Part shown: in pieces, positions 1 through 35,382 of the stretch
Position numbering within the stretch: position 1 is the stretch's first letter
How the letters are laid out: each line of letters begins with the position of its first letter
Assembly: GCF_004010195.1 (NCBI RefSeq)
Contig: NC_057719.1
Span: 13,815,105 to 13,850,486, forward strand
DNA from: Chiloscyllium plagiosum
Lineage: Eukaryota
DNA: 35,382 nt
Direction of reading: 5' to 3'
Notes under the pieces: model-generated
What the model was told of the DNA's origin: nothing
The model's input: the letters and a program-made list of their open reading frames with translations, nothing else
The model's database searches: none
Translations under genes and position numbers: made by a program

Positions 1-250
1 CCACCCCACTCCAGCCTATCACCCTCACCTTGACCTCCCTCCACTATCGCATTTCCAACGCCCCTCCCCCAAGTCCCTCCTCCCTACCTTTTATCTTAGC
101 CTGCTGGACACACTTTCCTCATTCCTGAAGAAGGGCTTATGCCCGAAACGTCGATTCTCCTGTTCCTTGGATGCTGCCTGACCTGCTGCGCATTTCCAGC
201 AATACATTTTCAGCTCTGATCTCCAGCATCTGCAGCCCTCACTTTCTCTC
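1..250 (+). mobile_element. Penelope-like element 3' terminus (pLTR), family A
   Basis: Near-identical to 21060-21290, which directly follows a GIY-YIG coding region; contains an HHR-like core. Confidence 0.85.
121..156 (+). ncRNA. Minimal type I hammerhead ribozyme motif (PLE family A)
   Basis: attc-CTGAAGA-a-gggc-ttat-gccc-GAAA-CG-TC-gatt: both core boxes, 4-bp stem II, ACGT palindrome replacing stem III; stem I is weak (one T-T mismatch). Confidence 0.65.
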
Positions 251-586
251 GAAGATATCCTAGCATTCTCTTGTGTTCGAACTACCTTTAAAAGCACTGT
301 CAGTCTGAAGCTGCTCTGTACAGTTGCTGGCAGATATGACAGACAGGGAGAAAATGGGTCCCTGCTTTGGACTGGATGCAGCCAACAAAGGATTCCCTCT
401 TCCCCTAGTGCTAGCCATAGAGGCCATGACACTAGACTATGATAACTTGATCCAAGCTTACCACACAGGTCAGCATACTCTCAGCCATTGGAGGAATGCT
501 TAGCACTGTCAGATGAAGATCAATGTCCTTCTCCACTCTGCCAGCATTAGTGCCACTACCTTCTCTCCAATATTTCACACTCACTG

Positions 587-945
587 GAGAATTGAATTGA
601 ATTGAACTTATTGTCACGTGTACAGTGAAAAACTTTGTCCTGTGAGCAATACAGGCAGATCACAGAGTTAAGTAGCATAGATAAGTCAATGATAAGTAAA
701 CAGCGGCGAAAACGAAACACAGGTACAGGCGAATGCTAAGAGTTTGTGAGTCCATTCAGTATTCTAACAATAGGAGGGTAGGTTTGAGGATCAGAGGAGC
801 TTTAAACCTGTGAGTTTAGATAAAACAGTTATTAGTAACTTTTAAAAGTATGCTATTAAGTTTAAAGAGTGTAGAACGATTGTAGGAAATAGGAAACTTT
901 GATCTGCACGCCGAAGCTCCACCATATCCAACGCCATCTTGCAAA
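587..945 (-). repeat. Unclassified short retroposon-like repeat with (TTCAA)n tail
   Basis: GAATT repeats at 588-607 next to 'ttattgtcacgtgtac' read as a 3' end on the minus strand; CAAGATGGCG at the far end; similar layout at 32595-33050. Confidence 0.4.
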
Positions 946-1029
946 CTTAACCATAAATAAGGTGCCATTTGGCTTATCTTGTCCATGTTGACTCAAAGAC
1001 ACCCAGATGCTCTTTCTAATCCCATCTTC

Positions 1030-1135
1030 CTGCACTGAAGAAGGGTCACTGGACTTGAAACGTTACCTCTGCTTTCTCTCCACAGATGCTTCCAGACCCT
1101 CAGAGATTCTCCTGGTAATTTCTATTTTTGTTTGT
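1030..1135 (+). mobile_element. PLE terminus fragment (family C) with HHR core
   Basis: CTGAAGA-agggtc-actg-gactt-GAAACGTT followed by 'ctctccacagatgct', a tail shared with 7590-7780, 17545-17630 and 30220-30320. Confidence 0.6.
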
Positions 1136-1217
1136 GGCAGTATTGTGAGCCCTCTATCTCTGGCTAAGTGCAAACAGACAAGGCAAGGCAATGCAAGGCA
1201 GGGACGTTGGGTACATT

Positions 1218-1395
1218 AAGTGTATTCAAGGCTGTGATAGGCAGACTTGTAATCAGTACAGGAGTCATGGGTTAAGAGGAAAAAGGCAGTAAAGTGGAGT
1301 TGAGGATTATCATGATGATCAGCCATGATCTCTTTGAATGGCAGTACAGACTCGATGGGCTGAATGGCCTACTCCTGCTTCTATGCCTTATGGTT
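1218..1395 (+). mobile_element. CR1 LINE 3' end
   Basis: 'gatgggctgaatggcctactcctgcttctat' terminal motif, also seen at 28840-28890. Confidence 0.7.
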
Positions 1396-1502
1396 TTGAT
1401 TTTGTTTAACATCACTAATAGATTGACAATGGCACGTTGTTCAAGACCTTTGCTATTGAGTTAGCATTAATGTGTATTAATGCGTTCCCACCTTGACTCC
1501 AA

Positions 1503-1775
1503 TCATTCCATACACACACCACCCTCTGTGTGAAAAAGTTGCCCCTTAGGTCCTCTTTAAATAATTCCCCTCTCACCTTAAACCTATGCCCTCTAGTTTT
1601 GGACTCCCCCACCCCAAGGAAAAGACTTTGTCTAGTTACCCTATCTATGCCCCTCATGATTTTATAAACTTCCATAATGTCACCCCTCACCCTCTGATGC
1701 CCCAGGGAAATAGCCCCAGTCTGTTCAGCCTCTCCCTATAGCTCAAACCCTCCAACCATAGCGATATCATTGCAA
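1503..1775 (-). mobile_element. CR1 LINE ORF2 C-terminal fragment
   Basis: Translates RGDIMEVYKIMRGIDRV...TRGHRFKV...NFFTQRVV, the CR1 ORF2 C-terminal signature. Confidence 0.9.
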
Positions 1776-2164
1776 CTATGGTTGCTGCCTAGTTCAGTAA
1801 AATATGAAACACAGCAAAGTGTTGGCTTGCTGACTCTGAGAAAGAGTGAGGAATTTCAATGCCATCTAAATCAATATTCTATCTTTTCTCCTTTTAGTAC
1901 CCTATTCAGTAGCTTTAGCCTCTATTTTTAAAACCTTATTAACCATTTGAGTAAATTATCGTGCTTTCTACCATAGGATCAATTAACCATCTGAGCAGTA
2001 GGTTTACAATTAGTTTTAAATTGATAGTTCCTTTAAATGTGTTTAGTGTTTGCCATTGAGGGGCTAAATGCTGTTTTAACAGAGCTTCAGACTGAGCATT
2101 AATATTGGCAGCCCAGATGTAAATGACAGCGTGCAATTGATGTCACGTGAACATTAATCCTTGA

Positions 2165-2785
2165 TAGCTGACTCCCTGAAATGGAGAAGGTGTTTAGTAC
2201 GCTTACGTTTATTGGTCAGTGCATTAAGTAAAGGAGTTGGGAGGTCATTTTGTAGTTGTACAGGACATTATTTAGGCCACTTGTGGAATACTGCATGCAA
2301 ATCCAGTCTCTCTGCTATAGGAAGGATGTTTTTGAACTTGAAAGGGCTCAGAAATGATTTGCAATGATATCGCTATGGTTAGAGGGTTTGAGCTATAGGG
2401 AGAGGTGACATTATGGAGATTTATAAAATCATGAGGGGCATAGATAGGGTAACTAGACAAGGTCTTTTCCTTGGGGTAGGGGAGTCCAAAACTAGAGGGC
2501 ATAGGTTTAAGGTGAGAGGGAAATTATTTAAAGAGGACCTAAGGGGCAACTTTTTCACACAGAGGGTGGTGTGTGTATGGAATGAGCTGCCAGAAGAAAT
2601 GGTGGAGGTTGGTGCAATGACAACATTTAAATGGCATCTGAATGGGTATATGAATAGGAAGGGTTTAGAGGGATATGGGCCAAGTGTTGGCAAATGGGAC
2701 AAGATTAATTTAGGATATCTGATCAGTATGGACGAATTGGACCAAAGGATTGTTTCCATGCTGTACATCCCAATGACTCTAAGAC
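2165..2785 (+). mobile_element. CR1 LINE 3' fragment (HER1-like)
   Basis: ORF 2413-2805 YKIMRGIDRV...TRGHRFK...FFTQRVVCVWNELP, then the 3' UTR and an ATGACTCT tail. Confidence 0.9.
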
Positions 2786-3117
2786 GACAAAGTTTTTGGC
2801 ACTGAAAATATTGATTGCTGTTAGCGATGCTCTTTGTGAAATGAAAGGCAGTGATGGATTCTTTCTGCAAGTTACAGGATGGTGTTCTCTAGCAGAATGT
2901 GATATAACACTATTTTGTTTTCACTAGGATACCAGCAAAATACTCTGTGTCACACCTTACTGCAGCACTCATTACCACAGCAGTGCTCCCACCTGGGGCA
3001 GGAGTTCACGAATTTGCACGTACAACTAGCTGGACCAGGACAATACAACCTTTCAGCACAGAACACAGACACGTTTCAGCTCCTTTAATAACTGTCACAG
3101 CAGAATTATAGGAACAG

Positions 3118-3321
3118 TGTTGAAGAGTGTGGTGCTGTAAAAGCACAGCCGGACTGGCAGCATCCGAAGAGCAGGAGAGTCAATGTTTCGGGTGTAACTG
3201 TTCATCAGGAACTTGAAATGTCGACTCTCCTGCTCCTCGGATGCTGCCTGACCTACTGTGCTTTTCCAGCACCGCATTCGCGACTCTGATCTCCAGCATC
3301 TGCAGTCCTCATTTTCTCTGC
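3118..3321. mobile_element. Fold-back mini-PLE (inverted pLTR pair)
   Basis: Left half is the reverse complement of the right half; flanked by attataggaacag (3105-3117) and attgtagaaacag (3322-3334). Confidence 0.75.
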
Positions 3322-3354
3322 ATTGTAGAAACAGCCTGAAATGCTTTTGTAACT

Positions 3355-3989
3355 TCTGGGATCTAGATTAGAATGGTGCCGGTAAAGCACAGCAGTTCAG
3401 GCAGCATCCGAGGAGCAGGAAAATCGACGTTTTGCGCAAAAGCCCTTCATCAGGAATACAGGCAGAGTGTCTGCAGAGTGGAGAGATAAATGAGAGGATG
3501 GTGGTGGTGGGGAGAAAGTAGCATAGAATACAACAGGTGAATGGGGGTGGGGATGGAGGTGATAGGTCAGAGAGGAGTGTGAAGTGGACAGGTGGAAAAG
3601 GAAGATAGGCAGGTAGGACAGGTCATGAGGGCGGTGCTAGGGTGAGTTGGGGAAGGGCAAATGAGGAAACTGATGAAATCCACATTGATGGCATGGGATT
3701 GAAGTGTTCCGAGGCGGAAGATGAGGCGTTCTTCCTCCAGGGGTCGGGTGGTGAGGGAACGGCGGTGGAGGATGCCCAGGACCTGCATGTCCTCGGCAGA
3801 GTGGAAGGGGGAGTTGAAACATTGGGCCACAGGGCGGTGGGGTTGATTGGTGCGGGTGCCCCGGAGATGTTCCCTAAAGTGCTCTGCTCGGAGGCGTCCA
3901 ATCTCCCCAATGTAGAGGAGACCATCCTGATGCGGTCTCCTCTACATTGGGGAGACTGGATGCCTCCTAGCAGAGCGCTTTAGGGAACA
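3355..3989 (-). mobile_element. PLE 3' fragment (GIY-YIG end plus pLTR) turning into an inverted copy
   Basis: Minus ORF ...LEEERLIFRLGTLQ...; inverted arms 3868-3923 and 3934-3989; runs into an N gap. Confidence 0.85.
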
Positions 3990-4130
3990 NNNNNNNNNNN
4001 NNNNNNNNNNNNNNNNNNNNNNNNNNNNNNNNNNNNNNNNNNNNNNNNNNNNNNNNNNNNNNNNNNNNNNNNNNNNNNNNNNNNNNNNNNNNNNNNNNNN
4101 NNNNNNNNNNNNNNNNNNNNNNNNNNNNNN
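3990..4130. other. Assembly gap
   Basis: Run of N. Confidence 1.
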
Positions 4131-5049
4131 AAGCTCCCAACTTGGTAGGCAGCATTTCACTCTGATAGATTTACAGTGACACTGCAAGGACAATTAGCCC
4201 TGATGTATGATCTCCAATGCACTTGCACTGCTGGTAATAGAATGGCACTTGGCAGCATTACAAAGAAAGCACTCAAGACAAGCTTGCTATTTTTCCACTT
4301 CCCTGCATCAGCAAGGAGAGGCGGCTGCCAGCATTCAGGGTCAGGGGTGTGCTCATCAACAAGGGGGCAGGTCAATGACCTGGCAATTTGCCATTTGCAC
4401 TCTCACAACCAACTGAGTCGTGTAAAGTTAATTAGAAGTTAGAGTTTCATTATTGAAGGAGAAGAACATCAGATTTCAGCCTACAACAGGAATATCTTGG
4501 TGATTACATCACTGAAGCAGAACAAAGACACAGATATTCAGTTTAACAGCGAACCAAGTGTTTGCATTTGAACCAAGTTTCCCCTATAAAGAGAAAAGGG
4601 TTCAGCACCATATCAGAACTTTTTAAAAAGAATTCTGATCTCTCGTCAAAAGAAAAACAGCTGCTCACTTCAGCATACATGCAAATATGATCTTTTCTTT
4701 CTCAATAGACAACTGGAAAATCTTCATTCATGGCCTGGCATTCCTGATGATAGCTTACATTTTAATTCCAAAACAACTTAATAGACCAGCTAGTGTGAGT
4801 CCTTCTTGAATCAGTCTCCAGATTAAACCAATGGGCGGATACTTCCCAGCCCCCTGAATGCCATGTGCAATGGTGAGTCAGCTCACCAAATCAGTAGAAA
4901 TGAGGTTCGAACTGTCGAGAAAAAATAGACCAATTCTGCAACCAAGTTTTGAGAGTCAAGAATCTCACTAGTGATCTCAACTCAGTGATATATATTATCC
5001 TATTCTACCAGACACAGGACAGTGGCAGGTATAAACCAGACAATGACAA

Positions 5050-5410
5050 TAGCTGACGTGAAAGTCAGAAAGGATACCTGTTGACTCAAGTTGGCTGCTT
5101 GCTGTTCCAGACATGTATGTTCGACAGCAACTCCCAATATTTGTGAGCACACTCCAAAGGTAATAACCTACAACCCATCATGGATGGACATTGACATTGG
5201 ATATCCTCATGGCACAACTGCAAGCCCTCACAATACAGGTCTAATGTAATGTTATACAACTGCTGCATACTGGAGAGAGCCATCACCTTTCATTGTAATG
5301 CTGCTACCTGCACACATTGTACACAGAGGAAAGCAGCCAGCTCATGGATTGGACCAGGGCTCATCTCAGGGCTCCTCTCTTAACGCACGCTCACTTTGCA
5401 CTGACTTGCA
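5050..5410 (+). pseudogene. Possible very decayed PIF/Harbinger transposase relic
   Basis: Ordered frameshifted motifs WMDIDIGYP (5181), YN, ERAI and CCYLHTL resemble HARBI1-type WLLGDxGYP...YN...ERxI...CCxLHN. Confidence 0.3.
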
Positions 5411-5431
5411 TGATCACAATGTCGTTGGTTT

Positions 5432-5660
5432 GTTTTGCCCAACCTTCTAACCCCTCTTCCAGGTCATTTATAAAAATGACAAACAGCAATGGTCCCAAAA
5501 CAGATCCTTGCGGAACACCGCTAGTGACGGCACTCCATGAAGAAACTTTGCCATCAACTACTACCCTCTGTCTTCTTCCATCCAGCCAATTCCTAATCCA
5601 AACCTCCAACTCACCCTCAATGCCATATCTCCGTATTTTCTGCAGTAGCCTACCATGGGG
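5432..5660 (-). mobile_element. CR1 LINE reverse transcriptase fragment
   Basis: [15 protein letters not shown]...[21 protein letters not shown]. Confidence 0.92.
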
Positions 5661-6127
5661 TAAGTCTTGGACGAGGTGGAGGGCGTGGGTGGTGTCTCGA
5701 ACGTATGTGGGGAGTTCCTGGACTAGGGGGGGATAGGAAGTGTCAAGGTAGGTAGAAATGAGTTCAGTGGGGAAGGAGCATGCTGAACATTCTTCTGGGA
5801 GGCTGACCCCATGAAGTATCCCTTTGGGTGAGACAAAACCAATTTTTACTTTCGAGTCTAACTTTTACATCAGAGATATTCATTTCGTGTTACAGTACAA
5901 TATTTTTGTAAACTTGCCTTTTTAATGCATGCGGCAATGAAATTGCTTCCAGATACTGTCAGATCTCGAGTCAGTCCAGCTGTACAAGAATTTAACCAAT
6001 CTGTTTAAAGCTAGTGATCCTTGGAAGAGTTAACCTGAGGTAAACTGTTAGCCTGAGGCACAACAATGGCTAAGGGGCATTTTTGTAGATTGGCAGCATC
6101 CAACTCCTCACCAATAGTTGAGGCAAG

Positions 6128-6597
6128 GTGCTCTTCCAGAGCAAAGAATTGACCCTGACCGAGTGTTGCAGACTGGCACATTCCAAGGTCCAGGAGTATG
6201 CGCTCAGCGATACGTTACAGCTTGGGACAGCTGCTGCCAAGGTGCAGTGAGGAAAGACCACCATCTGAGGTCTTCCAAATGAAATTAATTGGGGGTCTGT
6301 CCATTATCAAACACCCCTCGTGCCACAATGTACGTAAATATAGTCTTGTATGTGTAAGAGATGCCTTTGGTTAGTTGGGATGGAGTCAAACTCAAAGGTT
6401 TGTTTGTTTACTTGATGTGGGACTGTTCAGAACGGAACTGCAGTTGTGATTCTAAATACATATATATGAGCATATCTAAAATGATCAAAAAGAAATCACT
6501 TTTTTATTTTAAAAGTATACTTTTTTCATTTTAAAAAACCTTGTGTCTACACAAAATGACTTTTTATGAATTAAGTACATTTTTGAAATGAAAAGAA
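6128..6597 (+). mobile_element. Tx1/L1-type LINE 3' end
   Basis: 6128-6268 translates VLFQSKELTLTECCRLAHSKVQEYALSDTLQLGTAAAKVQ*GKTTI*, resembling the Tx1 ORF2 C-terminus; A-rich end near 6590. Confidence 0.6.
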
Positions 6598-6609
6598 GTC
6601 TTTCTTTTT

Positions 6610-6775
6610 GATCATTTTAGATAAGCTCATGGATATGCAAGGAATAGAGGAATATGGACCAAAGCTAGATGGAAGGAATGATGACTTTAGTTTGGCGTCA
6701 TGTTTGGCACATCATTGTGGGCCGAATGGCCTGTTCCTGTGCTGTACTGTGGGACATTCTATGTGCTATTTTATG
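6610..6775 (+). mobile_element. CR1 LINE 3' end
   Basis: 'gggccgaatggcctgttcctgtgctgtac...ttctatg' terminal motif. Confidence 0.7.
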
Positions 6776-7282
6776 TCTATCGTGACGTTTGAATTGCATC
6801 TGTCACATGATGTCCCGTATGTAGCATTGCAGGGGAAATGACAGAAGCATGCAGCTAAAATGTGACTCCTGGAGTGTGAGGTGGAACATCAAAAGGATAT
6901 GACAGTTTGGAGCACAGTAGTGGTCATAGAAATGTACCACCTCAGAATAGCTACCAGGCAGAAGGAGATCACTTAGCCTGACATGGCCATTCCAGCTCTC
7001 TGCAATAACAGCTCACTTAGACCCTTTTCTCTTCCTGTTGCCCATAGCCCTGTAAGTTCTTTCCCTGTAGGTTGTTATACAGCACCGTTAGAAACCCTTT
7101 CAGCCTGTGCATCACAAATTGCTGCGAATAAAAGGATCATCTTCGTGTTGTCAATACTTCTTTTGCCTCAGTCAGTGCCCTCTGGTTCTCAATCCTTCTG
7201 GTAGGATCAGTTTCCCTCAGTCTCCTCAGTCTGGTTTCCTTCTGGTTGCAAACGTCTCCATCAAAAATCCTCCAAACATTCA

Positions 7283-7577
7283 TGGCTCAGTGGCTCAGTG
7301 GTTAGCACTGTTGCCTCACAGCACCAGGGACCTGGGTTCAATTCCCACCTTGGGCAACTGCCTGTGTCTGCATGGGTTTCCTCTGGGCGCTCTGGGTTCC
7401 TCCCACAGTCCAAAGATGTGCAGGTTAGGTGAATTGGCCAGGCGAAATTGCCTGTAGTGTTAGGTGCATTAGTTAGCGGAATGGATCTGGGTGGGTTGTT
7501 CTTCGGAGTGTTGGTGTGGACTTGTTGGGCCGAAGGGCCTGTTTCCACACTGTCGGTAATCTTAAAAAACAATCTAA
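7283..7577 (+). mobile_element. HE1-like tRNA-derived V-SINE
   Basis: A box TGGCTCAGTGG, B box GGTTCAATTCC, central 'ttcctcccacagtccaaagatgtgcaggttagg', CR1-derived tail 'gggccgaagggcctgtttccacactg'. Confidence 0.9.
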
Positions 7578-7589
7578 CCCCAGTATCTC

Positions 7590-7782
7590 AAAACGAAAAC
7601 AGAGACATGCTGGAGATCTGAAACCAAAATGGAAATGACTGGCAAAATCCAGCAGCATCTGTGGGAAGAAAGCTGAGTTGATGTTTCGAGTCTGGCGACT
7701 CTTCATCAGAACTCCAGTTAAATCTGTTGTCTTCCCACAGACACTGCCCGACCTGTTGAGTTTCGCCAGCAATTTCTGTCCT
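7590..7782. mobile_element. Fold-back mini-PLE (family C)
   Basis: 'ctggcaaaa...catctgtgggaaga' is inverted against 'tcttcccacagacac...ttcgccag'; HHR core on the minus strand. Confidence 0.65.
7676..7713 (-). ncRNA. Minimal hammerhead ribozyme motif (family C)
   Basis: Minus strand agtt-CTGATGA-a-gagtc-gcca-gactc-GAAA-CA-TC-aact: perfect 4-bp stem I and 5-bp stem II; ACGT palindrome decayed to ACAT. Confidence 0.7.
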
Positions 7783-8519
7783 AAAATATTTGTGTAACGC
7801 AAGCCACTCATTCCTGAAACCTATCTCACAAATCTTTTCAGCAGCCTCTCAAGAATCCTTTCTGAAGTGCAGTGCCCAGAACTGGAAGTCAAAAAAAGTG
7901 TTTTATAAAGATTTGTTATAACTTTTCACCTTGTGCACTCCATGCCTCCCTGTGTGGAACTCAGATGGTCATCTGTCTCTTTAAGCACTCTTTCCACCCG
8001 ACCTGCTACCTATGATTTGTGCACATACACTCACAAAGCTCCATGGTGAATGATATTCTTTTCTTGTACTGTACCTCCTTGTTCTTTTGACCACGATGTA
8101 TTACTGCACTCTTCTCTGAATTACTTTTCATCTGTGGCGTGTCTGCCCTCTCAACAGCCTTTCTGCATCCACTTGATGTCTATCATTATCCTTCTCGAAG
8201 TTCAAATACTTCTGAGTTGTGTGTTACTTGCAAATGTTACATTTTGACTTGTACACTAAAAACTAGACTGTGGTCCTGTGAGATCTACTTTCTTGTGAAT
8301 GAACAGCAATAGATTTTATTGAACATAACTTTTCAGAGGATAATAAGACAGAATATACTGACTGGAACCTGACAGACCCAAATTGCAAATTCATTAAATC
8401 TCATGTCAGTATGACCTTGTTCCTCCCATGCATTTACCCTAGCTGCACACGGTAAATTCTCTCTATTTCGCACGGACTATCGATATACATTGAGAAAAGT
8501 ATTGGACTATTACGTACAT

Positions 8520-8717
8520 TTAGAAATCCCAGTGTTTACCTTCCTCCTGTCCAAAATCACAACAATGCACCACTAATCTCTGTTTCCTGTCAACCTCATA
8601 TCCATGTTGCAACCGGACACACATGCTTCCATGTTTTTTGGAAAGCCTATTAGGTGGCACTTTAACAAATGCCTTTTGGAAGTCAATGTACACAACATCA
8701 ACTACATTACCCTCATT
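8520..8717 (-). mobile_element. Old CR1 RT fragment (continues at about 9920-10020)
   Basis: VDVVYIDFQKAFVKVP...RKQRLVV. Confidence 0.8.
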
Positions 8718-9918
8718 AACATAGAACATAGAACCCTCATTGTTGCGCCATCTTGTGAAACCAATCTGAAACCCACCTCACCTACACTATTCCATTTTTG
8801 TCTGTATACCTATCCAATCACCATTTAAGTGTCCGTAAATTTGAGGAGTCTAAAACTATTGCAGTCAGTGCATCCCATGCCCCTACTACTCTCTGAGTAA
8901 AGAAACTACCTCTGACATCTGTCCTATACATGTCACCTCTCAATTTAAAGCTATGCCCCCTCATGCTCACCGTCCCCATACTTGGAAAAGGCTCTCCCTG
9001 TCCACCCGATCTAACCCTCTGATTATCTTATATGTCTCTATTAAGTCACCTCTCAACCTTCTTCTCTCTAACAAAAACAGTCTCAAGTCCCTCAGCCTTT
9101 CCTCGTAAGACCTTCCCTCCATACCAGGCAACATCCTAGTAAATCTCCTCTGCAGCCGTTCCAAAGCTTCCACATCCTTCTTATAATACGGTGACCAGAA
9201 CTGTACACAATACTCCAAGTGCAGGCGCACCAGAGTTTTGTACAGCTGTAGCATAACATTATGATTCCGGAACTTGATCCCTCTATTAATAAAAGCTAAA
9301 ACACTGTATGCCTTCTTAACAACCCTGTCAACCTGGGTGGCAACTTTCAAGGATCTGTGTACCTGGACCTCTCTGCTCATCTACACTACCAAGAATCTTA
9401 CCCTTAGCCCAGTACTTTGCATTCCGATTACTCCAACCAAAGTGAATCACCTCACAAATGTTCGCATTAAACTCCATTTGCCACCTCTCAGCCCAGTCCT
9501 GCAGCTTATCCACGTTTCTCTGTAACCTACAACATCCTTTGTCACTATCCACAACTCCACCGACCTTAGTGTCGTCTGTAAATTTACTAACCCACCCTTC
9601 TACGCCCTCACCCAGGTCATTTATAAAAATGACGAACCGCAGTGGACCCAACACCGACCCTTACGGTACACCACTGGTAACTGGACTCCAGGATGAACAT
9701 TTCCCATCAACCACCACCCTCTGTCTTCTTTTAGCAAGCCAATTACTGATCCAAACTGCTATATCTCCCACAATCCCATTCCTCTGCATTTTGTACAATA
9801 GCCTACTGTGGGGAACCTTATCGAATGCCTTGCTGAAATCCATATATACCACACCAACCGGTTTACTCTCATCTACCTATTTGGTCACCTTCTTAAAGAA
9901 CTCAATAAGGTTTGTGCT
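8718..9918 (-). mobile_element. Younger 5'-truncated CR1 LINE nested in the older CR1
   Basis: (AACATAG)n tail at 8718-8733; frames VYMDFSKAFDKVPH, SGVP, SKFTDDTKVGG, LEYCVQFWSPY, RGDLIETYKI. Confidence 0.93.
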
Positions 9919-10043
9919 AATTTCCCTTAATAATCTACAAATGTCCAAGTGACTGTTAATTTTGTCTTGAATTTTTGTCATGGTTTCTAATAGCTTTCCC
10001 AGTAAACTGACTGGCTTGGCCCCATGTGCCTTGTTAACATGAT

Positions 10044-10211
10044 GTAAAAACAATGACTGCAGATGCTGGAAACCAGATTCTGGATTAGTGGTGCTGGAAG
10101 AGCACAGCAGTTCAGGCAGCATCCGAGGAGCTTTTGCCCGAAACATCGATTTCGAAGCTCCTTGGATGCTGCCTGAACTGCTGTGCTCTTCCAGCACCAC
10201 TAATCCAGAGT
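10044..10211. mobile_element. Fold-back mini-PLE with 14-bp TSD
   Basis: cttgttaacatgat at 10030-10043 and 10212-10225; internal inverted arms of about 55 bp. Confidence 0.85.
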
Positions 10212-10836
10212 CTTGTTAACATGATACCTATTGTATGCACACTGTATCTGCTGTCCATTACTCTATCGTCAAGTGGTTGCTTTGCATTTCCCCACCTAGT
10301 AGGAATGCAATTCAACTATCTCCTCTTCAATGCTTATCTTCAAACACCTATCTCTCCTTGGGGGATGGTTTGAAGTTCTGGAAGGATTTCAGGCTGAATA
10401 GCAAACTGTCGTTCCACTTTGTGAATTGTCATCTCTGTGGCCAACAAGTTGTGAAGTGGGACTTGAATCTGCTGCCAGTCTGATTCGTAAACAAAGGTGC
10501 TGACATTGCTCCGTTAGAGTTTTGCCTGCCCACCTTTAGTTCAAATCTAGATAACGGAAATGTCAATACATAAGGCCTTTGACGTGAATAAATCAGCATT
10601 CTGGGTCTCCATCTTTATCGCCATCTCTGGGTCAAAACAGAGGATACTGGAAAATGCTACCAGGTCAGGCAGTATATGTGAAGAGAGGGTTGCCATTTTG
10701 AATCCATGGCAACCCTGCTTCGGCTTTACAGTGGGAAGTGCTGGGGGTGTTGAGGAAACTGACAACCTCCCCTTAAGTCTATCACTGACCTGTAATCTCG
10801 GTGGGATCAGAGAATGTGAATTCAACCATACATTTC

Positions 10837-11995
10837 ATGATTTGGAGATGCCGGTGTTGGACTGGGGTGTACAAAGTTAAAAATCACACAACACCAGGTT
10901 ATAGTCCAACAGGTTTAATTGGAAGCACACTAGTTTTCGGAGCGTCACTCCTTTATCAGGTGATAGTGGAGGGCTCAATCCTAACACACAGAATTTATAG
11001 CAAAACTTTGCAGTGTGATGTAACTGAAATTATACATTGAAAAATTGATTGTCTGTTAAGTCTTTCATCTGTTTGAATACCATGATAGTTTCACTTCTTT
11101 CATGCGTAAATCACAAAACCTTTTTTTAAAAAGTTGCATTCTCAGGTTACTGTTAACAATGGTGATAGCTAGACAATATGTTGAAGGTGTTAGCTCCCTG
11201 TGTTCTCTGTCTATGGAATGATGTTTAGATTAATTCTAATCTAAAAAGTGAGATAATGGAGTTTTACATGAATTCATGCAGTTTTTGAGCAGATATAATC
11301 TGCAGTAACCCTTAAACTCTCTTCAACTCCCACATCTGACAAGAAGTACATATCGCTCTATTAAAGGCCATTTTTGCTCCTTCATAATCTACAGACCCAG
11401 AAAATAACACCGTCTTATTCCTCTACAAACACTGCCCCCGATTAATTTTCTAGTTATGGCTTATATTTGAAGTTTAATCAAGAGACATATCTCCAAAAAC
11501 ATATAATCAAGAAAGAACCCACTCCACTCACTACTGCAGATTCTCTGTAGGCTACACTTAAAACAACAATTCACTTATCTGATTCTGTGCTGTGAACTTT
11601 GCCTAACAGTTCCTCCAAGATCAGTTGTGAATGTCACTGTTTGTTAATTTTCCCAGATGCACTCCTTCCCAGATGCAATCCTTCCCAGATGCACTCTGAT
11701 GTCCAGTGAAACATGAATTCAAACAGCAAGGGTAGTAACTGTGCAGGTTCCCTCTCTCTCTCTCTCTCCTGCACTGTCCTCACCATGTGCTTCCTTTGTC
11801 TGTTCTTCTCCCTTTTAAAACTGCTGTTGTTTTGACTTTTCTCCCCCAAAGTTCCAAAACAATGCAACAGCATATAAGACAGTAATTGCTGCTCCTGTAA
11901 TTTGAGGAAATCACCTCCAGCACCTAAAATACCTCAAAAAAGGAGCAGCTGTTCCAGCCAGAAATTTTTCCCATCCTCCATCTTGGATTACCCAG
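10837..11995 (-). mobile_element. PLE family B terminus and adjoining repeat sequence
   Basis: 10837-10945 matches the arms of 17808-18005; mutated HHR core at 10928-10962 (minus); right boundary uncertain. Confidence 0.5.
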
Positions 11996-12049
11996 TTTCT
12001 GCCCATAATGTTGAATGCCTACTGAATATTTAAACATCTACCCACATCA

Positions 12050-12240
12050 TATCATAGAGTCCGAGAGTCATAGAGATATACACATGGAAACAGACTCTTC
12101 GGTCCAACTTGTCCATGTCGACCAGATATCCTAACCTAGTCTAGTCCCATTTCTCAGCACTTGCTTCATGTCCCTCTATACCCTTCCTCTGCATATACTC
12201 ATCCAAATGCCTTTTAAATATTATTGTACCAGCCTCCACT
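12050..12240 (-). mobile_element. CR1 LINE 3' end
   Basis: (AGAGTCAT)n tail; reverse complement resembles 2600-2785. Confidence 0.85.
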
Positions 12241-12289
12241 ACAGTATTCCTCGGAAAGCACTGAGTCTGTTTCTGTGACCGGTCATCAC

Positions 12290-12722
12290 TCCTTCAACAG
12301 CACCTTCTAAACCTTGTGCCCTGCAAGCTCCCCTTCAAGCCACATACCATTCTGCCTGAGAAATATATCACCATTCCTTCACCATTATTGGGTGAAGATT
12401 CTGCAGCTCCCTCCCAGTCTTTCCTCCTGGTGACTCTATACCAACAGCAATGGTTCAAAGAGCAGGCCAACCCACTACAGAGGAGCCTCAATTATCCGAA
12501 TGACATGGTTAGGGAGTATTTTGTTCAGAGAATCAGATGTTCAGATAATCAAATGCCGGATAACACAGTTTAGCCAAGCATCGGGACCTTGCGATCTTGT
12601 TGGGATAATCCAAAATTCGGATAATCGGCATTCGGGTAATCAAGGTTCTTCTGTATTTCTCAAGAGCAATTACAGATGCGAAATAAACCCCATCTTCACC
12701 AGTGGGTGGTCACATCCCCACA
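12290..12722 (+). mobile_element. 3' end of a second CR1-superfamily LINE, interrupted by a MITE
   Basis: Similar to the reverse complement of 27510-27630 and 27965-28150. Confidence 0.6.
12478..12653. mobile_element. Tigger/pogo-type MITE (Tc1/mariner superfamily)
   Basis: TA|CAGAGGAGCCTCAATTATCCGAAT ... ATTCGGGTAATCAAGGTTCTTCTG|TA: roughly 24-bp TIRs and a TA duplication. Confidence 0.85.
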
Positions 12723-13489
12723 ACCAAACGACAGACAAACCAGTATGTGCTCTCACAGTAAAACAGTTCATTTCTGCGAACAATTCCAACTTCAAATGCA
12801 TCCATTCTAAACGTTTTTGTTTAATCTGTCAGCAACCACCTCACTAAAGTTCAGATTTACTGTTTGGTTATCTAAGGCGGCTGAGCACAGAGTGAACCAC
12901 TAAATTTGAAACTGGATTTTATAGCACCGTCTCCCGTACATTTGACGTCTGATCTATCGTTTATGTCGATGATTTCTGCTCTGTTTAAGAGGCCAGTGAT
13001 ATTTTCTCTGGTGCAAACATTGTCTTCAGTGTCACAGCTGTAACATAGGCACTTTTCTTGTGTCCAGGAATTGAACGAAAGAGTTTCCTTGCTGATTGCT
13101 TAAGGGTGTGATAATTGTTCGCTCAAAGCATTAGTTAACGTCTGAACTTGCACACATTATATCAATGAGTGAATCCTGCCTGTCACATTAATTCAGCATG
13201 TCTCTTGAGAGTGAACTAAGAGCAATTATCTAAGATTATGCCATTAGGAGTTAACTCTAGGTGGAAGACAGATGACAGCAATTTACTGTGGTTTCCCACC
13301 TCAGATTTCAATAAAGACAATATCCCGACGAGTTCAAAAGGCCCCACTGTATCAGTGACAATTTTATCCCCTGCATATTGCAGAAAAGGAACAGATTACA
13401 ATTGGGTTGTATGAATAATTGCAATCTTATTATTCCAGCTTCTATGAAAATTCATGTCACATCAGTAAGTAAGTTGAGAATGGGATATC

Positions 13490-14040
13490 CAGAAATTATA
13501 GGCCATTATATAGGAAATTATAGTTAATTTAATAACTGTGTCAAGAAATTACGAGTGTTATGATTAAGGACAGGGTGCTGTTGGGGTGGTGCTCTGTAGT
13601 GTCATGGTTGCTGTATGTGAGAGAATGTTTTGAAAATTTTCAGCTGACTGGAATGGGCCAGGAAGGATTTGCAAAAGATAGGTTATGCCTATTGAATCAA
13701 ATTTGTTTCAGTTTTGAAAGATGTGACTAAAATGGCAGAAATTGGAATGGCTGTTGATATTAAACACAGGATCGTCCAGAAGACATTTTATAATCTCTAT
13801 CTCAAGAGACTGTTAACTAGATCATTGACCTGAGACCAAATTATTAGTTAGTTGGTTAAAAGATTGGCTGATTGAATGGGGAATGTAATGAACAGGTTGT
13901 GATGAATGGCAACTTATAACAATCAATGTTGAACCCTCGATCATTCACAGGAGTTATTAACAATTCAGATAATGAGCCACATATCTAATTTTGCCAATGA
14001 TCCAAAAAGCAAGATTTTTGCAACAACAGAGAGACTCCAA
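13490..14040 (+). mobile_element. Very old CR1 RT relic
   Basis: Degenerate 'aggttatgcctattgaat', 'tggttaaaagattggctg' and 'atatctaattttgccaatgatccaaaa' (about ISKFADDTK). Confidence 0.5.
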
Positions 14041-14687
14041 ATGAGCTCAGAAACCTGAGCTCAGTGCAAGATACTTTGTGTTGTTTTAGCTTTGTTCATG
14101 GGATGTTGGGATTGCTGTCTAGGCCAGGTCTTGCAGCAGTGGGAATGGGGGTGAGTTAGAACTCCCACATATCTGTTTTATTGAGGCTGCTGCTGATGGT
14201 TTGAGGTATCAGCGGCTTCAGCTCAACTTGGATTTGGCCTTCCTGCAGTTGCTATCCATATCACTGTGACCTCTCCCCTCCCACTCAACGGGAGACTGTG
14301 CATCAATGTCTCTGACTCTGGCACCTTCTCCTGCACTCTTGTGCAACGCCTTTCACTCGATGTCATCAACTCTCCATGTGTGCTATCTCCATTCGCTGTG
14401 CTGGCATCCGACGGGGCAAAGCTTGAGCTGACAAAATATGTGATGAAGATAGGTTATTAACATTAGCTGGAAACCTTGGACAGCACTATTTATAGCTCTA
14501 CATTTAATTTTTTATTGTGTGTTCAGAGAAGGAGGACATTGTTTTACTCTCATTGTGGATTAGCTCTGGGAGTGATATCAGGTTGTCTGAAGTTTGATTA
14601 CATTTAAATGACTCTGTGAAACAAATGCCCTTGAAGCGAATAGCAGGTACCCCAGGGCCCACAGTCGAAGGATCCAGGCTCAACCAT

Positions 14688-15075
14688 TTAGAACATAGAA
14701 TATAGGACAGCACAGCACAGGAAGGGACCCTTCAGCCCACAATGTTGTGCTGAACATGATGCCAAATTAAACTCAATCCTTTCTGCCTGCCCTTGGTCCA
14801 AATCCCTCCATTCCTTGTATATTCATGTGCTGATCTAAAAGTCCCTAAAACGCCCGATTGTATCTGCCCCCACCACTACCACCACCACAACTGGCAGCAT
14901 ATTCCAGGCTTCTACCATTCTCTGTGTTGAAAACTTGCCCCTCACATCTCCTCTGAACTTTCTCCCTCTTACCTTAAATGCATGCCCCCTAGTATTAGAC
15001 ATTTCAACTCTGGGAAAATGATTCTGACCGTCAGCCTTATTGATCCATCACATAATTATATAGTCTTTCGTCAAG
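14688..15075 (-). mobile_element. CR1 LINE 3' end
   Basis: AGAACAT tail; 'aaaaacttgcccctcacatctcctctgaac...atgccccctagt' is the reverse complement of the TRGH/FFTQR region. Confidence 0.85.
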
Positions 15076-15081
15076 CCTAAT

Positions 15082-15430
15082 GGGGGTAGCACAGTGGCTC
15101 AGTGGTTAGCACTGCTGCCTCATGGCACCAGGGACCTGTGTTCGATTCCAGCCTCGGGTGACTGTCTGTGTGGATTGTGCACATTCTCCCTGTGTCTGTG
15201 TGGGTTTCCTCTGCGTGCTTCAGTTTCTTCCCAAAGATGTGCAGGTCAAATGAATTGGCCATGCTAAATTGTCCACAGTGTTCAGGGATGTGTAGGTTAG
15301 GTGAATTAGTCAGGGGTAAGTGTACAGTAATAGGCTGGGGGAATGGATCTGGGTGAGTTACTCTTCAGAGGGTTGGTGTGGACTTGTTGGGCTGAAGGAC
15401 CTGTTTCCATACTGTAGGGATTCTGTGATG
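15082..15430 (+). mobile_element. HE1-like SINE inserted in CR1
   Basis: A and B boxes, V-type core, CR1 tail; aagcct on both flanks. Confidence 0.9.
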
Positions 15431-15479
15431 AAGCCTTCACTGCTCAAGAGAAAACAACCCAAGTTTTTCTGATATGTCG

Positions 15480-15745
15480 TAGATTAGATTAGATTACTTA
15501 CAGTGTGGAAACAGGCCCTTCGGCCCAACAAGTCCACACCGATTTACCCCTTACCTAACACTATGGGCAATTTAGCATGGCCAATTCATCTGACCTGCAC
15601 ATCTTTGTGTTGTGGGAGGAAAGCGGAGCACCCGGAGGAAACCCACGCAGACATAGGGAGAACGTGCAAACTCCACACAGTCAGTCGCCTGAGGCGGGAA
15701 TTGAACCCGGGTCTCTGGCGCTGTGAGGCAGCAGTGCTAACCACT
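15480..15745 (-). mobile_element. HE1-like SINE
   Basis: (TAGAT)n tail; reverse-complement B box GGAATTGAACC. Confidence 0.9.
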
Positions 15746-15764
15746 TTTTTTTCCCTCTTTTTTT

Positions 15765-15957
15765 GGTCCCCATGACCTGTCCTACCTGCCTATCTTCCTT
15801 TCCACCTATCCACTCCACCCTCCTCTCTGACCTATCACCTTCATCCCCACCCCTATTCACCTATTGTACTCTATGCTACTTTCTCCCCACCCTCACCCTG
15901 CTCTCATTTATCTCTCTACCCTGCAGGCACTCTGCCTCTATTCCTGATGAAGGGCTA
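15765..15957 (+). mobile_element. PLE 3' fragment
   Basis: C-rich pLTR 'catgacctgtcctacctg...' ending in ttcCTGATGAagggct (half of an HHR). Confidence 0.75.
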
Positions 15958-15974
15958 ATCCAGGTAGCATTCCG

Positions 15975-16435
15975 GTAAACTTAAGACTGAGACAAGGATG
16001 ATCAATGGAATTAGAGGGAACACAGTCACCAGCAATGAAGAGAGGCTGAATATCCTCGGGATGTTTTCTTTAGAGTAGAGAAGGCTGAGTGGTAACCTGA
16101 CTAAGATGTATATGATTCTGTGGGACATAGACAGGGTGGATGGAAAGCAGCTTTCCCCTACATTGAATGACCAATAACAAGAAGGCATAAGTTTAAGGTG
16201 AAAGGCAGGACAGTATTTCAGGAAAATGTTTTTCACCAAGGGGGTAGTGGAAATCTGGAATACACTGACCGAGGGTGTAGTTGAAACAGGAAACACCACA
16301 ATCTATAAAAAGTACTTTAATGAGCACTTGAAATGTCAAACTATTCAAGGCTATGGACAAGCACTGGAAAGTTGAATACGTGAAGATTTAGAGTAGCTTT
16401 TTGACTGTGCAGATTCAGTGGGCCAAATGATTCCA
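15975..16435 (+). mobile_element. Old CR1 3' fragment
   Basis: 'agagaaggctgagtggtaacctg...gaaggcataagtttaaggtg...tttttcaccaagggggtagtg...tggaatacactgacc'. Confidence 0.8.
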
Positions 16436-16441
16436 TGGCAA

Positions 16442-16890
16442 CAGTGAGGACTGCAGATGCTGGAGATTAGAGTCAAGAGAGTGGTGCTGGAAAAGCACAG
16501 CAAGTCAGGCAGCATCCAATGAGCAGGAGAATCGACATTTCAGACATAAGCCCTTCGTTAGGAATGAGGCTGTGAGCCGAAGGGCTGAGAGATAAATGGG
16601 GCGGTGGGGTGGTGGGGGGAAGGTAGCCTAGAATGCGATAGGTAGATGGAGGTGGGGCTAATAGTGATAGGTGGAAGAGGAGGGTGGAACGGATAGGTGG
16701 GAAGGAAGATGGACAAGTAGGACAGGTCATGAGGGTGGTGCCTAGTTGGAAGGTTGAAACTGGGATAAGATGGGGGAGGGGAAATGAGGAAACTGGTGAA
16801 ATCTACATTGATGCTGTGGAGTTGGAGAGTCCCGAGGTGGAAGACAAGGCATTCTTCCTCCAGATGTCGGGTGGCAAGGGAGTGGTGATA
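16442..16890 (-). mobile_element. PLE 3' fragment with pLTR
   Basis: Reverse complement of the 1-250 terminus plus the EEERLIFRLG-like segment. Confidence 0.85.
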
Positions 16891-17544
16891 TTCTATGAGA
16901 CATCATTACATAGTATCTTTTCTAGCTATTGCTGGCCAACAATAATGCCAACTCCTTGGTTGTGTCTTGAGAATTCATTCCATGCTAAAGTACAGGACAC
17001 TTTAATTCTGCAGCAAAAATGATTATCCTTCATGGGGAAAGCCAATGATGGGCCATCTATTCCAGGGTAAATTAACAGTTGGACAACATTTACAGAGTTC
17101 ACGCTCACCGATGCAATCAATGATGTCTTCTCAAGACAAATGGCCATTACCAACCTGGTTGGGTGACCAACCCCTCAAAGGTGCTTTTCTGAAGCCTCAC
17201 AATATATTAAGCCCACCTCCAAACTTCCGGGGGTCTTGTCCCACCTGAAAGCTTCCATTTGTTTGCACCCATCCTCTACCTTGTCCTGAAAATGTGATGT
17301 TCAGTTCGATATTTTTAACAGCTGGGTTCATGGAATGAAGAATTATCCCCATTATACACCTGACTAATGGACAAAAATCCAGGCCAATGATAGGCTATAT
17401 TATAGTCAATTTATAAGCCAAGTGGATGGAAACATAAAATGACAAAGAGGCATTGATAGGTGAAGTAAAATGGCAAAATTCTGACAAATGGTTTTAATTA
17501 TATGTGTTAATCCACTCTCTGAATTGAAATAGTACAAAGAAACA

Positions 17545-17632
17545 AAAATAGTCAAACTCAGCAGATCTGGCAGCATCTGTGGAGCGAAAGCAGAATTAAC
17601 GTTTTGGGACCAGTCACCCTTCTTAGAACAGT
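17545..17632 (-). mobile_element. PLE family C terminus fragment
   Basis: Reverse complement resembles 1030-1110; degenerate HHR. Confidence 0.55.
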
Positions 17633-17764
17633 TCAGTCATAATCTCTAAAGGGTAAATCGCCTCTTCCTGTTCTTGTCTTTTTATTGTTAGTCTACAAAT
17701 AACACATTCATTCATGCAACTTTCTTTATCAGTATCCATCCTTGATCAACAACACAATAATCTT

Positions 17765-18612
17765 TAATTTCATATATCCAAATTTGATGATGATGCAAAG
17801 TTAAACATGATGTGGAGGAGCCAGTGTTGGGCTGGGATGTACAAAGTTGAAACTCACACAACGCCAGGTTATAGTCCAACAGATTTATTTGGAAACACTA
17901 GCTTTTGGAGTGCTCCACACTCACCTGATGAAGGAGCAGTGCTTCAAAAGCTAGTGTTTCCAAATAAACCTGTTGGACTATAACCTGGTGTTGTGTGATT
18001 TTTATCAAAGTTAGACAGCATTGTAGGCAGTGTAGGTAATAGCATAAAATTACAAAGGAATATTGATAGACTGAGTGAATGGGCCAAACTGTGGCAGATG
18101 TACTTCCGTGTAAAAGCAAATGTGAGGTTATTCATTTTAGACCAAAAAAGGTTAGATCAGGGTACTTTCATGATAGTATGAAGTTAAATCCAGTGGATGT
18201 CCAAACAGATTTGGGCATTCAAATACATACATCCTTTAAATATAGGAAACAGATGCAGAAAATAATCAATAAAGTTAATGGAATGCTGGCTTTTATATCG
18301 AGAGAACTGGATTAGAAAGATGCAGAAGTTATGTTGCAGTTTTTCAAAACCCTGGTTAGATCTCTCTTGGGTAATGCGAGTAGATATGGGGACCACACCT
18401 TAGCAAGGAATACATTGACCTTGGAGGGAGTACAACATAGGTTTACAAGTTTACAAGTTACAAGACTTCAGAGGTTGAGTTATGTGAACAGATTATACAA
18501 ATTAGGCCAGTTTTCTGTAGAATTTGGAAGGTTAAGGGGTGATCTGATCAAAGTCTTCGAGAGATTAACAGGAAAAGACAGGGTAGATAAAGATAAACTA
18601 TTTCCACTAGTT
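17765..18612 (+). mobile_element. CR1 RT fragment interrupted by a mini-PLE
   Basis: ISKFDDDAKL|insert|...IDRLSEWAKLWQM...KCEVIHF...RLRGDLIKVF. Confidence 0.88.
17808..18005. mobile_element. Fold-back mini-PLE (family B) with 12-bp TSD
   Basis: caaagttaaaca (17796-17807) and caaagttagaca (18006-18017); arms 'tcacacaacgccaggttatagtccaacag' and its reverse complement; HHR-like core at 17922-17956. Confidence 0.85.
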
Positions 18613-18614
18613 CA

Positions 18615-19077
18615 GCAAAAGTGAGGACGGCAGATGATGGAAATCAGAGTCTAGATGAGACTGGTGCTGGTGGGGTTGATTGGTGCGGGTGTCCTGGAGA
18701 TGTTCTCTAAAGTGCTCTGTGAGAAGGCACCTCGTGACCCAACATATCAACTCCCCCTCGCACTCTGGTGAGGACATGCAAGTCCTGGGCCTCCTCCATC
18801 ACCGCTCCCTTACCACCCGACACCTGGAGGAAGAACGCCTCATCTTCCGCCTCGGAACACTTCAACTCCAGGGCATCAATGTGGACTTCACAAGCTTCCG
18901 CATTTCCTCTCCCCCACCTTACCCCAGTTCCAACCTGCCAGCTCAGCACCATCCTCATGACCTGTCCTACCTGTCAATCTCCCTTCCCACCTATCCTCTC
19001 CACCCTCCTCTCCGACCTATCACCTTCACCCCCACCTCCATCCACCTCTCGCACTCTCAGCTACCTTCTCCCCTGCC
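18615..19077 (+). mobile_element. PLE fragment with inverted 5' piece
   Basis: Plus frame HINSPSHSGEDMQVLGLLH...LEEERLIFRLGTLQ; 18615-18722 is inverted PLE sequence. Confidence 0.85.
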
Positions 19078-19455
19078 NNNNNNNNNNNNNNNNNNNNNNN
19101 NNNNNNNNNNNNNNNNNNNNNNNNNNNNNNNNNNNNNNNNNNNNNNNNNNNNNNNNNNNNNNNNNNNNNNNNNNNNNNNNNNNNNNNNNNNNNNNNNNNN
19201 NNNNNNNNNNNNNNNNNNNNNNNNNNNNNNNNNNNNNNNNNNNNNNNNNNNNNNNNNNNNNNNNNNNNNNNNNNNNNNNNNNNNNNNNNNNNNNNNNNNN
19301 NNNNNNNNNNNNNNNNNNNNNNNNNNNNNNNNNNNNNNNNNNNNNNNNNNNNNNNNNNNNNNNNNNNNNNNNNNNNNNNNNNNNNNNNNNNNNNNNNNNN
19401 NNNNNNNNNNNNNNNNNNNNNNNNNNNNNNNNNNNNNNNNNNNNNNNNNNNNNNN
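19078..19455. other. Assembly gap
   Basis: Run of N. Confidence 1.
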
Positions 19456-20372
19456 TAGGGAGGAGGGACTTGGGGGAGGGGCGTTGGGAATGCGATAGGT
19501 GTAAGGAATTTAAGGTGAGGGTGATAGGCCAGAGAGGGGGTGGAGGCGTAGAGGTCGGGAAGAGGATTTCAGATCAAGAAGGCAGTGCTGAGTCCGAGGG
19601 TTGGGACTGAGATAAGGTGGGGGGAGGGGAAATGAGGAAACTGGAGAAATCTGCATTCATCCCTTGTGGTTGGAGGGTTGCTAAGCGGAAGATGAGGCGT
19701 TCTTCCTCCAGGCGTCGTGTTGCCATGGTCTGGCGATAGAGGAAGCCAAGGACCTGCATGTCCTTGGCGGAGTGGGAGGGAGAGTTAAAGTGTTCAGCCA
19801 CGGGACGGTTGCATTGGTTGGTGCGGGTGTCTCAAAGGTGTTCCCCGAAACGTTCCGCAAGTAGGCGGCCTGTCTCCCCAATGTAGAGGAGGCCACATCG
19901 GGTGCAGCGGATGCAGTAAATGATGTGTGTGGAGGTGCAGGTGAATTTGTGGTGGATATGGAAGGATCCATTGTGGGGCCTTGGAGGGAAGTGAGGGGGG
20001 AGGTATGGGCACACGTTTTGCATTTCTTGCGGTTGCAGGGGAAGGTGCTGGGAGTGGATGTTGGGTTGGTGGGTGTGAACCTGACGAGGGAGTCACGGAG
20101 GGAGTGGTCTTTCCGGAACGCTGATAAGGAAGGGGAGAGAAATATATCCTTAGTGGTGGGGTCTATTTGGAGGTGGCGGAAATGACAAAGGATGATACGA
20201 TGTATCTGGAGGTTGGTGGGGTGGTAGGTGAGGATCAGTGGGGTTTTGTCCTGGTGGTGATTGGAGGGGCGGGGTTCAAGGGCAGAGGAGCGGGAAGTGG
20301 AGGAGATGCGGTGGAGAACATCGTTAACCACGTCTGAGGGGAAGTTGCGGTCTTTGAAGAAGGAGGCCATCT
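19456..20372 (-). mobile_element. PLE (Neptune-like) linker and GIY-YIG endonuclease, left arm
   Basis: CNRKKCKTC zinc motif; FTCTSTHIIYCIRCTRCGLLYIGETGRLLAERFGEH (GIY-YIG); frameshifted. Confidence 0.92.
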
Positions 20373-21290
20373 AGATTACACCTCCTCCCACCCTGCCCCC
20401 CGTAAGAACGCCATCCGATATTCCCAATTCCTTCGCCTCCACTGCATCTACTCCCAGGAGGACCAATACTGAACAACCCAGATGGCCTCCTTCTTCAAAT
20501 ACAGCAATTTCCCCTCAGACATGGTAGACGATGCTCTCCACCGCATCTCCTCCACTTCCCGCTCCTCCGCCCTTGAACCCTGCCCCTCCAATCGCCACCA
20601 GGACAGAACCCCACTGGTCCTCACCTACCACCCCACCAACCTCCATATAGATCATATCATCCGTCGTCATTTCCGCCACCTCCAAACGGACCCCACCACC
20701 AGGGATATATTTCCCTCCCCTCCCCTATCAGCATTCCGGAAAGACCACTCCCTCCGTGACTCCCTCGTAAGGTCCACACCCCCCACCAACCCAACCTCCA
20801 CTCCCGGCACCTTCCCCTGCAACCGCAAGAAATGCAAAGCTTGCACCCACACCTCCTCCCTCACTTCCCTCCAAGGCCCCTAGGGATCCTTCCATATCGA
20901 TCACAAATTCACCTGCACCTCCACACACATCATTTACTGCATCCGCTGCACCCGATGTGGCCTCCTCTATATTGGGGAGACAGGCCGCCTACTTACGGAA
21001 CATTTCAGAGAACACCTCTGAGACACCCGGACCAACCAACCCAACCNNNNNNNNNNNNACCTCTCCGCCCCCACCCCCTCTCCGGCCTATCACCCTCACC
21101 TTAACCTCCTTCCATCTATCGCATTCCCAGAGCCCATCCCCCAAGTCCCTCCTCCCTACCTTTTATCTTAGCCTGCTTGGCACACCCTCCTCATTCCTGA
21201 AGAAGGGCTCATGCCCGAAATGTCGATTCTCCTGCTCATTGGATGCTGCCTGACCTACTGTGCTTTTCCAGCAACACATTTTTCAGCACT
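20373..21290 (+). mobile_element. PLE RT C-terminus, GIY-YIG and pLTR, right arm
   Basis: DYTSSHPA..NAI.YSQFLRL, CNRKKCKAC, IIYCIRCTRCGLLYIGETGR; stop at 20881; HHR motif 21193-21228; small gap 21047-21058. Confidence 0.92.
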
Positions 21291-22254
21291 GAACCAATAC
21301 ATATACTATCACCAACTGTAGTGACCCTGGACAGAAGGCACAATAATTGTGCAGAACAATAGTTCTGAAGGAAGAGTCTGCGACTCGCTGGGTATGCCTT
21401 TAGAATCTGTGAATGGCGTGTTCTGAGTGCATGGCAAGAAGAAATACCCACTCCAAATTCCGCTTGTGATGTGCAATTTAAAGTCGTCATTCGTTATAGT
21501 AACAATCTCAAAGTCATTGATGAAGCGGTCAATCTGAATCAATAGCAAAATGCCTTGGTACGGTTTTGAAGATTGGATATTATTGTTAGATTCTAAAAGT
21601 CAGCACACATCATGATGCAACATGCATTAAAACCCCAGTGGGCGTCTAATTGAGTCTCTGAATACTATTTCATCCCACCTGATGGCATTTGAGTGAACAC
21701 TCCCTTCCATTCTCGATCTCTATCATATTCAAATGATTAGGAATTTGGATCAAGCTAGTGACTTGTCCTGATTTTAAAAAAACATGTTTGAAAACAACCC
21801 TAACCAGACTCTGCAGCTTGTAACAGCAGTAAATGTCACGTACCATTTGGTACAGAAGAAAGAGCCCGAAGGGTTGTCAAGGTTCAACAATCAGTTCATA
21901 AGTCAGTCTTTTCAACCACATAATTATGCACATTACTTTGCTACAGTCTGCATACATGCAAGACTTTTTTTCCTACATGACTGAGTGTTTTCTTTATGCC
22001 CGATTTAGGCCAAAAGCAATCAATGTGAGTGAACTCAGTACAAACTTTCAAATATGAAACACCCGCAGACACAATGATTTGAAGCAATCGATCAAGGACA
22101 GTTAAAATAGGATCTCATTTTCTTAACCTAATGAACAATGCACTGGAAAAAATGTTTGACATGAACTAACTATTAACTTCTGTATGGATCAGATTGAAAT
22201 ATTGAAATTAAAAATGCAAGAGGCATGCGAGTGAACAATAGGCATAGGAGATAA

Positions 22255-23010
22255 AGTGCTGCCTTCCATTATTAAGGAGATTGTAGCTAGATAGTTTACA
22301 AAAAAAATCACAACTTAACTAGGCCAAGCCCACACATCTTTGTCAAAGGGAAATTATGTTAAAGTAACTCATTAAGGTGTTTTGAAGAAGTAACATCTAT
22401 GGTTGATAAAGGGGTATTGATACATGTTGATTAGATTAGATTAGATTAGATTAGATTAGATTACAGTGTGGAAACAGGCCCTTCGGCCCAACAAGTCCAC
22501 ACCGACCCGCCGAAGCGAAACCCACCCATACCCCTACATTTACCCCTTACCTAGCATTACGGGCAATTTAGTATGGCCAATTCACCTGACCCTGCACATC
22601 TTTGTGATGTGGGAGGAAACCGGAGCACCCGGAGGAAACCCACGCACACACGGGAGAACGTGCAAACTCCACGCAGTCAGTCGCCTGAGGCGGGAACTGA
22701 ACCCGGGTCTCTGGCGCTGTGAGGCAGCAGTGCTAACCACTGTGCCACCGTGCCGCCCACTTACCACCGTGCCGCCCACTAAGTATGTGCCATACTTGAG
22801 TTTCCAAAATGTATTTGAGAAGGTTCCAATTCAAATGGTGTTGCAAAAGATAAGAGCGCATGATGTAGGGGGTAATATATTAGCACAGATAAAGGATCAG
22901 TTAGCAAACACGAAACAGCCAGTAGGTTAAATGGGTCTTTCTCTGGCTGGCAAGCTATCACTAGCAGAAAGCCACAGGAATCACTGCCAGATCCTCAACT
23001 GTTTAAAATA
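22255..23010 (+). mobile_element. Old CR1 RT fragment interrupted by a SINE
   Basis: FVKGKLC..FFEEVT..VDKG|SINE|YLSFQNVFEKVP...KIRAHDVGGNILAQIKDQL. Confidence 0.75.
22428..22780 (-). mobile_element. Young HE1-like SINE
   Basis: Long (TTAGA)n tail at 22428-22463, CpG-rich head, duplicated 5' end 'ccaccgtgccgcccact'. Confidence 0.92.
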
Positions 23011-23199
23011 CATCATCACCAGCTATTGAGCATGAATATCTAATTAGGAAATTCTGTCACTGGCCACCGATCTGGGGGTCCTTGAGTGACTCTCAAAACA
23101 ATAATTAAGACATAAGGTAACAAATAAAAACAGGACTGGGATAAACAATTGGAGTTATTGTTATTTGGTTCCAGGTATTCCCCAAATGAATCTACTGGG

Positions 23200-24200
23200 T
23201 TGAATCTATTTGAATTGATCCATGTCTAAAGATAAGAGGTTCATGAAAATTGATCAATGAAAAATGCTTTAAGATCGAGACATTTTTAATGGTGGATTTA
23301 GTAATTAAACAAAAAAAATCTAAAACTAACCATCAGCTTTTGTCACCCCAACTATGAAGAAATTCCATTAGCATTTAAAACCACCCTACATAGTTTCTAA
23401 AGACATATGAATCAAGTCGTAGCTAATGTGCCTAATTGTGTAATTTATTTGGCTGATGTCTTGATCTGCATCAACACCTGGGAAGAACTTGTAAAACAAT
23501 GAGAAAACTTATTTAAACATATATATTTTGCGGGGTTTATAAGTGAGTTTGAAAAAGCAAGGGTAACTTATTCAGAACACTTCACAGTGTTGCCATAAAC
23601 AGGGAACGTGAAGGCTCTTTAAAACTTCTGCATTCCAAAACCTAAATGGGAATTCATGAGATTTCTGGCAGTATCTGTCTTTTTTATCAGAGGTTCCTGA
23701 TTAATGTCTACACTTTGGCTGCATCTCTGACAGACTGACTACGAAAACAAGGAAAGGTAACATGGTCTAAAGTGTCCCAAACGCCTCTCGAGAAGTTGAA
23801 GACAATCCTAATTAATGGTTTTGCTTTGGCCACTGCTGATTTAAAAAGTCTTTTATAATGGATATTTTTGTCAAGTGATGGGTGGGTGATTACAGTCTTA
23901 TTTCACATCAGGAATAGAAAAGTCACGAAAGTACTTTTTCAAGAGATGGAACCAATGTCAGAAGAATAGAAAAGAAGGCTCCGGAACTGTTACTGCCTCT
24001 TAAGTATGTTGAAATTTATGCTCATCACAGCCACAAAGATGCATTAATACACAGTGGCCATAATGCCACGGTCTTTGTTGAGAAACTGAAATCTCAAAAT
24101 GCGAGATTATTTCAGTGGAGTTTGTTAATTCAAATGTACAAGTGTTGTTCAAACTATTGGAAAGGATAATGTAATTGAGATACATTATCAAGAATGTAAT
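23200..24200 (+). pseudogene. Decayed Gypsy/Ty3 RT-RNase H
   Basis: SAFVTP; HMNQVVANVPNCVIYLADVL (YLDD box); EFEKARVTY; FMRFLA; KSQNARLFQWSLL; GKDNVI. Confidence 0.8.
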
Positions 24201-25134
24201 GATGCTGAAATAGGTTGGAAACTTGTCGATAAAAAGTTGTGTAAAAAGTGCATGAAAAATTAGTGAAAAGGAATTGATGTAACTTTTTGTACTTTATTGT
24301 CGAAAAATGTCGTTTACCTTGTGATGAAATGCATCCAAGAATGACTTTCAATCTCCATGAGAGGTGGAGACATGTAAAGATTATCTATGCTTTATTCAGA
24401 AATACAAACAAGGCAAATGGAAGCTTTGAAACTGCCATGTTGCAGAGAATATATTAGTTTTTTTAAAACAACGTAAAGGGTAAGTGGAAGTGTGTGGTCA
24501 TCACTTACTGGTTACAAAAGGTCATTAATCCACTTACTGGATTCAATCCTTCTGGGGGAGACACAAGCACCAAGTGTTTTGGGTTAAAACACTGCTTAGC
24601 AAAATTCTTTATTGTCAACTATTGTTAGATACAAAACTGCCTAAAAGGCAAAAAGAAGAGTGAAACTTGCAAATTACATGCACTGGTCTGAAAAATTACT
24701 TGTTTTTTCAACTGGTTTTTGCTTCTGTGTGTGAGAAAGGGGCATTTGCACTCAGATCTTCAGAAAGCCAACAAGCTTTCAGTAAACACCCATATGCCAC
24801 TGTTTATCATCATAGTCTTGATTATGTTGAGGAGATTGGTCAGTCTTACTCCTTCCTTCTGTCTCTGGAAAGGAACTGCACTCAAAGACTGAAAAGTAGG
24901 AATTCTAACAGAAACAAAAGCCTTGATTCTGAATGGTCAGCTACCAAATTGATGCTGTCCACAGTCAACACAAACATGATATCTTCACCAGGAACAAAAC
25001 ATTCTGTGAGAAAGCCGCTTATTCCATCTTTGTAGTTTGAACTCTTGATCCTCTGAATTTGATCCTTTTTCTCTACGAATTGCTCCCATGAAATTTTAAC
25101 AGAACTGTCTGTCATGTCTGAATAAACAGCCATA

Positions 25135-25171
25135 TGTGTGTGGGTGTGTGTGAGTGTGTGTGTGTGTGTGT
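25135..25171. repeat. (TG)n microsatellite, imperfect
   Basis: Seen directly. Confidence 0.95.
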
Positions 25172-25193
25172 TGGGGTATAATTTAAGCTTTCA

Positions 25194-25363
25194 CAGTACA
25201 ACCTCAGTTATTCGAACATCAATTATCTAAATTTCGAATTATCCGAATAAGATCTCAAGGTCCCGATGTTTGGATAAACTGTGTTATCCGAACATTCGAT
25301 TATCTGAACATTCGATTATCCGAAAATACTCCCCATGCCGTTCGGATAATTGAGGTTGTCCTG
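25194..25363. mobile_element. Tigger/pogo-type MITE
   Basis: CAGTACAACCTCAGTTATTCGAAC ... GTTCGGATAATTGAGGTTGTCCTG|TA; internal ATTATCCGAA repeats. Confidence 0.8.
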
Positions 25364-25857
25364 TATATTAATAATTTAAAATCCATTATTAAAGAATGAG
25401 CCTGTTTAAAATAAATAAGTTTGGTATCTGGTTTATTGATGAAACCTCAGGTGGGTTTCTTTAATTTTTGTGGGTGATTAAGGTTTGGCTAACTAACCAC
25501 CACCCCTAACTTGGTCAAATTGGTCACACAAACATTTGTGACAGCTCATGGAACAGTGGACTTGATTTCCAGCATACCCTTCCCTCTAGGGTTTTGACAA
25601 TACAAACAGAGATTACTGCAATAAATTTAAGCCCAGTTACATTCATATAAAAAATGTTAAGCCTTCCTTGTGCTTGACCAAAGATAACAAAGTTGCTTTG
25701 GTAACAAATACAAATAAATTAATAGGATTGTAATATTATAGAACAGTGTTACTGCAACAAGACAAGGACATACGTTGATAGGTTATTGCTAAGTTATCAC
25801 AATATTTAGATGTTTTAAACATCATTGATATCCATTGTGGAGTTCATTCTAAATCTA

Positions 25858-26035
25858 AGGAGCAGGAGAATCGACGTTTCGGGCATGAGCCCTTCCTCAG
25901 GAATGTTCCTGAAGAAAGGCTCATGCCCGAAACGTCGATTCTCCTGTTCCTTGGACGCTGCCTGACCTGCTGCACTTTTCCAGCAACTCATTTTCAGCTC
26001 TGATCTCCAGCATCTGCAGTCCTCACTTTCTCCTA
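25858..26035. mobile_element. Fold-back mini-PLE (family A) with perfect 13-bp TSD and two back-to-back HHR motifs
   Basis: cattctaaatcta at 25845-25857 and 26036-26048; palindrome axis at 25904/25905. Confidence 0.9.
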
Positions 26036-26411
26036 CATTCTAAATCTAGCCTAGGAAGATTATCATCAGTAAAGACTCATATGCCACTTTTATCATAGTA
26101 GTTTTGTTAGGTCTATGAAGATCACCCTACATGATTATTATTTGTTTCACTTTGTGTCAGTAAGGTCAGGAAAACCTATTTAGAGTCATCTATGTTCTCA
26201 TTATGCTGCAGTTTTCCCTCCAAAATCTTAATTTTCTTGGAAATGGGTTTGCTGTCTGACAGAGGCTCATCTTGGAGCATTTGTTGAATTGGTTTCAATT
26301 CTGTGCCTTCTCCAACTTTCAACATTGACGTAATGCAACACAAATTTTCTAGCAATCCTGTGCTGGTTGATATCTGAATGCACAATTTTAGACTGAGGCA
26401 CAGCGTGTGCA

Positions 26412-27080
26412 CAGACAAACTTCGATTATCCGAATGAGATGGGTGGGAACTATTTCGCTTGGATAATTGATTATTCGGATAATTGATTTTACCTTAAACA
26501 AGGAAAGTCATGATGATCTAACAGTGTGCTCTACCGGAAAACTTGTTTAAATCTACAATTTTAATGTATTGAACACAAGAGGACACAGTTTTCACATGAT
26601 GAACAAAATAACGCATTGATAACACGAGAAAACTTCTTAAAAATGTAGCAGTGGTTAACATTTGGCAAGGAGTGGTGAAGACAGCATTAAACAAGGCCCT
26701 GAACAGCTTCTACAATCGCAAGAGCAGTTGTCAGTTTCCGAGAACTCAGTCTCACAACCGAAAGATGGAAGCACTGCCCTCGTGCATGGGTTTATGCTCT
26801 TGACCATTCTTTTCATGAATGGCCCGGTAAAGTGACGGACTACAGTACTGTAAAGCACTTACTTTTGCAAAGGGCTGTGTAGCAATCCTTACCTAAAAAA
26901 AAATCCAGTCACTGAGCTGCTTGTGTTTCTTTGTTTTAGCCAGTGTTTTTACGTGTTCATCAGTACAGGTAAATCGAATGCACTTACCTCTTTGATGTAA
27001 CATTTTTGCAGGACCTTGAAATCTTTTTTGGATAATCTGAAATTCGAATAATCAATATTCGGATAATCGAGGTTCCTCTA
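26412..27080. mobile_element. Longer non-autonomous Tigger/pogo-type element
   Basis: Ends CAGACAAACTTCGATTATCCGAAT and ATTCGGATAATCGAGGTTCCTCTA|TA match the MITE TIRs; no transposase recognised. Confidence 0.6.
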
Positions 27081-27139
27081 TATTGGCATCGTTTCGTCCA
27101 CGTTTGACAAACGATCCCGTAGTGGGGTGGTGCGTTCCT

Positions 27140-27475
27140 TCTGTCGGTGTATCTTTGCTGATGGATGTGAAGGTCAATTCTCGAGAGACAGGCTGGACCC
27201 AAATGCTGCACACAAAGCTGTCAAGTGACGTTGCCTGTTGTTGTTTTCAGCGCCAGTGCCTGCTGCCCTTGTGATGGTCCACCCTGGCCCACAATGGGGA
27301 TTAGCAGTTCTCTCCTTATCAGCTACCAATTCCCGGGTATGATAGTCAGTGGTTGGGGCCATGTGTTGTGCTTGCAAGCAGACCCCTGGGCACCTCACTC
27401 ATTGCCTGGCTCTAGCTACCTCACCATACAGAGGATCTTGGCAAAACGGTCATCTTCCATCCAGCCAATCCACTG
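27140..27475 (-). mobile_element. RTE-clade LINE 3' relic
   Basis: Minus MEDDRFAK / LYGEVARAR / ACKHN resembles RTE RMEDGRIPKDLLYGEL...CKRD. Confidence 0.55.
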
Positions 27476-28294
27476 AAGCTGCTTCTGTAAATCATGCTAT
27501 TGTTTGTTTGTTGATGTGAGGGTTGCTGGCCGCGTTTATTGTCTGTCCCTAATTGCCCTGGAAAACATGGTGGTGAGCAGCCTCCATGAACCACTGCAGT
27601 GTTAGTGTGTAAGGGATACCTATGGTGCTGAGAAATAGTTGTTGGACCTACTTTGTGAGTTTGTTTTAAGTCACTGAGCCATCTGTTTCTGACTGCCTCC
27701 CAGCAGAAAAGCTAAAAACCAATAACGCTAACATTCAGCCTACCTGTCTCTTTCACCCAATTACATTTCCCCCCGGAACAGTGACCCCTAAATGTGCTCA
27801 GAAACCTATTGAAATGTTTTCAATACATCCCCCAGCCCTACCGCAGAACAGAACTGAACAATGTCATATTAATAATTATGGTCCGAGTACATTCTGAATG
27901 TCTTATATTCTCTGAGAATGTGGATTTTCTTGGCACAACTGATTGCACAGGAAATGATGTCATCATTTTAGGGAGTTCCAGGATTTTGTCTCAGTGATAC
28001 AGGAGGAATGGTGACATATTTCCAAGTCAGGGTGGAGAGTGACCTGGAGGGGAACTTGCAGTTGGTGGTGTTCCCATGTATCTGCTGTCCTTGTGCAATG
28101 AAGTGGGCTTGGAAGGTGCTGTTGGAGGAGCCTTGGTGAGTTACTGGAGTGTGTCTTGCTGATTATACACACTGCTGCAACTGTGTGTCAGTGGGGAAGT
28201 GAGTAAATGGTAAAGATAATGGATGGGCTGCCAATCAAATAGGCCACTTTTCCCTTGTTCATTGAGGCTTCATTCATCCAGGCAACTGGGCAGC

Positions 28295-28890
28295 ATTTTG
28301 CCTGGTCCCTTATTTAAAGGAAGATATTATTTCACTGGAGGCATTTCAGAGAAGACTCACTCGGATGATTTCCGGTATGGAGAAAATGTCTTATGAGCAA
28401 ACAGGTTGGGATTTAGCAGGATGTGAGATGATTTCATTGAAACATAGAGGGTTCTTAAGGAAAACAAAAAATAATAAAGATCGCAGCCGGTCAGGCAGCA
28501 TCCATGGAGAGAAAGCAAGCTAACGTTTCAAATCTAAATGACTCTTCCTCAGAGCTCTGATAAGGAATCTTAAGGGGCTTGACAGGATAAATACTGAAAG
28601 GATGTTTTCCCTCATAGGAGACTTTAGGACTAGAGGACACAGTCTCAGAATAATTTAAGATTGTGATATGAAAGAATTTCTTCTCTCAGCAGGTTGTGTG
28701 TCTTTGGAACTCCTTGCCACAGAGAGCTGTGGGGACAGAGATCTTATATTTAAGACTGAGATAGATAGATTCTTGGTTAGTCGGGGAATGGGCAGGAAAG
28801 TCGACGTGAGGAACGTTAGAATAGCCATAACTGGTGGAGCAGGCTCGAGGGGCTGAATGGTCTACTCCTGTTCTTGTTTCTTACAGTCTT
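28295..28890 (+). mobile_element. CR1 3' fragment with mini-PLE insertion
   Basis: 'tggtcccttatttaaaggaagat...ggactagaggacacag...ttcttctctcag...tggaactccttgcc' and the terminal motif. Confidence 0.8.
28461..28567 (-). mobile_element. Mini-PLE terminus with 8-bp TSD and HHR motif
   Basis: tcttaagg at 28453-28460 and 28568-28575; minus agct-CTGAGGA-agagtc-attta-gattt-GAAA-CG-TT-agct (28518-28556). Confidence 0.7.
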
Positions 28891-29644
28891 CTAGCTTGTG
28901 AAATGCTCTTATAGTCACAGTATTTATATGGCTTGTCCAGCTCTCTTGGGTTTTGATAGTGGGGGAATTCAACAATACCCATGTCATTGAATATCAAGGG
29001 ATAATGGTTAAATTCCCTCTTGTTTCAAATAACCATTTCTTGACTCTCATGAGGTGCGAGTCTAATCTGCCACTTTTCAGCTCAAGTTCTTGTTGCATAC
29101 AGACATGGACTGCTTTAGTATCTGAGGAGTAGCAATGGTGCTGAATATTGTGCAGTCATCGCCAACCAAGCTCACCTTATGGTTGAGGGAGCATCATTAA
29201 TGAACTACACTGGGCCTAGGACATGCCCCAGAGTAATTTATGCAATAATGGCCTAGGGCTGAGAGGACTGACCTTCAAAAACAACAACCGTCTGCATTAA
29301 GGCTAGATATGATCCAAGCAGTAGAGGGGTTTCCCACTGATTCCCATTGACTCCAGTTTTGCTTGGGCTCCTCAATGCCCTTTATGGTCTAACACTGCCT
29401 GATGTCAAGGGCAGCCACTCCCACCTGCCCTCTGGAGTTATGGTCTTTTGTCCATGTTTGAGCCAAGTGGGTCTGGCAAAATCCAAACTGAGCCATCAAT
29501 GAGCAGGTTATTCAGTTCCACTTTGATAGTACTGTCAAAAATCCCTGTGTTACTTGACAGGGAGTAGACTGACAGAGCAGTGACTGGTTGGATGGATTTG
29601 TCGTGCCTTTGTGCAGTACCTGGGCCATGATCCATCTTGATATG

Positions 29645-30325
29645 AAACTAAAAAACTGTGGATGCTGGTGAGCTAAAATAAAACCAGAAATTGCTGGAGA
29701 AACTTAGCAGCATCTGTGGCAACCCATGTCATGTGGTTATAGGACCAAGAGTTGGCGAGAATGGGTTGGCCGTGTTCCCACGCCAACATTTCTATCACAG
29801 GATTGCTGCAGCTCTCCAGCAAGGCCGAGAGCAATTTGAAGAAGACCAGCTTAACTTTCATTTGGGGACACTGGAACATCTCGGACTCAACATTGAGCTC
29901 AATAACTTTAGAGCCTGATTGTGGGTTTTTACCCATCCACACATCCAATCCTGTCATAACATGGGTTACTTTCAGCACAGAATGCCTATTCTGTCCTGTT
30001 TTTAACTCATTACCAAATATTCAGCTTTCAACCATTCCCTTGTCTGCCTATCCCATTCATAGAACATAGAACATAGAACATAGAACATAGAAGAATACAG
30101 CACAGTACAGGCCCTTGGGCCCTCGATGTTGCCTCTCTCTCTCTCCAACCTCTGTCTCCACCTATCTCAGTCCCCTCTCCCCAATGCACCCAAATTTAGC
30201 TTCAGCATATCTTCAGCAGTTTCCGAGCTGTTACTGGACTCAAAATGTGAACCCTGCTTTCTGCCAACAGATGCGGCCAGACCGGCTGAATTTCTTGAGC
30301 AATTTCTGGTTCTGTTTCAATTTTC
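29645..30325 (+). mobile_element. Old PLE (family C) 3' fragment with inverted terminus; short CR1 tail inserted at about 30057-30131
   Basis: FEEDQLNFHLGTLEHLGLNIELNNFRA* resembles LEEERLIFRLGTLQPQG; 29670-29720 is inverted against 30262-30320; (AGAACAT)n. Confidence 0.7.
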
Positions 30326-30884
30326 CACATTGCCAGGCAGATGCCAGTGTTATAGCTGTACTGGAATGACTTGGCTAAGGGTGCATCAAGTTCTGGAGCA
30401 GAAGTCTTCAGTACTATAAGCAGAATCTTGTCAGGGAGCATTGTCATTACAGTACCCAATGGCTTCAGCCCTCTCTCTACAGCTTGCAGAGTGAATCAAA
30501 TTGGTTGACTACTGGCATCTGTGATACTTGGAACCTCAAGAGGACTCCAAGTGGGTCATTCATTTGGCATTTCAGATTGAAGGTGGATGCAATACTTCAC
30601 CCGGGAACATTGCACTGATGTGTTGCATTTCCCCACCTTTGAGGATGGGAATATTTGTGGACCCTCTACTTCCTGTTACATGTTGAATCATCCACTGTCA
30701 TCCATGACTGTTTGTGAAGGGACTGCAGGCATGGATCTGTTCATTGTGGGATCCTTTTGAGTTTGCCCAGTGCTGTTCCTGGCATGCCCTCCTGCACCCT
30801 TCAGTGAACCAATGTCAATCGTCTGGCCTCACAGGACAGTGGAGGATACGCAAGGCAAGGAAGTTGCTGATTGTCTTTGCATGC

Positions 30885-31544
30885 TGTTATGGACCAAGCC
30901 AGACCCTCTCAAAACATTTCAACAGAGTAAGCCAAACCCTAACATTGCTAGTTGTTTTAAGCAGGTGTACAGTGGATACCCCAGGAGTGATGTAGCTGGT
31001 CAAACCACAGTTTTAAACAAAACAGAGTTTATTTACAAGGTTATTGAATGAAACACATACAAAAGCGAACACAATACCAAATAACTTAACTGATTCGAAA
31101 CCCCAGCAGATCATCCCAACTTAATGATGCTGTTCCAATACTTGCAACAACCCCCATAAACACCCCTTGGCACAAAAAGGTAAAATCAACACAAGGTCTT
31201 AAAGGAGAGAAGTCAGAGAGAGAGAGGGTCAACATGGACCTGCTTATCATGGGTCCAACAGCTTTACAACTGCCTGACTGCTTTCAGTAAATAGCTAGAC
31301 CATCAAAAACCAAATCAAACCAGAGAGAAGCTGAGCTGGGAGAACTGGCCACTCCACCTTTCATCGTACAAGTGATTTTTTTGAATGTGAAAGCCTGTTG
31401 CCTGAGGCAGTATCTGTTAGCTATAATCAAATTGGCCCTAAAAACCCATCCAAGCCCAGACTTTTCAGAGACTGTGTTCTTACGAATGCTCTGAAAAAGA
31501 AACCAAGGACACCATAACCTTGTTAAAGGAGCACCATCATCACA
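30885..31544 (-). mobile_element. Gypsy 3' LTR
   Basis: TGTTAT...ATCACA termini; adjacent 31545-31562 reads ttttttaagagggagca (PPT) on the minus strand. Confidence 0.75.
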
Positions 31545-32249
31545 TGCTCCCTCTTAAAAAAATGAGCTATCAATATCCAAAGATGGCTTCATTTTAAAAC
31601 CCCTTCATCTTAACTGTTGGTACTCTATAACATACACACACATACATTACATTGACCATAAATATGCAAACATGCACTACCACATTCTGTTTCAGTCTGT
31701 TGCACTCCTGCCATCGAACGCCACCGTTTCTCATTCGAGTCTCAACAATGCGTCAGCAATCACGTTTTCTCATCCTGCCACATGCATCATTGTCAAAGTG
31801 AATACCTGTAACAACAAGCTCCATCTAAACAGTCTGGCATTTTTGTCCTTCAATTTCTCCACTCTTCACTGGACAGTCTAACCTCACTCTACATAACTGA
31901 GCACTTCTTGTCTCATCATGAACTCCTGTTACTTGGACGTTTTCTGGCAATAGTTCTTCAGACGTACATCTCTCCTCATCCTTCAGCATCACAGATTGAG
32001 AGGATCCTGTGTCTCTTAATATTGTAACCTGCTGCACCTGGCCTATGCAAATAAACTTTACTTTCGCCACCAAATGGTTTAAGAAGATCTGGCACTTCCT
32101 TCTGAACCAATTTCTGACCAGGTTGTACATTCTGGTGCATCTTTCTAGCCTGCACTGTGCTTTCCATTACCGCTCCAACAAAATTCACTGGCTTATCCTG
32201 TTTCCCTACATATGGCTTCCTAGTACTTTTCCTAACCATGTGATAAATT

Positions 32250-32585
32250 ATTAGATTAGATTACCTACAGAATGGAAACAGGCCCTTCGGCCCAACAAGT
32301 CCACACTGACCCTCTGAAGAATAACCCACCCACACCCATTCCTCTATCCTATATTGACCCCTGATTAATGCACCTAACACTGTGGGCAATATAGCGTGGC
32401 CAATTCACCTGACCTGCACATCTTCGGATTGTGGGAGGAAACCGGAGCACCCAGAGGAAACCTACACAGGCACGGGGAGAACGTGCAAACTCCACATAGA
32501 CAGTTGTTTGAGGCAGGAATTGAACCCGGGTCCCTGGCGCTGTGAGGCATCAGTGCTAACCACTGTGCCACTTTGTTGCCCACTT
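32250..32585 (-). mobile_element. HE1-like SINE
   Basis: (TTAGA)n tail, V-type core, B box. Confidence 0.9.
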
Positions 32586-32594
32586 CTTTTTTTT

Positions 32595-33050
32595 AGGATT
32601 ACTTGATTTAATTTATTATAGTCGCATATATTTTGTTACAAACACAGCCTTCGAGAGTCTCCGGCACCATCTTGAAACACCAAAAATAACTCAAAACATG
32701 GCAAGTAAAGAAATGCTCAATTTAGCTGAAGAGTTTAGCCATGGGCCTGGATCCAAGCTCTTCCATCCCGATACTGAGACCAATACAAGCACGAAGCTGG
32801 CAACCATTCTCGAGTCCCTTCACCGCGCTGCCGGAGCAGAGTCGCCATTCTTCGACGCCATGTTGCCTCCATCGATGCCGGTACCACCACGATTCGTCGC
32901 TGGGCTGACCTCGCCGATGCCGCCACATCGTCAGGTCTGCATTGGGCCCAAAAACTCTCCACACGTTCGCGCTGGAGCAACATCTTGCCGGTTTAACTCT
33001 CTGCTCTTCCACATGAGTTTTCCCACTTCAGGAAGTGAAGTTTTGAACTC
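32595..33050 (-). repeat. Unclassified CpG-rich insertion
   Basis: Abrupt GC/CpG rise inside the Gypsy internal region; minus-strand AATAAA followed by ttaaatcaa. Confidence 0.4.
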
Positions 33051-33119
33051 CTGTCTAAGTGCCAATTTCTGAAGTTCAAACTCCTTCTCTTCCTTCCCTT
33101 CCTCTTTCTCTTTCAGAGA

Positions 33120-33440
33120 CCCATAGAATCCTGACAATGTGGAAACAGGCCATTTGGCACAATAAGTCCATCAGAAGAGTATCTCACCCAGACCCATTCC
33201 CCCTACCCCATCACTCTCTACATTTCCCATGACTAATGCGCATCCTGAACAGCATGGGCAGTGTAACCTGGCCAACTCACCTAACCTGCACATCTTTAGA
33301 TTGTGAGAGGAAACCGGAGCAAATCCACACGAACACAGGGAGAATGTGCAAACTCCACACAGACAGTCACCCGGGCTGGAATCGAACCCGGGTCCATGGA
33401 GCTGTGAGGCAGCAGTGCTAACCACTGAGCCACCATGCTG
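33120..33440 (-). mobile_element. HE1-like SINE in Gypsy gag
   Basis: Reverse-complement A box CCACTGAGCCA and B box GGAATCGAACC. Confidence 0.9.
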
Positions 33441-33854
33441 CTCTTTGCTCACTTCTCTCTCTCTTTGTATCTCTTCTCTCTTCCGTTCTTTTTGTTCTGC
33501 TATAGTGATTTGTTCTTTTTCTCTTTCCTCTGCTTAATTGTAATTCGTTGTCTTTTGCCTCTAACTCAAGCTGCTTCATTTTCAATTGAACTTTAGCCAA
33601 CTCTAAGGATTTTGATGGCATTTCCAGAAAATTTAAATGCTGAGCTATTGCTGTAATTATCTCTTCTTTCCTCACGGAAGGGAACAGCTCCAACCCCAGC
33701 TTGTCAGCTAATTCCACTAACTTGGCCTTATTCACCATTTGCAAAGCCCCCAGAGTCACTTCTTCCACCCCCAGAAAACTCCTGGAAACCCCCAGAAAGA
33801 GCCATTGCCATCTCAGGCTCTGTTTAAACCAACCAAATTCAACACCCAAAACAA

Positions 33855-35382
33855 AATAGGAGGTTAGAGCAGATGAATGCATGGCTGAGGAGCTGGTGTA
33901 TGGGAGAAGGATTCACATTTTTGGATCATTGGAATCTCTTTTGGGGTAGAAGTGACCTGTACAAGAAGGACAGATTGCACCTGAATTGTAAGGGGACTAA
34001 TATACTGGCAGGGAGACTTGCTAGAGCTGCTCGGGAGGAATTGAACAGTAAGGTGGTGGTGGGGTGGTGGGGGGACCCAAGGTGATAGTGAGGAAAGAGA
34101 TCGATCTGAGACTGGTACAGTTAAGAATAGAAGCGAGTCAAACAGTCACGGCAGGCAGGGAATAAGGTAGGACTAATAAATTAAACTGCATTTATTTCAA
34201 TGCAAGGGGCCTAACAGGGAAGACAAATGAATTCAGAGCATGGTTAGAAACAAGGGACTGGGATATCAAAGCAATTACAGAAAAATGGCTCAGGGATGGG
34301 CAGGACTGGCAGCTTAATGTTTCACGATGCAAATGCTACAGGAAGGATAGAAAGGGAGGCAAGAGAGGAGGGGGAGTGGCATTTTTGATAAGGGATAGCA
34401 TTACAGCTGTACTGAGGGAGGATATTCCTGGAAATACATCCAGGGAAATTATTTTGGGGGAACTGAGAAATAAGAAAGAGATGATCACCTTTTTTGGATT
34501 GTATTATAGACCTCCTAATAGTCAGAGGGAAACTGAGAAACAAACTTATAAGGAGATCCCAGCTATCTATAAGAATAATAGGGTGGTTATGGTAGGGGAT
34601 TTTAACTTTCCAAACATAGACCTGGACTGCCATAAGTGTTAAGGGTTTAGATGGAGAGGAACATTTTAAGTGTGTACAAGAATATTTTCTGATTCACTAT
34701 GTGGATGTACCTACTAGAGAAGGTGCAAACCTGACCTACTCTTGTGAAATAAGGCAGGGCAGGTGACTGAGGTGTCAGTGGGGGAGCACTTTGGGGCCAG
34801 CGACCATAATTCTATTAGATTTAAAATAGTGATGGAAAAGGATAGACCAGATCTAAAAGTTGAAGTTCTAAATTGGAGAAAGGCCAATTTTGACAGTATT
34901 AGGCAAGAACTTTCAAAAGCTGATTGGAGGCAGATGTTCGCAGGTAAAGGGACAGCTGGAAAATGGGAAGCCTTCAGAAATGAGATAACGAGAATCCAGA
35001 GAAAGTATGTTCCTATCAGAGTGAAAGGGAAGGCTGGAAAGTATAGGGAATGCTGGATGGCTAAAGAAATTGTGGGTTTGGTTAAGAAGAAGGAAGGAAG
35101 CATATGTCAGGTATAGCCAGGATAGATCGAGTTGTTCCTATCAGAGTGAAAGGGAAGGCTGGAAAGTATAGGGAATGCTGGATGGCTAAAGAAATTGTGG
35201 GTTTGGTTAAGAAGAAGGAAGGAAGCATATGTCAGGTATAGCCAGGATAGATCGAGTGAATCCTTAGAAGAGTATAAAGGAAGTAGGAGTATACTTAAGA
35301 TGGAAATCAGGAGGGCAAAACAGGGACATGGGATAGCGTTGGCAAATGCAATTAAGGAGAATCCAAAGGGTTTTTACAAATA
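33855..35382 (+). mobile_element. CR1 LINE: end of ORF1 (SGNH esterase-like) and ORF2 AP endonuclease, disrupted
   Basis: NAWLRSWC..GFTFLDHW..YKKDRLHLN..G; then CIYFNARG, AITEKWL, YYRPPN, MVGDFNFPNID, GASDHNSIRF; stops and frameshifts; runs off the window. Confidence 0.93.

Follow-up and report, generated by a model that had tools for sequence, protein, structure and literature searches.

A 178-bp head-to-head insert in a shark genome as a probable scar of a Penelope-like element with a hammerhead motif on each strand

We analyzed a 35,382-nt stretch of DNA (hereafter the window), in which an ORF-less insert of 178 bp lies between two copies of the direct repeat CATTCTAAATCTA that are identical at 13 of 13 positions (Table 1). 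A 13-mer match of this kind has a chance of ~6 × 10−8 per offset and 2 × 10−6 across 30 offsets and is therefore not attributed to chance; the repeat is AT-rich, with A or T at 10 of its 13 bases. The insert is built of two unequal arms placed head to head, an inverted arm of 48 bp and a forward arm of 130 bp. Around an axis at 25904/5, the sequence forms an inverted repeat of 50 nt (25854–25903 and 25906–25955) with 92% complementarity. Folding of this palindrome gave z scores of −13 on the plus and −15 on the minus strand, and 0 of 200 shuffles per strand folded equally well. An earlier note on this DNA, made from the sequence, had proposed a 178-bp insertion inside a perfect 13-bp target-site duplication (TSD), a palindrome axis at 25904/5 and a hammerhead motif on each strand; the repeats, the axis and the coordinates of both motifs were all recovered as described, with hammerhead cores on both strands. 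Three mismatches lie within the 46 bases that the arms share (3.3% divergence per arm, 95% interval 0.7–9.5%), which is compatible with arms that were identical at insertion. One of them, at 25947, coincides with a site that is polymorphic in the family (C in ~31–50%) and suits two templates equally well as a later mutation. The last five bases of the left repeat agree with the element's own continuation at four of five positions, with one G–T (chance 0.02–0.03).

Table 1 Features of the insert and of related copies in the window
Feature	Position	Strand	Remarks
Left TSD copy	25845–25857		15 bp from 25843 in organism B; last 5 bases double as microhomology
Inverted short arm	25858–25905	−	48 bp, repeats the beginning of the end module; tail absent
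Minimal type I hammerhead	25869–25904	−	Core and stem II (GGGC/GCCC) intact; stem I weak; nominal cut between 25873 and 25872
Head-to-head centre GGAATGTTCC	25900–25909		At the hammerhead's 5′ edge
Second hammerhead, degenerate	25905–25940	+	A for G10.1 at 25917; nominal cut after 25936
Forward arm	25906–26035	+	Penelope-like pLTR end with ~35-nt tail; stops at the family's common 3′ end, 26033–26035
Right TSD copy	26036–26048		Direct repeat
Longer broken copy of parent family	20365–21292	+	C-terminal part of RT, GIY-YIG remnant, 3′ UTR, then hammerhead end 21194–21292
Kilobase-scale inverted partner of the long copy	19456–20372	−	Centre inside ORF
Second small inverted pair, sister subfamily	10030–10225		Exact 14-bp duplication, other centre, tail on one arm only
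Third small inverted pair	3112–3318		Other centre, tail on one arm only; flanking repeat imperfect

The forward arm has several relatives in the window, with 94% identity over 127 bp to 122–248, 89% to 21194–21292 and 79–86% to pieces at 3215, 3377, 10055 and 16443. The copy at 21194–21292 is preceded by a broken ORF (remnant 20365–21039) that matches residues 166–391 of P0001 at 62% (tblastn). P0001 is a whale-shark protein with an RVT_1 domain below the curated cut-off and a GIY-YIG domain just above it. Because the same end module lies downstream of an RT/GIY-YIG remnant, the arm is the terminal repeat of an RT/GIY-YIG Penelope-like family, recognized by its RT-then-EN domain order. A Pfam scan of five ORF pieces of the window returned 0 families, and the RT/GIY-YIG link thus runs via P0001. 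For a broader view, four of 24 public runs (DNA runs X4, X9 and X13 and the poly(A) single-cell RNA run X21, of which ~2% was used) were placed on 25600–26300 at 85% likeness, yielding 63,349–71,362 contigs per DNA run and 2,729 RNA reads, nearly all of them on the element. Family 3′ ends pile up at 26033–26035, with ~1,000 contigs per position per DNA run, and loose ends stand behind these positions in all four runs. The insert ends 119 nt from stem II. By its sequence relationships, the forward arm is the pLTR and tail of an abundant RT/GIY-YIG Penelope-like family. An ORF starting from the ATG in loop II was not retained between copies. A search with a 20-base family pattern matched 0 viral contigs and 16 metagenome stretches, all by chance, none of the 16 extending beyond ~40 bases.

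The hammerhead core pattern CTGANGA..GAAA occurs at 25877–25900 on the minus and at 25909–25932 on the plus strand. It has 12 matches in the window against 3.4 ± 2.0 expected, a number reached by one of 100 shuffles. Rfam at E ≤ 1 gave 0 hammerhead families among seven matches, and its microRNA matches in the window were below the gathering score and lay mostly on fold-backs. Both motifs contain the core elements CUGANGA, GAAA and UH, an extra base after A9 and a palindromic 15.2–16.2, and both lack helix III. They resemble in this the minimal hammerheads described in PMC4209133, which have CUGANGA/GAAA cores, the extra base between 9 and 10.1, palindromic CG at 15.2–16.2 and no helix III. Helix II of the insert has 4 bp. 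Helix I, by inspection, consists of 2 bp, a U–U and 1 bp, short of the usual 4–5 bp, and it is unfolded in the isolated motifs. The plus-strand motif has A at 25917 (position 10.1), where 78–97% of the family depth or reads have G. The G10.1–C11.1 pair closing helix II, reported as highly conserved in minimal hammerheads (PMC4209133), is present on the minus strand and lost on the plus strand. A further difference from the minimal hammerheads of that source is that each motif of the insert is masked by its antisense copy.

This masking follows from folding predictions for the transcripts. RNA from either strand is predicted to form a hairpin of ~45 bp, in which the antisense arm precedes the motif and pairs with all of it at a probability of about 1. 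Minimum free energies of the full-length transcripts were −102.5 and −115.6 kcal/mol for the two strands, and the core GAA was predicted to be unpaired with a probability of 0.001 on both. Freeing the core would cost a predicted 23 and 29 kcal/mol, and excluding the antisense arm 77 and 63 kcal/mol. For two ordinary family copies, stem II was predicted to form with probabilities of 0.91 and 0.61. The expectation that transcription from either strand would give a hairpin with one sense hammerhead is, therefore, literally true, but the motif is buried by the antisense arm, so that cleavage is unexpected. Because transcription reaches the antisense arm before the motif, and that arm then pairs with the entire motif, a read-through transcript of either strand would form a hairpin and is predicted not to cleave itself. 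Dimers should not change this: they require two same-sense motifs, each transcript carries a single buried one, and minimal hammerheads cleave poorly even when free (PMC4209133), so that again no cleavage is predicted. The lizard PAc hammerhead, for comparison, depends on the element's protein (PMC11167929). A pile-up of read ends was not seen in RNA run X21, a library type that is unreliable for cut ends. A perfect TSD with a hammerhead on each strand is, then, proof of neither youth nor ribozyme activity.

Reads from other individuals provided information on the age of the insert. Unique-flank contigs of three samples enter the inverted arm, up to 25878–25882, and the tail from 26012–26015. 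In organism B, a related species (two runs from two studies, X9 and X13), the left-flank contig reaches 25882 and the right one starts at 26012–26013, indicating a filled site, with flank pieces that diverge from the window by 2.1–2.6%. The site is also filled in a second individual of organism A. Presence of the insert in both organisms places the event before the A/B split, and it is, thus, not very young. Both organism B runs have A at 25844, which gives a repeat of 15 bp (25843–25857 and 26034–26048) and an insert of 176 bp ending at 26033, one of the three ends at which the family piles up. The simplest reading is a 15-bp duplication followed by one change in the lineage of A, or a 2-base microhomology at the priming site. 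The search for an empty site in relatives, a check suggested in the earlier note, was carried out but gave filled sites only in X4, X9 and X13; the target-site duplication is, therefore, deduced from the repeat alone. Among the runs placed on 25600–26300, no locus-specific contig crossed the palindrome centre, so the centre itself depends on the assembly of the window.

We compared eight inverted pairs in the window: this insert, 3112–3318, 10044–10211, 17850–18002, 7590–7780, 28461–28567, one at ~3930 in the endonuclease region and one at ~20368 in the RT region. The eight have eight different centres, and 0 of the four other pairs from this family or its sister subfamilies share the centre of the insert. 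The head-to-head layout was found in at least three Penelope-like families of the window. As in this insert, the short arms of the pairs at 3112 and 10044 lack the tail. A TSD search over seven intervals at six loci identified exact repeats at four (13, 14, 8 and 7 bp), an imperfect one at 3112 and none at 7600, while an ungapped search of eight intervals returned only 8–9-bp matches with one mismatch, at five intervals.

Several of these neighbors have features of their own. The kilobase-scale head-to-head pair at 19456–21292, centred at ~20368 in the RT region, meets an N gap at its left end. A minus-strand copy at 3340–3989 with a GIY-YIG remnant contains the short fold-back centred at ~3930 and likewise meets an N gap; this fold-back has a sub-threshold Rfam match to MIR477, and the fold-backs at 3157–3247 and 10107–10181 have sub-threshold matches to other microRNA models. 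A second hammerhead-bearing family, of the CCTGATGAAGGAG..AAAGCTAG type, occurs at 17850–18002 and 10878–10976 and has a fold-back of its own, accompanied by a 7-bp flanking repeat. A third, older hammerhead-bearing family is present at 1035–1140, 7590–7780, 17540–17630, 28461–28567, 29652–29722 and 30230–30317. Two of its members, 7590–7780 and 28461–28567, form inverted pairs; in the second of them one arm is very short, and an 8-bp repeat is present.

To what extent the junction recurs genome-wide was assessed from the four runs. Depth at junction base 25905 amounted to 0.50% (X4), 0.23% (X9) and 0.44% (X13) of the summed depth at 25896 and 25913, where summed contig depth is not copy number and some joints in X4 and X9 are uncounted; in the RNA of X21, 11 reads stood against 693 (1.6%). 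These values of 0.2–1.6% are upper bounds because ordinary copies also end at 25905. Among the 15 joints listed, with 343 more, 14 were of the skip type, scattered and represented by one or two contigs each, and 308 RNA reads extend before 25906 into ordinary upstream element sequence. Contigs with C at 25905 numbered 19 (X4), 22 (X9) and 30 (X13), and the centre is spanned, at single-copy depth, by individual contigs that show 8–12 differences and one or two gaps, indicating that near-identical centres recur at other loci. Since this edge is where 5′ ends cluster, independent events that happened repeatedly account for such recurrent same-register centres; a small amplified subset of same-register copies may also exist. 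RNA reads were absent from 19 of 21 flank bins, a weak result from ~2% of one single-cell run. As a side observation, A>G differences occurred at 15 of 83 places in the X21 RNA compared to 5–6 of 52–55 in the DNA runs, a nonsignificant excess (p 0.2–0.3) that provides a lead for A-to-I (ADAR) editing of family hairpins.

Considering these data together, the insert very probably combines the end module of an abundant RT/GIY-YIG Penelope-like element with a short inverted copy of itself, joined head to head, likely in one target-primed event, and has likely been inert since then because the hairpin is predicted to bury both hammerhead motifs. It is a real but ordinary remnant, one of very many such scars in a known Penelope-like layout. 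Of the two origins offered in the earlier note, the first, in which extreme truncation and inversion of a Penelope-like element gave the insert, is supported. Inverted pLTRs, one-sided tails, junction palindromes and TSDs of 8–10 bp are described for EN+ Penelope-like insertions (PMC3846280; PMC8557442), and the insertion unit of these elements comprises a pLTR, an adjacent inverted 5′-truncated copy, a one-sided tail of 30–40 bp and a TSD, the 8–10 bp being those of rotifer examples (Arkhipova et al. 2013, PMC3846280; Craig et al. 2021, PMC8557442). For the inverted ends, self-priming on an antisense template is favored in PMC3846280. The insert shares with these units a head-to-head inverted pLTR, a tail on one arm, a palindromic junction, a short TSD, junction microhomology and heavy 5′ truncation. 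It differs in having no ORF between the arms, a total length of only 176–178 bp, a TSD of 13–15 rather than 8–10 bp and a short arm that stops well before the usual short end. With a pLTR linked to RT/GIY-YIG, a minimal hammerhead, an inverted copy plus one-sided tail and an AT-rich TSD, it would nevertheless classify as an EN+ Penelope-like insertion in the tests run. Pairs of minimal hammerheads on opposite strands, 100–700 bp apart, had already been noted in 2014 (PMC4209133).

In terms of mechanism, the insert can be compared with PAc (Poseidon from Anolis carolinensis; Frangieh et al. 2024, PMC11167929), whose protein introduces nicks into both strands of AT-rich DNA. According to the same source, reverse transcription by PAc starts at +111–118 from stem II, with two start sites that bound a 30–40-nt tail, and uncut RNA is the main template. 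The insert agrees with PAc in its end ~120 nt past stem II, the tail, the AT-rich target and the uncut hammerhead kept in the copied DNA. For PAc, nicking and extension of both strands were observed in vitro. Inverted arms such as those of the insert are left unexplained in the consulted text of PMC11167929. By analogy with the PAc biochemistry, a family protein acting in trans would have nicked an AT-rich site on both strands, 13–15 bp apart, and reverse transcription would have started inside the RNA, ~120 nt downstream of hammerhead stem II. The template was apparently uncut by the ribozyme, as can be read in part from the insert itself because both arms extend beyond the cut site as far as the motif's 5′ edge. 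The cDNA would have stopped after ~130 nt, possibly where the RNA begins. Within the same event, the inverted arm may have arisen by fold-back self-copying of the cDNA or, alternatively, through another round of priming at the second nick, and its junction with the target may have formed via the five bases of microhomology (four matches and one G–T).

In L1 twin priming, the inverted part derives from a different stretch of the RNA, whereas the inverted arm of the insert duplicates the start of the forward arm. Shared with the L1 twin-priming and fold-back inversions of PMC10191854 are an inversion at insertion, its position inside the TSD and microhomology. Such fold-back inversions, which are present at a small number of L1 insertions and have been attributed to DNA polymerases (PMC10191854), provide a precedent for a different history, in which a solo pLTR stub came first and host DNA repair or a replication fold-back later added the inverted arm, with no role for retrotransposition. 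The 3/46 arm differences would be compatible with DNA-templated copying. We consider this history very unlikely, as both arms lie inside the duplication, which immediately borders the short one, the layout recurs in at least three families of the window with exact 14-, 8- and 7-bp repeats at three other pairs, and the short arm was already present in organism B. That the palindrome centre is an assembly artefact appears extremely unlikely: the arms differ at three sites, the repeat is exact and unique-flank contigs from three further samples reach into the inverted arm from the left side and into the tail from the right, even though no locus-specific contig covers the centre, the window contains 531 N and several inverted pairs meet gaps.

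The second origin offered in the earlier note, a non-autonomous ribozyme-only element, would require transcription of the entire palindrome, its copying in one piece by the Penelope protein and independent amplification. The centre accounts for at most 0.2–1.6% of the neighboring family depth and is common to none of the seven other pairs in the window; a large set of same-junction copies was not seen, and the insert very probably does not belong to a separately amplified family. A unique junction in every copy, which the note took to speak against such a family, is what the window contains, but a few same-register loci occur elsewhere. These loci (19–30 contigs with C at 25905 per DNA run, plus the spanning contigs) count in favor of a ribozyme-only element, as do the missing ORF, the clean TSD and the existence of vertebrate pLTR-derived non-autonomous retrozymes, including one chondrichthyan example (10.64898/2026.07.22.740005). 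Same-register copies vary in the central base, however, both motifs are predicted to be buried in the hairpin, one lacks G10.1, and the nearly RNA-free flank bins point weakly in the same direction. Retrozymes, moreover, are head-to-tail tandems with same-strand ribozymes and circular RNA release (Cervera and de la Pena 2020, PMC7229834; Li et al. 2026, 10.64898/2026.07.22.740005). With non-LTR retrozymes, the insert shares its shortness, the lack of an ORF, the relationship to pLTRs and a type I hammerhead, but it has one motif per strand, head to head, and no tandem array. Overall, we regard a ribozyme-only element as very unlikely. Identity as a non-LTR retrozyme was rejected, as head-to-tail same-strand hammerhead units are absent at the insert.

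Taken alone, the insert matters little, being one of very many scars whose layout has been in the literature from 2013 at the latest. It is useful as a minimal fossil of the step, still unexplained, by which inverted Penelope ends are made: both arms retain an uncut hammerhead, there is a stop at the 5′ edge of the motif, and the second junction shows microhomology. Given the abundance of such stubs in shark genomes, a locus-by-locus table could separate fold-back from two-template priming and map the start of the RNA.

One feature of the related junctions may bear on that start. C instead of G at 25905 makes up 59% (X4), 31% (X9) and 46% (X13) of the junction depth and one of 11 RNA reads. 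Seen from the opposite strand, ATTCC is then preceded by an extra G; the parent copies in the window show C at that place, and the locus itself also has C, not G, before ATTCC. The sequence TCATTCC at the 5′ edge of the hammerhead fits the initiator consensus. An internal promoter with an initiator is reported for Drosophila Penelope (PMC2377424), and in L1, capped templates are recognizable by an untemplated G (PMC6425141). Tentatively, and with more doubt than confidence, we suggest that the stubs are complete run-off copies: capped RNA would start at the A of TCATTCC, internal priming ~130 nt downstream in the 5′ pLTR would be followed by copying up to the cap, addition of a base opposite the cap and fold-back, and the extra G would be the copied cap. 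A subfamily with G before ATTCC is an equally open account of the extra G. If the run-off model is true, the stubs record in the genome where Penelope transcription starts and how inverted ends are formed, and the many hairpins would hide the ribozyme and could be a source of double-stranded RNA for silencing or editing.

The window contains further sequences of note outside the Penelope-like pairs. Palindromes at 6459–6637 and 15375–15540 lie beside or inside other repeats (self-BLAST 72–77%) and were not recognized as Penelope ends by the searches made. On the minus strand, 24885–25133 comprises ~80 open codons beside a TG repeat and is a possible host exon; a weak search for relatives among longer proteins found none in 19 candidates. 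Lastly, a near-exact 125-bp tandem duplication at 35008–35283 is located in a LINE-like ORF at the end of the window and possibly represents an assembly duplication.
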